64,000 bases of DNA, taken from NCBI GenBank assembly GCA_965199855.1, contig OZ241326.1:2400001-2464000 (forward strand). Reading direction: 5' to 3'. The number at the start of each line of letters is the position of its first letter. Positions within the stretch are counted from its first letter, which is position 1. Of this stretch, positions 1-64,000 are shown in pieces. The position numbers and the translations under genes are program-made. The notes beneath the pieces are model-generated. The model did not search any database, had not been told where the DNA came from, and saw only the letters and a program-made list of their open reading frames with translations. This stretch comes from a bacterium (GTDB lineage Bacteria > UBA8248).

Positions 1-385
1 CGTCGTGGGGCATGAAGTCCCCGTATCGCTTCTGATCGACGGGCGTGCTGCCCGTCACCACGTTCAGGGAGCAGCGTCCGCCCGTGAGGTAGTCGAGGCT
101 GTTCGCCTGCTGCGCCGCATAGACCGGGCCGGTGATGCCGGGTCGGAAAGCCACGAGAAACCTGATTTTTTTGGTTCTTCCCGAAATCGCGCCCGCCGTC
201 GTCCAGGCGTCGATGCAGTGCGTGCCGCACGGCACGAGGATGTTGGCGAAGCCCGCCGCCTCGGCCGCCGCCGTCACCTGGGCGAGATAATCCAGCGTGG
301 CGGGGCGATCCGGCGTCTTCTGGTTCACCTGGCTGCCGTCGCCCGCCCTGTGGGAGCAAAGCGCCCAGATGTATTCGGTGGACAT
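1..385 (-). CDS. LLM-class flavin-dependent monooxygenase (SsuD/alkanesulfonate monooxygenase-like), 3' end runs off the window
   Basis: Not in the ORF track. Manual translation from ATG 385: MSTEYIWALCSH...AEAAGFANILVPCGTHCIDAW...KIRFLVAFRPG...LDYLTGGRCSLNVVTG, the typical luciferase-like motifs. Confidence 0.85.
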   Translation of the reverse strand, partial: MSTEYIWALCSHRAGDGSQVNQKTPDRPATLDYLAQVTAAAEAAGFANILVPCGTHCIDAWTTAGAISGRTKKIRFLVAFRPGITGPVYAAQQANSLDYLTGGRCSLNVVTGSTPVDQKRYGDFMPHD

Positions 386-631
386 ATCCCCCTCCCGCGC
401 GCGAAGAAAGCGCCCGCGTCTTACCGCTCACGCCTGCGCTTCCTCGTCAGGATAAAGGCATTTTCACGGCGGATCAAGATAGCGGAGCGGGCGGGCGGCG
501 CAAGGACGCGCCCCGGGAGGCGAAGCGCATCCGCGAAATCCGGCGCGGCAGGCTCGGCAGGAAGCGCGCTCCGACCGGCGAGGCGGCCCAACGTCCCGGA
601 GGCGGCTCGCTCGCCGGCCGATGGAGCGGGT

Positions 632-1210
632 CTAAGGCTCCTTGTCCAGGACGACCAGATAGCGCCGCTCCCGCCTGCGCTCGACGACGACGCCGCGGCG
701 CTCCATGCGGTATCCCGGCAGCCGCAGCCACAGGGAATGCTCGCCCGGAACGAGTGTCGATATCTCGAGCGTCGGTTCCGCCTTTCCGTAATACCGGCTG
801 TTGACGAAGACCTCGGCGCCCGGCGGGTTCGAGCGGACGACCAGGCGGCCGAAGCCGTCTTTCGTCAGCCTCACCTTCAGGGGAACCTTCTCCGCGCGCA
901 CGTCGAACTCCACGACCTGCGCGACTCGGCCCGGAAATTCCGCCCGCAGCGAATGACGCCCGTAGGCCACGCCCTTGATCTCAAGGGGCTTTCGGGCGTA
1001 TGCGACCCCGCGCGGATTGCCGTCGAAGATGACGGCCGCCCCGTCGGGTTCGCTCGTCACCACGACGATGCCCATGCCCCGCGGAATTTCGGCGGCCTTC
1101 TTTCCCAGACATCCGCCGCCCGCCGCCAGAGCGCAAAGCGCGAACGCCATGATCGTCGGGCGGATGCGATTTCTCCCCGCGCGCCTCGAAGCCAAGCGTC
1201 TCTCCTCCAT
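632..1210 (-). CDS. PEGA-domain lipoprotein (two PEGA repeats)
   Basis: Hydrophobic stretch ending AAGGGC, then two repeats VTSEPDGAAVIFDG and VRSNPPGAEVFVN...G-H-L. Start re-assigned to ATG 1210. Confidence 0.8.
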   Translation of the reverse strand: MEERRLASRRAGRNRIRPTIMAFALCALAAGGGCLGKKAAEIPRGMGIVVVTSEPDGAAVIFDGNPRGVAYARKPLEIKGVAYGRHSLRAEFPGRVAQVVEFDVRAEKVPLKVRLTKDGFGRLVVRSNPPGAEVFVNSRYYGKAEPTLEISTLVPGEHSLWLRLPGYRMERRGVVVERRRERRYLVVLDKEP

Positions 1211-1379
1211 GTTCAGGCCCCTCTCTCCTCTCGAATCCCGCGTTTCAGCGTAACGTATCCTGTTTGGCCGGGGAGTGGAAGCCGCCTCCGAAGACGAACC
1301 CCGGACGCGCTTGCCGATTCGCGGCGCATGGGGAATGATGCGGCGCGAGCGTGAGGCGCCCATGGGGAGAGGCCGCGCA

Positions 1380-3083
1380 ATGCGGGGACACCTGAGAGGA
1401 CTGACGAGCTACGGCGATCCGGGCTTCAGCGCTTTCGCGCGGGGCGCCTACGCGCGGGGGTTCGGCCTCACGAAGGAGGACCTGGAAAAGCCCATCGTCG
1501 GCATCGCCCAGACCTGGAGCGAGCTCAACCCCTGCCATCGCCACCTGCGGGAGATCGCCGAGGCCGTCAAGCGCGGCGTCTGGCAGACGGGCGGCCTGCC
1601 GCTGGAGTTTCCCACCATTTCGCTCGGCGAAATGTATATGAACCCGACGGCCATGTTCTTCCGCAACCTCCTCTCGATGGACACCGAGGAGATGATTCGC
1701 GGACAGCCCATGGACGGCGTGGTGCTGCTCGGCGGATGCGACAAGACGCTGCCCGCGCAGCTCATGGGCGCGGCCAGCGCGGGCATCCCCGCCATCTGCG
1801 TGACGGCGGGACCGATGATCGGCGGAAGGTTCGAGGACAAGACGCTGGGGGCGTGCTCGGACTGCCGCGGGATGTGGAGCGAATACCGCGCGGGCGGCCT
1901 CGACGACGCGCGCCTCGAGGAGGCCCAGGGCGCGCTCTTCCCCTCGGCGGGCGCCTGCATGGTGATGGGAACGGCGAGCACCATGGCCTCCCTCGCCGAG
2001 GCGATGGGCATGATGCTCCCCGGGCTCGCGGCGATTCCGGCGGTGAATTCGCGCCGCATCCGCCTGGCGGAGCAGAGCGGGCGGCGCATCACCGACCTGA
2101 TCGAGAAGAACCTCACGCCCGACGGAATCATCACGCGCGAATCGCTCGAAAACGCCATCCGCGTGCTCATGGCGGTGGGCGGCTCCACGAACGCCGTCGT
2201 TCACCTGCCGGCCATCGCCGGAAGGCTGGGCATCGACCTCCCCCTGTCCGTCTTCGATGACATCTCCCGCGAGACGCCGCTGCTGGGAAGCGTCCGCCCC
2301 TCGGGCGAGAAATACCTGATGGAGGATCTGGCGGCGGCGGGCGGGATTCCGGTCGTGATGAAGGAGCTCGAACCCCTCCTGCACGGCGAGTGCATGACGG
2401 TGACGGGCGGAACCGTCCGGGAAAACCTGTCGAGCGTCCCCAGGGCGCAGGCTTGGCAGGACGTCATCCGCCCCCGGGAGAAGCCCCTCTCCCCCGAGGG
2501 CGGCCTCGTCATCCTGAAAGGCTCGCTCGCGCCCGACGGGGCGGTCATCAAGGTTTCGGCGGCCAGTCCCGGTCTGCTGAGGCACACCGGCCCGGCGGTC
2601 GTCTTCTCCTCGCTCCAGGATTTGATCGAGCGCATTGACGACCCCGACCTCCCCGCGACGGCCGAGAGCGTCTTCGTGCTCCAGAACGCGGGGCCGCTCG
2701 GCGCGCCCGGCTTCCCCGAGGCAGGCTCCCTGCCCATTCCGAAGAAGCTGCTCGAAGCCGGCGCGCGCGACGTCGTCCGCGTCTCGGACGCGCGCATGAG
2801 CGGCACGGCGTCGGGAACCATCGCGCTGCACGCCGCCCCCGAAGCGGCCGCGGGCGGGCCCCTCGCCCTGGCGCGGGACGGGGACATGATAACCCTCGAC
2901 GTCCCGAGCCGCAGGCTCGACCTGAACGTCCCCGATGAGGAACTCGCGCGCCGCCGCGCCGCCTGGAAGCCGCCGCCGCCCCATTACGAGCGGGGCTACG
3001 GCAGGCTGTTTCTCGAAAACGCGCTCCAGGCGCCCCAGGGGTGCGACTTCGGCTTTTTGAGAAAGACGCCGCCCGAAGCGTGA
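1380..3083 (+). CDS. Dihydroxy-acid/sugar-acid dehydratase (IlvD/Edd family)
   Basis: KPIVGIAQTWSELNPCH, GGCDKT, GGSTN, SDARMSGT and LHAAPEAAAGGPLA motifs. Start ATG 1380 follows a GGGAGAGG SD; 1362 is possible. Confidence 0.92.
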   Translation: MRGHLRGLTSYGDPGFSAFARGAYARGFGLTKEDLEKPIVGIAQTWSELNPCHRHLREIAEAVKRGVWQTGGLPLEFPTISLGEMYMNPTAMFFRNLLSMDTEEMIRGQPMDGVVLLGGCDKTLPAQLMGAASAGIPAICVTAGPMIGGRFEDKTLGACSDCRGMWSEYRAGGLDDARLEEAQGALFPSAGACMVMGTASTMASLAEAMGMMLPGLAAIPAVNSRRIRLAEQSGRRITDLIEKNLTPDGIITRESLENAIRVLMAVGGSTNAVVHLPAIAGRLGIDLPLSVFDDISRETPLLGSVRPSGEKYLMEDLAAAGGIPVVMKELEPLLHGECMTVTGGTVRENLSSVPRAQAWQDVIRPREKPLSPEGGLVILKGSLAPDGAVIKVSAASPGLLRHTGPAVVFSSLQDLIERIDDPDLPATAESVFVLQNAGPLGAPGFPEAGSLPIPKKLLEAGARDVVRVSDARMSGTASGTIALHAAPEAAAGGPLALARDGDMITLDVPSRRLDLNVPDEELARRRAAWKPPPPHYERGYGRLFLENALQAPQGCDFGFLRKTPPEA

Positions 3084-3123
3084 GCCGCCCGCCCCGAAAA
3101 ACGCCCGACGGGATTTTCACCCC

Positions 3124-3855
3124 ATGTGCGGACGCTTCACCCTCACCGAACCCGCCCCCTGGCTCGCGGAAATCCTGGGGCCGGGCGCGGAGAGCCCAGA
3201 GGCGCTCGGAGAGATTCCCCCCCGCTACAACGCCGCGCCGGGGACGGAGATTCACATCGTCCGGGCGGCGGGGGAGACGCCGCGCGAACTCGCCCGCGCC
3301 CGCTGGGGGCTGGTTCCCCACTGGGCGAGAAGCCCCGACTTCGCCGCCAGGACCATCAACGCGCGCGCGGAGACGGCGGCGGAGAAGCCCGCCTTCCGCG
3401 CCGCCTTCCGCCGCAGGCGCTGCCTCGTGCCGGCGGACGGCTTCTACGAGTGGGCGGGAGATTCAGGAAAAAAGCGCCCCTGGTTCATCCACCTGAGCGG
3501 CGGGAGACCCTTCGCCTTCGCGGGTCTTTGGGAGTCCTGGCGCGGAGCGGACGGGGCGCGGCTCGATACCTGCGCGATTCTCACGACGGAGGCGAACGAG
3601 CGGCTCGCCGCCCTCCATCCCCGGATGCCCGTCATCCTGCCCGAAAGCGCCCATGGCGCCTGGCTCGACCCGAAGGCGGGCCGCGCCCCGCAGGCGCTAC
3701 GGGCGCTCCTGGGTCCCTGGCCGGCGGAGGACTTCGCCTGCTATCCCGTGGGCGAGCGGGTGAACAGCCCCGGAAACGACGACCCCGCCTGCCTCGAAAG
3801 ACTCGCCCCGGAAGCCGCCCCGCCGCCGCGCCAGGGGTCGCTCTTCGGGGATTGA
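3124..3855 (+). CDS. SOS response-associated peptidase (SRAP/YedK/HMCES, abasic-site protection)
   Basis: N-terminal MCGRF, RYNAAP, WGLVP, INARAET, RCLVPADGFYEW, HPRMPVIL. Confidence 0.95.
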   Translation: MCGRFTLTEPAPWLAEILGPGAESPEALGEIPPRYNAAPGTEIHIVRAAGETPRELARARWGLVPHWARSPDFAARTINARAETAAEKPAFRAAFRRRRCLVPADGFYEWAGDSGKKRPWFIHLSGGRPFAFAGLWESWRGADGARLDTCAILTTEANERLAALHPRMPVILPESAHGAWLDPKAGRAPQALRALLGPWPAEDFACYPVGERVNSPGNDDPACLERLAPEAAPPPRQGSLFGD

Positions 3856-3964
3856 CCGGAGAGCGGCCCAGGCGGGACGCCGGGTCCGCCCCCGGCGTGA
3901 GGGCCTTCGGGCGGGGAGGCTCCGTCTCGATCCGTCTCGGTTCCCGGCCCCCGTCGGGGCGCAA

Positions 3965-4532
3965 GTGCGGGCGGATGCGCGCAAACGCCGCGGCCTTGCG
4001 AAATGACCTCTCCGGGAGCCTCTTTTTCGCACAATCCTTTTATTTTCAATGACTTGATATTTTTTCCGCGCTCCGAAGGGTCTTGAATTTGTCGAATAAA
4101 GGCGCGAATTTGCGGGATAAAGGCGTGAATTTGTCGGATTTTGTCGAAAATAGGATTGTTTTCATCATGGCGCGGACGACGCGCGAACGCCGCGCCTGAA
4201 ACGCGCAGGGGCGCCCCCTCCTCGGCGCCGCCCCACAACTCCCGAGCCGCCCGTCGCCGGACGACAACCCCCGGATTCCGCAATCCTTCCTTCTCATCGG
4301 AATTGACGACGCGGGAACGGCGCGGGGCGACAAACGCCCTGACCCGCGCCCACGCCTTCGTCATCATTCGTATTCCGAAACCCATGCGTTCGCCTCCTCC
4401 TTCTCGCGGCGGATTCTCGCGCATTCAGGGGAAAGCCCGACAGGCGCAAATGCGGGCAAATGCGCAATCGATTCCGAATGGGCGGAAGGATTCTCCCGAT
4501 GCGGGGAGAGACGCGGGCGGACAACCACAGGG
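3965..4532. repeat. ~565-bp dispersed element, copy 1 (inverted relative to copy 2 at 27807-28372)
   Basis: Colinear by-eye alignment with the reverse complement of 27807-28372. AT-rich core with 21-bp-period GAATTTG repeats at 4085, 4106 and 4127. Confidence 0.9.
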
Positions 4533-5910
4533 GGTTGTCCCTACGGGGCCGGATGGCGTGATTCACCCGTAGGGGACGCATATATGTGTCCCGCGCCGTT
4601 CCCGTTTGTGGCGCGGGCGGTTCTCGAACCGCCCCTACGGGGTTTTCGCGCGGCGGCGGGACGGGAATCTGGCGAAGGACAACCACGGGGGTTGTCCCTA
4701 CGGGCCAAGGCATCGCCAACCCACAACGGGGCGCAAGAATGCGCCCCCTACGGGAATCGGATGGCGTGATTCGATTGTAGGGGCGGTTCGCGAACCGCCC
4801 GTTTGGGGATGGTTGCCTATGGGTGATGATGGGGCGTAGGGGCGGCCCCTCCCCGGGGCCGCCCCACAATTCGGGAACCGCCCGTTTTGAAGGAAGACAA
4901 TCAAAACCCTGGATTCCGGCCTTCGCCGGAATGACGGCGGAATGAGGACGCGGTGCGGACAACCACAGGGGGTTGTCCCTACGGCGGGGCGCATGAATGC
5001 GCCCCCTACGGCGAGGGTTTCCCCTCCGGCGCGCGCCGCCGCAAAACCCGTCATTCCGGCGAAGGCCGGAATCCAGAACCGGGGCGCGCGGCGGCAAACG
5101 GGCGTTCCCGGTCAATCCATGCGCGGGTTCATGGTTCCGTAGGGGCGGCTCGCGATTGGCGGGGCGGGTCGTTCACGAACGACCCCTACGGGATTGTCGC
5201 GCGGCGGCGGGACGGGAATCCGGCGAAAGACAACCCCCCGTGGTTCGCTACGGAGGGCGAGCGCGGTTCGCCTCCGCAGGGGCGGCCCCTTCCCGGGGCC
5301 GCCCCACAATTCGTGAACCGCCCGTTTTGAAGGAAGACGATTAAAACCCTGGATTCCGGCCTTCGCCGGAATGACGGCCGGGGATGCCCCTTACGGCGGG
5401 GAACGCGGGGTTCATGGTTCCGTAGATGAAACGCGAGAGCGTTTCCATTCATGCGTCCCGCGCCGTTTCCGTTGATTCGATGCGGGCGGTTCTCGAACCG
5501 CCCCTACGGGGTTTTCATCCGGCGGAATGAGGACGCGGTGCGGACAACCACAGGGGGTTGTCCCTACGATTTGATCCGCGTTATCGCCGGGCCCGCAACG
5601 GGCGCAAGAATGCGTCCCCTACGAAACTGTCGCCGCCCTCGCCTTTGTAGGGGACGCATATATGCGTCCCGCGCCGTTTTCCATCAATGGCGACGCGGGC
5701 GGTTCGCGAACCGCCCCTACGGGGTGGGTCGTCTATGGATGACGACGACGGGCCGCCCGTTTTGACGGGAAGACAATCAAACCTCCGGATTCCGGCCTTC
5801 GCCGGAATGACGGCCGGGGATTCCCCCTACGGCGGGGAACGCGGGGTTTGTGACTTCGCAGGGGCGCCCCCTCCCCGGGGCCGCCCCGCAATTCGGGAAC
5901 CGCCCGTTGG
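4515..5910. repeat. REP mosaic array 1 (GTAG-type and CGTC-type palindromes)
   Basis: Recurrent GTAGGGGCGGTTCGCGAACCGCCC, GGACAACCACAGGGGGTTGTCCCTAC, GGGACGCATATATGCGTCCC, GGGGCGGCCCCTCCCCGGGGCCGCCCC and CTGGATTCCGGCCTTCGCCGGAATGACG units. Confidence 0.92.
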
Positions 5911-5988
5911 GGAGCGGCCAGCCTCGCCGGGTTCCGCAATCCCTCCGCCCCGTCGGGGAATCTCTCCTCCTTCGGGCGGGACGGCTCC

Positions 5989-6759
5989 TCACGCCAGCCT
6001 TCTCACCCCCGGGAATTCCTCCTCGACGCGCAGGTCGCGCTCGTCGTGGCCGGCGAAGAGGAGGCCGGGGGAGGCCGCCATGTCCTTCACGGCGTCCAGG
6101 GCGCGCAGGGCGTCGTCCACGTGGACGTGGACGCCCGGCGGAATCATCGACTCGAAGCTGCGGTAGAGACAGGCCGCGTCCACCGCCAGCGCCGCCCAGC
6201 CCCCCTTCGCCCGGAAGCGGACGACCTGGAGGCCGGGCGTGTGCCCGCCCACCCGGTGGAGGCGGACGCCGTCGGCGATTTCCGCCTCGCCGTCCACGAG
6301 CTCCAGGCGGCCCGCCTCCAGCAGCCGCTCGGCTTCCGCCAGATCGCCCAGAAAATGGTTGAGGAAGTGGTATGCGCCCGCGTCGCTCCGCCAGAAGTCG
6401 AGCTCGCGCCTCTGGAGCCAGAACCGCGCGGAGGAGAACAGCCGGGGCGAGGCGAAATGATCCCAGTGCAGGTGGCTCACGACGAGCCGCTCCACCTCCG
6501 AGGGTCTGAGTCCGAAATGCGCGAGAAGCTCCCGCTGGGAGCGGTAGCCCTCGTAGTCGGGATTGCGCGCCCGCTGCGCCTCCTCGCCGAAGCCGGTGTC
6601 CACCACCACGGGCGCGCCGCCCCCCTCGGGCATGAGCAGCCAGAAGAAGTAGGGCAGCCGCCGCGTCCGCCCCGACTCGCTCAGATACAGCAGCCAGGAG
6701 GCGTCGCACCGACGCCAGCCCTGGCACAGGGCGTAGAGCCGCCAGGTCGCCTCGCGCAA
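5989..6759 (-). CDS. MBL-fold hydrolase, N-acyl-homoserine lactonase (AiiA/AttM-like) family
   Basis: VVVDTG, SHLHWDH, GGHTPGLQ, LAVDA and GHD motifs. TTG start at 6759 with a GGAGG SD. Confidence 0.85.
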   Translation of the reverse strand: MREATWRLYALCQGWRRCDASWLLYLSESGRTRRLPYFFWLLMPEGGGAPVVVDTGFGEEAQRARNPDYEGYRSQRELLAHFGLRPSEVERLVVSHLHWDHFASPRLFSSARFWLQRRELDFWRSDAGAYHFLNHFLGDLAEAERLLEAGRLELVDGEAEIADGVRLHRVGGHTPGLQVVRFRAKGGWAALAVDAACLYRSFESMIPPGVHVHVDDALRALDAVKDMAASPGLLFAGHDERDLRVEEEFPGVRRLA

Positions 6760-6871
6760 GATGCGGTCCTCCCCCTTTTGTTGTCCGCGCCCGCCGATTA
6801 TGCCATTATTTTCGAGGACGCGAACTTCTACGGCCCGGACAACCGCGAACCACCCCCGAAGGGCGCCTGTC

Positions 6872-9217
6872 TTGGACAACATCCTCATCGCCGTGTTCTT
6901 CCCGTTTCTGGCGGCGCTCATCGTCCCCCGGTTCGCCGCGCGATTCCGCCGGCGCGCCGCGTGGTTCGCCATGGCGGCGCCCCTCGCAAGCCTCGGGGCG
7001 CTGCTCTCCCTCTACGGCGAATGGGCGGCGGGGGGCGGGAAGACCCTCGTCCGCCCCCTCTCCTGGGTGCCGGCGGCGAACGTGGAAGTCTCCTTCATGA
7101 CGGACGGCCTGAGCCTCATGTGGGGCTTTCTGGTGGCGGGCATGGGCGCGCTCATCGTCCTCTATTCGCATTGGTATCTCCCCGAAGACGAGGCGCTCGG
7201 GCGCTACTACGGCTTTCTGCTCGCCTTCATGGGGTCGATGCTCGGGGTGGTGTTCTCGGATCACCTGCTCTCGCTCTTCATCTTCTGGGAGCTGACGAGC
7301 GTCACCTCGTTCTTCCTCATCGGCTTCTGGTCGGAGCGCGGCGCCTCGAACTACGGCGCGGCCAAGGCGATTCTCATCACCGGAAGCGGGGGGCTCGCCA
7401 TGCTGGGGGGCTTCCTGCTCCTGGGCGAGGCGGCGGGCGAGTGGCGGCTCTCGCGGCTCATCCTCACGCCCGACGCGGCCGCGAAGGTCTCCCTGGGCGT
7501 CTTCCTGCTCATCATCCTGGGGGCGGCGACCAAGAGCGCGCAGTGGCCCTTCCACATCTGGCTGCCGAACGCCATGGAGGCGCCCACGCCCATCAGCGCC
7601 TTCCTGCACTCGGCGACGATGGTGAAGGCGGGGGTCTATCTGCTCTCGCGCTTCTACCCGATTCTGGGGGCGCACCCCGCCTGGGGCTACGTCGTGACGG
7701 GCTTCGGCATGACGACGATGATCGCGGGCGGCCTGCTCTCCCTGCGCGCCCATGACCTCAAGGCCATCCTCGCCTACGGGACGATCAGCCAGCTGGGCCT
7801 CCTCGTCACCTTCCTGGGCTACGGGGGGCGGGGCGCCGTCGTGGGCGCGACGCTCCACCTCTACAACCACGCGGCGGCGAAGGCGGCGATGTTCATGACG
7901 GTGGGCGTCATCGACCACGAGGCGGGCACGCGCGACGCGCGGCTGCTGGGGAACCTGCGGAAGCTCATGCCGAAAACCCACCTCCTCGCGCTCCTCGCCG
8001 CGCTCAGCCTCATCGGCGTCCCGCCCCTGGGCGGCTTCATCACCAAGGAGATGCTCTACGAGGCGAGCCTGCGCCCCGGAGGCCCGGGCGCGTGGGGCTG
8101 GTTCTGGCCCTGGCTCACCGTTCTGGCGGGCGCGTTCACCGCGCTCTATCACCTGCGCTTTCTGGGCGAGCCCTTCTGGCGGGCGGCCGAGGGGGAGGCG
8201 CCGAAGCGCCCGCACGACCCGCCCTGGGGGATGCTCGCCGCCCCCGCCGCCCTCGCGCTCCTCGCGCTCGCCTTCGGCCTGGCGCCGTGGATCATCCAGG
8301 ACGCCCTCGTCGCGCCGGCGGCGGAGGCGACCCTGGGCGGAGGCGCGCGGCTCGACCTCCGCCTGGGTCTCTGGCACGGGGTGAACGCGCCCCTGCTCAT
8401 GTCTGTCCTCACCATGGCGCTGGGCACCGCGCTCTACTTCGGCTTCGCGCGCGTGAAGGCGCTGCTCGACGCCTCGGCGCGCGCGTGGGGGAGCGCCCCC
8501 GCTCCCGACAGAATATACGACGCCTGCATCGGCTGGATGCGCGGCGGGGCGCGGGAGATCCTCCTCCTCCTCCAGGACGGGAACCTGAGAAGATACATGC
8601 GCTGGACGATGGCGGCCCCCGCCGTCCTCGTCCTGGGCGTCGTCTGGCCGATGCGCTGGGGGGAGAGCGTCTTTCCCCGGACGCTCGAGGGCGTCTCGCC
8701 CCTCCTCGTCGTGATCGCGGCGATGATCGCGGCCTCCGCCCTCGCCACGGCGCTCTTCCGGCGGCGCATCCCGGCGATTCTCTCCCTCGGCGTGATGGGC
8801 TATTCCATCTCGGGGCTGTATCTGCTCCTCAAGGCGCCGGATCTGGCGCTCACCCAGATCATGGTCGAATCGGCCTCGGTCGCGCTGTTCCTGCTCGTGT
8901 TCCGGCGCCTGCCCGAGCTCGAACCCGTCCCCTCCTCCCCCGCCAGAAAGGCGCGGGACTGGGGAATCGCCGCCGCCCTGGGCGCCTTCACGGCGCTGGG
9001 CATGGCCGCCGCCATGAACGCGCACCACTTCCGGACGATCGCGGACTACTTCATGCGCACGAGCAAGCCGGTCGCCGGCTTCAAGAACGTGGTGAACGCG
9101 ATCATCGTCGACTACCGCGGCTACGACACGCTGGGGGAGATTACCGTGCTCGTCATCGCGGGCATCGCCATCTACGCCCTCACGCGGCTGACGGGGGGGG
9201 TTCGATGGGATCACTGA
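6872..9217 (+). CDS. mrpA: Mrp Na+/H+ antiporter subunit A
   Basis: [79 protein letters not shown] start at 6872 is inferred. Confidence 0.96.
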
Positions 9218-9642
9218 TTCTCCAGACGGTCGCGCCCGTCGTCCTCCACCTGACGCTCCTGTTCTCGCTCTTTCTGCTCCTCTACGGCCACAACCAGCCG
9301 GGGGGCGGCTTCATCGCGGGGCTGATGACGGCGGTGGGCGTCATCCTCCAGTGGGTGGCGGTGGGCGCGGAGGAGGGCCGGCGGCGCTTCCACTGGCCCT
9401 ACGAGACGATTTTCCTGCTCGGGCTGGCGCTCTCCACCCTCACGGGCCTGTGGGGCTATCTCAAGGGGGCGTATCTCAAAAGCTCGATCTACCGCTTCGT
9501 CCTGCCGTTCATCGGCGAGGCGGAGCTGTTCACCGCGTTTCTGTTCGACGTAGGAGTCTATGGCGTGGTGGTCGGGGTGGTGATGTCCATCCTCACCAAC
9601 CTGTGCCCGCCGCCGGAGGGGACGAACCCCCAGGGGCGGTGA
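9205..9642 (+). CDS. mrpB: Mrp antiporter subunit B
   Basis: [13 protein letters not shown] and [11 protein letters not shown]; overlaps the mrpA stop. Confidence 0.94.
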
Positions 9643-9713
9643 CGCCCGCGGGGGGCGGAGCTTCCGGCGTCCGCCCGCCCCGCCGGACGAGAAGAAGCGG
9701 AGGAGGAAGGGCC

Positions 9714-10064
9714 ATGGTCTGGACGCTGGCGGCGACGATAGGCGCGCTGGTCGCGGTCGCCTCCTATCTCATCATGCAGCGCAGAATCATCCAGGTCGTG
9801 CTGGGCATGTCGGTGCTCAGCCACGCCGCGAACCTGATGATCGTCGCCTCCGGCTGGGTGGGGGACGGAAAAGCCCCCATCGTCCCCAAGAAGGAGGGCT
9901 TCCTCGACCCGTTCCTCTACGTGGACCCCCTGCCCCAGGCCATGGTGCTGACCGCCATCGTCATCAGCCTCGCGGTGACGGCGTTCCTGCTCGTCCTCGC
10001 GCTCTTCGCCTACCGCAGGTTCGGGACGGACGACATCGACAAAATCAGGAGGCTCAGGGGATGA
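9714..10064 (+). CDS. mrpC: Mrp antiporter subunit C
   Basis: SHAANL and DPLPQAMVLTAIVI; GGAGG SD before ATG 9714. Confidence 0.95.
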   Translation: MVWTLAATIGALVAVASYLIMQRRIIQVVLGMSVLSHAANLMIVASGWVGDGKAPIVPKKEGFLDPFLYVDPLPQAMVLTAIVISLAVTAFLLVLALFAYRRFGTDDIDKIRRLRG

Positions 10065-11536
10065 GCGCCCTCTTCCCCCTGCTCGTCGTCTGGCCGCTCG
10101 CCACGGGCGTCGTTCTCTTCCTCGTCCGCAAAAGGCGCGCCCTCCAGGAGAGCCTGAGCCTCCTCTCGCTGCTGGCGAACCTGATGCTGGCCGTCGCGCT
10201 CCTGAGCGCCACGGCGGACGGGACGATATTCGTCCACAGGATGGGGCTGTGGCCCTTCCCCTACGCCATCGTTCTCGCCGCCGACCGGCTCGCCGCCACG
10301 CTCCTGTGCCTCTCCGCCTCCATCGTGGGGGCGTGCGCCGTGTTCGCCGGAAGCTACCTCACCGACGAGCAGCGCAGGGAGGCCTTCAGCCCCCTGCTGC
10401 ATTTTCTCCTGATGGGGATGCAGGGCTGCTTCATCACGGGCGATCTGTTCAACCTGTTCGTCTTCTTCGAGGTCATGCTCATGGCCACCTACGCGCTGCT
10501 CGGCTTCCACTACAGCCTCGACCAGCTCGAGATGGCCTTCAAATACGTCTGCCTGAACCTCATCGCCTCGGCCCTGTTCCTGATCGGCGTCTCGCTGCTC
10601 TACGCCCAGACGGGCACGGTGAACATGGCGGACCTCGCCGGGAAAATCGCGCTCCTGGGCCCCACGCCCCTCGTCGTGGCGACCGCCCTCGTCTTCATCT
10701 TCACGTTCAGCGTCAAGGCGGCCATCTTCCCCATGCACCTGTGGCTGCCCTCGGCGCATTCGATATCGCCCACCCCCGTCAGCGCCATCCTGGCGGGCGC
10801 GCTCGTCAAGGTGGGCCTCTACGCCGTCATCCGGTGCGCCACGCTCATCTTCCCGGCCGCGTTCCTGGAGCTCCAGCCGGGCCTCATCGCCCTCGGGCTG
10901 TGCACCATCGCCATGGGCGCGCTCGGCACCCTCTCGCAGACGAGCCTGAAGCGCATCCTCGCCTACAGCACCATCAACCAGCTCGGCTACATCGCCTTCG
11001 CGGTCGCCCTGCTCTCGCAGGCGGGGCTGGCGGCGGCGGTCTTCTACATCGCCGCCCACGCCTACCTGAAAAGCGCGTTGCTGCTGGGGGCGGGCCTCAG
11101 CCAGAAGCTCACCGGCACGGTGGACCTCGAGGAGATGGGCGGCATGATGGGCAAGGCGCCCTTCGCCAGCCTCCTGATGCTCGTGGGCTTCCTCTCCCTG
11201 GCGGGCTTCCCGCCCTTCGCGGGCTTCTTCGCCAAGCTCTTCGTTCTGCAGGCGGGGTTCGCGCAGGGGGCGACCCTCGCGACGGGCGTCGCCCTGGGGT
11301 TCGGCGTCATATCGCTCTACTACAACTTCACGACCTATCAGCGCTACGCCTGGGGAACGGGCGGAGGCGAGGTCGCCGCGGCGTCTCCCGCCCTCTACGG
11401 GGCCGCGGCCTTTCTCTCCGCCTTCGCGGTCATCTTCGGGGCGGGCGCGTTCTGGCTCTTCGAGTGGGCGCAGCTCGTGGCCGCCCAGATCACGAGGCCG
11501 GAGCTCTACGTCGCCGCCATGCGGCAGGCCGGATAG
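10061..11536 (+). CDS. mrpD: Mrp antiporter subunit D
   Basis: TGDLFNLFVFFEVML, KAAIFPMHLWLP, LKRILAYS, SLAGFPPFAGFFAK; ATGA overlap with mrpC. Confidence 0.95.
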   Translation: MSALFPLLVVWPLATGVVLFLVRKRRALQESLSLLSLLANLMLAVALLSATADGTIFVHRMGLWPFPYAIVLAADRLAATLLCLSASIVGACAVFAGSYLTDEQRREAFSPLLHFLLMGMQGCFITGDLFNLFVFFEVMLMATYALLGFHYSLDQLEMAFKYVCLNLIASALFLIGVSLLYAQTGTVNMADLAGKIALLGPTPLVVATALVFIFTFSVKAAIFPMHLWLPSAHSISPTPVSAILAGALVKVGLYAVIRCATLIFPAAFLELQPGLIALGLCTIAMGALGTLSQTSLKRILAYSTINQLGYIAFAVALLSQAGLAAAVFYIAAHAYLKSALLLGAGLSQKLTGTVDLEEMGGMMGKAPFASLLMLVGFLSLAGFPPFAGFFAKLFVLQAGFAQGATLATGVALGFGVISLYYNFTTYQRYAWGTGGGEVAAASPALYGAAAFLSAFAVIFGAGAFWLFEWAQLVAAQITRPELYVAAMRQAG

Positions 11537-11547
11537 GAGAACAGCGG

Positions 11548-12021
11548 ATGCCGCTCGCCGCCCTCGCCCTCGTCATCGCCGCCCTGTGGATCTTCCTTCA
11601 CGGCAGCGCCACGCCCGGGCGCTTCTTCGTGGGCCTCGTCATGGCCGCCCTCATCATCGGCTTTCTGAGAAAATCCTGCTACGAGGAGCGGACGTTCCTG
11701 CGGCTCGGCAGCTACGCCCGATACCTGAGAAGCTTCGCCTGGGAGCTCCTCGCGGCGAATCTGCAGGTTCTGAGAATCGTCCTAAGCCCCCGGCTGTCGA
11801 TTCGCCCGGGCATCATCTCCTACCGGACGGTCTGCAGGACGCCCCTGGGGGTGACGATGCTGGCCAACTCCATCACCCTCACCCCCGGAACGCTGAGCGT
11901 GGACGTGTCCGAGGATCACGCGACGATCTTCGTCCACACCCTGGACATCGACCACCCCGACGAGGTCGCCGCCGGCATCCGGGAGGGGCTGGAGCGCCCC
12001 ATCGCGGGAGCGGTGGAATGA
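11548..12021 (+). CDS. mrpE: Mrp antiporter subunit E
   Basis: LANSITLTPGTL and FVHTLD motifs. Confidence 0.95.
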   Translation: MPLAALALVIAALWIFLHGSATPGRFFVGLVMAALIIGFLRKSCYEERTFLRLGSYARYLRSFAWELLAANLQVLRIVLSPRLSIRPGIISYRTVCRTPLGVTMLANSITLTPGTLSVDVSEDHATIFVHTLDIDHPDEVAAGIREGLERPIAGAVE

Positions 12022-12287
12022 TCGCCGCCGCCGTCCAGATCAGCCTCGTCATGCTGGGCCTCTCGGTGGCGCTGGCGTTCGTCCGCCTCGTCAAGGGCCC
12101 CACGACCTCCGACCGCGTCGTGGCCGCCGACGCCATCGCCACGAACGTGCTGGGCGTCATCGCCCTCTACGCGATACAGACGGGCAACGGCCTGTTCATC
12201 ATCGCCGCCCTCGCCCTGGCGATTCTGAGCTTCGTGGGGACGACGGCGTACGCGAAGTTCCTGGAGAGGGGGAGAATCATTGAGTGA
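12018..12287 (+). CDS. mrpF: Mrp antiporter subunit F
   Basis: RLVKGPTTSDRVVAAD and LSFVGTTAYAKFLERG. Confidence 0.95.
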   Translation: MIAAAVQISLVMLGLSVALAFVRLVKGPTTSDRVVAADAIATNVLGVIALYAIQTGNGLFIIAALALAILSFVGTTAYAKFLERGRIIE

Positions 12288-12663
12288 GGCCCTCGCCTGC
12301 GCCCTCCTGCTCATCGGCGCGTTCTTCATGCTGGTGGCGAGCGTCGGGCTTCTGCGCCTGCCGGACGTCTATTGCCGGATGCACGCCGCCACCAAGGCGA
12401 CCACCTTCGGAATGCTCGGCATCCTCCTGGGGGCGAGCCTCGTGTTCCAGAGCGCGGCCGTGACGACGCAGGCGCTCCTCGCCGTCTTCTTCCTGTTCCT
12501 GACCGCCCCCGTCGCCGCGCACCTCATCTCGCGCGCCGCCTACAAGCGCGGCCCCGACCTTTGCCCCGAGACCACGCACGACGAATACGGCGAATACCTC
12601 AGGAAGCGAGAGGGCGCGGCCGGGGAGGAGGAAGCCGGCGGCGAGGGGCGGGAAAGCCCTTGA
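12280..12663 (+). CDS. mrpG: Mrp antiporter subunit G
   Basis: GLLRLPDVYCRMHAATKATTFG and LTAPVAAHLISRAAY. Confidence 0.95.
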   Translation: MSEALACALLLIGAFFMLVASVGLLRLPDVYCRMHAATKATTFGMLGILLGASLVFQSAAVTTQALLAVFFLFLTAPVAAHLISRAAYKRGPDLCPETTHDEYGEYLRKREGAAGEEEAGGEGRESP

Positions 12664-12681
12664 AAAAGCGCGGCGAGGCGC

Positions 12682-13530
12682 ATGGCTGAGCCGAAGAGCG
12701 TCTTCATCGAAAGGGGCGGCGTCCGGCTTCACGCCCTGGATCACGGGGGCGAGGACAGGCCCGTTCTCCTCATGCTGCACGGCGCGGCGGCCCACGCGCG
12801 CTGGTGGGATCACGCCGCGCCCCGCTACGGGGACATCCTGCGGCCGGTGGCGACGGATCACCGGGGCCACGGCGACAGCGCGTGGCAGAGCGAATACCGC
12901 TTCGAGGACCTCCTGGGCGACCTCGCCGCCTGGGTGGCGTGGGCGACCGGGGCGGCGGGCGGGCGGAAGCCCTGGCTGCTGGCGCACTCGATGGGCGGCG
13001 TCGTCGCCCTCAACCTCTTCGCCCTCGCTCCGCCCGAGGCGGCGGGCCTCATCGTCGTGGACGCCCCGCTCCGGACCACGGGCGAAATCCTCGCCGAGGT
13101 GCGCGCCTTCGGGAGGCGGCCCGAGAGGCCCTGGGCCTCGCGGGAGCTTTTCGTGGAAAAATTCAGGCTCCTGCCCTCATCGGACAGGGCGGATCCGGCC
13201 GTCATCGCCCACATCGCGCGCCACGCCGTGCGGCGCGGCGGCGAGGACGCCTGGACGGTGAAGGCGGACAGGCGGTTTCACCTCACCCGCCCCGAGACCG
13301 ACCAGCGGCCCGGCTGGCTGAAAGTCGGGACGCCCGCCCTGCTCGTGGCGGGGGGGATGTCCGACCGCCTGAAGGAGGAGGGCTTCGCCTGGATGCGCGA
13401 AAACGCGCCGGGCGTGGAGATCGCGGTGATTCCGGGAGCGCATCACCACGTCTTCATCGACGCGCCGGAGGAGTTCATCCGCGTGACGCGGGCGTTTCTG
13501 AAAAGGGAGATTTCCCGCGCGTCCGAATGA
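12682..13530 (+). CDS. Alpha/beta-fold hydrolase
   Basis: LMLHG, DHRGHGDS, nucleophile elbow AHSMGG, C-terminal GAHHHVF. Confidence 0.9.
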   Translation: MAEPKSVFIERGGVRLHALDHGGEDRPVLLMLHGAAAHARWWDHAAPRYGDILRPVATDHRGHGDSAWQSEYRFEDLLGDLAAWVAWATGAAGGRKPWLLAHSMGGVVALNLFALAPPEAAGLIVVDAPLRTTGEILAEVRAFGRRPERPWASRELFVEKFRLLPSSDRADPAVIAHIARHAVRRGGEDAWTVKADRRFHLTRPETDQRPGWLKVGTPALLVAGGMSDRLKEEGFAWMRENAPGVEIAVIPGAHHHVFIDAPEEFIRVTRAFLKREISRASE

Positions 13531-13722
13531 GGAGGGCGGAGCGCGCGCCGGGCATGGTAAGTTGCCCCGGGAGGGGCGGCAAGCGGGCTGCGCCTCCTGT
13601 TAGACAAGGCGGACGGACGGGGGCGGGATGGCGAAGCTCATGGACGGCGCGGGCGATATGGCGTCCCTTCCGGGCTCGCTCGACGGCGGGCCTCTCCTGA
13701 AAATCGAACGGGAGGAGAAGGC

Positions 13723-14931
13723 ATGAAGAAAACGCGGCTCCTGACGGGGTGGGCGTTGACGCTGATCATGGCGGGATGCGCTGCGCCCACCATGAAAGTT
13801 CCGCCCGTGACGAAGTACGAGCAGAGGGAGGAGGCCAGGAAGCAGATAGCGATGGCTTCCAGAAGAACCCCGCTGAAAATGAGGAAGAACGAGAAGAACC
13901 TCGATCCGGAGAAGTGGCTGAACGAGATCGCCTATCAGATTTATCGAGCGAACGCCGAGTTTTGCGACAAGACGAGATTCATATCGGGATTCAGCTGGGA
14001 GAGCAGGCCGTATCTCTACAAGGGGGCGTTGGGAGATCGGGCGGCCTACGTCCTTCAGGTGTACGAGGACTCTCCGGCGGAGAAGGCGGGCTTGAAGGAA
14101 GGGGATCGGATTATCAGGATAAACGGGCATTATTTGGGGACATCAGGCGCGGGCGGGAAGAATATGCTTGAAAATCATTTCAGGCAGGGGGGGATGACGA
14201 ACCAGCTCGTGGTGGACAGGGGAGGGACAAGGAGGGGAGCGCCGGCGGAACTGGTGGAAATAAGCGTAGGACAGACCAGGAACTGCGACTATCCGGTTCA
14301 CATAAAGCCGGACGGCAAGGTCAACGCCTACACCGACGGGAAGAAGATCGTCTTTACCACGGGGCTGTTGAAGTTCGCGGACACCTCGGAGGAGCTGGCG
14401 TTCGTGCTCTCCCACGAGTTGGCGCACATCATCGAGAAGCACGTGGACAAGTCGAAAGCCAACACGTTCATCGGCGCCGGAATTGGAGCGGCGGTAGGAG
14501 CCGCGCTGGGGGTATTGCTGGACGCCGGACGTTCCCGATCTTCCGGCGGAGAGAAGAAAAGGACGACGAATTACGCCGAGAGACTGGGGACGGTGGGGAT
14601 GGCGGCCGGAGCGATAAAGGGAAGACTGGCGTACTCCCCCGAGTTTGAAGGAGAGGCCGACTACATCGGGGTGTATTTGATGGGAAGGGCGGGATACGAG
14701 CTCGACAACGTAGCGGGGTTCTGGAGAAGGATGGGAGCGAAGCATCCACAGGCGATTATGCACAGCGTTACGCATCAGCCGACGGCGAAAAGGTTCGTGG
14801 CGGTGGAAAAAGCGGTAAGAGAGTTCAAGTGGAAGCAGAGCCGGGGGGAGAGGTTGATTCCGGAGAAGAAGGCGTTCTCGACGGGGAGCTACGCTGAATC
14901 CGAACATGGGAACGAGGGAGAAGGCAACTAG
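13723..14931 (+). CDS. M48-family Zn metalloprotease lipoprotein with PDZ domain
   Basis: Lipobox MAGC; PDZ VYEDSPAEKAGLKEGDRIIRING; VNAYTDG, ELAFVLSHELAH, FEGEADYIG, THQP. Confidence 0.9.
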   Translation: MKKTRLLTGWALTLIMAGCAAPTMKVPPVTKYEQREEARKQIAMASRRTPLKMRKNEKNLDPEKWLNEIAYQIYRANAEFCDKTRFISGFSWESRPYLYKGALGDRAAYVLQVYEDSPAEKAGLKEGDRIIRINGHYLGTSGAGGKNMLENHFRQGGMTNQLVVDRGGTRRGAPAELVEISVGQTRNCDYPVHIKPDGKVNAYTDGKKIVFTTGLLKFADTSEELAFVLSHELAHIIEKHVDKSKANTFIGAGIGAAVGAALGVLLDAGRSRSSGGEKKRTTNYAERLGTVGMAAGAIKGRLAYSPEFEGEADYIGVYLMGRAGYELDNVAGFWRRMGAKHPQAIMHSVTHQPTAKRFVAVEKAVREFKWKQSRGERLIPEKKAFSTGSYAESEHGNEGEGN

Positions 14932-15003
14932 ATTCAACCCGGGATGGAGCCTCTCCCCTCCGCCGGAGGTCGGCCCCGCCCGCCTCGCTCCGTCCGCGTC
15001 CTT

Positions 15004-15270
15004 CTACGCTCTCAGGACGGGTATTCTTCCGTTCGCGCAATCCCGATCAATATCCAGATACCGGACGAGTTTTTTCACGTGGCCCGGCTCGATCTCCGCG
15101 TTCTCCGATATGCGCTTCCGGCCATGCTCTCCCCGGGGAAAGGACGGGTATGTCTTCCCGCCGTAATGGAAGCGCAGAAAATGCGGCGTCGGCTTGTACA
15201 CATAGCCGGGGGCGCATTCATCCAGCATGTCGAAAACGGCCTTGAGCTTCACCCTGCCGACCGAGGGCAC
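15004..15270 (-). CDS. Putative divergent HicA-like toxin (dsRBD-fold RNase)
   Basis: 88-aa basic protein. HFLRF...FPRGEHG...EIEPGHVKKLVRYLDI resembles the HicA H...VP-H...EI-PGTL-SILK pattern. Lies 3 bp after a HicB-like gene. Confidence 0.55.
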   Translation of the reverse strand: MPSVGRVKLKAVFDMLDECAPGYVYKPTPHFLRFHYGGKTYPSFPRGEHGRKRISENAEIEPGHVKKLVRYLDIDRDCANGRIPVLRA

Positions 15271-15273
15271 GGG

Positions 15274-15765
15274 TCAGGCGGCGATGAGGGCCGTCGGAGG
15301 ATCGATGAGGTTTTCCTTCGCGTTTTCTTTCGGACCGATTCTCTCCAGCGCCACCCTGGCGATGACGACGCGCGCCGGGGAGTCGGCCGACTTCCTCGGC
15401 ATGTCCTTCCGCCGGATTTTTCCACTCCGCACCTCTTCCACCGCCCGGCTCCACAGCGCCTGCGTTTCCGCGCAGGATTCGGAGAAGAACGCCCGCGCTC
15501 CGGCCCTGAAGTCCTTGAAGCCGGCCGCCTCTTCGGCGACGTCCTCGAGCACGTTGAAAAAGGCGCGCCGGAAGTTCATGTATGCTTCGCGCTCGTTTTC
15601 GCCCGACGCGGCCAGCCCGCCCGGCGTGACGCCGTAGAGCCACACGCGCCGGCTCGCTCCCCTGCCTTCGAGCTCGCCCAGAACGCGGCCCCTCGCGCGC
15701 ACGTCGGCCAGAAAGCCCTTGCCGAACACCTTGTCCCTGAAATCGAACAGGAACGGATACCTCAT
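15274..15765 (-). CDS. Putative HicB-like antitoxin
   Basis: WLYGVTPGGLAASGENEREAYMNFRRAF resembles the HicB partial RNase H fold (P-LPG-x-S-G-T-EEA-N-EA). ATG 15765 has a purine-rich SD. Confidence 0.55.
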   Translation of the reverse strand: MRYPFLFDFRDKVFGKGFLADVRARGRVLGELEGRGASRRVWLYGVTPGGLAASGENEREAYMNFRRAFFNVLEDVAEEAAGFKDFRAGARAFFSESCAETQALWSRAVEEVRSGKIRRKDMPRKSADSPARVVIARVALERIGPKENAKENLIDPPTALIAA

Positions 15766-15887
15766 TTCGCCCCCTTTTTTTCTCTGCTGGATGTCGCGCC
15801 TGCAGAATGCAACACGACGTCTCAACGTCGCCACCGCCCCGGCGGCTCGTCAAGTCCCGCCTTGAAGCCCCCGCGTCGTCTCCCGTC

Positions 15888-17567
15888 TCACTCCGTCACC
15901 GCCAGGGGCGCCATGGCCTCGATGTCGCTCACGCAGTCGATGACGACGGGCCGGTTCGCGCTGAACGCCTGATCGAGCGCGCTTTCGAGCTCGCCCGGCT
16001 TCTCCACGCGGATGCCGAGGGCGCCCATCGTCCCGGCGATTTCGGCGAAGTTCACCGCGTTGAGCTTCCACAGCTCGCCGGCCTGCTCGGTCTGCGCGCC
16101 GCCGTAGGCGCGGTCGAAGCCGCGCTTGGACTGGTTGCCCGAGGCGTTGTTGTTCACGAGGGTCACCGCGTTGATCTTCCAGCGCGCGGCGGTCTCGATT
16201 TCCGGGAGGTGGTACCAGAAGCCCGAATCGCCGTTGAAGGCGAACACGGGCCGGTCGGGGAGGGCGCACTTGGCGCCCAGCCCCGCCGGGAAGGCCCAGC
16301 CCAGATGCCCCGCGCTCCGGATGTAGCTCTGCTCCGGGTGCGAGAGGTCGTACATGCCGCCCATCCACATGCCCGAGTGGCCCGTGTCGGCGAGCACCAC
16401 GCAGTCGGAGGGCAGATGCTCCGTCAGCTCCCGGCAGATGCGCTCGGGGCGCATGGGCGCGGCGTCGGATTCGAGATATTCGCGGAACTCCTCGCGCCAC
16501 CCCGCCACGAAGCCCCGCGCCTTCTCCGCCCAGCCCGCGCGCGAGGCGGCGGACTCCCCGCTCGCCGCCTCCGCCATTTTCCGCAGGCTCGTCCTGGCGT
16601 CTCCCAGAACCGCCGCCCGGAGGGGGTAGTTGCGCGCCAGAGCCTCGGGGTCGATGTCCAGCTGGACGGCGGGCGTCCCGATGGGAGGGACGGCCCAGAA
16701 GTGGGTGGTCATGCCGCCCGTCTCGGTGCCGACGAAGAACGCCAGATCCGCCGCGTTCACCACACGGTTCGCGCTTTTTCTCGAATAGGTGCCCACGACG
16801 CCCACGGAGAGGGGATGATTGCCCGGAATGCTGTCCTTGCCGTTCAGGGAGGTCGCCACCGGAACGTTCAGCTTCTCCGCCAGGGCGATGAGCTCGGCGG
16901 ACGCTCCCGAGGCGCGAACGCCGCCGCCCGCGACGATGACGGGCCGCTCCGCTCTTTCCAGCAGCGCGACCGCCGCCTTCACGCGCTCGGGCTCGGGCTC
17001 GGGCCGATAGGGGGGCAGCGCTCTGAAGTCCTCCTCGATGATCACCTCCATCTCGGCTTCCTCCACGTCGAGCTGCCCCTCGTTTCCGGCGAACTGGAGA
17101 TGGACGGGGCCCGGGCAGCCCGAGGTCGCCGCGCGGAAGGCCTGGCGCAGCATATCGGGAAAGCGCGACACGTCGTCCACCGTGGCGTTGAACTTCGTCA
17201 CCGGCTCGAAGGCGGGGACGTCGTCCACCTCCTGATAGACCTTTCGGAACTTTGTCTCCGGCAGGCGCCCTCCCGTGAAGGCGAGGACGGGAGACTTCGC
17301 CAGGAAGGCGTCGCGCAGGCCGGCCGCCAGATTCAGCGCGCCGATGACCTGCGCCATGCAGACGCCCGGCTTCCGGCCCGCGCGCGCGTAGCCGTCCGCC
17401 ATGTAGGCGGCGGACTTCTCGCCGTGGGTCTGGATGCGGGCGATGCCCGTTCGCTCCTCCATCTCGGCCATCGAGCGCCTGAGAACGGCGGGAACCATGA
17501 ACGTGTGGGTCACGCCGTAGCCCTTGAGCATCTCGGCCATGACGCGGGCGCCTGTCATCCTGGGCAT
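15888..17567 (-). CDS. Thiamine-diphosphate-dependent enzyme (acetolactate synthase-like family)
   Basis: THGEKSAAYMADGYAR, GPVHL, RPVIVAGGGV and the TPP motif GDSGF...NNN. Confidence 0.92.
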   Translation of the reverse strand: MPRMTGARVMAEMLKGYGVTHTFMVPAVLRRSMAEMEERTGIARIQTHGEKSAAYMADGYARAGRKPGVCMAQVIGALNLAAGLRDAFLAKSPVLAFTGGRLPETKFRKVYQEVDDVPAFEPVTKFNATVDDVSRFPDMLRQAFRAATSGCPGPVHLQFAGNEGQLDVEEAEMEVIIEEDFRALPPYRPEPEPERVKAAVALLERAERPVIVAGGGVRASGASAELIALAEKLNVPVATSLNGKDSIPGNHPLSVGVVGTYSRKSANRVVNAADLAFFVGTETGGMTTHFWAVPPIGTPAVQLDIDPEALARNYPLRAAVLGDARTSLRKMAEAASGESAASRAGWAEKARGFVAGWREEFREYLESDAAPMRPERICRELTEHLPSDCVVLADTGHSGMWMGGMYDLSHPEQSYIRSAGHLGWAFPAGLGAKCALPDRPVFAFNGDSGFWYHLPEIETAARWKINAVTLVNNNASGNQSKRGFDRAYGGAQTEQAGELWKLNAVNFAEIAGTMGALGIRVEKPGELESALDQAFSANRPVVIDCVSDIEAMAPLAVTE

Positions 17568-17655
17568 TCGCGGTGTCTCCTCATCGAAAAGTCTCGGGAA
17601 AAGCGCTCAATCGCCGGCTCGGGGATTCATGGGAAATACGGAACAGGGATATCAG

Positions 17656-18573
17656 TTACGCGGGAGAAAATCCAGCGCCCAGCGCGCCGCGCGCGGCGGC
17701 GGGAATCTCGCGCATGTCCTCCACCACGACGGCGCCCGCCTCCTCGAGCATCGCCTTCTTTCGCGCCGGAGAGCCTTCGCCGCGCTCGATGATGGCCGCC
17801 GCGTGGCCGAAGCTCGCCCCGCGCGGGGCGGACTCGTGAACCATGCCCGCGATGAAGGCGACCACCGGCTTCGTGAAGCCTCCCTCGCCCATCAGCCGCG
17901 CCGCCTCCTCCTCGAAGCAGGAGCCGGGCTCCCCGAACAGGACGACGCACTCCGTTTCGGGATCATCCTGGAGCAGGGGCATGAGATCGGCGAAGGAGGA
18001 GCCGATGAGCGCGTCGCCGCCCACGCTCACGTAGGCGCTCTGGCCGATTCCCTCCCGGCTCAGGAGCCAGCAGGTCTCGCTGCCCATCCCCCCGCTTCGG
18101 CTCAGCACGCCCACCGGCCCCCGCCGGAACAGGAGGTTCGTGACCGCCAGGTCGCCGCCCACGCCGCCCATCTTGGCGCGTCCGGGGCAGATGACGCCCT
18201 GGCTGTTCGGGCCGATGAGCCGCGCCCCCGCGCGCCGGGCGCGGGCGATCATCCGCGCCGCGTCGTGTTGCGGCAGCCCCTCGGCGCAGACGAGAATCAG
18301 CCCGACGCCCGCCTCCGCCGCCTCGATGGCCGAATCCGCCGCCGCGGCCGCCGGCACGAACAGGACGGCGGCGTCCGCCGGATGCGCGTCCAGGGCGTCG
18401 GCGAAAGAATCATGGACGGGGACGCCGTCGCAGTCCTCGCCCCCGCGGCCCGGCACCACGCCCGCGACCACCCGCGTCCCGTATTTCCGCATGAAGCCCG
18501 CGTGGGCGCGCGCCTGCCAGCCGGTGATGCCCGCCACGACGACGCGCGTCGCCTCGTCGATGAGGGCGCTCAA
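17656..18573 (-). CDS. Succinate-CoA ligase alpha-subunit-like protein
   Basis: TRVVVAGITG, VAGVVPGRGG, LIGPNSQG, SRSGG, VGGD, FGEPG and the phospho-His motif FGHAAAI. TTG 18573 overlaps the beta-subunit stop. Confidence 0.9.
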   Translation of the reverse strand: MSALIDEATRVVVAGITGWQARAHAGFMRKYGTRVVAGVVPGRGGEDCDGVPVHDSFADALDAHPADAAVLFVPAAAAADSAIEAAEAGVGLILVCAEGLPQHDAARMIARARRAGARLIGPNSQGVICPGRAKMGGVGGDLAVTNLLFRRGPVGVLSRSGGMGSETCWLLSREGIGQSAYVSVGGDALIGSSFADLMPLLQDDPETECVVLFGEPGSCFEEEAARLMGEGGFTKPVVAFIAGMVHESAPRGASFGHAAAIIERGEGSPARKKAMLEEAGAVVVEDMREIPAAARGALGAGFSPA

Positions 18574-19811
18574 CGCCCGCCCCCCGTCCGGGGCGCGCCG
18601 CGCTTCAGCGCCTCGACCTGGGCGACGATGCGCCCTGCGGCCTCCTCGAGCGTCGCCTCCGCGCCCAGATACTGAAGCCCCGGGCACGTCCGCGCGATCT
18701 CGCGCGCCTCCTCGCCGCCCGCGCCCGCGAAGCGGACGATGAAGGGGAAGGCGGCGAGATCCACCCCCGTCTCCCGGACGGCGCGGACGATGGCGCGGAC
18801 CTTCAGCTGCACGCGCGAGAAGCTCGTGATGTTGCTCCCCGCCAGCGCGCCCCTGACGCCGGGCATCTTCAGGATTTCCTTCGCGATCAGGAAATACTTC
18901 TCCTCCAGCGGCCCCGGCGTGATGTCGAACGCCGTCGCCGGCTTCCCGCCCAGGCGCGCCATCACGTCGAGGAGATACAGGCCGCCTCCGCCCCCGCTCC
19001 ACAGCAGGGCGATCTCCCCGCCCTCGAACTCCGTGAAGCGCGCCGCGCCGCGGGGCGGCACGCGGGCGTCTATCTCCGCGACGCGCGCCTCGAGAGGGGT
19101 GGGCGGGCGCCAGCCGCCGAGGGAGTCCTCATCGAGCAGCGCCTCCAGTTCGGGATGGCGAAACAGCGCGTCCGCGTCCAGATCGAGCGCGCACGCGGCG
19201 GCGGCGACCTCGCCGCTCTCCTCCAGGACGAGCGGGTTGACTTCCAGAAGCCGCGCCTCCGTCCGGCGAAACAGCGCGAAGCAGGCGTGAGCGGCGAGCA
19301 CCGCGCGATAGAGCGCCTCCCCGCTCAGCCCGCAGGCGCGCAGAAAGGAGACGCACGCCTCCTCGCTCAGCCCCTCCAGAATATCGACCTCGATCCGCTT
19401 GAGCGCGCCCGGGTTCTCCTCCAGCAGCGTCTCGACCTCGACGCCGCCCTCGGCGCTGAACATGACGAGCGGCCCGCGCGAGGCGCTGTCGAAGGAGACG
19501 GAAAGATACCACTCCCGCTCGATCGCGAGCCGCTCCTCCACCAGAACGCGCCTGACAGGAAAGCGGCGCGCGACGCCGCCCAGCAGCTTCCGCGCCGCCC
19601 GCTCCGCCTCCTCCGGAGTATCCGCCGGCAGAATCGCCCCCGCCTTGCCGCGCCCGCCCACGGGCGCGAGCGCCTTCACCATGACGGGCGCGCCGATGCG
19701 GCGCGCGGCGCCGGCCGCCTCGGCGGGCGTTCGCGCCGCGCGGCCTTCGGGGACGCGGACGCCCGCGTCCCCCAGCAGCGCTTTCGCCTTGTCCTCATAG
19801 AGGCGGGGCAT
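18570..19811 (-). CDS. Succinate-CoA ligase beta-subunit-like ATP-grasp protein
   Basis: RLYEDKAKALL, VKA...GGRGKAG, VLVEE, EGGVEVE, EVNPL, DADALFRHPEL; the C-terminal domain is divergent. Confidence 0.88.
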   Translation of the reverse strand: MPRLYEDKAKALLGDAGVRVPEGRAARTPAEAAGAARRIGAPVMVKALAPVGGRGKAGAILPADTPEEAERAARKLLGGVARRFPVRRVLVEERLAIEREWYLSVSFDSASRGPLVMFSAEGGVEVETLLEENPGALKRIEVDILEGLSEEACVSFLRACGLSGEALYRAVLAAHACFALFRRTEARLLEVNPLVLEESGEVAAAACALDLDADALFRHPELEALLDEDSLGGWRPPTPLEARVAEIDARVPPRGAARFTEFEGGEIALLWSGGGGGLYLLDVMARLGGKPATAFDITPGPLEEKYFLIAKEILKMPGVRGALAGSNITSFSRVQLKVRAIVRAVRETGVDLAAFPFIVRFAGAGGEEAREIARTCPGLQYLGAEATLEEAAGRIVAQVEALKRGAPRTGGGR

Positions 19812-19843
19812 TCGCTCTCACCCGAACGCGGGAGGGGGACGCT

Positions 19844-20650
19844 CTACAGGATGGCGACGGGGCGGACGGGCGAGCCGGTGCCGCCGCGTATCTTGAGCGG
19901 CAGGCAGACGAAGAGGAACTCGCGCGCCCGCGCCCGGCTCAGCTCCTCCAGCATCGCCACCTCGAGCAGGTGGACGCCGCGCTCCACGAGCAGATGGCAG
20001 TGCACCGGCAGGGAGGGGGCGGGCAGAACCTCGACCGCGAAGTTGTCGCTCCCCGCCATGAAGACGCCCGCGTCGGAGAGCCACCGCGCGGCGTCCAGGT
20101 CGATTCCGGGGACGCCTCCCTTCTGGAAGTAATAGTCCCGGCCCGGCCAGTGGCGCATGTGGCCGGTGCGAATCAGGACGACGTCGCCCTCCTCCACCCG
20201 CGCGCCCTGGGCGCGGGCGGTCGCCTCGAGCTCCGCCTTCGTTATGGGGCGGCCCGCCTCGAGGACGTCCTTCTTGAGGTGCGCCGCCGCGTCCAGCATC
20301 ACCCCGCGCCTGACGACGGGCGCCACGCTCTCGATTCCGTGGACTCTCAGCCCCTCCGTCTTGCTCTGGGAGGCGGCGGCGTCCGCCCCGCCGTGAAGCT
20401 TCATCTCCCGCGAGACGTGGCCCAGGGCGTCGATGTGGGTTCCCGTGTGGCCGGTGCAGAAGATCGCGTCCACCGCCGCGCACGCCCCGTCCGCATACAT
20501 GAAGTCGCCGTGCTCCCGGATCATCGAATACCCGAAGGGGCCGTGGAGCGGCACGTGGGGCATTCCGGGGAAAAGCTCCACCCCCAGGTCGAACACCCTG
20601 CCGCCGCGCGCGATGGCGCGCAGGTCTTCCATGTCCATCGCTTCCTCCAT
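19844..20650 (-). CDS. Cyclase family (kynurenine formamidase-like) metal-dependent hydrolase
   Basis: HTGTHIDALGH, GDVVLIRTG, PG, GSDN, VH..LL..G..LLE, PLKIRGGTGSPVRPVA. Start could be 20638 or 20632. Confidence 0.93.
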   Translation of the reverse strand: MEEAMDMEDLRAIARGGRVFDLGVELFPGMPHVPLHGPFGYSMIREHGDFMYADGACAAVDAIFCTGHTGTHIDALGHVSREMKLHGGADAAASQSKTEGLRVHGIESVAPVVRRGVMLDAAAHLKKDVLEAGRPITKAELEATARAQGARVEEGDVVLIRTGHMRHWPGRDYYFQKGGVPGIDLDAARWLSDAGVFMAGSDNFAVEVLPAPSLPVHCHLLVERGVHLLEVAMLEELSRARAREFLFVCLPLKIRGGTGSPVRPVAIL

Positions 20651-20777
20651 CGGGCGTTCGGGCGCCGGAAGCCCCGGCTTCGGTTTTCGTCATTGTATCT
20701 TTGCGCCCCGCCCCCCGACAAGGTAAAGAGGGCGGGAGAGAAGAAGCCCTCGCTGGACTTTCCGGGATCGGCGGCGC

Positions 20778-21197
20778 ATGAATTTCTCTGCATACGTTCA
20801 TCCGGCCTTTCAGATCGCCACGCTCTCGCTGTGTCTGCTCACTCTGGCGAACGGCCTGCGGGTCAGGCGCGCCCGGCGGGGGAGGCTGTCCGGCAGGGCG
20901 GGAATCGCCCGCTTCCACGTGAGGCTCGGGCGGTGGCTCGCCGCTTTTTTCTCGACGGGCTACGCGCTCGGCCTGGGCGGGATGCGCTTCGCCCTGGAGG
21001 AGCCGCTTTACGAGACGGCGCACGGCTACTTCGCCACCCTCGCCCTGGGCCTTCTGTGGACGACGGCCTGGCTGGGGCGCAGGCTGCGAAAGGCTCCGGG
21101 CAGGGACGATCTGCGGCAGATTCACGCCTTCTGCGGCTTCCTCGCCGTCTTCGTCTCCCTGTTCGTCTCGTTTCTGGGGATGCGGCTGCTCCCCTGA
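20778..21197 (+). CDS. Four-TM His-containing membrane protein (DUF4079/cytochrome b561-like)
   Basis: Four hydrophobic helices, each with a His (VHP, FHVRLG, AHGY, IHAFCG). Confidence 0.6.
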   Translation: MNFSAYVHPAFQIATLSLCLLTLANGLRVRRARRGRLSGRAGIARFHVRLGRWLAAFFSTGYALGLGGMRFALEEPLYETAHGYFATLALGLLWTTAWLGRRLRKAPGRDDLRQIHAFCGFLAVFVSLFVSFLGMRLLP

Positions 21198-21216
21198 CGC
21201 CCGGAATTCCGCTAGA

Positions 21217-22425
21217 ATGGAGGCGCCGCCCGGTCTCGGCTGCGCCCCGCCTCCTTTCGCGTCCCCCGGCGAGGCGAAGCCATCCCGCGAGGGGGAGCGC
21301 CCTTTGCGACCCGAAACCGAAAAGCGCGCGCCGAAGCCCTCCTCCGGGCGAGGCGGAATCCCTGGGGGAAAGCCGGGGCTTCTCCCCGCGCTCGCGCTTC
21401 TCGCCGCGGCGCTCTGGGCCGCGGCCCCGGCCCGGGCGGCGAGCCCCCCGGCGCGAAACCCCTGCGCGGTCAATCCCCCCGCGGCGAATCCATCCGGCGG
21501 AAACCCCTGCGCGCCCTCAAGAAGCCCGCGCCCCGAAGCCGCCGGGGGAGGAAACCCCTGCGCGCCCCGGAATCCCCGCGCCGGAGACGCCGGCGCGAAG
21601 GCGGGGACGAATCCGCAGGGCGGCAGGCTTTTCGATCCCTTCGCCGACGACGCGGGGCGGGCGGGCGGCGAAAAACCCCCTCCGCCGCCTCCGTCGCCGG
21701 GCGGGGGCGTCCAGTGGGGGGAGAGCCGGGCGGGCGTCGCGCGGCCGCGCTACCTCTTCACCCAGCGGCCCGACGCCAGCGTGCGCGACGCCGTCGCGCG
21801 CGGCAGGCGGGCGTTCAGGCGCGCGGGTTGCGTGGGTTGCCATCCCCGGGGGCGCACCATCTACGGCCACGCGGCGGACGTGACGGGCGCGACGCATCCG
21901 TTTCCCATCCCCACCCTCATCGGCGCGGCGGAGCACTTTCCGCGCCTGGGCCCGGCGGGACGGGCGCTCAGCGTCGGGCAGTTCAACGACTTCTGCGCCA
22001 CGACCTTCCTGGGCGAGCCGCCCATGGACCCCTATTCGCAGAAATACAAGGACCTGGAAGCCTACGTGGTCTCGCTCTCTCCCGAACGCTACGAGCGGAT
22101 GCTCGCCTGGGAGGCGAAGCGCAAGGCGCTCGCGCGGGCCATGCGGGGGACGCCGGGACCGGGAGCGGGCGGCGGCGCTTCGACGCCTTCTTCCGGCGGG
22201 GGAGAGAAGCCCGCCGCGCCGACCGCGCGAATCCCCGGCGGGGGCGGAGGGAAACCGGTCGGGGGAAACCCCTGCGCGCCCTCGAATCCGCGCGCGGGGA
22301 AGCCCGGCGCCGCCCCAAGCGCCCCCGCCGGGGTCAACCCTTGCGCCCCCCGAAATCCATGCGCGGCGAAAAATCCCTGCGCGATTCCGAACGCGCGCGC
22401 GAAAAACCCCTGCGCGAAGCCGTAG
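21217..22425 (+). CDS. Exported monoheme c-type cytochrome (TsdA/SoxA-like domain) with flanking NPCA repeats
   Basis: Signal-like LLPALALLAAALWAAAPARA; CVGCH; FPR...LSVGQFNDFC...LGEPPM...DLEAYVVSLS; eight NPCA motifs. Start uncertain. Confidence 0.75.
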   Translation: MEAPPGLGCAPPPFASPGEAKPSREGERPLRPETEKRAPKPSSGRGGIPGGKPGLLPALALLAAALWAAAPARAASPPARNPCAVNPPAANPSGGNPCAPSRSPRPEAAGGGNPCAPRNPRAGDAGAKAGTNPQGGRLFDPFADDAGRAGGEKPPPPPPSPGGGVQWGESRAGVARPRYLFTQRPDASVRDAVARGRRAFRRAGCVGCHPRGRTIYGHAADVTGATHPFPIPTLIGAAEHFPRLGPAGRALSVGQFNDFCATTFLGEPPMDPYSQKYKDLEAYVVSLSPERYERMLAWEAKRKALARAMRGTPGPGAGGGASTPSSGGGEKPAAPTARIPGGGGGKPVGGNPCAPSNPRAGKPGAAPSAPAGVNPCAPRNPCAAKNPCAIPNARAKNPCAKP

Positions 22426-22985
22426 GGCAGGCGCCTCCTGTCGTTGTCCTTCTTGAATAAGAAACTGTAGGGGGACAAGCCGCAGCTTGTCCTCCCTGCG
22501 CAAAATCAAGGCGCGGCCGCAGGGCCGCATTCATGCGCTTCGTTCGAGGGCCGGCGGTGAAGACGCCCCGGCCTCCCGCAGGGGGCGTTCGCGAACGCCC
22601 CGCCGCCTGCGATGCGAATCCTTCCCAAAAACGGGCGGCCGCAGGAGTCGCCCCTACGGAACGTCCCCCACGGGGGACCATCCCAAACGGGCGGTTCGCG
22701 AATTGTGGGGCGGCCCCGGGGAGGGGTCGCCCCTACGGAAACCTGAAAACCCCGCCCCCGCGCCAACGGGGACGCGCCCCGCCGTAGAGGCAACCCCCGT
22801 GGCTGTCCTTCGCTGGGTTCCCGTCCCGCCGCCGCGCGAAAATCCCGTAGAGGGCGTTCGAGAACGCCCCGCCCGGCTCCGGCTTCCGGCGAAGGCCGGA
22901 ATCCAGGGGGTTGGTTTTCTTCCACGCAAACCCTGCGAAGGCGAGTCGTCGGGAATGTAGGGGCAGCCCCGCGGCTGTCCTTCGC
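22422..22985. repeat. REP mosaic array 2
   Basis: GGGGCGTTCGCGAACGCCCC, GGGCGGTTCGCGAATTGTGGGGCGGCCCCGGGGAGGGGTCGCCCCTAC, TTCCGGCGAAGGCCGGAATCCAG and degenerate GTAG units. Confidence 0.85.
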
Positions 22986-23109
22986 TGTCGGCATGGGCAG
23001 GCGCGGGGGGCCTGTCCCCGTGAGGCCCTTTGACGCCCTCCTTGCCGCGCCGCCTTCGCTCTGCTAGCGTTGCCGCGAATCCATTTCTCATCATCGGGAG
23101 GAGCGCGCG

Positions 23110-23631
23110 ATGGCGGAATTCACCGTGGCGAATTTCAGGGACGTCTCCGGGGGGCTCCAGGAGGGCCAGTTCGCCGTGGGCGAGCGGAAGAAGGCGAGCG
23201 GCCTGGCCGACCTCGACCCCATCTACGGGCAGCTGCTGGACATGCCGATCACGGTCACGCTCGGGCTCGTCGGCCCCGACGGGCGGGTGAACCTCACGCC
23301 CATGTGGTTCGACTACGAGGGCGACATGATTCTGGTGAACACCGCCGCGCACCGGGCGAAATGCGGATGGATACGCGCGAACCCGCGGCTCACCATCCTC
23401 CTCGTCAACCCCGAGAACCCCTACCACTGGATGAGCGTGAAGTGCGAGGTCGTGAACGAAATCCGCGAGGGGGAGCCGGGCGGGGAGCGGGCCGCCGAGC
23501 AGCTCGACCGCATCTGGACGAAATACACGGGGCAGGAGCCGCCCTACGCGCTGCGCGATCCCGTCATCGACGAGAAGCGCGTCCTCTTCGAGTGCCGCGT
23601 GGACAGAATCGCCACCTTCGGAAAGCCCTGA
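23110..23631 (+). CDS. Pyridoxamine 5'-phosphate oxidase-like (PPOX/F420-dependent split-barrel) protein
   Basis: LGLVGPDGRVNLTPMWF, VNTAAHRAK, NPRLTILLVNPENPY, KY, EKRVLF; GGAGG SD. Confidence 0.85.
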   Translation: MAEFTVANFRDVSGGLQEGQFAVGERKKASGLADLDPIYGQLLDMPITVTLGLVGPDGRVNLTPMWFDYEGDMILVNTAAHRAKCGWIRANPRLTILLVNPENPYHWMSVKCEVVNEIREGEPGGERAAEQLDRIWTKYTGQEPPYALRDPVIDEKRVLFECRVDRIATFGKP

Positions 23632-23791
23632 GGCCGGGGGGCGCGCCGCTTCGCGTCATCGATGCGCGCGTCTCTTGCGGGAGGCGCGAAGCTGCGCGGC
23701 GCCGAAGCGATGGCGGGGAGGAATGGAAACGGCCTTTTCAACGTCTTCAGCGACCCCGAGTTTCCAAAACCCTGAATCTACCGTTGCGCTA

Positions 23792-24217
23792 TCAGAGTTC
23801 CCAAAGCTCCACATCAGACGGAATCATGTGGAAGCAGGCGCGTCTGAAATAGGAAAGCAGAGTCTCGCCCGTAGATTTCCTCACGCTCCGCTCAACGATA
23901 AATATCTTCCGATAAGCCTTGGGAGCCATGTGAAAATGGAACATGGCTTCCGCCCAGTTTTTCATCTTCGCGCTTGGAACATTCCCCCCTGCTGTCCAAG
24001 TGTGCGATTTGCATTCCACGATGATTTTGGGACGCTCTGATCCAAAATCGAACGTGTGCTCCTTCTTGTCCTTCTTGGCTCGTCCAAGCCCCACCGCCAA
24101 TTTGAAGTTGGATTCCAAATCGAGGCCATGCTTGGCCAGCGCCCTCTTGGCCTTCTTCTCAAATTTCCGTCCGACATCCGCATTGCTGTTCGCGCCCTCG
24201 CGCTGATGATTCGCCAT
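23792..24217 (-). CDS. Small PD-(D/E)XK nuclease-like protein
   Basis: GRKFE...HTFDFG...IIVECKS matches the E...D...ExK pattern; lower GC than its neighbours. Confidence 0.6.
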   Translation of the reverse strand: MANHQREGANSNADVGRKFEKKAKRALAKHGLDLESNFKLAVGLGRAKKDKKEHTFDFGSERPKIIVECKSHTWTAGGNVPSAKMKNWAEAMFHFHMAPKAYRKIFIVERSVRKSTGETLLSYFRRACFHMIPSDVELWEL

Positions 24218-24229
24218 ATTCTTCCTCCT

Positions 24230-25357
24230 CTACCAGACGCAGCCGCGGGCGGCGACGGGAATGACGACCTCGAGGACGCCCTCCTCCGTCCCGCCGCGAA
24301 TTCCATGATAGACGTCGTAGAGGTTGATGGTCGGGTCGCAGTGGCTGGGCTGGAACAGGAGCGTCTCGCCGATTTCGGGACGCCGGGCGGAGGGCGAGAG
24401 CGTCAGCACGCCGTGCTCGTCCGAGGCGCGCGCGTGCTCGGCGCCCTCGAGCTCCAGGCAGGGGGCGAGCCCGCTGTCCGAGGCGAGCGCCTTGTGGCCG
24501 GCGTCCACGACGGCGCGGTCGGACGAGGCGCTCACCACCGTCGTCAGCACGAACAGGGCGGGCCGGAAGTCGTCGTAGGCTTCGGAGTCCTCGCCGCCGA
24601 TGCTGCGGTAGTGGGAGTCCATGAAGAGGTAGCTGCCCGCCTGGAGCTCGTTCAGAACGCACGCTTCCGCGTCCCAGCGCCAGGAGCCGGTGCCGCCGCC
24701 GCTTCTGATCTCCGTGGAAAGCCCGGCGGCGCGGAAGGCGGCTATGGTCTCCTCCATCAGCGCGATGGCGCGCGCATAGACCGCGCGCCGCTCGGCGAAG
24801 CCCTCCACGTGCTGCGCCGCGCCCTGATACGCCTGAATCCCCCGGAGCGCGAGCCCGGGCAGCCTCTCCACGCGCTCGGCCAGCTCGACGGCCGCCGCCC
24901 CCGGCGCGACCCCGCAGCGCCCCTGGCCTACGTCCACGTCCACGAGCGCGCCGATCTCCGCCCCCGCCTCCACGGCGGCCTCGGAGAGCATGGCCGCCCC
25001 CCGCGGGTGATCTACCACCGCCGCGATCCGCGCGTGGCGCGCAAGGGCGGCGAGGCGCCCGAGCTTCGAGGCGGCGGCGACCTCGCTGCTCACCAGCGCG
25101 TCCTCCACGCCGCCCGCCACCATCACCTCCGCCTCGCTCACCTTCTGGCAGCACACGCCCACCGCGCCCAGGGCGATCTGCTTTTTCGCCAGCCAGGGGC
25201 TCTTGTGCGTCTTGGCGTGGGCGCGCAGGCGGACGCCCGTGCCCTCCAGGCGCGCCGCCATGCGCGCGAGGTTCTCCTCCATGGCGTCGAGGTCGATGAG
25301 CAGGGCGGGGGTTTCGAGCTCGCGCGCGGGCGTCCCGACCCTCTGGCTCGGTCGCAT
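24230..25357 (-). CDS. DSD1-family fold-III PLP enzyme (D-threonine aldolase/3-hydroxy-D-aspartate aldolase-like)
   Basis: LETPALLIDLD, RAHAKTHKS (PLP Lys), GRCGV, SGGGTG, ELQAGSYLFMD, SDEHG, PSHCDPTINLYD. Confidence 0.92.
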   Translation of the reverse strand: MRPSQRVGTPARELETPALLIDLDAMEENLARMAARLEGTGVRLRAHAKTHKSPWLAKKQIALGAVGVCCQKVSEAEVMVAGGVEDALVSSEVAAASKLGRLAALARHARIAAVVDHPRGAAMLSEAAVEAGAEIGALVDVDVGQGRCGVAPGAAAVELAERVERLPGLALRGIQAYQGAAQHVEGFAERRAVYARAIALMEETIAAFRAAGLSTEIRSGGGTGSWRWDAEACVLNELQAGSYLFMDSHYRSIGGEDSEAYDDFRPALFVLTTVVSASSDRAVVDAGHKALASDSGLAPCLELEGAEHARASDEHGVLTLSPSARRPEIGETLLFQPSHCDPTINLYDVYHGIRGGTEEGVLEVVIPVAARGCVW

Positions 25358-25748
25358 GGAGAATTCTCCCCGGGGAAGGGGCGCGGCCCGAACCGCGGGA
25401 CAACGGCGCGGGCCTCGGGCGCGAAAAGCGAAAGGGACGAATTCAGGGGATAATACCCCGGGGATCAGGCAAAGGGAAGCGCAGCCGGCGCCCCTCGCTC
25501 CATATCCGCAAGCCCGGCGTCAGCGCGAGGGTCTCGCTTCGCTCCCTGGCGAATTGTTTCCTCGCGTCCATGCTGCGAACATAAAAAAAGCCACCAAGGT
25601 CCGCGTCATCGAGAAACATCCTCAATGAGAGGCGTGGCGGCTACGTTGGAGAAAACGTATCCGCGCATCGCATTCACGTCAAGGTAAAAGCGAATCCGAA
25701 AAGGCGAGAGCATATCTGACGCGCGCTGAAGGATATTTCGCTTTTCAT

Positions 25749-25930
25749 CGTCATTGCGGCGAAAGCCGCAATCCAGGACCGACGGGAAAACAAGGGATTC
25801 CGCAATCCCTCCGCCTGGTCGGGATTGACGCCGGAATGACGACGGGGGACGCGGGCTTTATGATTCGTAGGGGCGGTTCGGGAACCGTCCGTTTTGGAAC
25901 GGCAACCCCCGGATTCCGCAATCCCTCCGC
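25749..25930. repeat. REP cluster 3 (CGTC doublet plus GTAG unit)
   Basis: CGTCATTGCGGCGAAAGCCGCAATCCAG ... GGATTCC...GGAATGACG, then GTAGGGGCGGTTCGGGAACCGTCC. Confidence 0.8.
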
Positions 25931-26024
25931 CCTTCCGGGTAGGGTGGGACGACTTGCCCGGCGTCCCTTCCTGCCGCATGATGGGGTGGTTTTGCGCCGC
26001 CCCGCTCGCGTTCGGAGGACTTTC

Positions 26025-26915
26025 ATGCGCACCAAGGCGGACGATCTCCTCGAGGGCGCCATCGACGTCCACGCCCACATCTTCCCGCAGGTGTTCGTCG
26101 AGGAGTCCGGGCGCGTGCTGGATCACGAATGGGCCGAACTCGCCCGCGACGCCGGGATGCGCGGCTTCGTGATGAAGAGCCACCTGTGGCCCACCATGGC
26201 GCAGGCGCGTATTCTGAACGAGGTCTATCCCGACGTCGCCGCCTTCGGCGCCATCGTCCTGAACGCGAACGTGGGCGGGCTTTCGCCCTTCGCGGCGGAG
26301 AGCGCGGTTCGCCTGGGCGCGAAGGTCATCTGGATGCCCACCTACTCCGCGGCGAACGACATCGCGGTCGGCGCCTACAGCGCGCGCATCGCGGAAGCCT
26401 ACCGCCGGCCGCCCCCGGACGCGGGCCTCGCCGTCCTGGACGAGGACGGCGCGGTTTCGCCCGACGCCGAGGCCGTCCTCGAAATCGCCCGTGACGCGAA
26501 CGTCGCCGTGGCGACCGGCCATCTCTCGGCCGACGAGGGCGTCGCCCTCGCGCGGCGCGCCCGCGAGATCGGGCTGGAGAAGTTCATCTTCACCCATCCG
26601 ATCATCTTCATCGTGCGCGCGAGCGAGGCGCAGCTGCGCGAGGTGGCGGATATGGGCTACATCATCGAGTTCACCTGGATCTCCGCCTTTCCGATGTGGC
26701 GCGACCTCGACCCCTGGGAGGTGGCGCGAACCGCGCGCGCCCTGGGCCCCGAGCGCTGCGTGATGAGCACGGACGCGCAGCTCGACCTCAACCCCCCGCC
26801 GCCCGAGATGCTGCGGATGTTCATCGCCACCATGCTGCGCCTGGGGTTCGGCGAGGACGAGATTCGCTGGATGACGCAGCGAAACCCCGCCCGGCTGATG
26901 GGCCTGGAAGGATGA
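26025..26915 (+). CDS. Amidohydrolase-superfamily TIM-barrel protein (DUF6282-like)
   Basis: GAIDVHAH, GMRGFVMKSH, VIWMPT, ATGHLS, THP, STD; GGAGG SD before ATG 26025. Confidence 0.82.
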   Translation: MRTKADDLLEGAIDVHAHIFPQVFVEESGRVLDHEWAELARDAGMRGFVMKSHLWPTMAQARILNEVYPDVAAFGAIVLNANVGGLSPFAAESAVRLGAKVIWMPTYSAANDIAVGAYSARIAEAYRRPPPDAGLAVLDEDGAVSPDAEAVLEIARDANVAVATGHLSADEGVALARRAREIGLEKFIFTHPIIFIVRASEAQLREVADMGYIIEFTWISAFPMWRDLDPWEVARTARALGPERCVMSTDAQLDLNPPPPEMLRMFIATMLRLGFGEDEIRWMTQRNPARLMGLEG

Positions 26916-27418
26916 GAGGCGCGCGCGGCGGCGCCCGCTCCGCCGGCTTCCGGGGAGGAGCGGGCCTCCGCGGGACGGGGCTGATTCTCTGCGCGGCGGC
27001 CCTCCTTCTCCTCGCGCCTGCGGCCTCGGGCGCGGAGACGCTCGTCATCGCCCTCACCCAGACGGGCTGCCAGTTCCTCGAACCCGAAGGCGGGGATCGC
27101 GGCTTCCGGCCCGAAAGGGCGGCCGACTGCCGGCGCGTCAACGCCGAGACCGGGGCGCGGCGCCTCGCCGCCGCCCGGACGATGACGCTCCGGCCCGGCC
27201 GCTACGTCTTCCGGGTGACGAACCGGAGCGTGCCCTACGAGCTCGGCTTCTACCTGCGCGGGGCGGGCGTCGGACGCCTCACGCTGCCCAAAGTCTCGGG
27301 CGGCGGCATCGCGCGCGGGCGGACGCGCGACTACGCCGTCACCCTGACGGAGGGCGAGTATCGCTACTCCTGCCCCCTGAACCCGACGCCCGACTACAGA
27401 CTGCGCGTGAGAAACTAG
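26912..27418 (+). CDS. Small exported cupredoxin-fold-like protein
   Basis: Signal peptide; LRPGRYVFRVTN...GEYRYSCPLNPTPDY; ATGA overlap with the upstream gene. Confidence 0.65.
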   Translation: MRGARGGARSAGFRGGAGLRGTGLILCAAALLLLAPAASGAETLVIALTQTGCQFLEPEGGDRGFRPERAADCRRVNAETGARRLAAARTMTLRPGRYVFRVTNRSVPYELGFYLRGAGVGRLTLPKVSGGGIARGRTRDYAVTLTEGEYRYSCPLNPTPDYRLRVRN

Positions 27419-27429
27419 CCGCGGCGCGC

Positions 27430-27825
27430 CGGGACGCATGAATGCGCCGCGCGTTCGTAGATGGAATCGCCTTCGCATTCGTAGGGACAGGTCGCGACCT
27501 GCCCCTACACAAAACATGAACGCCCCGCCGCCTCCGATGCGAACGCCTCTTGAACACGGGCGGCCATTCCTTGCGGAACCGTCCCCGCGCCCCGGTTCTG
27601 GATTCCGGCCTTCGCCGGAATGACGGGCTTTGAGTCGCGCCCGCCGGGATCGTAGGGACGCCCCCCTGTGGTTGTCCTTCCGCCGTAGGGGCGGTTCGTG
27701 AACCGCCCACATCGCCATCAATACAAAACGGCGCGGGACGCATGAATGCGTCCCCTACAAAACCGTCGCACCCTCCCCGCCGTAGGGGGCGCATTCTTGC
27801 GCCCCGCCCTGTGGTTGTCCGCCCG
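27430..27825. repeat. REP mosaic array 4
   Basis: GGGACGCATGAATGCGTCCCCTAC, GTAGGGACAGGTCGCGACCTGCCCCTAC, CTGGATTCCGGCCTTCGCCGGAATGACG, GTAGGGGCGGTTCGTGAACCGCCC, GTAGGGGGCGCATTCTTGCGCCCC. Confidence 0.9.
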
Positions 27826-28372
27826 CGTTCTTCCTCCGTCGGGACGATCCTTCCGCCCTGTCGGAATGGATCGCGCATTTGCCCGCATTTGCGCCTGTCG
27901 GGCCTTTCCGCGAACGCGCGAGAATCCGCCGCGAGGGGGAGGCGGCGAGCATGGGTTTCGGGAAGCGGATGATGACGAAGGCGGGGGCGCGCGTCAGGGC
28001 GTTTTTCGCCCTCGGCCGTTCTCGCGTCGTCAATTCCGATGAAGAGGCAAGATTGCGGAATCCGGGGGTTGTCGTCCGGCGACGGGCGGCTCGGGAGCTG
28101 TGGGGCGGCCCCGGGGAGGGGCCACCCCTGCGCGTTTCAGGAGTGACGCGCGCGCGTCGTCCGCGTCATAATAAAGACGACGCTATTTTCGACAAAATCC
28201 GACAAATTCACGGCTTTATCCCGCAAATTCGCGCCTTTTTTCGACAAATTCAAGACCCTTCAGGGCGCGGAAAAAACATCAATACATTGAAAATAAAAGG
28301 ATTATGGGAATCAGGGGGCGCCGGGAGGGGGTATTTCGCAAGGCCGCGGCATTTGCGCGCATTTGCCCGCAC
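27807..28372. repeat. ~565-bp dispersed element, copy 2 (inverted)
   Basis: Its reverse complement aligns along the full length with 3965-4532. Confidence 0.9.
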
Positions 28373-28535
28373 CCGCGCTTCCCGCGCGCTGAGGCGCCGC
28401 CCGGCCAACCCCCCGCAGAGGCTGCTCTCCAGGAAGCGGCGGGCGCGGCGGCTTGCGGCTTTTCGCGAAAGGCGCGATGATGAGGCGTCCTTTTGGCGAA
28501 CGGATTTTCCCTTGAACCCATGAAGGAGAGCGCCC

Positions 28536-28868
28536 ATGAGCAGCGAGCTTGCGGCGAAGGAGTGCGTCCCCTGCAAGGGCGGCGTCCCCCCGCTCAAGGG
28601 AGACGAACTCACCGCCCTCCAGGAGCGGCTGGGCGGCGGCTGGCGCGTGGTGGACGAGCATCACCTGGAGAAGGAATACCGGTTTCCCGACTTCCGCGCG
28701 GCGCTCGACTTCACGAACCGCGTGGGCGAGATGGCCGAGGAGCAGGGCCACCACCCCGACGTCCATCTGGCGTGGGGGAAGGTCGGAATCACCATCTGGA
28801 CGCACAAGATAGACGGGCTGACGGAGAGCGACTTCGTCTTCGCGGCGAAGGCGGACAGCGTTCTGTAG
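28536..28868 (+). CDS. phhB: Pterin-4a-carbinolamine dehydratase
   Basis: CVPCKGG, AEEQGHHPD, WTHKIDGLTESDFVFAAK. Confidence 0.95.
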   Translation: MSSELAAKECVPCKGGVPPLKGDELTALQERLGGGWRVVDEHHLEKEYRFPDFRAALDFTNRVGEMAEEQGHHPDVHLAWGKVGITIWTHKIDGLTESDFVFAAKADSVL

Positions 28869-28928
28869 GAAGCCGCGGCTTTCAGCCGGGGGCGCGGGGC
28901 GGCGTCCCCTTTCCTTTCGGGGCGGGGC

Positions 28929-30008
28929 GTGCGGATCGCCTTCCTGAACTCCTGGATGCTCGACGCGGCGCGGGGCTCCGGCACGGCGGCGGCCATCGCG
29001 GGCCTGGCGGACGGGCTGGAGGCGAACGGCCACGAGGTGGAGATCGTCGGCCCGCGCGAGCGCGCCTCGAGCCTTCTCCTCCAGCGGCTCCTCTACAACT
29101 TCGAGCTCGGGGAGCGGCTCCCTCCGGACGGCTTCGACCTCGTCACGGGCTTCGACATCGACGGCTTCTGGCTGGACGTCCGCGCCCCCTTCGTCGTCTT
29201 TCTGCACGGCGTGGCGGCGGACGAGATGCGCTTCGAGCGCGGCGCGCCGCGCCGGTATCTCCGCGCCCTCTCCCACCTCGAGCGCGCCAACGCGCGGCGC
29301 GCGGGCAGGGTCCTCCTCACCAGCGAATACAGCCGCCGCGCGGCCTGCGAGGCGTATGATCTTCCGCCGGAGAAGGTCGGCGTGGTTCCGAACGGGATTC
29401 ATCCGGCCCACTGGGAGCGCGTCCGGCGGATGAAGGGGCCGCCGGGCCGGACCATCCTCTCGGTGGCGCGGCAGTATCCCCGGAAGAACACGCGGAGCCT
29501 GATTCGCGCCATGCCGCGGGTGCTCGCCGCCCTCCCCGACGCGAGGCTGCGCGTCGTGGGCGGGGGACCGAGCCTGGGCGCCCTGCGAAGGCAGGCGACC
29601 AGCCTGGGGCTGGGCGGGGCGGTGACGCTTCTGGGCGAGATTCCCGACGATGAGGCCGCGCGCCTGGAATACGCGGCGGCGGACGTGTTCTGCCTCCCCT
29701 CGCTCCAGGAGGGCTTCGGCATCGCGTTTCTGGAGGCCATGGCGGCGGGGCTGCCCGTCGTGGGGCTGCGCGCCGCGGCCGCGCCCGAGGTCGTGGGCGA
29801 GGCGGGCGTTCTCCTGCCGCCCGGGGACGCCCCCGGCGGGGAGGCCGACGCGCGCGCCCTGGCCGACGCGCTCATCGGCCTCCTGAAGGACGAGGCGCTG
29901 CGCGAGAGGCTCGGACGCGCCGGCGCCGCGCGCGCGGCGGCCTACGACTGGCGCGCCGTCGCCCGCCGCTTCCTGGAGGAGGCCGCGCCCCTCCTTGCGG
30001 CTCCGTAG
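28929..30008 (+). CDS. Glycosyltransferase family 4
   Basis: VVPNGI, RKN, ADVFCLPSLQEGFGIAFLEAMAAGLPVV. Confidence 0.93.
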   Translation: MRIAFLNSWMLDAARGSGTAAAIAGLADGLEANGHEVEIVGPRERASSLLLQRLLYNFELGERLPPDGFDLVTGFDIDGFWLDVRAPFVVFLHGVAADEMRFERGAPRRYLRALSHLERANARRAGRVLLTSEYSRRAACEAYDLPPEKVGVVPNGIHPAHWERVRRMKGPPGRTILSVARQYPRKNTRSLIRAMPRVLAALPDARLRVVGGGPSLGALRRQATSLGLGGAVTLLGEIPDDEAARLEYAAADVFCLPSLQEGFGIAFLEAMAAGLPVVGLRAAAAPEVVGEAGVLLPPGDAPGGEADARALADALIGLLKDEALRERLGRAGAARAAAYDWRAVARRFLEEAAPLLAAP

Positions 30009-30665
30009 GGGCGACCCCTCCCCGGGGCCGCCCCGCAATTCGGGAACCGTCCTCATTCAAGGGGCATTCGCATCACGGGCGGCGGGGCGTTCCCGAACGA
30101 TCCCTGCGGGATTTTCACGCATCGGCGGGGCGGGATGCGGCGAAGGACAATCCCCGTGGTTGTTCGCTGCGGAGGGCGGGCGCGGTTCGTCTTCGTAGGG
30201 GCGGTTCGAGAACCGCCCGTTTTGAAGAAAGACAATCAAAACCCTGGATTCCGGCCTTCGCCGGAATGACGGGTTTGAGGCGGCGCTCGCCGGAGGGGAA
30301 ATCCTCGCCGCCGTTCGAGCGGCGTCTTCAAACAGGGAAAGGGTTGGCCTTTCGTCGTCATTCCGGCGAAGGCCGGAATCCCGAACCGGCGCGCGCGGCG
30401 GAAAAGAGCCTTTCCGGCCCATCCATCCGTGGGCCGCGTATATGCGCCCCGCGTTGTTTTTCATGGACGGCGACGCGGGCGGCCTTCGCGCGAACCGCCC
30501 CTACGGGATTTTCGCGCCTTGCCGGCGCGCGAACCCGGCGAAGGACAACCACAGGGGGTTGTCCCTACGCCCCACGTCTTTCGGTGACAAAAAACGGGCG
30601 CGGGGATCGTCGGTGGATCCCCGCGCCCGGTTTCTTCAAATGCGGGCGGTTCGCGCGAAGGCCGC
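30005..30665. repeat. REP mosaic array 5
   Basis: Same GTAG and CGTC units. 30210-30480 is a diverged copy of the block at 42326-42605 and 46700-46985. Confidence 0.88.
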
Positions 30666-30673
30666 CCGCGCGC

Positions 30674-33600
30674 CTAGAACTTCACGCCGAGGCTCGCGTC
30701 GCCGCCGTATTGGTTCGTGTCGCTTCCGCTCGCCTCGTAGTGGCCGGAGACGGTGAGCGCCGCGCTCTCGCCCAGCGCCACGGTGCCGCCCACGACCACG
30801 CGCGCCGTCGTCGGCTCGACCTTCGTCCAGATTCTGGCGTCGGCGACCTTCACGGTCGTCTCGTCGGAGAGCTCGCGCTCGATGTCCGCCGAGAGGAACG
30901 CCCGCGCGCCCCGCCCCCACGCCTCCAGGGTGAAGCCCGCCCGCGCCCGCGCGCTCCGCGCCTCCCGCAGCGAGACCCGCGCGGCGGAGCCGACCGAATC
31001 CGCGAAGTCGTCCAGGTCCGCCGACGACCAGACCAGGCCCAGGCGCGGGGTGACGGTGATCGCGCCGCCGGCGAAGGACATCCTCCGCCCGACCTCGACG
31101 CCCGCCGCCGCGCCCGCGCCGCTCGCGTCCTTCTCCAGCGCGCCGCTGATGGTCGAGGCGATCTCGGCCTCGAACCAGGTCGCGTGCCCGGAGAAGTCCA
31201 GATGGAAGCCGCCCCACGCCCAGGTCGCCGAGGCGCCCGCGCCCGCGCCGTTCACGACGATCTCGCCCGTGCCGGACATCTTCGCCTTCGCCTTCAGAAC
31301 GTGCGCCGAGAGGCCGAAGCGGGAAATCCTCCCGCCCAGGTCAACCCCCGCGCGCCCGCCGGATATGCTGTAGTCGTAGCTGAGCTCCTCCGCCGAGGCC
31401 GCCTTGTCCGCCTTCCACTCCCCGCGCGACGCCTCCCCGCGCGCCCAGAAGCCGCTCGCCCCGCGCGGGGCGGAGGTGCGCTCGGCGTAGGTGGGCAGCC
31501 GGTTCAGCGCCAGAAGGACGGAGGGAAGCGCCTCATAGAGCCTGCAGCGCCCGTCCGTCGCCAGGCCGCACCGGAACGACGAGGCCGCGGAGCCTTCCGC
31601 GCCGTCGAGCCGCCTCGTCGTCGTGAAGCCGGTGGTCGCGCCGTTCGCGCTCGCCTCGGCGAAGGTTACCTCCTCCTCCGCGCCGTCGCCGCCGACGGCG
31701 CCCTCCACCCGCGCCATGGCCTGGCCGACGGACGCCGCGTCCACGCCCGCCGCGTGAATGACGACCGACGTCGGGGCGTCGCCGCGAATCGCCATCTCGG
31801 CGCCGTTCGCCTCCACCCGCCCGTTGAGCCCGATGGTCACCGCTCCGCCGTCCCGCAGATGCACCGCCGCGGCTCCCGCCGCCCCGCCCCGCACCAGCCC
31901 GTGGATGACGACGCGCGCCCCGCCGCGCCCGCTCTCCTGGAGGGCGATCGGCGTCCCGACCGAATCCGCCGCCGCCCCGTTCGAGGCGCCCCCCGCCGTC
32001 CGGGTCGCGGCGCCGCCGGGGTCGTCTCCCGTCCAGACGGCCACGCCCGAGGCGCCCGCGAGAACCCGGCCGCGCCGCCCGACGAACAGCGCGCCGCCGC
32101 CCGCGAGATGAACGGCCGCGACCGAGCCGCCCCTCACGGTTCCCTCCACCGCGACGAACTGCCGGCGCATGTTCTTCGCGGTCTCCGCCAGGAGCAGGCG
32201 CCTGCCCCAGTCCGAGCTGCTTCTCACGTCGCCAAGGCCCGCGTTTCGGAGGTGGACGCCGGACTTCGCGCCGGAGACGCTCCCCCCCTCGGCCACGGAG
32301 ACCTCCAGGCGGCCGTTGCCGGCCTCCTCCGCCCTGTAGTGCGCGTAGATGCCGGATTCGGTCTCGGAGGAGATGGAGCCGCTGTTGACGACTTCGACGT
32401 CGCCCCTGCTCGCCTTCGGATGCGCATAGACGCCCGAGAGCCGCGCGTCGATGGTCCCGGCGTTGGCGACGCTGACCGTCCCGCTCCTCTGCCCGGCGTC
32501 GCTCAGCCAGGCATAGACGCCCTCGGCGAACTTCGAGGAGAGCCTCGCGCCCCTCGCTACGCTCACCTCCACGGAGCCCGCCTCGTGGTTCACCGCCTCG
32601 ACGGCGATCCCCTTCGACCTGACCGAGCCGCCCGAGACCTCGACCCTGGCGAGCCCCCGGTTCACGGGGGCGCGGTAGTCGGCGTGGGCGGGGGCGTCCT
32701 CCTGCCTCCATCGGCCGACCTGGGCGGCGATGCCCTTCTGGCAGTGGCGCACCGGGGCGATGCTCCCCTCGCAGTCCTCGATGTCGCTGGCGTGGCTGAC
32801 GTCGATGTCGCCGCCCGAGTGGGTGACGGAGACGCCGGAGTTCGCGCCGGTCGCGTCCCCGGCGCTCGTCATGGCGAAGACGCCGTAGCGCGTCGCCCAG
32901 AGGTCGCCGCTGTTGGCGACCGAGACGCCGCCCGCGGCGAAGTTCGCGCCCTGGTGCGAGGCGGAGAGCCCGCGATCGGCCCGCGAGTCGGCCCTGCCGA
33001 CGTCGCCGCTGTTGGCGATCGTGACGCTCCCGGAGCCCCGCGCCTGCGCCCGGACGCCGTAGATTTGCGCCGAGATGGCGCCCGTGTTCCTGATCTCGAC
33101 GCCGCCGCCGGCGCCTTCGTGCCCGACGAAGACGCCGTATCCGTGCCTGCGCCTCCCGGACGCCTCGCCGATGGCGCCGCTGTTGGCGACCGTGACGCTC
33201 CCGGAGCCCGTCTTCGAGACGCTGATGGCCGGCCAGGGGGAATTCGAGGTCAGCCCGATGGCGCCGCTGTTCGTGACCGAAACGTCGCCGCCCGCGCCGT
33301 CGTGCTGGACGGCGATGCCGGTTTTCGCCGCGCTGATCGCCGCCGCCTGGGTGATCCGCACGCTCCCGTCCGCGTTGCCCGGATCATAGATCGCGGCGTA
33401 GATGCCGTGCTCGCTCGCGGAGGCGAGCGCGGCGCCGGAGGAGACGCTGACCTCCACCCCGCCCGCCTCGTAGTTCGCCGCCTCGATGGCCGTCCCCTTG
33501 GAGGATATCGACCCGCCCGTGACGGCGACCCTGGCGACGCCCCGGTTCGCGGGCGCGACGTAGTCGGCGTGGGCGGGGCTGCTCTCCTGCCGCCAGTTGC

Positions 33601-35155
33601 CGACCCGCGCCACGATGCCCTGGCGGTTGCTCCTGACGGCGGCGTCCGTCGCGACGCTGATGACGCCGGCCGAATGGGTCACGCTCGTCCCGGCGTTCGC
33701 GCCGTCGGCGTCATGCAGCTTCGTCTGCGCCAGGATGCCGTATTCCGTCGCCGTGATGGAGGCGCTGTTGGAGACTGTCACGCCGCCGGCGGCGCCCGCG
33801 CCGTCGTGCGAGACGAAAATGCCGCGCGCCGCCCTCGCGCCCGCCCTGCCGATGGCGCCCCTGTTGGCGACCGAAATGGCGCCGGTCGCCCCCGCCCTCG
33901 CCACGGCGAAAATGCCGCTGCCGCCCGCCTCGATGACGCCGCTGTTGGTCACCGTCATGGCGCCCGAGCCCGCCTCGACGACGGAGGTGATGCCGTGGAA
34001 GGGCGCCTTGATCGTCCCCTCGTTGGCGACGGCGAGCTTCCCGCTCGCGTTGCCCGCGTCGGTCAGCGCGGCCTCGATGCCGTGGCCGCGCGTGGAGGTG
34101 AGCGCGACGCCCCTGGAGACGCTGACCTCCACCCCGCCCGCCTCGTAGTTGATCGCCTGGATGGCGCTCTGCTCCGAGCGGATCGACCCGCCCGTGACGG
34201 AGACACTGGCCAGCCCCGCGTTCCTGGGGGCGACGTAGTTGGCGTGGGCGGCGTTGGTCTCCTGCCTGGCTTCGCCCACGTGCGCCCTGACGCCCGCGCC
34301 GCCCGTCGCCACCGAGATGGCCCCGGCCGAATGGGTGATGGAGACGCCCGCGTTCGCGCCCGCGCCGTCCTTGCCGGTCGTTTTGGCGAAGATGCCCTCG
34401 TCGTTCGTCGCGTCCGCCGACGTGATGGCGCCGCTGTTCTCGACCACGACCGCGCCGGCGGCGCCCGAGTCGCTGACGTAGATGCCCCTGCCGTCCGTCG
34501 TGACGGCGCCGCGGTTCCTGACCGTGACCCCGCCGGCGCCGCGGTTGTCAACGTGGACGCCGTCGTCCTCGGAGCGGATCGCCGCCGCCGTGGTGACCGA
34601 AATGTCGCCGGCGTCGCTCTCGTAGGTCGTGACCTCGATGCCGCGGCTCTCCATCTTCGCGGTCGCCGTCCCGATGGTCACGCCGCTCCTGACGTCCAGC
34701 GTCGTCGTGGCGCCGTCCCCGTCGCGCTGGAAGACGACGATGCCGCGGTTGTTGTACCAACTGCTCGCCCGCGTGCCGCTCTGCCTGATGGCGACGGCGC
34801 CCCCGCTTCCGACCGTGAGGCCGATGTTGCGGACCGGGGACGTCCGGGGCGAGGTCGCATCGTCGTTCGTTCTGATGGTGATGCCGTTGTGCAGGCCGTT
34901 GTTCGCCCCGGCCGTGATCGTCGTCGCCGCCCCGCCCGTGACGGTGAGCGTGACGGCGTTCGCCAGATCCCAATAGACGATGCCGGTATACGCCGCGTCC
35001 GGGCAGGTCTCAGTGAACGAGTTGCCCGCATTGAGCGCCCCGCAGTCATCCCGCGCCCGCGCCGTCCCCGGCGCGAGGAGGAGCGCCGCCAGAAGGACGG
35101 CGGAAAACGCGGCGCGCGCGAGGGGGTGGATTCGTTCGGGGCGGTAGCCGTTCAT
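30674..35155 (-). CDS. Autotransporter (type Va) adhesin-like protein 1
   Basis: Signal peptide ending ARA; Gly/Ala/Ser-rich beta-helical passenger (V-x-N-S-G-A-I repeats); linker RLYEALPSVL; C-terminal beta-barrel ending LGVKF. Confidence 0.9.
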   Translation of the reverse strand: MNGYRPERIHPLARAAFSAVLLAALLLAPGTARARDDCGALNAGNSFTETCPDAAYTGIVYWDLANAVTLTVTGGAATTITAGANNGLHNGITIRTNDDATSPRTSPVRNIGLTVGSGGAVAIRQSGTRASSWYNNRGIVVFQRDGDGATTTLDVRSGVTIGTATAKMESRGIEVTTYESDAGDISVTTAAAIRSEDDGVHVDNRGAGGVTVRNRGAVTTDGRGIYVSDSGAAGAVVVENSGAITSADATNDEGIFAKTTGKDGAGANAGVSITHSAGAISVATGGAGVRAHVGEARQETNAAHANYVAPRNAGLASVSVTGGSIRSEQSAIQAINYEAGGVEVSVSRGVALTSTRGHGIEAALTDAGNASGKLAVANEGTIKAPFHGITSVVEAGSGAMTVTNSGVIEAGGSGIFAVARAGATGAISVANRGAIGRAGARAARGIFVSHDGAGAAGGVTVSNSASITATEYGILAQTKLHDADGANAGTSVTHSAGVISVATDAAVRSNRQGIVARVGNWRQESSPAHADYVAPANRGVARVAVTGGSISSKGTAIEAANYEAGGVEVSVSSGAALASASEHGIYAAIYDPGNADGSVRITQAAAISAAKTGIAVQHDGAGGDVSVTNSGAIGLTSNSPWPAISVSKTGSGSVTVANSGAIGEASGRRRHGYGVFVGHEGAGGGVEIRNTGAISAQIYGVRAQARGSGSVTIANSGDVGRADSRADRGLSASHQGANFAAGGVSVANSGDLWATRYGVFAMTSAGDATGANSGVSVTHSGGDIDVSHASDIEDCEGSIAPVRHCQKGIAAQVGRWRQEDAPAHADYRAPVNRGLARVEVSGGSVRSKGIAVEAVNHEAGSVEVSVARGARLSSKFAEGVYAWLSDAGQRSGTVSVANAGTIDARLSGVYAHPKASRGDVEVVNSGSISSETESGIYAHYRAEEAGNGRLEVSVAEGGSVSGAKSGVHLRNAGLGDVRSSSDWGRRLLLAETAKNMRRQFVAVEGTVRGGSVAAVHLAGGGALFVGRRGRVLAGASGVAVWTGDDPGGAATRTAGGASNGAAADSVGTPIALQESGRGGARVVIHGLVRGGAAGAAAVHLRDGGAVTIGLNGRVEANGAEMAIRGDAPTSVVIHAAGVDAASVGQAMARVEGAVGGDGAEEEVTFAEASANGATTGFTTTRRLDGAEGSAASSFRCGLATDGRCRLYEALPSVLLALNRLPTYAERTSAPRGASGFWARGEASRGEWKADKAASAEELSYDYSISGGRAGVDLGGRISRFGLSAHVLKAKAKMSGTGEIVVNGAGAGASATWAWGGFHLDFSGHATWFEAEIASTISGALEKDASGAGAAAGVEVGRRMSFAGGAITVTPRLGLVWSSADLDDFADSVGSAARVSLREARSARARAGFTLEAWGRGARAFLSADIERELSDETTVKVADARIWTKVEPTTARVVVGGTVALGESAALTVSGHYEASGSDTNQYGGDASLGVKF

Positions 35156-35559
35156 GTCGTCTCCCGTCTTTCTTTCCGCTCCATTCGCGCCGAGCGGTCG
35201 AATCGGGTCATGGACGGGAAGCGCCTCGTTTTTCCGGGGCGCTTCGGGCGGTCCGTCCTGAAATCCGGCGAAAAAACGCCCGCGTCCGCCCCCGCGCCTC
35301 TCCTCCGTTCGGACGAAAGAGGGGCGCGGAAGGACGAAGCGAAGGCGCGGAGATCGGGGTCAGAAGGAGAGAAGAAGGACGAATCGGCAACGCCGGGCAG
35401 GGCGCGCCTCGCGCGCGAATGCCGCGATATATCGTAAGAAACGCCTCTTCGGAGGCGGCGCGCGGGAAGTCCCGCGTGCGCGGGCGATGCGTTGGCTTCG
35501 GGCGGCGACATTTTCCTTTCCATCTAACGTCTTGCGAGAAAAAGAGATACAAGCGTCGC

Positions 35560-35609
35560 TTCAAGTAAATTGTTTCAAGTAAATTATACAAAATCAAGCG
35601 AATTGTCAA
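35560..35609 (-). promoter_or_regulatory. Putative sigma70 promoter of autotransporter 1 with overlapping direct repeats
   Basis: Minus strand: TTGACA (35609-35604), then TATAAT at 15 bp or TAATTT at 17 bp. TTCAAGTAAATT occurs twice (35560, 35574) in an AT-rich island. Confidence 0.6.
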
Positions 35610-35629
35610 GAGATGGCCAAATCCGCCGC

Positions 35630-37010
35630 CCGGCGCGGACAACCACAGGGGGATTGTCCCTACGGGGCCGCGCCATCGCCAACCCGCAGGCGGGGTTTTG
35701 ATTTTGGTTTTGGCGTAGGGGACGCATTCATGCGTCCCGCCCGGCGTTCGGCGGGGGACGCGGGGTTTGTGATTTCGCAGGGGCGCCCCCTCCTCGGGGC
35801 CGCCCCACAATTCGGGAACCGCCCGTATTTATTTAGAAGGGTTAACATCGTAGGCGGCGGGTCGTTCACGAACGACCCCTACGGAATGTTCGCGCCCCGG
35901 CGGAATGAGGAACCCGGCGCGGACAACCACGGGGGGTTGTCCCTACGGGGCCGCGCCATCGCCAACCCGCAGGCGGGGTTTTGATTTTGGTTTTGGCGCA
36001 GGGGACGCATATATGCGTCCCGCGCCGTTCCCGTTTGGGGATGGTTGCCTATGGGTGATGATGGGGCGTAGGGGCGGTTCGGGAACCGCCCGTTTTGAAG
36101 GGAAGACAATCAAAACCCTGGATTCCGGCCTTCGCTGGAATGACGGCCGGGGATGCCCCTACGGCGGTGAACGCGGGGTTTATGGCTTCGTAGGTGAAAC
36201 GCGAGAGCGTTTCCATATATGCGTCCCGCCCGGCGTTTGGCGGGGAACGCGGGGTTTGTGGTTTCGCAGGGGCGGTTGCCTATGATGATGGGCCGTAGGG
36301 GCGGTTCGTGAACCGCCCGTTTTGAAGGAAGACGATCAAAACCCTGGATTCCGCAATCCCTCCGCCTTGTCGGGATTGACGCCGCGAATGACGGCCGGGG
36401 ATTCCCCCTACGGCGGGGAACGCGGGGTTTGTGATTTCGCAGGGGCGGCCCCTCCCCGGGGCCGCCCCGCAATTCGGGAACCGCCCGTATTCAAAAGACA
36501 TTCGCATCGGAGCCGGCGGGTCGTTCACGAACGACCCCTACGGGGATGGTCGCGCGTCGGCGGAATGAGGAACCCGGCGCGGACAACCACGGGGGGTTGT
36601 CCCTACGGAGGGGCCAAATCGCCGTGATCCGCATCGTGGCCGGCCCGCGAACGGGGCAGCGAATTCGCGGCCCCTACGGGCGGGGGTTTTGATTCCGCGT
36701 AGGGGACGCATATATGCGTCCCGCCCGGCGTTTGGCGGGGAACGCGGGGTTTGTGATTTCGCAGGGGCGGTTGCCTATGATGATGGGCCGTAGGGGCGGC
36801 CCCCTGCGGCCGCCCGTCGTCAATGGCGAGGATGGGGTGGGGATATTGTAGGGGCGGTTCGTGAACCGCCCGTTTTGACGGCGTGGGCCGACAACCCGGC
36901 GATTGTCCGTTTGGTCGGCGCGGGCGGGGCGTTCCCGAACGCCCCCTACGGGCGAAATGCGCGAAGGACACCGCAGGGGTTTGTCCCTACGATTCGCCCC
37001 TACGCGAATG
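35630..37010. repeat. REP mosaic array 6 (between the two autotransporters)
   Basis: About 1.4 kb of GTAG/CGTC units with internal direct duplications (35630-35740 vs 35913-36022; 36214-36305 vs 36709-36798). Confidence 0.92.
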
Positions 37011-37026
37011 CGCCGCCGGGCGAATC

Positions 37027-40000
37027 CTAGAACCGCATTTCCGCGCTCAGGCGGGCGCCGAGGGTCTTGTCGTCGGAGCCCGGGCCGGAGGAGGAGATTT
37101 CCCCGCCTATCGTGAAGCGTCCCTTGCGCCAGCGCGCCCCCAGACCCACCAGAAAGCGGGAGCCGTCCGCCTCCGCGTGGAGCCGCTCGCCGGAGACCTC
37201 GACGGAGGTCTTCTCGCCGCTCAGGACGGTCTCCAGATCAAGCGAGCCGCGCAGGGCGAGCGTCCCCCCGGCCGCGCCCCGAACGAGCTCCGCCGCCGCG
37301 CCGAAGCCCCCCGAGAGCCGGTCGCCCTCGATGAGCCTGACCCGCGCCCCGAGAGCGTCCGTGAAGCCCTCCATCGAGATCCGCGAGCGCGTGAGCCACG
37401 CCCGGGGCGTGAGCGCGAACCTCTCGCCGGGCGCGAGGCGGCGGCCGGCCTCCACGTCCAGAACGCGGACGCCCGCGCCCACTTCGCCCCGCAGCCTGCC
37501 CCATTTCCTGGAAGTGAGATCAGCGTCGTAGTCCATGACGGAGAACTCCCCGCGCAGATACCAGCCGTCCCCGCTTCTCCACGAGAGTCCCGCGCCCAGG
37601 CCCACGCCGGCGAGGTCGATTTCCCCCTTGCCGTCGGCCAGCGAGGTTTCCGCCGCGCCCCTCTGATGGCGGAGGGAGAGCGAGCCCGTGAGGCCGCTCG
37701 TCCAGGGGAAGGAGACGGCGAGACCCGCCTCCAGCCCCGTGGAGGCGAAGTCGTATTTGGCGGAGGAGGTCGAGCGCCTCGCCCCGCGCGAGCCCTCCGT
37801 CCCCGACAGCCGGACCCAGACGGGCGAGCCGGGAGCGGTCGTCCTCGCCTCCCGCGTCCGGCCGCTCTCCATCCTGTGCAGAAGCCCCGGCAGCGCCTCA
37901 TAGACCCCCGCGCGGGGAGCGTGGCGCTCGATGAGCTCGATTCCCCCGGCCGCCCCCGCGCGCAGGCTCACGTCCCGCGCCCCGTTGGGCGCCTCCGCGC
38001 CCGTGACGCCTTCCGCGGCGCCGCTCAGCTTCACCCCGTTGACGTAGATATCGGGCTCTCCGCCCTCGAGGACGATGGCGCCCGCGATCACGTCCGGCAG
38101 CCGGCGCGCGTCGAGGGTCAGATTCACGCGGAGCGTCCCGCCGCCCGCGCGAATCGAAGCCCCGTCCACCTCCTTCACCACCCCCGCCGCTCCCACCGTC
38201 ACCACCCCGCCCCGATCCAGCAGCACGGCGCACACCCGACCGTCCACGACCACCGAACTCGCCGCCAGATGGATGACGCCCGTCACCTCGCCGCCGGCGG
38301 AGATCGTGACCGCGTGATCGCCCGCGCCCAGGCCCTCCACGTCGCCTTCCACCACGCCGGAGATGATCGCCGTGAGGTCGCCGCCCAGGCTCCGGACGTC
38401 GCCCGTCACCCTTCCGGCTATGGAGACGCGCAGGTCGCCCGCCTCGCTCCGGAGCGCCTCTGTCCCGCCGTCCACCTCGACGCCGGTGAGCGCGCCTGTC
38501 GCGGGAACCGCCACCTCCCCGCCTTCCGCCAGCAAAATCCGCCCGACGCTCCCCGGAACCACCACCGGGCCGACGGGATCGTGGACGGTTCCCGTGATCA
38601 CGCTCCCCGCCGTCGTCGTCAGCATGAGCGCGCCCCCCGCGTTGCGGACGTCGCCCTCGACCCGCCCGGCCACGGTCGCCGTCAAATCCCCCGACCCGTC
38701 CGCCAGAACCCCCACGCCCGAAGTCGCGCCCACCACGCCCGCAGCTCCGACCATGAGCCTGCCGCCGCCCTTCATATAGACGCCCGCGCCCGTTCCGCCC
38801 CTCACCTCCCCGTCAATCGAGACGCTCTGCGCCCGGGAATTCCCCTCGCCTTCGCCCGCCCCGCCCACGTAGAGGCCGTTCCTGCCGCCCGAGACGCTCG
38901 CGCCCTCGGCCACGCTCACCATGATCGCGCCGTTCCTGTCGTGCGCGATGACGTAGCGCGCGTATACCCCGTCGCCCTCGGCGGTTATCGTCCCTCCCGT
39001 CACGTCCACCCGGACGTCGCCCGCGTTGTATCTCAGGGCGAGCGCGCGCACCGTGTCCTTGTAGTCGGCGTAGAGCGAGGAGAGCCTCGCCAGCGCCGCC
39101 TCCAGGTCGCCCCCCAGCAGGAGGGCCTCGAGAATCGCCCGCTCGACGGCGGAGAGCTCCGTCTGCTCGTCGAAGAGCGCCTGCTCCTCGTCCGTCAGGG
39201 GAGGCCACCAGCGGCTCAGCGCCCTGTCGTAGTCGCCGTATCTTACGTAGCGGGCGTACGCGTGATGATCCAGAACGAGGACGCGAATCCCCGTCGGGAC
39301 GAGCTCCAGAATCGCGTCGGCCGCCGCATCCGCCCGCGTCTGGGAGAGGTCCGGCGTCCAGCCGCGCTTGCGAAGAAGCTCCCGCGCCTCCGCCTTCCAG
39401 TCGTCGTCGTAGGCGGCGGGAAGCGCGTCCAGGGCGGCCTCCAGCGCGTCGGAGTCGTTCGCCGTGACGGCGGAGAGAACGGCGCGCTCGCCCGTCGAGA
39501 GCGTCCCGTCCTCGCCGGCGATCCTGGCTCTTATGAAGTCGTCCATCACCGACGCGCCGACCGTAATGTCCCCGCTCGACGCGACGTGAATCATCGGCTC
39601 GGTTCGCGCCGCGTCGTCCGCCGTCCGGGTCCCCTCCCCGAAGGTGGAGCCGCTCGAGCGCGGCGCCCAGGCGTGAACGCCGACGGCGCGCGCCTCGATC
39701 GTCCCCGCGTTCGTGACGAGGAGGCGGCCCGCCGGGCTTCCGTTGTTGAACAGTCTGCCCTGCGCGCCGATGAAGAACGGCGACTCCACCCGCGCCTCCG
39801 CGCCGATGCGGAAATCGATGGAGCCGAGCCCCTGATCGTCGGCGTAAGGCTCGAGGGAGCCGGTGCCGGAGATAAGGCCGGTGGAGCCGAGGCCCTGCTC
39901 CGCGTCCAGCCCCAGGGCGCCCACGCCCTCCGCCCTGATCCGCCCGCTTCCGAAATTCACGATGACGTCGCCGGAGCCGTTCCCGGTGGCGTAGAGGCCG

Positions 40001-41685
40001 CGGGAGTAATCGCCCGTCGTCGTGACGGAGACGCGGGAGAGATCTACGCGGGAGACGGGCTCCAGGGGGCTGTCCCCGGCGCTGGTGGCGTGTCTGGCGT
40101 AGATGCCGTAGGAGGCGTCCCCGGTCGTCTCGACGACGGCGTTCTCCAGCGTCATGAAGAGCGAGCCGCCGCTGATCTCGTTGGAGCTGAACGAGCGGTA
40201 GCCATGGACTCCGTGGACCCAGTTCGCCGATGTCTTGACGGAGGCGTCCCTCACCTCGACGACGGCGTCGCCCACGCCGCTGAAATGATAGGCATAGACG
40301 CCGTGGTTGCCGCTGCTCTCGATGGAGCCGCCCCGGATGGAGACGGAGAGGTCGGCCGTCTCCCCGGCCGGAGCGTCCGCCTCGTATGGCTGCCTCCCGC
40401 TAAGGGAGGCGTGGACGCCGGTGCTCGTCGTCTTGACGTCGACGCCGATCAGCCTGACGGAGACGTCGGCCGACTTTCCTTCGCCCGGCTTTCCCCTGTG
40501 CTCGGCGTGGACGCCGGAGGCGAAGGAGCCCACGGTCGAGATGGAGCCTCCCGTCAGCTCGACGTCGATGTCGCCCGTCCCCGCCGAGGCGCTTTTGTAG
40601 GCGTAGACGGCGCGGGCGCTGCTGCCCGTCGTCGTTCCGTCCTCCAGGACGCTTCCCGTCGAGATGTCCACGTCGTCCAGCCGGAGGACGACGTCGCCCG
40701 TGGCGCCGCTGTGCAGGGCATAGATGGCGCGGGCGCTGTTGCCCGTCGTCCGGATGGAGCCGCCCTCGACGTCGAGCCTGATGTCGCCCCTTCCGCTCGT
40801 CTGCTGCCGGACGTATACGCCGACGCCGTTCGAGCCGGCCGTCCGGATATCCAGGTCCCGCAGGGAGACGCGGACGTCGCCCGATTCGTATTCGGTCGGG
40901 TCGCTCGGGTCGTCCTTCGGCTTGGCCGCGCCCCGCATGTTGGCGTAGATGCCGTAGGAGAGCCGCCCCGCCGTCTTGATGGAGCCGCCCTCGACGTCGA
41001 TCTCGATGTCGCCCCCGCCGTTCTGATAGGCGTAGAGGGCGTGCTGGATCTGGCCGGTCGTCTCGAGCGCCGCCGCGCCGCTCAGGTCGATGTCGATCTT
41101 CTCCTTCGCCTCGCTGCTGACGGAGAGAGCGGTGGATGCGCTCGTGATGGAGCCGCCCCGGACCCTGACGCGAACCTCGCCCGACGGGCTGTCCCGACCC
41201 GGGTACGGGTTCAGGCTAACGAAAACGCCTTCGCCCGTCGCCCGGATGGCCGTGTTCGAGAGGTCGACGTCGATGGCGACGGGGGGCGTCCCGGTTCCCG
41301 AGCCCCTGTGATAGGCATAGACGCCCCGGGCGGTGGTTCCCGTCGTCGCGAGGGCGCTGTCGCTCACGTCGACGTCGATCCTGCCCGTGGGGCCCAGATA
41401 GACGGCCTCGATGACGTGGTCGCCGTTGATCGTGGTCGTGTGGTCGAGATCGCTGTGGCTCATCTCGAGATCGCCGGTTCCGGTCAGGCCGACATCGCAC
41501 TCGTAGCCCCGGCTGGGGATGGCCTGATTGGGGCCTTCGCACGTGACCTGCGCCGCCGCCTCCCCCGCGCAGAGCAGGAGCGCGAGAAGGCCCATGGCGA
41601 GGGCGCCCGCGCCGCGACCCCTGCGGCCGCGCCTGCCGGGCGAGAGAGAGGAGGTTCCGGCGGCGGCCCGCTTCTTCCGGCTCAT
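37027..41685 (-). CDS. Autotransporter (type Va) adhesin-like protein 2
   Basis: AAGGAG SD; signal peptide ending AAA-Q; repeats GGSI-T-G...GVYA; linker GVYEALPGLL; C-terminal beta-barrel ending AEMRF. Confidence 0.9.
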   Translation of the reverse strand: MSRKKRAAAGTSSLSPGRRGRRGRGAGALAMGLLALLLCAGEAAAQVTCEGPNQAIPSRGYECDVGLTGTGDLEMSHSDLDHTTTINGDHVIEAVYLGPTGRIDVDVSDSALATTGTTARGVYAYHRGSGTGTPPVAIDVDLSNTAIRATGEGVFVSLNPYPGRDSPSGEVRVRVRGGSITSASTALSVSSEAKEKIDIDLSGAAALETTGQIQHALYAYQNGGGDIEIDVEGGSIKTAGRLSYGIYANMRGAAKPKDDPSDPTEYESGDVRVSLRDLDIRTAGSNGVGVYVRQQTSGRGDIRLDVEGGSIRTTGNSARAIYALHSGATGDVVLRLDDVDISTGSVLEDGTTTGSSARAVYAYKSASAGTGDIDVELTGGSISTVGSFASGVHAEHRGKPGEGKSADVSVRLIGVDVKTTSTGVHASLSGRQPYEADAPAGETADLSVSIRGGSIESSGNHGVYAYHFSGVGDAVVEVRDASVKTSANWVHGVHGYRSFSSNEISGGSLFMTLENAVVETTGDASYGIYARHATSAGDSPLEPVSRVDLSRVSVTTTGDYSRGLYATGNGSGDVIVNFGSGRIRAEGVGALGLDAEQGLGSTGLISGTGSLEPYADDQGLGSIDFRIGAEARVESPFFIGAQGRLFNNGSPAGRLLVTNAGTIEARAVGVHAWAPRSSGSTFGEGTRTADDAARTEPMIHVASSGDITVGASVMDDFIRARIAGEDGTLSTGERAVLSAVTANDSDALEAALDALPAAYDDDWKAEARELLRKRGWTPDLSQTRADAAADAILELVPTGIRVLVLDHHAYARYVRYGDYDRALSRWWPPLTDEEQALFDEQTELSAVERAILEALLLGGDLEAALARLSSLYADYKDTVRALALRYNAGDVRVDVTGGTITAEGDGVYARYVIAHDRNGAIMVSVAEGASVSGGRNGLYVGGAGEGEGNSRAQSVSIDGEVRGGTGAGVYMKGGGRLMVGAAGVVGATSGVGVLADGSGDLTATVAGRVEGDVRNAGGALMLTTTAGSVITGTVHDPVGPVVVPGSVGRILLAEGGEVAVPATGALTGVEVDGGTEALRSEAGDLRVSIAGRVTGDVRSLGGDLTAIISGVVEGDVEGLGAGDHAVTISAGGEVTGVIHLAASSVVVDGRVCAVLLDRGGVVTVGAAGVVKEVDGASIRAGGGTLRVNLTLDARRLPDVIAGAIVLEGGEPDIYVNGVKLSGAAEGVTGAEAPNGARDVSLRAGAAGGIELIERHAPRAGVYEALPGLLHRMESGRTREARTTAPGSPVWVRLSGTEGSRGARRSTSSAKYDFASTGLEAGLAVSFPWTSGLTGSLSLRHQRGAAETSLADGKGEIDLAGVGLGAGLSWRSGDGWYLRGEFSVMDYDADLTSRKWGRLRGEVGAGVRVLDVEAGRRLAPGERFALTPRAWLTRSRISMEGFTDALGARVRLIEGDRLSGGFGAAAELVRGAAGGTLALRGSLDLETVLSGEKTSVEVSGERLHAEADGSRFLVGLGARWRKGRFTIGGEISSSGPGSDDKTLGARLSAEMRF

Positions 41686-42038
41686 GGCGCGCTCCTTTTC
41701 ATGTCGGTGAGTCGGTGAGTCGGTGAGTCGGTGAGTCGGTGAGTCGGTGAGTCGGTGAGTCGGTGAGTCGGTGAGTCGGTGAGTCGGTGAGTCGGTGAGT
41801 CGGTGAGTCGGTGAGTCGGTGAGTCGGTGAGTCGGTGAGTCGGTGAGTCGGTGAGTCGGTGAGTCGGTGAGTCGGTGAGTCGGTGAGTCGGTGAGTCGGT
41901 GAGTCGGTGAGTCGGTGAGTCGGTGAGTCGGTGAGTCGGTGAGTCGGTGAGTCGGTGAGTCGGTGAGTCGGTGAGTCGGTGAGTCGGTGAGTCGGCAACA
42001 GTATGCCGCAGGCTCGCGGCGAGGTCAAACGGCGTCAC
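41682..42038 (-). CDS. Putative leader ORF made of (DSPTHRLT)n repeats
   Basis: GTG 42038 is preceded by GGAGG at 7-nt spacing. The frame reads through the 8-bp tract, and its TGA overlaps the autotransporter ATG (ATGA). Translation is unproven. Confidence 0.45.
   Translation of the reverse strand: MTPFDLAASLRHTVADSPTHRLTDSPTHRLTDSPTHRLTDSPTHRLTDSPTHRLTDSPTHRLTDSPTHRLTDSPTHRLTDSPTHRLTDSPTHRLTDSPTHRLTDSPTHRLTDMKRSAP
41703..41995. repeat. Perfect octamer tandem repeat (GTCGGTGA)x36 plus a partial unit
   Basis: 41703-41990 is 288 bp, i.e. 36 exact units, followed by GTCGG. Confidence 0.98.
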
Positions 42039-42109
42039 GGCGGTCCCTCCCCCGGATTCTCCCTTCGCGGCGGACGCTTCCCCTCGAAATCTCCATGTAA
42101 GAATGCCAT

Positions 42110-42138
42110 ATCATACGCGAGGGGAGGACGGGAGGCAA
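42110..42138 (-). promoter_or_regulatory. Putative sigma70 promoter driving the leader and autotransporter 2
   Basis: Minus strand TTGCCT (42138-42133), 17 bp, TATGAT (42115-42110). Confidence 0.65.
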
Positions 42139-42188
42139 GCCGCGTTTCGGGAGGATTCGCGCCGCCGCGCCATTCGGCGGGGTTTTTC

Positions 42189-42690
42189 GTAGGGGCGGCC
42201 CCCTGTGGTTGTCCCTGCGATCCGCATTACAACCTGCAAACGGGGCGCAAGAATGCGCCCCCTACGGGGGAGGCGGCAATGGTTTCGTAGGGGCGGCCCC
42301 TCCCCGGGGCCGCCCCACAATTCGGGAACCGCCCGTTTTGAAGGGAAGACAATCAAAACCCTGGATTCCGGCCTTCGCCGGAATGACGGGATTCCGGGGC
42401 GTCCCGCGGCGGAGGGGAAATCCTCGCCGTCGTCTCGATGTTGTTCCCTGCCGGATCAAAGGGACGCCGGGGTTGACCTTTCGCCGTCATTCCGGCGAAG
42501 GCCGGAACCCGGAACCGGCGCGCGCGGCGAAAAAAACCTTTCCGGCCCATCCATACGTGGGCCGCATATTATGCGTCTCGCGTTGTTTCCGTTTGCGTCG
42601 CGGGCGGTTCTCGAACCGCCCCTACGGGGATGGTCGCCTAGGGATGATGAAGGGCCGTAGGGAAAACCCCCCGTGGTTGTCCCTGCGATC
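42189..42690. repeat. REP mosaic array 7, including the left arm (~42283-42684) of a ~400-bp inverted repeat
   Basis: Reverse complement of 46624-47028. The ORF-track translations 42353..42550(-) and 46761..46958(+) are identical. Confidence 0.92.
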
Positions 42691-42740
42691 CGCGCCGCGC
42701 CATCGCCGGCCCGCGGAATGCGCCATCCGGGGCCGCGGCG

Positions 42741-44510
42741 CTATTGGGGCGGCACGATGGGCAGCATGAGCCAGGAGGGGCGCTCGGGGCCGCAGTGGAG
42801 GGTCACGCGCCCGCCGAAAATCTCCTCCGGCCTGTCGCGGGGGTCGTCGTGCAGGAAGGGCCCGCAGCCTCTGAACACGTTTTTCATGTTCGAGAGCCTG
42901 TGCGTGGTGGCGCAGCTGTATTCGTAGTCCCTGCCGCGCACGCTGAGGGCGAGCCTGTAGCCGGGGGGGACGACGACGCAGGTGGGCCACACCTCCACGT
43001 CGAGCTCATAGACCTCGCCCGGCGTCAGGGGCTGCTTCTCCTCGTGGGCCTGATAGGGCTTCCACTCGGTGGAAAGGGCGGGGTCGAGCTTGCGGTGCGA
43101 GGCGCGCAGCCAGCCCTGGGCGATGGGGGTGTTGGGGTCGAGCGTCCCCTGGAAGGTGATCTCCCGCATGTCGGGGGTGAAGAGGCGAACCACGAGGAAG
43201 AGATCGGCGTCCTCCGTCTCCGAGGAGACGAAGAGCTTGGAGGCTATCGGGCCGGTGATCTCCGTCTCGGCGTCGAAGGGCGGCAGCATGAAGGTGAGCC
43301 CCGCGCCCATGCCCTCGTAGGAGATCGTCCGCTCCGCCCCGGGCGGGTCGGCGTCCAGGCTCATGCGCGCCGGGTCGAGGTGAAACTTCGTCCACCGCGT
43401 GCGCGCGAGGGGCCATTCGTTCTCCGTCCGCTCGACGAAGCGCTCGCCCACGTGGCGCACCTTGAGGAGGACGGGGGGGCGCTCCTTCCAGCCGTTGTCC
43501 TCGCCCTTGAGGTAGTGGCCGAAAAACTGCTTCTGAAGGCTCTCGCCGTAGGGGGTGTAGAACTCCGTCCAGTGCTCGAAGCCGTGAACCTCCAGCCACT
43601 TCTCCTTCGACGCCGCGCGCAGGAAGCCCTCGTAGTTTCCCCGGGGGTGGAGGCCCTGCCCGCCCCAGCTCGCCGCCGAGAGGAAGGGGGTGGATATCTT
43701 CTCCCACCGCGCGGAGCGCTCCCGGTGCCAGTCGTCATCGAGCGGATGGGCGAGAATCTCGCCGCCGTAGTCCGAGCGGCTCCTCGCCAGCGTCTCCTCG
43801 TCCAGGGTGTCGGGGCCGCAGACGAGGCCGCCGTGGACGCGGCTCCTGGGCCCCCGCTCCCCCAGCCCGTGCTGGACGGTCTTCACCTGCATGTCATACC
43901 AGTTGGCGAGGAAGGTGGTGAGGATGCCCCCCTGGCGGCACATGTCCCTGTAAAAATCGGCCGCCCCCTCCCAGACGCACATGGCCGCCAGATGCTTCGG
44001 GTTCAGGCCCGCCACGTGCCACTGGTTGATGGCGTAGTAGGAGATGCCCGTCAGCCCCACCTTGCCGCTGCACCAGGGGCGCGCCCCCGCCCACTCGACG
44101 CAGGCGGCGAAGTCCCTCGTCTCGCGCATGGAGAAGTGGTCGATGTAGCCCGGCGAGCGGCCCGTCCCGCGCGAGTCCACGCGCACGCAGGCGTAGCCGT
44201 CCGGCACCCACTTCTCGGGGTCCACGACCTCCCAGCTCTGGTGGACGTTCGAGGAGCCGGCGATGGCGTCGGGGTGGGCCGTGGAGAAGAGCTCCCACGC
44301 CGTCTCGTAGCCGTCCTGCCAGGCGAGGTCCTTGGCGTAGGGGCCGTAGCTCAGGATGGCGGGGCATCGCCCCGCGTCGTCGGGCCGATAGACGTTCGCC
44401 CGCAGAACGAGGCCGTCGTCCATCCGGATGGGGACGTCCCACTCGATGAGAAAGCCGTCGCGCCTCTCGACGCGGTATTGGGGGTCGGCGTCCGGGTCGA
44501 TGTCGCTCAT
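42741..44510 (-). CDS. CocE/NonD-family (S15-like) serine hydrolase, copy 2
   Basis: IRMDDGLVLRANVYRP, GYACVRVDSRGTGRSPG, GISYY nucleophile motif, EITGP, GWLRASHR. ATG 44510 overlaps the upstream stop. Confidence 0.93.
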   Translation of the reverse strand: MSDIDPDADPQYRVERRDGFLIEWDVPIRMDDGLVLRANVYRPDDAGRCPAILSYGPYAKDLAWQDGYETAWELFSTAHPDAIAGSSNVHQSWEVVDPEKWVPDGYACVRVDSRGTGRSPGYIDHFSMRETRDFAACVEWAGARPWCSGKVGLTGISYYAINQWHVAGLNPKHLAAMCVWEGAADFYRDMCRQGGILTTFLANWYDMQVKTVQHGLGERGPRSRVHGGLVCGPDTLDEETLARSRSDYGGEILAHPLDDDWHRERSARWEKISTPFLSAASWGGQGLHPRGNYEGFLRAASKEKWLEVHGFEHWTEFYTPYGESLQKQFFGHYLKGEDNGWKERPPVLLKVRHVGERFVERTENEWPLARTRWTKFHLDPARMSLDADPPGAERTISYEGMGAGLTFMLPPFDAETEITGPIASKLFVSSETEDADLFLVVRLFTPDMREITFQGTLDPNTPIAQGWLRASHRKLDPALSTEWKPYQAHEEKQPLTPGEVYELDVEVWPTCVVVPPGYRLALSVRGRDYEYSCATTHRLSNMKNVFRGCGPFLHDDPRDRPEEIFGGRVTLHCGPERPSWLMLPIVPPQ

Positions 44511-46288
44511 GTTTTCCGTCCTTCCCGCTCGGGGCGCTGTTTTTCGGGAATCACCGGCAGCATTACGTACGCCTCGCGCTTCCCGCCGCAGTGGAGGGTG
44601 ACGCTTCTGCCGAAGACCTCGGCGGGCCTGTCCTTCGGGTCGTTGTGCAGGAAGCAGCCGCAGCCGGTGAACTCGTTCTTCATGTTGGAGAGGCCGCCGC
44701 CCGCCCCGCCGGGGTATTCGTAGTCCTTGCCGCGCACCGTGAAGGCGAGCCTGTGGCCCCTGGGAACGACGATGCAGGTCGGCCATATCTCGACGTCGAG
44801 CTCATAGACCTCGCCCGGCGTCAGGGGCTGCTCCTCGTCGTGGCTGTGGTAGGGCCGGTAGGGCAGCGTCTTCTCCGGGTCGAGCTTGCGGTGCGAGGCG
44901 CGCAGCCAGCCCTGGGCGACGGGGGTGTGCGGGTCGAGCGCGCCCTGGAAGGTGATCTCCCGCATGTCGGGCGAGAAGACGCGGACGACGACGAAGAGAT
45001 CGGCGTCGCGCGTCTCGGAGGAGACGAAGAGCTTCGCCGCCATGGGGCCGGTGATCTCCGTCTCCTCCGCCAGCGGCGGGGCGAGGAAGGTCGCGCCCTC
45101 GCCGAAGCCGGCGTAGGAGGCCGCGGCCTCCTCGGCGACGGGTTCGCTCTCCAGGGAATGCGCCGCCGCGTTCAGGTAGTATTTCGTCCACCGCGTCCGC
45201 GCCAGGGGCCATTCGTTCTCCGTCCGCTCGACGAAGCGCTCGCCGGGGTGGCGCACCTGGAGCAGCACCCGGGGCCGCTCGCGCCAGCCGTTGTCCTCGC
45301 CCTTGAGGTAGTGGCCGAAGAATTTCTTCTGCATCCCGACGCCGTAGTCGGTGTAGAACTCCGTCCAGTGCTCGATGCCGTGGACCTCCAGCCACTTCTC
45401 CTCGCAGCCGGCCTCGAGGAAGCCCTCGAAGTTGCCGCGCGGGTGCAGCCCCTGCCCGCCCCAGTTGGCGGAGGAGAGCAGGGGAGTCCGTATCTTGCCG
45501 AAGTCGGGCATCCGGGAGCGCCAGTAGTCGTCGGTGTCGAGCTTGCGGGAGAAGCACTCCTCGCCGAAGTCCCGGCGGTTCGCGCCGAGCTCCTCCTCGG
45601 TGAGCGTGGGGGGGCCGGACACCCAGTCGCCCGTGAAGCGGCTCCTGAAGCCGCGCGTCCCGCGCCCGTGCTGGACGCTGTAGACCTGCATCTCCGGCCA
45701 GTTGCGCGCGAAGCCGTTGCAGAAGATGCCGCCGTGATGCGCCATGTCCCGATAGAAGTCGGCCGCCCCCTCCCAGACGCACATGGCGGCCAGGTGGGGC
45801 GGCTGGAGCGCGCCCACCTGCCACTGGTTCATCCCGTAGTAGGAGATGCCGTTCAGCCCGACTTTGCCCGAGCTCCAGGGCTGGACGGCCGCCCACTCGA
45901 TGCACAGGTAGAAGTCCTTCGCCTCGCGCGCCGACCAGATGTCGATGACGCCGGGCGAGCGGCCCGCCCCGCGCGAGTCCACGCGGACGACCGCGTAGCC
46001 GTCCGGCACCCACTTCTCGGGGTCCACGACCTCCCAGTTCTGGTATTTGTTGGTGGAGCCGGCGGGGACGTCCGGGTGCTCCTCGACCATGCGCGTCCAG
46101 CAGGTCTCGTAGAGGTCCTCGAAGTGCAGATACTTGCCGTAGGGCCCGTAGGTCATGATGACGGGGTATTTCCCCTCGTCCGGCGGGCGATAGACGTCGC
46201 AGCGCAGCGTCACGCCGTCCTCCATCGGGATGGGAGCGTCCCAGTCGATGCGCATCCCGTCCCTGTCCTCCGTCCTGAAGTCGCTCAT
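44507..46288 (-). CDS. CocE/NonD-family serine hydrolase, copy 1
   Basis: IPMEDGVTLRCDVYRP, VDSRGAGRSPG, GISYY, GWLRASHR; close paralog of the downstream gene. Confidence 0.93.
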   Translation of the reverse strand: MSDFRTEDRDGMRIDWDAPIPMEDGVTLRCDVYRPPDEGKYPVIMTYGPYGKYLHFEDLYETCWTRMVEEHPDVPAGSTNKYQNWEVVDPEKWVPDGYAVVRVDSRGAGRSPGVIDIWSAREAKDFYLCIEWAAVQPWSSGKVGLNGISYYGMNQWQVGALQPPHLAAMCVWEGAADFYRDMAHHGGIFCNGFARNWPEMQVYSVQHGRGTRGFRSRFTGDWVSGPPTLTEEELGANRRDFGEECFSRKLDTDDYWRSRMPDFGKIRTPLLSSANWGGQGLHPRGNFEGFLEAGCEEKWLEVHGIEHWTEFYTDYGVGMQKKFFGHYLKGEDNGWRERPRVLLQVRHPGERFVERTENEWPLARTRWTKYYLNAAAHSLESEPVAEEAAASYAGFGEGATFLAPPLAEETEITGPMAAKLFVSSETRDADLFVVVRVFSPDMREITFQGALDPHTPVAQGWLRASHRKLDPEKTLPYRPYHSHDEEQPLTPGEVYELDVEIWPTCIVVPRGHRLAFTVRGKDYEYPGGAGGGLSNMKNEFTGCGCFLHNDPKDRPAEVFGRSVTLHCGGKREAYVMLPVIPEKQRPEREGRKT

Positions 46289-46427
46289 TCGTCGCCTCCC
46301 CCCGGCTCTCGATCCTGGTTTTCGGCGCGGGCCGCCGCCGCGAGAATTCCGCCGCCCCGTCGGTGAACGCGGGCATTATACCGCCCCCGCGCGCCTCGAT
46401 CCAGGGAGGCGGCGAGGCGCGGCAATC

Positions 46428-47237
46428 CCGCAGGGGTCGTTCGGAAACGACCCGCCGCCTCCGACGCGAATGTCTTTTGAATAGGGGCGGTTCACGAATT
46501 GCGGGGCGGCCCCGAGGAGGGGGCGCCCCTGCGAAATCACAAACCCCGCGTTCCCCGCCGTAGGGGGCATCCCCGGCCGTCATTCCGGCGAAGGCCGGAA
46601 TCCAGGGTTTTGTTTTTTGACGAAGGACAACCCCCGGTGGTTTTCCCTACGGCCCTTCATCATCCCTAGGCGACCATCCCCGTAGGGGCGGTTCGGGAAC
46701 CGCCCGCATCGCCATCCATGAAAAACAACGCGGGACGCATAATATGCGGCCCACGTATGGATGGGCCGGAAAGGTTTTTTTCGCCGCGCGCGCCGGTTCC
46801 GGGTTCCGGCCTTCGCCGGAATGACGGCGAAAGGTCAACCCCGGCGTCCCTTTGATCCGGCAGGGAACAACATCGAGACGACGGCGAGGATTTCCCCTCC
46901 GCCGCGGGACGCCCCGGAATCCCGTCATTCCGGCGAAGGCCGGAATCCAGGGTTTTGATTGTCTTCCCTTCAAAACGGGCGGTTCCCGAATTGTGGGGCG
47001 GCCCCGGGGAGGGGCCGCCCCTGCGAAATCACAAAGCCCGCATCCCCACGAAACGCCGGGCGGGACGCATGAATGCGTCCCCTACGCAAATCAAAATCGC
47101 CGCCACCCGTAATGGACACGAATTCGCGCGGCGATCAATCATCGCAACGGGTGGCCACAGGGGTAGGGATCGTTCGGGAACGACCCGCCGGCTCCGACGC
47201 GAATCCTTCTATGATACGGGCGGTTCCCGAACCGCCC
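46428..47237. repeat. REP mosaic array 8, including the right arm (~46624-47028) of the inverted repeat
   Basis: GTAG/CGTC units in opposite orientation to array 7. Confidence 0.92.
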
Positions 47238-47344
47238 GCGCGGCGTTTCCGAAGCCCGCTCCGCCGCGTCCCTTGCGGGCGTTTTCCGTTTTCCGCCGAA
47301 CGTGGTATATTCAGCGCCTGTGGACAATCTTTCGGAGGGCGCGG

Positions 47345-50146
47345 ATGGAGACGGAACCCCGCAGAACCGAAGAGGCGCCGGCGGGCGATGAGGAGGCGCC
47401 GGCGGCGTCGAACGGGGCGAACCGGAGCGAATTCGACGATTCGAGGTATCTGCCCGACCCGGGCGGCGCGTTCACCCTCGTGGACGAGTCCGAATTCGAC
47501 CGCATAGAGACGCTCGAGTGGATCGAATCGCTCAACTACGTTCTCCAGGCCAAGGGGCCCGAGCGGACGAAAACCCTGCTTCGCCATCTCCAGGTTCACG
47601 CCGTTCGCTCGGGCGTCTCCCGCCCCTTCTCGGCGAACACCCCTTACGTCAACACGATTCCCCTCGAGAAGCAGCCCCCCTTCCCCGGAGACCGGGCGAT
47701 TGAGCGCCGCATCAAGAGCCTCGTCCGCTGGAACGCGATGGCCATGGTCGTGCGCGCCAACGCGGAGGACGCCTCCATCGGCGGGCACATCTCCACCTAC
47801 GCCTCGGCGGCCACGCTGCTGGAGGTCGGGTTCAACCACTTCTTCCGGGGGAAGAGCCATCCCTGCGGCGGCGACCTCGTGTATTTTCAGGGCCACAGCG
47901 CCCCCGGCATCTACGCCAGGGCCTTCCTGGAGGGGCGCCTGACGGAGGAGCACCTCGGGAACTTCCGGCGCGAGCTCCGGGAGGGCGGCGGGCTGTCCTC
48001 CTATCCGCACCCCTGGCTCATGTCCGACTTCTGGGAGTTTCCGACGGTCTCCATGGGCCTCTCGCCCCTCATGGCGATATACCAGGCGCGGTATCTGCGC
48101 TATCTCGAGGACCGCGGCCTCAAGATCGCCACGGGCCAGAGGGTGTGGGCGTTCCTGGGCGACGGGGAGATGGACGAGCCCGAATCCCTGGGCGCCATCA
48201 CCCTCGCCGCGCGGGAGAAGCTCGACAACCTCATCTTCGTCATCAACTGCAACCTCCAGCGGCTGGACGGCCCGGTGCGCGGCAACGGCAAAATCATCCA
48301 GGAGCTGGAGGCCGCCTTCCGGGGCGCGAGGTGGAACGTCATCAAGGTCATCTGGGGCGACGACTGGGACCCCCTGGTGGCGATGGACGAGGAGGGCGTC
48401 CTGCTCCGGCGCATGGGCGAGACGGTGGACGGGCAGTATCAGAAATACAGCGTCCAGGAGGCCCACAAGGGCCGCTACCTGCGCGAGCACTTCTTCGGCG
48501 TGGACGATCGGCTCAGGACGATGGCCGACGGCTTCTCGGACGAGCGGCTCGGCAGGATGCGGCGCGGCGGCCACGACCCCGAAAAGGTGTTCGCCGCCTA
48601 TCAGGCCGCGATGGAGTGCAGGGATCGCCCCACGGTCATCCTCGCCAAGACGGTCAAGGGATACGGGCTGGGCGAGGGCGGCGAGGGCAGGAACATCACC
48701 CACCAGCAGAAGAAGCTCAACCAGGACGAGCTCAAGGAGTTCCGGAAGCGCTTCGAGATTCCCGTCTCGGACGAGGAGGTCGTCCGGGCGCCGTTCTACA
48801 GGCCGCCGGAGGACAGCCCCGAAATCGTCTACCTCAAGGCGAAGCGCCAGGCGCTGGGAGGCTACGTTCCCACCAGGCGAACCGCCTCCGAGCCGATCGA
48901 ACTCCCTCCCGGCGACCTGTTCGAGGAGTTTCTCCGGGGAACGGAGGGGCGCGAGGTCTCCACGACCATGGTGTTCGTCCGGGTTCTGAGCAAGCTGCTC
49001 CGGGACAAGGGGCTGGGCAAGCTCGTCGTCCCCATCGTGCCGGACGAGGCGAGAACGTTCGGCATGGAGGCGCTCTTCCGCCAGATCGGCATCTACTCCC
49101 ACGCCGGCCAGCTCTACGAGCCCGTGGACCGCGACAGCCTCCTCTACTACAAGGAGGCGCAGAACGGGCAGATTCTCGAGGAGGGCATCACCGAGGCGGG
49201 GTCGATGGCCTCGTTCATCGCCGCCGGAACCTCCTACGCCACGCACGGCGTGAACACGATTCCCTTCTACATCTACTATTCGATGTTCGGTTTCCAGCGC
49301 ATCGGCGACCTCATCTGGGCCGCGGCGGACATGCGCGCGCGCGGCTTCCTCATCGGGGGAACGGCCGGCCGCACCACCCTGAACGGGGAGGGACTCCAGC
49401 ACCAGGACGGCAACAGCCACCTCCTCGCCTATCCCGTTCCCAACCTGCTCACCTACGACCCGGCCTTCGCCTTCGAGATGGCGGTGATCATCCAGGACGG
49501 AATCCGCCGGATGTACAAGGAGCAGGAGAGCGTCTTCTACTACCTCACCGCCTACAACGAGAACTACGCCATGCCGCCCATGCCGGAGGGCGCGGAAACC
49601 GGCATCCTGAAGGGCATGTACCTCTTCCGGCCCTCGCGGAAGCAGTCGGGCCTCAAGGCGCAGCTGCTGGGAAGCGGCCCCATATTGAACGAGGCGCTCA
49701 AGGCGCAGGAAATCCTCGAGGAGCGCTACTCGGTGGCGGCCGACGTGTGGAGCGTCACCAGCTACAAGGAGCTCCGGCGCGACGCCCTCGAGGCCGAGCG
49801 GTGGAACATGCTGCATCCGGGGCAGGCGCCGAGAACGCCTTACGTGACGCAGTGCCTCACGCCGGGGCGCGGCGTGTGCGTGGCGGCCTCGGACTACGTG
49901 AAGGCCACGCCCGACTCGATCTCCAGGTGGGTGCCGTCTCCCATGATTTCGCTGGGAACCGAGGGGTTCGGCAGAAGCGAATCCAGGGAGGCTCTCAGGG
50001 ATTTCTTTGAAATCGACGCGCGCTACATCGCGCTCGCCGCGCTGTACGGCCTGGCGCGCGAGAAGAGCATCTACCTCGATCTCGTGAAAAAGGCGATTCA
50101 GGACATGGAGATCGACCCCGAAAAAGCCGATCCGATAATTTCCTGA
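47345..50146 (+). CDS. aceE: Pyruvate dehydrogenase E1, homodimeric type
   Basis: ETLEWIESL, TPYVNTIP, GGHISTYAS, GLSSYPHPWLM, GDGEMDEPES, PDEARTFGME, GEGLQHQDG. ATG 47345 with a GGAGG SD; TGGTATATT extended -10 at 47303. Confidence 0.97.
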   Translation: METEPRRTEEAPAGDEEAPAASNGANRSEFDDSRYLPDPGGAFTLVDESEFDRIETLEWIESLNYVLQAKGPERTKTLLRHLQVHAVRSGVSRPFSANTPYVNTIPLEKQPPFPGDRAIERRIKSLVRWNAMAMVVRANAEDASIGGHISTYASAATLLEVGFNHFFRGKSHPCGGDLVYFQGHSAPGIYARAFLEGRLTEEHLGNFRRELREGGGLSSYPHPWLMSDFWEFPTVSMGLSPLMAIYQARYLRYLEDRGLKIATGQRVWAFLGDGEMDEPESLGAITLAAREKLDNLIFVINCNLQRLDGPVRGNGKIIQELEAAFRGARWNVIKVIWGDDWDPLVAMDEEGVLLRRMGETVDGQYQKYSVQEAHKGRYLREHFFGVDDRLRTMADGFSDERLGRMRRGGHDPEKVFAAYQAAMECRDRPTVILAKTVKGYGLGEGGEGRNITHQQKKLNQDELKEFRKRFEIPVSDEEVVRAPFYRPPEDSPEIVYLKAKRQALGGYVPTRRTASEPIELPPGDLFEEFLRGTEGREVSTTMVFVRVLSKLLRDKGLGKLVVPIVPDEARTFGMEALFRQIGIYSHAGQLYEPVDRDSLLYYKEAQNGQILEEGITEAGSMASFIAAGTSYATHGVNTIPFYIYYSMFGFQRIGDLIWAAADMRARGFLIGGTAGRTTLNGEGLQHQDGNSHLLAYPVPNLLTYDPAFAFEMAVIIQDGIRRMYKEQESVFYYLTAYNENYAMPPMPEGAETGILKGMYLFRPSRKQSGLKAQLLGSGPILNEALKAQEILEERYSVAADVWSVTSYKELRRDALEAERWNMLHPGQAPRTPYVTQCLTPGRGVCVAASDYVKATPDSISRWVPSPMISLGTEGFGRSESREALRDFFEIDARYIALAALYGLAREKSIYLDLVKKAIQDMEIDPEKADPIIS

Positions 50147-50165
50147 TCCGGACCCCGGGGGCCGC

Positions 50166-51449
50166 ATGACCACCGAATTCAGACTCCCCGAGCTCGGGGA
50201 AAACATCCAGTCGGGAAAGGTGATCTCCGTTCTGGTGAGCGTGGGCGAGACCATCGCGCTGGATCAGCCCGTCATCGAGGTGGAGACCGAAAAGGCGCTC
50301 ATCGAGGTGCCCTCGTCCGTCGAGGGCAGGATCGCGGAAATTCGCCTTGAACCCGGCGACGACGCCGAGGTGGGCGCGACCATTCTCGTCGTCGAGGAAA
50401 GCGGCGCGGAGCCCGCCCCGGCGGAGGCGGAGGGAGGCGCCGGGGGGGGCGTCGAGGAACCTCCATCGGAGGCGGACGCGCCGCTCACCGCCGAGCCGTC
50501 CGCTCCCCCGGCCGCGCCTCCTGCGGCTGCGCCTGAACCCGTCCCCGGCGCCGGGACGCCCGCGGCGCCCGCGGCGCGCAGAATCGCGCGCGAGGCGGGC
50601 GTGGATATCCGCGAGGTTCCCGGCAGCGGCGCCGGCGGCAGAATCTCTCCGCAGGACGTGAGGGAGTTCGCCGCGGCGCGGGGCGCCGCGCCGGGCGCGC
50701 CCGCGTGGATGCGCGCGCCGGTTCAGCTGCCCGACCTCGCCCGCTGGGGAGAGGTCGAGCGCGCGCCCATGTCGGGAATCCGCCGGGCGGCGTCCGCCAA
50801 TCTCGCCCGCGCGTGGGCGCTCATCCCCCACGTCACCCAGTGCGAGAAGGCGGACGTCTCCGAGCTCGAGAACCTGAGAAAGAAATTCGCTCCCGAGGCG
50901 GAGGCCGCCGGCGGCAAACTCACCATCACCGCCGTTTTGATAAAAGTTCTCGCCTCGGCGCTCGGGGCCTTCCCGCAGTTCAACGCGAGCGTGGACGCGG
51001 CCGCCGGCGAGATCGTCCTCAAGCGCTACGCGCACGTGGGCGTCGCCGTGGACACCGAGAGCGGCCTGCTCGTTCCGGTGATCCGCGACGCGGACAAAAA
51101 GAGCGTCATCGAGCTCTCGGTGGAGCTCGGCGAGGCCGCCGGGCGCGCCCGCTCCCGAAGGCTCGCCCCGGACGACATGGAGGGCGGCTCCATCACCATC
51201 ACGAACCTCGGGGGCCTCGGCGGCACCTATTTCACCCCGATCGTGAAGTGGCCCGAAGTCGCCATCCTCGGCGTCTCGCGGGCGCGCATGGAGCCCGTCT
51301 GGACGGGCGAGGCCTTCGCGCCGCGCCTCATGCTCCCGCTCATGGTCTCCTACGATCACCGCGTCATCGACGGGGCGGACGGCGTCCGGTTCCTGCGCTG
51401 GGTGGCGGACGCCCTCGAAAAGCCGGCTCGCCTGAACCTGGGGGGCTGA
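50166..51449 (+). CDS. aceF: Dihydrolipoamide acetyltransferase E2 (single lipoyl domain)
   Basis: Lipoyl motif ETEKA, PSBD AAPAARRIARE-GVD, catalytic YDHRVIDGADG. Confidence 0.95.
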   Translation: MTTEFRLPELGENIQSGKVISVLVSVGETIALDQPVIEVETEKALIEVPSSVEGRIAEIRLEPGDDAEVGATILVVEESGAEPAPAEAEGGAGGGVEEPPSEADAPLTAEPSAPPAAPPAAAPEPVPGAGTPAAPAARRIAREAGVDIREVPGSGAGGRISPQDVREFAAARGAAPGAPAWMRAPVQLPDLARWGEVERAPMSGIRRAASANLARAWALIPHVTQCEKADVSELENLRKKFAPEAEAAGGKLTITAVLIKVLASALGAFPQFNASVDAAAGEIVLKRYAHVGVAVDTESGLLVPVIRDADKKSVIELSVELGEAAGRARSRRLAPDDMEGGSITITNLGGLGGTYFTPIVKWPEVAILGVSRARMEPVWTGEAFAPRLMLPLMVSYDHRVIDGADGVRFLRWVADALEKPARLNLGG

Positions 51450-51577
51450 CGCCCCCGGGAGGAGGAGCGGCCGCGTCCCGGGAGTCGGGCGCGCCGCTCG
51501 CCCTCGCCCCCCGGGCGCGAAGCCCCCTTGGGGAGCTGGGGCTTCCCCCCGCTTTTCATCCGCCGGACGCTCCTTCC

Positions 51578-52150
51578 ATGGCGAACCTTCTGGGCGACTG
51601 GAATTTTCTGCAATACTGGTGGTGGAAGCCCTACCTGGAGCCCCTCGTCGGCCTGGGCTGGTTCGCGGGCGTCATCGCCCTGGGCTCCGTCCTCTTCTTC
51701 GCCCTCACGGGAAGCGCCCGACTCGCCGAATACAGGCTGGCCGTCTTCCCCCCGAAAGAGCCGAAAGAGCCGGAGATTCCCGCCGACGAAGCGGCGCTCG
51801 CCGAGTTCATGGAGTCTTTTTTCCCCGAAGCGTCGGAGGAGGAAATCCTGCGGATGGAGCGAACCCTCGCGGACGTCATGCGCGAGGAGATTCACCCGGA
51901 GGCGGCGCGCGAACTGGAGGCGCGGGGGATATCCGTCCGGCTCCTGACGCTCCCGCTTCCCGATGCCGTGCGCGAGGCGCGAGGCTATCCGGCGGCGGCC
52001 TGGCGACCCCGCCTGAACGCGATAGAAATCTACGGGTCGATCCTCAAAAGCGAATGCCGGGGAGAGCCGGAGCGCTGGCGGGAGAAGATGGGGGAGCTTC
52101 TGCCGCGCGAAATCGGCCGCGCCCTAGGCGCGGATGAGCCGGGCGCCTAG
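51578..52150 (+). CDS. Membrane-anchored protein with a degenerate minimal-zincin-like C-terminus
   Basis: N-terminal TM helix. The C-terminal IEIY...EC...LLPREIGRALG sits where Zincin_1 proteins have HE(I/V)xHxxG. Confidence 0.5.
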   Translation: MANLLGDWNFLQYWWWKPYLEPLVGLGWFAGVIALGSVLFFALTGSARLAEYRLAVFPPKEPKEPEIPADEAALAEFMESFFPEASEEEILRMERTLADVMREEIHPEAARELEARGISVRLLTLPLPDAVREARGYPAAAWRPRLNAIEIYGSILKSECRGEPERWREKMGELLPREIGRALGADEPGA

Positions 52151-52155
52151 CCCTC

Positions 52156-53670
52156 TCAGCCTTCATGCGCCTCCAGGTCGGCGGGATCGCTCACCTCCAG
52201 GCTTCCCCTCAGCCCGAAGAGGCGCCGCATCTTCTTTCTGAAGGCGGGCGTGAAGAGCCTCTCGGCGTAGAAGCGGCCCGCCGCCCTCTTGTTCACCTGC
52301 GCCAGCGTGGGATAGACGTGCACCGTGTCCACCACCTCCCTGACGCGCATCTTCCTGCGGACGGCCAGGGCGAACTCGTGCAGTATCTCGCCCGCGGAGG
52401 GCCCGACCAGATCGGCGCCCACGAGCCTGCCCTTGGCGTCGCACACCACCTTGCAGAGACCCTCCGTCTCGCCGTCCAGAACGGCGCGATCCACCCGGCT
52501 CATCGGAAAGCGGAGGATCCGCGCGCGGTTCGCCCCGAACGCCTCCCTGGCCTCCGCCTCGCCCATGCCGACGTGCGCCGCCTCGGGCGTGGTGTAGATC
52601 GTCCAGGGGACGGCGTCGTAGTTCGTCTTTTTCCTGAGAAACGGGAGCGGAACGCCGAAGGGCGCGCTGAACAGCATGTTTCTGAGCGCCACGCCCGCCT
52701 CATACTCCGCCATGTGGGTGAACAGATATTGGCCCCGCACGTCGCCCGCGGCGAAGACGCGCGGATTCGAGGTGCGGAGCCAGGCGTCCGTCTCCACCCC
52801 GCGCGGGGTGAAGCGCACGCCCGCCCTCTCCAGGTCCATGCCGCCCACGTTGGGCGAGCGGCCGGTGGCGACGAGCAGCCGGTCGCAGACCCACTCCCTC
52901 CTCCCCGAGGGCGTGTCGGCCTCGACGAGAATCTCATCGCCGCGCTTCGTGATTTTTCGCGCGTCCGCCTCGAAATGGAGTCTCAGGCCGGATTTTTTCA
53001 GGCAGTCGGCGAGGAGCGCCGCCATCTCGGCGTCGAGCCTCGGCAGGAGCTTCGGCGCGCGCTGGAGCACGTCCACCTCGGCGCCCAGCTGCTGAAACGC
53101 CTGGGAGAGCTCCAGGCCGATGGGCCCGGCGCCCAGCACCACGAGGCGCCTCGGTAGCTCCTCCAGATTGAATACGGTCTCGTTCGTGAGGTAGGGAGCG
53201 TCCGCAAGGCCGGCGACGGGCGGCACGAAGGGGGAGCTGCCCGTCGCCAGCAGGAATTTCCTGGCGCGAAGCGTCCTGTCGCCGACCCGGAACGCATCGG
53301 GGCCGATGAAGGCGCCCTCTCCGAAGACGACCTCTATTCCCATGCCCTCGAAGCGCGAGGGCGCGTCGTGCTCGCCGATGCGGGCCTGGGCCGCCTTCAT
53401 GCGCTTCATCACGCGCGGGAAATCGACCCGAACCTCGCCGGCGTCGACGCCGAACGCGGGCATCGAGCGCGCCTGCGCCGCCAGCCGCGCCGCCCGGATG
53501 AGGCCCTTCGAGGGCACGCAGCCGTAGTTCAGGCAGTCGCCGCCGAGCTTCGCCTTCTCGACGAGGGCGACCTTCGCGCCCAGCTGCGCCGCGCCGACCG
53601 AGGCCACGAGCCCCCCGACGCCCCCGCCGATGGCGACCAGATCGAATGACGATTCCTTGTTCAAGCGCAT
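52156..53670 (-). CDS. Class-I pyridine nucleotide-disulfide oxidoreductase (MerA/LpdA-like, no C-terminal CC)
   Basis: GGGVGG, GGDCLNYGCVPSK, GAGPIGLE, ATGR, AAGDV, HVYPTL. Confidence 0.9.
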   Translation of the reverse strand: MRLNKESSFDLVAIGGGVGGLVASVGAAQLGAKVALVEKAKLGGDCLNYGCVPSKGLIRAARLAAQARSMPAFGVDAGEVRVDFPRVMKRMKAAQARIGEHDAPSRFEGMGIEVVFGEGAFIGPDAFRVGDRTLRARKFLLATGSSPFVPPVAGLADAPYLTNETVFNLEELPRRLVVLGAGPIGLELSQAFQQLGAEVDVLQRAPKLLPRLDAEMAALLADCLKKSGLRLHFEADARKITKRGDEILVEADTPSGRREWVCDRLLVATGRSPNVGGMDLERAGVRFTPRGVETDAWLRTSNPRVFAAGDVRGQYLFTHMAEYEAGVALRNMLFSAPFGVPLPFLRKKTNYDAVPWTIYTTPEAAHVGMGEAEAREAFGANRARILRFPMSRVDRAVLDGETEGLCKVVCDAKGRLVGADLVGPSAGEILHEFALAVRRKMRVREVVDTVHVYPTLAQVNKRAAGRFYAERLFTPAFRKKMRRLFGLRGSLEVSDPADLEAHEG

Positions 53671-53725
53671 CCCCTTCCCGGACGGCGAAAGCCGCCCCTC
53701 CCGCGACAAGCGCGCGGCGTCCGCG

Positions 53726-55267
53726 TCAGGCGGCTCCCTCTTCCGAAGGCGCTCCCTCCTCCGAAGGCATGAAGGAGAGCGCGAAGAACAGCCCCGCCAT
53801 GAGAAGCCAGCCGAGCGCCATCCGGGGCGCCGCCGCCCAGGCGAACACGCTGTCCACGCCGAAGGGGGTGATGCGCCAGGCGTGGATGATCCCGAACCAG
53901 CTCGCCACCGCGCCGGCCAGCGCCCAGCCCGCCGCCTGCTTCGCCTGCCTGTCCACCAGCTTCGCCACCGCGGCCGTGATGATGAGGGAGGTGAAGATGA
54001 AGCCGCGCTCCAGGGTGATCATCCCCTCCAGGTGAAAGCCCGCCTTGGCGAACGCCTCCTGCCCGACCTTGTGCAGACTCGTTCCCGCTCCCCGGAGGGC
54101 GGATTCCACCACCAGCAGGCCCCACGCGGCGAGGGTCGGGACGAGGCCCAGGGCCACGGCCGCGCCGTGGCGCGCCGGCGTCGCCTGGAACGCCTGGGTG
54201 ACGATCATCAGCCCTATCCAGAGCATGATGGCGAACAGCGCCTCTTCGGGGATGATTTTCGAGAGCGCCGCGAGCGAGCCGGTGAGGCAGAGAAGCGTGA
54301 TGACGACTCCGTTGACGGCGCTGTAGGCCGAACGCGCCCCCACCGCCTTCCAGGCCGGGTGTCCGATGTAGATGGTCGTGGGAAAGCAGCTGCCCAGGCA
54401 CGCCGCCAGAAGCGAGCCCGCGCCGTTCACCGCCAGCGAGCTGCGCGTCTCGAACCTGTCGCCGCCCACGGCCGCGCTCTCCAGGCACATGAGGCTGCCC
54501 ACGAGCGTCGCCAGCCCCATGGGGATGGAGACCGCGAGAAAGTCCCACGCCAGCGGCCCGAAGAGCGCGCCGAACAGGGAGCCCAGGGCGAGGGTCGGGA
54601 ACGTGAGGCCCACGGCGGCGGGGACGTCGGCCGGCCCCCGGACGATGAGCGAGAGAATGACGCCCGCCGCCACCGCCACGAGGCCGCCCGGCAGGCCGAA
54701 GGGGAGCCGGAACCCGCCGAAATACTGGATGAGGATGATTCCCAGAGGCACCATGGAGATGAGCGGATTCTCCCAGATTCTGAACGCGAACCCCATGGTG
54801 ATGAAGGTGAGGCCGATGCCGCCGAGCGCGGAGAGAAGGGCGGCCCGGGGCGCGAGCCGCCGGACGCGGTCGCCCACCAGCGCGCCCAGGGTCTCGATGA
54901 TTCCGCTCACGAAGCAGGCCGCCAGCCCCGCCTGCCAGGCGGCCTCGACGCTTCCCGTCTTGATCTTGACGGGCAGCATGATGAGAAAGATGAACACGAA
55001 GATCGTCGGCGTGTTCACCCCGTAGGGCATGGCGGTCACGTCCTCGCGCCCCTCGCGCTCCGCCAGGCGGCGCGCCTGCCAGGAGTAGAAAAGGTTGCCG
55101 CCCAGGATGCTCAGGGCCGCGGCGGGAAGCACGCGCCCGAAAATGAGCTCGTCGGGAAATTCGAGAACGAACTTGAGGAGACTCACGACCACGAGAAGGC
55201 TGGCGAGGTTGTCCATCCACAGCCCGAAGAAGCCGTCGATATCTCCCTTCACGAACCACCTGGACAT
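53726..55267 (-). CDS. NCS2/AzgA-like nucleobase permease
   Basis: WFVKGDIDGFFGL, TAMPYG, ESAAVGGD, FPTTIYIGHPAWKAVGAR; many TM helices. Start ATG 55267. Confidence 0.88.
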   Translation of the reverse strand: MSRWFVKGDIDGFFGLWMDNLASLLVVVSLLKFVLEFPDELIFGRVLPAAALSILGGNLFYSWQARRLAEREGREDVTAMPYGVNTPTIFVFIFLIMLPVKIKTGSVEAAWQAGLAACFVSGIIETLGALVGDRVRRLAPRAALLSALGGIGLTFITMGFAFRIWENPLISMVPLGIILIQYFGGFRLPFGLPGGLVAVAAGVILSLIVRGPADVPAAVGLTFPTLALGSLFGALFGPLAWDFLAVSIPMGLATLVGSLMCLESAAVGGDRFETRSSLAVNGAGSLLAACLGSCFPTTIYIGHPAWKAVGARSAYSAVNGVVITLLCLTGSLAALSKIIPEEALFAIMLWIGLMIVTQAFQATPARHGAAVALGLVPTLAAWGLLVVESALRGAGTSLHKVGQEAFAKAGFHLEGMITLERGFIFTSLIITAAVAKLVDRQAKQAAGWALAGAVASWFGIIHAWRITPFGVDSVFAWAAAPRMALGWLLMAGLFFALSFMPSEEGAPSEEGAA

Positions 55268-55377
55268 TCGGAACTCCTCCCACGCGAGATGAAGCCGATC
55301 GGGCGCGATGAGCGGATAGTAAAGCAAGCCGCCCCGCCCGCCAAGAGCCTCCCGGCGTTTTCTCTCCCGCGCCGCTC

Positions 55378-55386
55378 TGCTATGAT
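55378..55386 (+). promoter_or_regulatory. Putative extended -10 promoter of the selenoprotein gene
   Basis: TGCTATGAT about 45 bp upstream of ATG 55429, in the divergent intergenic region. Confidence 0.45.
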
Positions 55387-55428
55387 GCGCCGCACGCTCA
55401 TCGCGATCCCCGCTTCGGGAGAGAAGCC

Positions 55429-56181
55429 ATGGAACCCGTCAAGGTCTATACGCGGCACGGCTGATACACCTGCGCCCTTACGAGAGAGTTTCTCTCGTCG
55501 AACGGCCTGGAGGTCGTGAACAGGGACTGCACGAACGACCCGGAGGCGCGGGCGGAGCTCGCGGCGCTGGGGCTGAAGTCCCTGCCCGTCTCCGCGCGGG
55601 GGGAGAGCGTCGTCGTGGGCTACGACGTGGACGCGCTCCGGGAAGCCTTCGGCGTCGAGGGGAGCGGGGCGGAATCCCTCTCCGCGGAGAAGATGCGGCG
55701 CTACTTCGGGATGGTCTTCGACGCCCTGCGCCGCGCGGTTCGCCAGATTCCGCAGGAAACGCTCGATTGGGTCTCCCCCGGCAGGCCCCGCACGCTGCGC
55801 CAGCTCACCTGGCACAGCTTCGAGCGTCCCGACCTGGTGATGCGGGCGCGCGCCTCGGGAGAATACACCGAGGAGATGGTGCGGGCGTATGAGACGGCGG
55901 CCGACGCCTATCGGACGGCTGAGGACATCTGCGCCTACGGGGATGAAATCGAGGCGAAGCTCGACGCCTTTCTCGCCGGCGGCGCGGGCGCGCTCTCCCG
56001 GAAGGTGGCGAGCTACATGGGGCCCATCACCGCGCACGAGCTGATGATTCTCGCCCTGGGGCACGCCTTCCAGCACCTGCGGCAGACCTATCACTACTTC
56101 GGGATGCTGGGGATCGAGCCGAAAAACCCCCTCAGCCCCGAAGACTACGAGGAAGTCCCCGTGCCGGCGGATCTTTTCTAG
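55429..56181 (+). CDS. Selenocysteine-containing glutaredoxin/NrdH-like domain (UxxC) fused to a DinB-like domain, 250 aa
   Basis: ATG 55429 (GGGAGAG SD) is in frame with ORF 55516: MEPVKVYTRHG-TGA-YTC-ALTREFLSSNG...RDC...LKSLPV...VVGYD. C-terminal RTLRQLTWH...HAFQHLRQ. Confidence 0.85.
55474..55506 (+). promoter_or_regulatory. Putative bacterial SECIS element
   Basis: Perfect stem ACGAGAGA/TCTCTCGT (55480-55498) with a G-containing apical loop about 23 nt after the TGA (55462-55464); lower stem GCCCTT/AACGGC. Confidence 0.72.
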
Positions 56182-56229
56182 GGCCGGCCTCGGCCGACCG
56201 TTCAATCAAATCCGCGAGGAGCCCGACCC

Positions 56230-57507
56230 GTGCCGCCCAAAGCCAACGCTCCCCTTCGGGCGAACCGCGCCCGCATGAAGCGCGAGTTCGACGCCCAGGC
56301 GCAGATCGGAAAATACGGGCGAACGGGCCTCGACCGCGTGGCGTTCACGCCCGCCTACAATCGGGTTCGCGCCCTCGTCGAGGGCTGGATGCGGGAGGCG
56401 GGCCTCGCGACGCGCGTGGACGCCGTGGGGAATCTTTATGGGAGAAAGGAGGGCGCCCGGCGCGGGCTGCCCGCCGTGATGGCCGGCTCCCATCTCGATT
56501 CGCAAAGCCCGGGCGGGCGCTTCGACGGCCCGGCGGGCGTTCTCGCCGCGCTGGAGGCGGCGCGGCGCATCGGCGAGGCGGGACGCGCCCACGACCACCC
56601 CATCGAGGTGGCGGCCTTCGTGGGCGAGGAGTCCGCCTGCGGGATGACGGTGTTCGGCAGCAGCGCCGCGGCGGGCGCCCTGGGCGCGAAGGACCTGCGG
56701 GAGGCGATTCATCCGCCCAGCGGGAAATCCCTCTACGAGGCCGTCCGGGAAGCGGGGGGAGACCCCGCGCGCCTGCGCTCCTGCCGCGTCCGCAAGGGCG
56801 CGCTCAAGGCGTTCGTGGAGCTCCACATCGAGCAGGGCCCTGTTCTCGAGGCGAGCGGGACGCCCATCGGGATCGTGGACAGGGTGGTGGGCTACGCGAG
56901 GGGCGAGGTTCGCTTCTCGGGCGTCTCGGCGCACTCGGGCGGACAGCCCATGCCCTACCGCAGGGACGCCGGCATGGCGGCGGCGGACTTCATGGTGCGC
57001 ATGGAGGGCTTCGTCAAGCGCGCGCCGGCCTCTCGGCGCCTGACGATCACCTTCGGCGAAATGGCGGCGCGTCCCGGGTGGGTCTCCATCGTGCCGGGAG
57101 GGGCGAGCCTCTCCTTCGACCTGCGGAGCAGGAGCGAGGCGGCGATGGCGCGCGCCCTCGCGCGGATGCGGAAAACCCTCGCCGATATAGAAAAGGAGCG
57201 CGGGGTGCGCGGGAGGCTCCTGGGCGTGAAGAGGCTGGCCGTATGCCCCGCCTCCCCGAAAATTCAGAGGGCGCTCCGGCGCGCCTCCGCCGAGACGGGA
57301 CACCCCGCGCTCGCGCTTTCGAGCGGAGGCGTCCACGACGCCTGCCGCATGGCGGAGATATGCCCGATGGGCATGGTGTTCATCCCCTCGGTGAAGGGTC
57401 TCTCGCACACGCCGGAGGAATTCACGCGCTTCGGCGACGTGGTGAAGGGCGCGGAAATCCTCGCCTCGGCCATCCTGCGTCTGGCCGACGGCCGGGTGAA
57501 GGCTTGA
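56230..57507 (+). CDS. M20-family Zn amidohydrolase (allantoate amidohydrolase/N-carbamoyl-L-amino acid hydrolase-like)
   Basis: DAVGN, GSHLDS, GGRFDG, GEES, ELHIEQGPVLE, AHSG..PM..RRDA, SGGVHDA, GLSHTPEE. Confidence 0.93.
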   Translation: MPPKANAPLRANRARMKREFDAQAQIGKYGRTGLDRVAFTPAYNRVRALVEGWMREAGLATRVDAVGNLYGRKEGARRGLPAVMAGSHLDSQSPGGRFDGPAGVLAALEAARRIGEAGRAHDHPIEVAAFVGEESACGMTVFGSSAAAGALGAKDLREAIHPPSGKSLYEAVREAGGDPARLRSCRVRKGALKAFVELHIEQGPVLEASGTPIGIVDRVVGYARGEVRFSGVSAHSGGQPMPYRRDAGMAAADFMVRMEGFVKRAPASRRLTITFGEMAARPGWVSIVPGGASLSFDLRSRSEAAMARALARMRKTLADIEKERGVRGRLLGVKRLAVCPASPKIQRALRRASAETGHPALALSSGGVHDACRMAEICPMGMVFIPSVKGLSHTPEEFTRFGDVVKGAEILASAILRLADGRVKA

Positions 57508-57949
57508 CGCGAACGGGAAGCATTACGAACATCTCGACGCCGCCCAGCGCGTCAAGCGCGCCTTCGCCCCGAGAACGCAAGTCCAGCCGGGCGGCAAGTA
57601 TGCAGGCTTGAAGCCCGTCCTCCTCTACTACGTATAAATCCTGGCCCGACGGGGGGCGAATCGACGAAGCCATGAAGGCGCGGCGTCGGGACGAGGCTGC
57701 GGCCTTCGCCCGGGAGGTCATGGGCGACGAGGCGGAGTTCGTCTCCCGCGCCCGGCGCGCGCTGCCGGCGGACTGGCGAAAGAGCGGAAAGCCCTTCACC
57801 TCTTATTTTATGGTCCAACCGTTGCAGTCACGCTCTTCCTTTAACTCCGACCGAGATACTTGCAAATCAATCCGCAACCCTTGCTTCAACCCTGCTTCCC
57901 GCCCAAGAGCGGCATGTAATTTGTTGCGGGCATCGATCGGCTGAGCGGG

Positions 57950-57974
57950 CGCCCCCCGCGTTCAACGGGGGGCG
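57950..57974. terminator. GC-rich hairpin, possible terminator
   Basis: CGCCCCCCG-7 nt-CGGGGGGCG; no clear U-tract. Confidence 0.3.
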
Positions 57975-58179
57975 TCTATGCGCCCCGTTTTTCTCCTCGC
58001 GCCTTCCGCCGGGCCCCTCCCGTCCGCGTTTGTGGAGCGGGGCGTTTTGTGCTAGGTTTTTTCACCACAGGCGAAAACCAGGGCTGGAAGGGGCGCTTTT
58101 CGCCGCCGCGGGGGGACGCGGCGCAGCCTCTCGAAGCCGGAAACCTCACGGCAGGCTGAAATCTGAGAAGGAGGAGAAG

Positions 58180-59439
58180 ATGAAAAAGGCAATCAGAGGC
58201 GTCGTTCTCGGGTTCTCGCTGCTGCTGGCGGCGGGAGTTGTCCTCGCGCCCTCGGCGCAGGCGGCGAAGGAGGTCAAGATCGGCTTCAGCATGGCGCTCA
58301 CCGGGCCGCTCGGCCCGGCGGGCAAGGCCGCGCTGCTGGCGATGCAGATCTGGCGCGACGACGTGAACGCCAGGGGCGGGCTGCTCGGCCGCAAGGTGAA
58401 GCTGGTCTATTACGACGACCAGACCAAGCCCGCCAACGTCCCCGGCATCTACGCCAAGCTGCTCGACGTGGACAAGGTGGACTTCGTCGTATCGGGCTAC
58501 GGGACGAACCTCATCGTCCCCGCCCTGCCCATCGTCATGGAGCGGGGGATGGTGTTCATGGGGCTGTTCGGCCTCGACGCGAACGCCAAGTTCAAATACG
58601 ACAGATACTTCCAGATCATGCCGGCGGGCCCCGACCCGATAGTCGATTGGTCGGAGGGCTTCTTCGAGATCGCCGCGAAGCAGAAGCCCCGGCCCAAGAC
58701 GATCGCGCTGCTCTCGGCCGATTCGGAGTTCGCGCGCAACGCCGTCTCCGGCGCGCGCAGGAACGCCAAGAAATACGGCTTCAAGGTCGTCTATGACAAG
58801 CGCTATCCCTTCCCCGGCACGACCGACTTCACGCCGATTCTGCGCGCCGTCAAGGCCGCGAACCCCGACCTGTTCTACGTGGGCTCCTACCCGGGCGGCT
58901 CGGTGGGCATCGTGAAGGCGGCCCACGAAATCGGCCTGAAGCCCAAGCTCTTCGGGGGCGGCATGGTCGGCCTGCAGTACACCGCAATCCAGATGAACCT
59001 CGGCAAGCTGCTGAACGGCATCACGAACTACTGGTTCTGGGCGCCGGAGAAGACCCTGAGGTTCCCGGGCATCGAGGCGTTCCTGGCGAAATACCAGAAA
59101 GAGGCGCCCAAGCAGAAGCTCGACCCCCTGGGCTACTACCTGCCGCCGTTCGCCTACGCCTACGTGCAGGTGCTGGGGCAGGCCATCGAGGCCACCAAGA
59201 GCTTCGACCAGAAGAAGATCGGCGACTACATCCGCGGCAAGACCCACTCCACCGTGGTCGGCGACGTGAAGTTCGGCAAGAACGGCGAGTGGGCCACCTC
59301 GCGGACGTTCCAGGTGCAGCTCCAGAACATCCAGAGCAACAAGATGGAGGAGTTCACCAAGCCCGGCAAGATGGTGGTGCTGTATCCGGAGGCGTTCAAG
59401 TCCGGCAGCCTGATCTACCCCTACGAGAAAGCCAGGTAG
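58180..59439 (+). CDS. Liv-family ABC transporter substrate-binding protein
   Basis: Signal peptide; KIGFSMALTGP, VNARGGLLGRKVKLVYYDDQ; AAGGAGGAG SD before ATG 58180. Confidence 0.93.
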   Translation: MKKAIRGVVLGFSLLLAAGVVLAPSAQAAKEVKIGFSMALTGPLGPAGKAALLAMQIWRDDVNARGGLLGRKVKLVYYDDQTKPANVPGIYAKLLDVDKVDFVVSGYGTNLIVPALPIVMERGMVFMGLFGLDANAKFKYDRYFQIMPAGPDPIVDWSEGFFEIAAKQKPRPKTIALLSADSEFARNAVSGARRNAKKYGFKVVYDKRYPFPGTTDFTPILRAVKAANPDLFYVGSYPGGSVGIVKAAHEIGLKPKLFGGGMVGLQYTAIQMNLGKLLNGITNYWFWAPEKTLRFPGIEAFLAKYQKEAPKQKLDPLGYYLPPFAYAYVQVLGQAIEATKSFDQKKIGDYIRGKTHSTVVGDVKFGKNGEWATSRTFQVQLQNIQSNKMEEFTKPGKMVVLYPEAFKSGSLIYPYEKAR

Positions 59440-59456
59440 CGAACCGGCGGCGCAGC

Positions 59457-59483
59457 GGCCGGGGGGAGCCTCTCCCCCCGGCC
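59457..59483 (+). promoter_or_regulatory. Intercistronic stem-loop after the SBP gene (mRNA stabiliser/attenuator)
   Basis: Perfect 12-bp stem GGCCGGGGGGAG-CCT-CTCCCCCCGGCC. Confidence 0.55.
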
Positions 59484-59512
59484 CGCCTTCGGCGCCGGGG
59501 AGGAGAGCGGCC

Positions 59513-60385
59513 ATGCTCAGTTTCGAGTTCTTCGCCAACGCGCTCATCGCGGGCATCCTGCTGGGCGGCTTCTACGCCGCGATAAGCGCGGGGCTCTCCC
59601 TCTCCTTCGGCCTGCTGGACGTCGTGAACATCGCGCATCCGGCGTTCATCCTCTTCGGCTCCTACCTGACCTTCTACGTCAACCAGCACTTCGGAATCGA
59701 CCCGATTCTCGCCGGCGCCGCCTTCGCCGTTCCCTTCTACTTCGTGGGCGTCGCGGTCTATCGGATCTATTACAACAGCTTCGAGAAAACGGGAGCGGAA
59801 TCCCTGCGCGGGCTTGTCTTCTTCTTCGGCATCTTCTTTCTCATCGAGGTCGTCCTCATCATCGCCTTCGGGGTGGACTACCGCCTCGTGCAGGCGTTCT
59901 ACATCGGCAAGTCCACCTCGCTCGGCCCGGTGGGCATCGCCTACCGGCTGTTCGTTCCCTTCCTCGTCGGAGGAATCCTCGCCGTCTCCCTCTATCTGTT
60001 TCTCTCCAGGACGTTCTTCGGGCGCGCGATCATGGGCGTGGCGCAGGACAGCCTCGCCGTCCAGCTCATGGGGGTGGACCCCATCCGCATCAAGACGGTC
60101 GCCTTCGGCATCGGCATCGCCACCGCCGTCGTCGCCGGCTCCCTGCTCATCATCATCGGCCCGGTCGAGCCGACCATCGGGCGCGAATACATAGGCCGCG
60201 TGTTCGCGGTGACCGTCCTCGGCGGGCTGGGCAGCATGACCGGCACCCTCGTGGGCGCGCTCATCCTGGGCGTGGCGGAGAGCTTCACCTCCTCGTTCTT
60301 CGGCCCCTCCTGGGCGCTCGCCGTCTCGTTCGGCATCCTGCTCATCTGCCTGGCGGTGCGGCCGTCGGGCCTGTTCGGGAGGTAG
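59513..60385 (+). CDS. Liv-family ABC permease (LivH-like)
   Basis: GLSLSFGLLDVVNIAH, TFFGRAI, VLGGLGS, RPSGLFG. Confidence 0.93.
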   Translation: MLSFEFFANALIAGILLGGFYAAISAGLSLSFGLLDVVNIAHPAFILFGSYLTFYVNQHFGIDPILAGAAFAVPFYFVGVAVYRIYYNSFEKTGAESLRGLVFFFGIFFLIEVVLIIAFGVDYRLVQAFYIGKSTSLGPVGIAYRLFVPFLVGGILAVSLYLFLSRTFFGRAIMGVAQDSLAVQLMGVDPIRIKTVAFGIGIATAVVAGSLLIIIGPVEPTIGREYIGRVFAVTVLGGLGSMTGTLVGALILGVAESFTSSFFGPSWALAVSFGILLICLAVRPSGLFGR

Positions 60386-60389
60386 GCCC

Positions 60390-61352
60390 TTGAAGAGCGG
60401 AAAGGGCGCCTTCCTCCTCGTCGCGGCCGCGCTGATTCTGGGCGCCTTCCTCCTCACCATCCAGGTCGAGAACCGCTTCTACTACAAGGCGGCCTACGTC
60501 GTCCTGCAATACGTCGTCCTGGCGACCGCCTGGAACATCCTGGGCGGCTACACCGGCTACGTGAACTTCGGCACGGCCGGCTTCTTCGCCATGGGCGCCT
60601 ACGCCGCCGTCGCCCTCATCAAGGCCTGGAAGCCGCCCCTCTACGCGCTACTCGCCGCGGGCGGCCTCGTCTCGGGCCTGCTGGGCCTCGGCATCGGCTA
60701 CCTCACGCTCAGGCTCAAGGGCGTCTTCTTCTCCATCGCCACCCTCGCGCTGGCCGTCGTGCTCCAGATGATCGTCTCGAACTGGGACTACGTGGGCGGG
60801 GGCGCGGGCACGGCCGTCCTGAAGCCCAGGCGGGTGCCCCTGTTCTCGAACTACGACGAATTCCTGTTCTTCGTCATGGCGGCGCTGGCGGTGGTCTCCG
60901 TGTCGATCGCCTGGCTCATCGAGCACTCCTGGGTCGGGCGGGGCATGGCCGCCATCCGCGACAACGAGGAGGCGGCCGAGTGCATGGGGGTGCCCATCCT
61001 GAAGATCAAGCTGTTCGCCACCACGGTGAGCGGGGCGCTCATGGGCGTCGCCGGCGCGCCGTTCTCCTATTTCGTGGTCTATATCGAGCCGACCTCGGCC
61101 TTTCACCTCGACTACGCCGTGAACAGCCTCGCCATGCCCATGATCGGCGGCACCACCACCTGGGTCGGCCCGCTCGTCGGCGCGGCGCTCGTGGGCGCCG
61201 CCCAGCAGATCGCCACCGTCACCCTCTCCTCGGAGATGAACCTGCTCATCGTGGGCAGCCTGCTCGTGGGCTTCGTGGTGTTCGCCCCGGACGGCCTCGT
61301 GGGCCTGTTCGCCAGAATCCGCGCGCGCCTCGCCGGGAGGGCGGCGCCGTGA
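60390..61352 (+). CDS. Liv-family ABC permease (LivM-like)
   Basis: WNILGGYTGYVNFG, LRLKGVFFSIATLA, AIRDNEEAA..MGV, PDGLVG. Confidence 0.93.
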   Translation: MKSGKGAFLLVAAALILGAFLLTIQVENRFYYKAAYVVLQYVVLATAWNILGGYTGYVNFGTAGFFAMGAYAAVALIKAWKPPLYALLAAGGLVSGLLGLGIGYLTLRLKGVFFSIATLALAVVLQMIVSNWDYVGGGAGTAVLKPRRVPLFSNYDEFLFFVMAALAVVSVSIAWLIEHSWVGRGMAAIRDNEEAAECMGVPILKIKLFATTVSGALMGVAGAPFSYFVVYIEPTSAFHLDYAVNSLAMPMIGGTTTWVGPLVGAALVGAAQQIATVTLSSEMNLLIVGSLLVGFVVFAPDGLVGLFARIRARLAGRAAP

Positions 61353-62077
61353 CGGAGGAGAGGCTCCTCGACGTTCGCGGCGTGAGCAAGCGCTTCGGCG
61401 GGTTCAGCGCGCTCACGGGGGTGGACCTGCACGTGCGCGAGAACGAGCGCTTCGGCCTCATCGGCCCCAACGGCTCGGGCAAGACCACGCTCATCAACTG
61501 CATCTCGGGCGCGCTGGCGAACGACGAGGGCGTCATCTCGTTCGGCGGACGCGACATCACCAGGACGCCCGCCTACAAGCGCGCCCGCCTGGGCATCGCC
61601 CGCAGCTTCCAGATTCCCAAGCCGTTCACGAGCATGACGGTGCTCGAGAACCTCTGCATCCCGCTCGAATACGCCGCCCACCAGCGCTCGCGCGGGGCGG
61701 ACCTGGGCGGGGAGGCCATGGAGATACTCGAAGTCATGAGCCTGGCGGACAAGGCGGAGACGCGCACGGGCGGCCTCACCCAGATCGAGCTGCGCAAGCT
61801 CGAGCTCGCCCGCGCCATGGCGGCCAGACCCCGGCTCCTCATCTCGGACGAGGCGATGGCCGGTCTCTCGAACTCCGAGGTGGACGACATTCTCGAAATC
61901 CTCGTCCGCCTGAACGGGGAGGGCCTCACCGTCATCATGATCGAGCACATCATGCGGGCGGTCATGAGCTTCTCCGAGCGCATCGTCGTCCTCGACGCGG
62001 GCGAGAAGATCGCCGAAGGAGCGCCCGATGAGATCGTGAACGACAAGGGCGTGGAAAGGGCCTACCTTGGCGCATAG
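61349..62077 (+). CDS. ABC ATPase (LivG-like)
   Basis: GPNGSGKTT, GIARSFQ, LELARA, IEH, V..AYLG; GTG start overlaps the livM-like stop. Confidence 0.93.
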   Translation: MTEERLLDVRGVSKRFGGFSALTGVDLHVRENERFGLIGPNGSGKTTLINCISGALANDEGVISFGGRDITRTPAYKRARLGIARSFQIPKPFTSMTVLENLCIPLEYAAHQRSRGADLGGEAMEILEVMSLADKAETRTGGLTQIELRKLELARAMAARPRLLISDEAMAGLSNSEVDDILEILVRLNGEGLTVIMIEHIMRAVMSFSERIVVLDAGEKIAEGAPDEIVNDKGVERAYLGA

Positions 62078-62798
62078 GATCGTCGTGGAAAACGTCTCGG
62101 CCGGCTACGGCGCCGTCCGCGCGCTGCACGGGGTCTCCATCGAGGTGAACGACGGGGAGACCGTCGTGCTGCTCGGCACGAACGGCAACGGCAAGAGCAC
62201 CCTCATCAAGTGCATCATGGGCATGGTGCGGCCCGACGAGGGGGAGGTCTGGCTGGAGGCCGACGGCGAGCGCGTCAGCCTGACGGGCAGGCGCCCCGAG
62301 GAGATCGTGAACCTGGGCGTCGCGCTCGTGCCCGAGGGTCGGCGCCTCTTCCCGCGCCTCACGGTGGAGGAGAACCTCCTGCTCGGCGCCTACCGGGAGG
62401 AGGCCCGCCGCCTGATCGACCGCAACCTCGCCTTCGCCTTCGGGGCGTTCCCCGTGCTCGAGGAGCGCAGGCGCCAGCTCGCCGGCAGCATGAGCGGGGG
62501 CGAGCAGCAGATGCTGGCCGTGGCGCGCGCCCTCATGTCCTCCCCCCGGGTGCTGCTGGTGGACGAGCCCTCCGTCGGGCTCGCCCCCATCCTCGTGAGC
62601 CGGGTGATCGCCAAGATCCGCGAGCTCAAGGAGCTGTACCAGCTCACCGTCCTCATGGCCGAGCAGAACTTCAACCAGGCGGTCAAGATCGCCGACCGGG
62701 GCTACATCATCGTCCACGGCGAGATCGCCTTCGAGGGCGAGAACACCGAGGCCCTCGTCGGCCACGAACTCGTGAAGAAATACTATCTGGGAGCGTGA
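62067..62798 (+). CDS. ABC ATPase (LivF-like)
   Basis: GTNGNGKST, VPEGRRLF, MSGGEQQM, DEPSVGLAP, EQN, YLG. Confidence 0.94.
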   Translation: MAHRIVVENVSAGYGAVRALHGVSIEVNDGETVVLLGTNGNGKSTLIKCIMGMVRPDEGEVWLEADGERVSLTGRRPEEIVNLGVALVPEGRRLFPRLTVEENLLLGAYREEARRLIDRNLAFAFGAFPVLEERRRQLAGSMSGGEQQMLAVARALMSSPRVLLVDEPSVGLAPILVSRVIAKIRELKELYQLTVLMAEQNFNQAVKIADRGYIIVHGEIAFEGENTEALVGHELVKKYYLGA

Positions 62799-62810
62799 GG
62801 GAAACCGGTT

Positions 62811-63977
62811 TTGAGATATGTGCACCCTTTTCCTGCCAGAATGGCTCCCGAACTGGTGAGTGGCAAACTCGGTTCCCTGCCGCCCGGTTCAAAAGTTCTT
62901 GATCCGATGTGTGGATCGGGAACAACTTTGCGCTATGCCATTGATAATGATCATCTGGCGGTCGGTTGGGACATCGATCCTTTGTCCGTAAAAATGGCAC
63001 GGACATGGTGTAGACGGTTTAATACTCGCAGGTTGTCCGAACAGACTGCCAAGCTTGAGAATATACTTGATGCAGAAAGCGGAAACCGACCAAGTAGGTT
63101 TTCTGGTTGTCAAGAAACCCAAGATTTTGTCGATTTCTGGTTTGCTAAAAAACAACAAAATGATTTGAACAGTCTGTCCCTAGCTATTGAAGATGCGTTC
63201 CCGGCCAAAGGGAGGACGCGAGACTTTTTTCAAATCGCTATGAGTAAGCTCATCATAACAAAACTCAAAGGAGCCTCTTTGGCTTGGGATGTCTCTCATA
63301 GCCGTCCTCATAAAAAGAAACGAGCTAATGATTTTGAAACCATCCCTGAGTTTTTCAAATCGGTCGGACAGCTTACTCAAATGATGAAAAATAACCCGAG
63401 CAAACGCGATGCTCGGGTAGGGGTAAGAGATTGCAGAAAAATCACAACTCGCGAGAAATTTGATGCGATCATCACAAGCCCTCCTTACCTGAACGCCATA
63501 GACTACATGCGCGCCCACAAGTTCTCTCTTATATGGATGGGCTATACGATACCTCAACTAAGAAAAATCCGAAGTGGCTCGATTGGGAATGAACGCGGCC
63601 TCTCTGAGTTGTCGGGCAATGAAAATCATCTGGCTATCGCAAATAAGACATGCAAAGGCCGGGTTCTTGGTTCCAGGGTGAAAAGGTATTTGCTGAGATA
63701 CATTTCCGATTGCGAAAAGACAATAACCGCAATGCGTGAAGTGCTTAAACCCGAGGGCAAGCTTGTGATGGTTGTTGCAAATTCAAATCAACGGGGCACA
63801 AGGATTCTCAATAGCAAGATTATTTCCATGCTCGCCGGCCAAGCGGGTTTTCGACTTAACAATGAAGCCGAGCGCGCCATCTCCTCAAGGGCGCGATACT
63901 TGCCAATCAAGAATGCCGGAAATCAGATAGCGAACCGGATGAAAACCGAATCGGTGCTTCAGTTCGTTATCGCCTGA
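62811..63977 (+). CDS. Amino-DNA methyltransferase (N4-C-type SPPY motif)
   Basis: HPFPARM, SAM-binding VLDPMCGSGTT, catalytic ITSPPY, LKPEGK; abrupt drop in GC content. Confidence 0.88.
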   Translation: MRYVHPFPARMAPELVSGKLGSLPPGSKVLDPMCGSGTTLRYAIDNDHLAVGWDIDPLSVKMARTWCRRFNTRRLSEQTAKLENILDAESGNRPSRFSGCQETQDFVDFWFAKKQQNDLNSLSLAIEDAFPAKGRTRDFFQIAMSKLIITKLKGASLAWDVSHSRPHKKKRANDFETIPEFFKSVGQLTQMMKNNPSKRDARVGVRDCRKITTREKFDAIITSPPYLNAIDYMRAHKFSLIWMGYTIPQLRKIRSGSIGNERGLSELSGNENHLAIANKTCKGRVLGSRVKRYLLRYISDCEKTITAMREVLKPEGKLVMVVANSNQRGTRILNSKIISMLAGQAGFRLNNEAERAISSRARYLPIKNAGNQIANRMKTESVLQFVIA

Positions 63978-64000
63978 AGCATCTCCGCAGGGAAGCCTTG

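Follow-up and report, generated by a model that had tools for sequence, protein, structure and literature searches.

Proteins of the DinB/YfiT superfamily bind a divalent metal through a triad of histidines (H-H-H), and the thiol transferases among them use free mycothiol or bacillithiol, while NrdH-like redoxins use thioredoxin reductase. Sec-containing glutaredoxins (PF00462) carrying a UxxC motif are described in the main text of a 2026 review (PMC13188914) as experimentally supported prokaryotic selenoproteins. The gene described here, located in the 64,000-nucleotide stretch of DNA that we analyzed (the window), resembles the Sec-glutaredoxins in its fold, in the U/C-x-x-C motif at the start of helix 1, and in the presence of a UGA followed by a downstream hairpin. 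It differs from them in that they are stand-alone proteins of ~80 amino acids, whereas the glutaredoxin domain in the window makes up the N-terminal third of a 250-amino acid fusion with a DinB domain. The comparative evidence supports the core of the original prediction, which described a hidden selenoprotein with a Sec-glutaredoxin UxxC fused to a DinB-like domain and a SECIS element within the coding sequence. We take the gene at 55429-56181 to be a genuine selenoprotein gene because the Sec machinery, the invariant TGA, the Cys-containing homologues and the hairpin evidence all point to it, and it very probably encodes a selenoprotein of 250 residues.

The full gene, Sec-glutaredoxin-like followed by DinB_2, occupies 55429..56181 and consists of 250 codons and a TAG stop (56179-81); it lies on the + strand, as do the signals and motifs within and before it. 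A table-11 list of open reading frames opens the same frame at GTG 55516 and gives a 221-amino acid product. The frame extends upstream from this GTG to ATG 55429, as had been proposed, and from the ATG to the TAG it is interrupted only once, by the TGA at 55462..55464 (codon 12, the U of U-Y-T-C). The read-through peptide starts with M-E-P-V-K-V-Y-T-R-H-G-U-Y-T-C, so that the TGA takes the first position of the UxxC motif; the codon also lies inside the Pfam Glutaredoxin match (residues 4-54), which agrees with its earlier assignment to the first Cys of a glutaredoxin CxxC. The codon for the resolving Cys, C15 (55471..55473), is invariant in alignment A3 and is TGC or TGT in all 40 distinct sequences. 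The ATG start was found at the same position in 30 of 30 loci in one set and in 40 of 40 in another. Both upstream signals named in the original prediction were recovered: a Shine-Dalgarno sequence, GGGAGA (55417..55422), lies 6 nt before ATG 55429, and 40 of the 41 upstream regions of orthologues have an SD-like motif; a putative extended -10 element (TGnTATGAT, 55378..55386), read in the sequence and in our own motif search, recurs as TGnTATGnT in each of the 24 closest loci (the window, L053-L074 and L082), 41-60 nt upstream of the ATG. A generic sigma-70 -35/-10 scan returned 0 promoters, and there were no RNA runs among the 23 runs listed.

The public records of this family show directly that annotation pipelines truncate the gene, as had been suggested. 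Among 42 database relatives, 41 lack the N-terminus, those with a name being called 'DinB family protein', and the sole full-length relative carries W at position 12. Public records of the Sec form are 190-224-amino acid "DinB family protein" entries, and 86 of the best 150 representative clusters (of 3697 profile matches) start within the glutaredoxin domain. The annotated starts of these truncated forms are spread across profile positions 17-52. The family is thus stored publicly minus its active site, and work built on such records would miss the redox center.

These same records would be expected if the TGA were a true stop, with a DinB-only product of ~200-224 amino acids made from GTG 55516 or nearby and the 11 upstream codons serving as a leader or being non-coding. 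Table-11 ORF calling yields exactly such a product, 41 of the 42 database relatives are annotated in this way, and TGA is the normal stop in 4 of the 7 window genes checked. A start at 55516, however, would remove strand 1, helix 1 and the active site from the glutaredoxin fold, and the scatter of the truncated starts over profile positions 17-52 also argues against a real start in this region. The 11 codons before the TGA show protein-level conservation together with synonymous changes, full-length CxxC homologues align from end to end, and the Shine-Dalgarno sequence and conserved extended -10 element precede ATG 55429. We consider termination at the TGA to be very improbable.

The TGA at codon 12 is found in every one of the 40 orthologous loci whose N-terminus is retained (46-92% protein identity), and with the window included it is invariant in 41 of 41 aligned sequences. 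Each of 35 full-length matches from related genomes contains exactly one TGA. Conservation on both sides of the UGA is of the coding type, with synonymous variation upstream and a conserved domain downstream: in 40 distinct sequences, V4, Y7, R9 and G11 are each represented by a single amino acid, encoded by 4, 2, 5 and 4 codons, respectively. More distant members instead have Cys at this position, with CxxC at the aligned site in at least 54 representative clusters among the best 150 of 3697 profile matches, and the pattern of Sec-TGA in orthologues and Cys in more distant members is the one that the original prediction had asked homologues to reveal. A lone in-frame stop near the 5' end does resemble a nonsense mutation, and the locus might be a pseudogene if the TGA had arisen by error in sequencing or assembly or had recently inactivated the gene. 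Contigs from four runs belonging to four independent studies, however, show 11 differences from the window and none in the TGA or the hairpin, neither they nor the 40 other loci have TGC or TGT at this codon, and the frame is otherwise intact in all loci. The occurrence of the TGA in the 40 other loci and in the contigs of the four studies refutes an error or pseudogene, to which we assign a negligible probability.

A complete set of genes for Sec insertion was found in the same genome, where selA, selB, selC and selD had been expected. A tRNA-Sec was found at 79.4 bits (cut-off 47), and ARAGORN identifies a tRNA-SeC with the anticodon TCA. SelA (548 bits) and the adjoining SelB (372 bits) are above their curated cut-offs, as is SelD (344 bits), whose own gene is broken by one TGA; a G-G-U-G motif was located at the selD locus. 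In the proposed decoding route, translation would start at ATG 55429 and the UGA at codon 12 would be decoded as Sec by the genome's own SelB and tRNA-Sec, recruited through a SECIS hairpin at 55480-98, 15 nt downstream and within the coding sequence. Judged from the sequence comparisons, this route appears comparatively well supported. The UGA might also be read through without Sec, by near-cognate Trp or Cys insertion or by local reassignment, with the hairpin merely stimulating read-through, and the W placed at codon 12 by a metagenome pipeline (P0018 and P0071) would fit such a reading. Set against it are the complete Sec machinery, the use of TGA to terminate ordinary genes in the window, and the alignment of the codon with the redox-active Cys of CxxC, a classic Sec/Cys pair. 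In addition, the nearest solved glutaredoxin (PDB 7c10) belongs to a glutaredoxin group that includes a natural selenoprotein. Non-Sec read-through is accordingly a highly improbable explanation in our estimate, and Sec insertion remains the preferred reading of codon 12.

The SECIS-like hairpin (55480..55498), taken from the minimum free energy structure, has an 8-bp stem (55480-87 paired with 55491-98) closed by a GUU loop (55488-90), and it reaches from codon 18 to the first base of codon 24 (T-R-E-F-L-S-S). The perfect 8-bp stem with a G-containing loop described in the original prediction is therefore present; it begins 15 nt past the TGA and places the loop G at 24 nt. The apical loop is only 3 nt long, and the sequence region of the hairpin is G+C-rich. 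Across the aligned loci, 95.8% of the cells in the stem are paired, compared with 33-72% in slid registers. A search for compensatory changes found switches from G-C to A-U: at one stem pair, 28 rows have G-C, 8 have A-U and no row breaks the pair, while at another 29 rows have A-U and 7 have G-U. Changes on both sides occur at 2 pairs only, a count matched by 95 of 500 shuffles, and reflect few events among related sequences. The folding energy of a 62-nt stretch was not significant (z = -0.79, with 45 of 200 shuffles folding equally well). Rfam models scanned against 55380-55600 (E ≤ 10) yielded nothing beyond a chance match to an IRES; to our knowledge, Rfam contains no general bacterial SECIS model.

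Part of the nucleotide conservation in the hairpin acts at the level of the protein, because the encoded peptide is itself conserved. The hairpin codons are nevertheless frozen, with ACG in 36 of 36 sequences, GAG in 40 of 40, and Arg written as AGA or AGG only, whereas 4-6 codons are used for the same amino acids outside the hairpin in the same gene. Both forms of the gene specify T-[K/R]-E-F-L, but only the Sec form has the hairpin, and this provides a natural control that separates RNA-level from protein-level constraint. In 78 Cys-form genes with the same T-K-E-F-L peptide, only 2-6 of the 8 stem positions pair, and the median folding energy over 27 nt is -1.7 kcal/mol for the Cys forms versus -10.1 for the Sec forms. 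A natural Sec/Cys control of this kind has methodological value for the study of SECIS elements. Taken together, the comparative evidence lies far beyond chance.

The read-through protein was modeled by AF2 with high confidence (pLDDT 92.1, pTM 0.89) as two domains joined by a short linker. The N-terminal domain (residues 1 to ~78, 55429..55662) is assigned to the glutaredoxin/NrdH-like thioredoxin fold by Pfam PF00462 (34.5 bits, cut-off 22.9; residues 4-54), by the AF2 model and by Foldseek. It is modeled with a β-α-β-α-β-β-α pattern, and U12 and C15 are positioned at the start of the helix formed by residues 13-24. The second domain (residues ~86-227, 55684..56109) is a DinB-type helical bundle according to Pfam PF12867 (DinB_2; 32.3 bits, cut-off 24.8; residues 98-219), Foldseek and AF2, which places helices across residues 86-227. 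A search of the PDB with the family profile found the glutaredoxin 7c10 (4.4e-19) and the DinB-like structures 3gor, 3dka and 6iz2. The protein stayed below the cut-off of every NCBIfam model, including the curated Grx-like selenoprotein families (Uxx-star NF041212, NF041114, NF041211 and NF047338; YruB TIGR02196; NrdH TIGR02194), the best scores being 42.8 versus 88.55, 37.3 versus 85.75 and 34.6 versus 66; the top matches below cut-off were to YruB and NrdH-like families, and no NCBIfam match covered the DinB part.

Foldseek matched the N-terminal domain to 3zit and 7c10 with TM-scores on target of 0.87-0.88 and 38-40% identity. The nearest solved relative is 7c10, entitled 'Dithiol cGrx1', with which the window protein has a K-E-F-L-S motif in common. 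The DinB domain has the bundle fold of the DinB/YfiT proteins and is matched by 6iz2 (Deinococcus radiodurans DR0053; E = 1.4e-4, TM 0.83 on target), while Bacillus subtilis YfiT (1rxq) gives TM 0.69-0.74 on target. The mycothiol S-transferase of Mycobacterium tuberculosis with Zn (8f5v) is alike at the level of the fold only (TM 0.69 on target, 17% identity, rmsd 5.0). Identity between the window protein and the DinB/YfiT structures is only 13-17%. As the original prediction had noted, the H...H-x3-H triad is kept: H129 (codon 55813..55815), the putative first metal ligand, and the H-x3-H pair H212-H216 (codons 56062..56076) are invariant in alignments A1, A3 and A6, and of 125 representatives with complete coverage of the triad, 113 have H-H-H. 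These three residues may be the counterparts of the metal ligands in YfiT and the mycothiol S-transferase. The proteins of 8f5v, 1rxq and 6iz2 have neither a fused redoxin nor Sec, whereas the window protein carries a covalently attached selenol/thiol pair. The order of a thioredoxin-fold domain followed by a helical domain also recalls the canonical glutathione S-transferases, but by analogy and not by membership, since their helical domain has a different fold (Foldseek rmsd 11-17 Å, TM 0.23-0.34 on query).

True homologues with the same two-domain layout were found among the Cys-form glutaredoxin-DinB fusions of marine and other metagenomes (for example, P0062, P0064 and P0100), which also have in common with the window protein the spacing of the redox motif, T-K-E-F-L, the His triad and an R-x-R-x-x-R stretch. 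They differ in having CxxC (mostly C-S/T-S-C) and no hairpin after the codon, and they are 21-31% identical to the window protein. In their source databases these uncharacterized proteins are named 'glutaredoxin' or 'hypothetical protein'. By sequence, the window protein is placed in a large glutaredoxin-DinB fusion family with Sec and Cys (CxxC) forms, a family that is widespread in marine and sponge-associated bacteria. A tree of the DinB part was built with FastTree from 140 rows, 25 of the 165 aligned rows being omitted because under 150 of their columns were filled. In this tree the Cys forms are scattered among the Sec or truncated forms, which requires no fewer than 16 changes of state when truncated calls are counted as Sec, a state that is assumed for those rows in a weak tree where 62 of 137 branches are unsupported. 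This gives a hint of repeated Sec/Cys switching in the family.

We infer a function in seleno/thiol redox or transfer chemistry, carried out by a metal-dependent enzyme that has its own Sec-glutaredoxin. The selenium-dependent thiol conjugation or reductive detoxification suggested in the original prediction would be compatible with the fold matches to DinB/YfiT and the mycothiol S-transferase. In the mechanism that we propose, the DinB domain would bind both metal and substrate, and the Sec12 selenolate would act as a built-in nucleophile or reductant that replaces or recycles a low-molecular-weight thiol. C15 would then resolve the adduct to give a selenenylsulfide, which would be reduced by an external disulfide reductase. 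We put this mechanism as a whole forward tentatively, as a reading with somewhat less than an even chance of being correct. In its broadest form, the glutaredoxin-DinB fusions may constitute a self-contained, so far unrecognized class of metallo-seleno/thiol enzymes and supply the DinB superfamily with its first selenoenzymes. In these fusions a protein-borne Sec or Cys would take the place of free mycothiol or bacillithiol as the metal-activated nucleophile, with C15 and an external reductase closing the cycle; this is a speculative proposal, and rather doubtful as a complete statement. The pairing of a Sec-glutaredoxin with DinB does, in any case, lead to a concrete and testable hypothesis, that of a DinB enzyme carrying its own nucleophile.

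The same selenoprotein could operate by other chemistry, either with Sec12 (together with C15) ligating the DinB metal in a Se-metal center, or with the glutaredoxin domain dedicated solely to reducing another protein while the DinB domain serves for docking or regulation. The predicted pTM of 0.89 would suggest a fixed arrangement of the domains. One member, P0162, has SxxS in place of the redox pair and keeps the His triad, so a DinB site can be present in a protein that lacks this pair. By analogy, a clostridial Sec-glutaredoxin is reportedly the dedicated reductant of another selenoprotein. The co-occurrence of CxxC or UxxC with the His triad in nearly all full-length members fits any coupled mechanism and discriminates none. 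We regard these other chemistries as unlikely, and retain the built-in nucleophile or reductant as the working model.

The pairing of a Sec-glutaredoxin with a DinB metal site is unreported in the literature searched. The terms 'DinB' and 'PF12867' are absent from the main text of the 2026 review (PMC13188914), and 'DinB' is absent from the main text of the BSepDB paper and from PMC5029168, although the BSepDB gene lists may already file the gene as 'Grx'. Full-text literature searches for selenoprotein or selenocysteine together with DinB found no relevant paper. According to BSepDB, the lineage of the window (MAGs labeled Nitrospinota or Tectomicrobia) ranks with the bacteria richest in selenoproteins, and the MAG containing one of the related loci (L080) has 54 selenoprotein genes. 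More genes may therefore be hidden in this lineage in the same way.

Downstream of the Sec gene lies an amidase gene of the M20 hydantoinase/carbamoylase family (56230..57507, + strand; TIGR01879, 340.9 bits against a cut-off of 204), which is found in this position in 31 of 42 related loci. No terminator-like site was detected on the + strand between the two genes, and they are likely to be co-transcribed. Upstream and divergent is a conserved multi-helix membrane protein (53726..55327, - strand) present in 28 of the 42 loci. It has no Pfam or NCBIfam match, in the case of Pfam even at E = 10, and its AF2 model is poor (pLDDT 49.5); its nearest Atlas clusters are auto-named 'AGZA family xanthine/uracil permease', which can serve as a lead only. 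A flavoprotein disulfide reductase is encoded two genes upstream (52156-53709). This conservation of the neighborhood is confined to the window's own lineage and becomes inconsistent in the distant Sec forms and in the Cys forms. The distant Sec forms have as neighbors PFOR, an E1-like enzyme, an aldo-keto reductase, GGDEF proteins and an S15 peptidase, and further an HpcH aldolase, TctA, GntR and an EgtD-like methyltransferase, with no common functional theme among them. A divergent SulP anion permease that appeared beside the Cys forms in 47 of 80 loci proved to be an artefact of antisense ORFs overlapping the gene and linked via one long ORF, and when the SulP part itself was used as a tblastn query, only 1 of the 80 loci contained it; the membrane protein in the window has no similarity to SulP (BLASTP E = 0.4). 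The real neighbors at the 80 Cys-form loci each occur infrequently and include TauD (10), class-III aminotransferase (9), sulfotransferase-TPR (8), ATC hydrolase (7) and PhyH (6).

Under translation table 11, ORF calling opens the selenoprotein frame no earlier than GTG 55516, which gives a product of 221 residues. The original prediction placed the start upstream, at ATG 55429 on the plus strand, and this extension was borne out: the frame runs from that codon to TAG 56179–56181 and is open but for a TGA at 55462–55464 (codon 12), and read-through yields a 250-residue product in which the TGA supplies the first residue of the redox motif U-Y-T-C, as had been proposed. The start signals named with it are likewise present on the plus strand, with a Shine-Dalgarno GGGAGA positioned 6 nt before the ATG and a putative extended −10 element (TGnTATGAT) read from the sequence at 55378–55386. 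Of 41 loci, 40 have an SD-like motif ahead of the ATG, and a TGnTATGnT element lies 41–60 nt upstream of the ATG in each of the 24 closest loci; a generic promoter search, dependent on a −35 box, gave no site.

The predicted fusion of a Sec-glutaredoxin to a DinB-like domain agrees with Pfam, which places Glutaredoxin at residues 4–54 of the read-through product (34.5 bits, cut-off 22.9) and DinB_2 at residues 98–219 (32.3 bits, cut-off 24.8). No NCBIfam model reaches its cut-off on the protein, and none spans the DinB part. An AlphaFold2 model built on a 15-sequence alignment (pLDDT 92.1, pTM 0.89) predicts a thioredoxin-fold pattern at residues 4–74 and long helices at residues 86–227. The best Foldseek matches of the C-terminal part are the DinB/YfiT protein DR0053 (6iz2, TM 0.83 on target), the Mycobacterium tuberculosis mycothiol S-transferase structure containing mycothiol and Zn (8f5v), and Bacillus subtilis YfiT (1rxq), while the N-terminal part best matches BC3987, "Dithiol cGrx1" (7c10, 38–40% identity), and NrdH redoxins. 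Matches to GST had rmsd values of 11–17 Å and were set aside as not meaningful. A family profile from which the read-through protein was omitted recovers 7c10 at 4.4e-19 and the DinB-like structures 3gor, 3dka and 6iz2 at 7e-7 to 5e-5. Invariant residues across the Sec forms (members with TGA or UxxC) are U12, C15, P53, R119, R121, R124, R218 and the His triad (H129, H212 and H216) that had been noted from the window as the DinB/YfiT triad; H-H-H is found in 113 of 125 representatives. On comparative evidence the protein has two domains, Grx and DinB, in which the U/CxxC motif and the His triad are conserved.

The window belongs to a genome consisting of one 3.04-Mb contig. This genome carries the full set of Sec machinery that was sought: a tRNA-Sec with anticodon TCA (79.4 bits, cut-off 47), selA (548 bits) adjoining selB (372 bits), and selD (344 bits). 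The selD gene (L018, contig C1, 2985603–2986568, minus strand) itself has one in-frame TGA, which falls at its G-G-U-G motif and therefore makes this a Sec-containing SelD. TGA is not reassigned in this genome, and it is the ordinary stop in four of seven window genes checked. Sequencing error as the source of the codon was rejected, since contigs from four runs in four studies span the whole gene and keep the TGA; they carry 11 differences from the window, all of them outside the TGA, the hairpin and the N-terminal codons. Among 61 related genomes there are 35 full-length matches, each with exactly one TGA. A wider scan of one genome per species (185,579 species) gave 42 loci, mostly from MAGs labelled Nitrospinota, Nitrospinaceae or Tectomicrobia, with one Sulfotelmatobacter and three Thermodesulfobacteriota-MAG loci. 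Two are cut by contig ends, and the 40 with an intact N-terminus all have an ATG start and TGA at codon 12; this set overlaps the 61 genomes, so the counts of 35 and 40 are not independent. Upstream of the TGA, V4, Y7, R9 and G11 are each a single amino acid written with 4, 2, 5 and 4 codons respectively in 40 distinct sequences, a pattern indicating that this stretch is translated.

The predicted hairpin downstream of the TGA was recovered at 55480–55498, beginning 15 nt past the TGA; its 8-bp stem is perfect and its loop is GUU. In an alignment of 41 sequences (36 distinct rows), 95.8% of hairpin cells pair, compared with 33–72% in slid registers. One pair is G-C in 28 rows, A-U in eight and broken in none; a second is A-U in 29 and G-U in seven; and a third is C-G in 31, U-A in one and unpaired in four, with double changes at two pairs only and among related rows. 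Codon choice within the hairpin is narrow: Thr18 is ACG in 36 of 36 and Thr8 uses four codons; Arg19 is AGA or AGG only, and Arg9 and Arg32 use five and six; Glu20 is GAG in 40 of 40, and GAA is preferred at Glu2 and Glu28. Because the T-[K/R]-E-F-L peptide is also conserved in Cys forms (CxxC members), loci of these served as a control, comprising 80 loci of one subfamily drawn from at least 562 relatives in metagenomes. The motif was located in 78, where two to six of the eight hairpin positions pair (mode three) and codon use is free. The folding energy of the equivalent 27 nt has a median of −1.7 kcal/mol (range −4.2 to 0, 65 distinct sequences) in Cys forms and −10.1 kcal/mol (−13.2 to −4.0, 38 distinct) in Sec forms. 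Compared with shuffled sequences, the 62-nt region does not fold exceptionally well (z = −0.79), and no Rfam family matches the hairpin. Taken comparatively, the sequences indicate that the hairpin is under selection at the RNA level and argue for an in-frame SECIS that directs the insertion of Sec at codon 12.

A profile from 15 full-length sequences, searched against 1.84 billion representative proteins, returned 3697 matches at E ≤ 0.001 (453 at ≤ 1e-10), of which the best 150 were classified by their state at codon 12. As anticipated for homologues, Cys aligns with the TGA in 54 of these 150, as C-x-x-C, mostly P-G-C-S/T-S-C; these Cys forms contain both Pfam domains and bear the source names "glutaredoxin" or "hypothetical protein". 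One has W at position 12, a TGA translated as Trp by a pipeline; one, P0162 (261 aa, metagenome), has S-x-x-S and keeps the His triad; and eight are fragments. The other 86 start inside the glutaredoxin domain past position 12, at scattered profile positions (17–52), and probably represent Sec forms truncated at the TGA, which was verified only for the lineages whose DNA was fetched. A rapidly built tree of the DinB region mixes Cys forms with Sec or truncated ones, requiring at least 16 changes, many branches being unsupported.

An M20 hydantoinase/carbamoylase-family amidase (56230–57507, plus strand; TIGR01879, 340.9 bits against 204) lies 48 nt downstream on the same strand and is found behind the selenoprotein gene in 31 of 42 loci; N-carbamyl-L-glutamate amidohydrolase ErtE and allantoate amidohydrolase are its best named matches, both sub-threshold. 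Seven of the 80 Cys-form loci have an ATC-hydrolase gene nearby, and the two neighbours together hint faintly at carbamoyl or thiazoline sulfur-compound metabolism. Divergent and upstream is a conserved multi-helix membrane protein (53726–55327, minus strand), found in 28 of 42 loci at 63–93% identity, which probably starts at a Met 20 codons into its ORF. Neither Pfam nor NCBIfam yields a family for it, even at E = 10, and its AlphaFold2 model is poor (pLDDT 49.5); its nearest Atlas clusters are auto-named AGZA-family xanthine/uracil permease, which serves as a lead only. Two genes upstream of the selenoprotein gene is a class-I FAD pyridine-nucleotide disulfide oxidoreductase (52156–53709, minus strand) with Pyr_redox_2 and dimerisation domains, for which "FAD-containing oxidoreductase" and MerA are the best NCBIfam models, both below cut-off. 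Found in 21 of 42 loci, and directly adjoining the selenoprotein gene in divergent orientation in two (L071 and L073), this enzyme is a candidate for reducing the UxxC domain. Neighbours differ outside the window lineage, and an apparent association with SulP turned out to be an artefact.

One possible chemistry, which we hold only tentatively, is that the DinB domain would bind metal and substrate, Sec12 would attack or reduce the substrate, C15 would resolve the adduct, giving a selenenylsulfide, and the enzyme would be regenerated by an external reductase. Judging from the Arg cluster, the substrate may be anionic. Either the nearby flavoprotein or a thioredoxin-reductase-type enzyme could act as the reductase, the latter because of NrdH/YruB-like NCBIfam matches. 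That Sec instead serves as a metal ligand, or that the Grx domain serves another partner, we consider unlikely.

The DinB proteins are a well-known group, and Sec-glutaredoxins a recognised selenoprotein family, tabulated in a 2026 review of prokaryotic selenoproteins (PMC13188914) whose main text contains none of the terms "DinB", "PF12867", "mycothiol" and "bacillithiol". Neither a Grx-DinB fusion nor a DinB-superfamily selenoprotein is mentioned there, in the main text of BSepDB or in that of Peng et al. 2016 (PMC5029168), and a full-text literature search returned no paper on either; BSepDB may already list the gene as "Grx".

Several further observations concern the window and related loci. 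A 2-oxoacid dehydrogenase E2 acyltransferase of ordinary metabolism (50166–51449, plus strand) has lipoyl, E3-binding and catalytic domains. At locus L093, in a MAG of the Thermodesulfobacteriota, the neighbours of the Sec-form gene are a convergent EgtD-like histidine methyltransferase (PF10017, 291 bits) and a GntR/FCD regulator accompanied by a TctA transporter (noted flanking genes at L093:3812–5230 and L093:2208–2939, both minus strand). A second paralogue (L090) occurs in this MAG, and two further MAGs hold two copies each (L078 and L089; L081 and L094). The metagenomic protein P0185 (721 aa) is a three-part fusion of MmgE/PrpD N- and C-domains followed by a Cys-form Grx-DinB unit. Relatives also contain short frames of ~85–110 aa, each with one in-frame TGA and weakly matching the Grx part (for example G001:C1:3013225–3013452, G038:C5:123046–123267 and G029:C1:458115–458339), which are probably separate, stand-alone Sec-glutaredoxin-like genes of this lineage.
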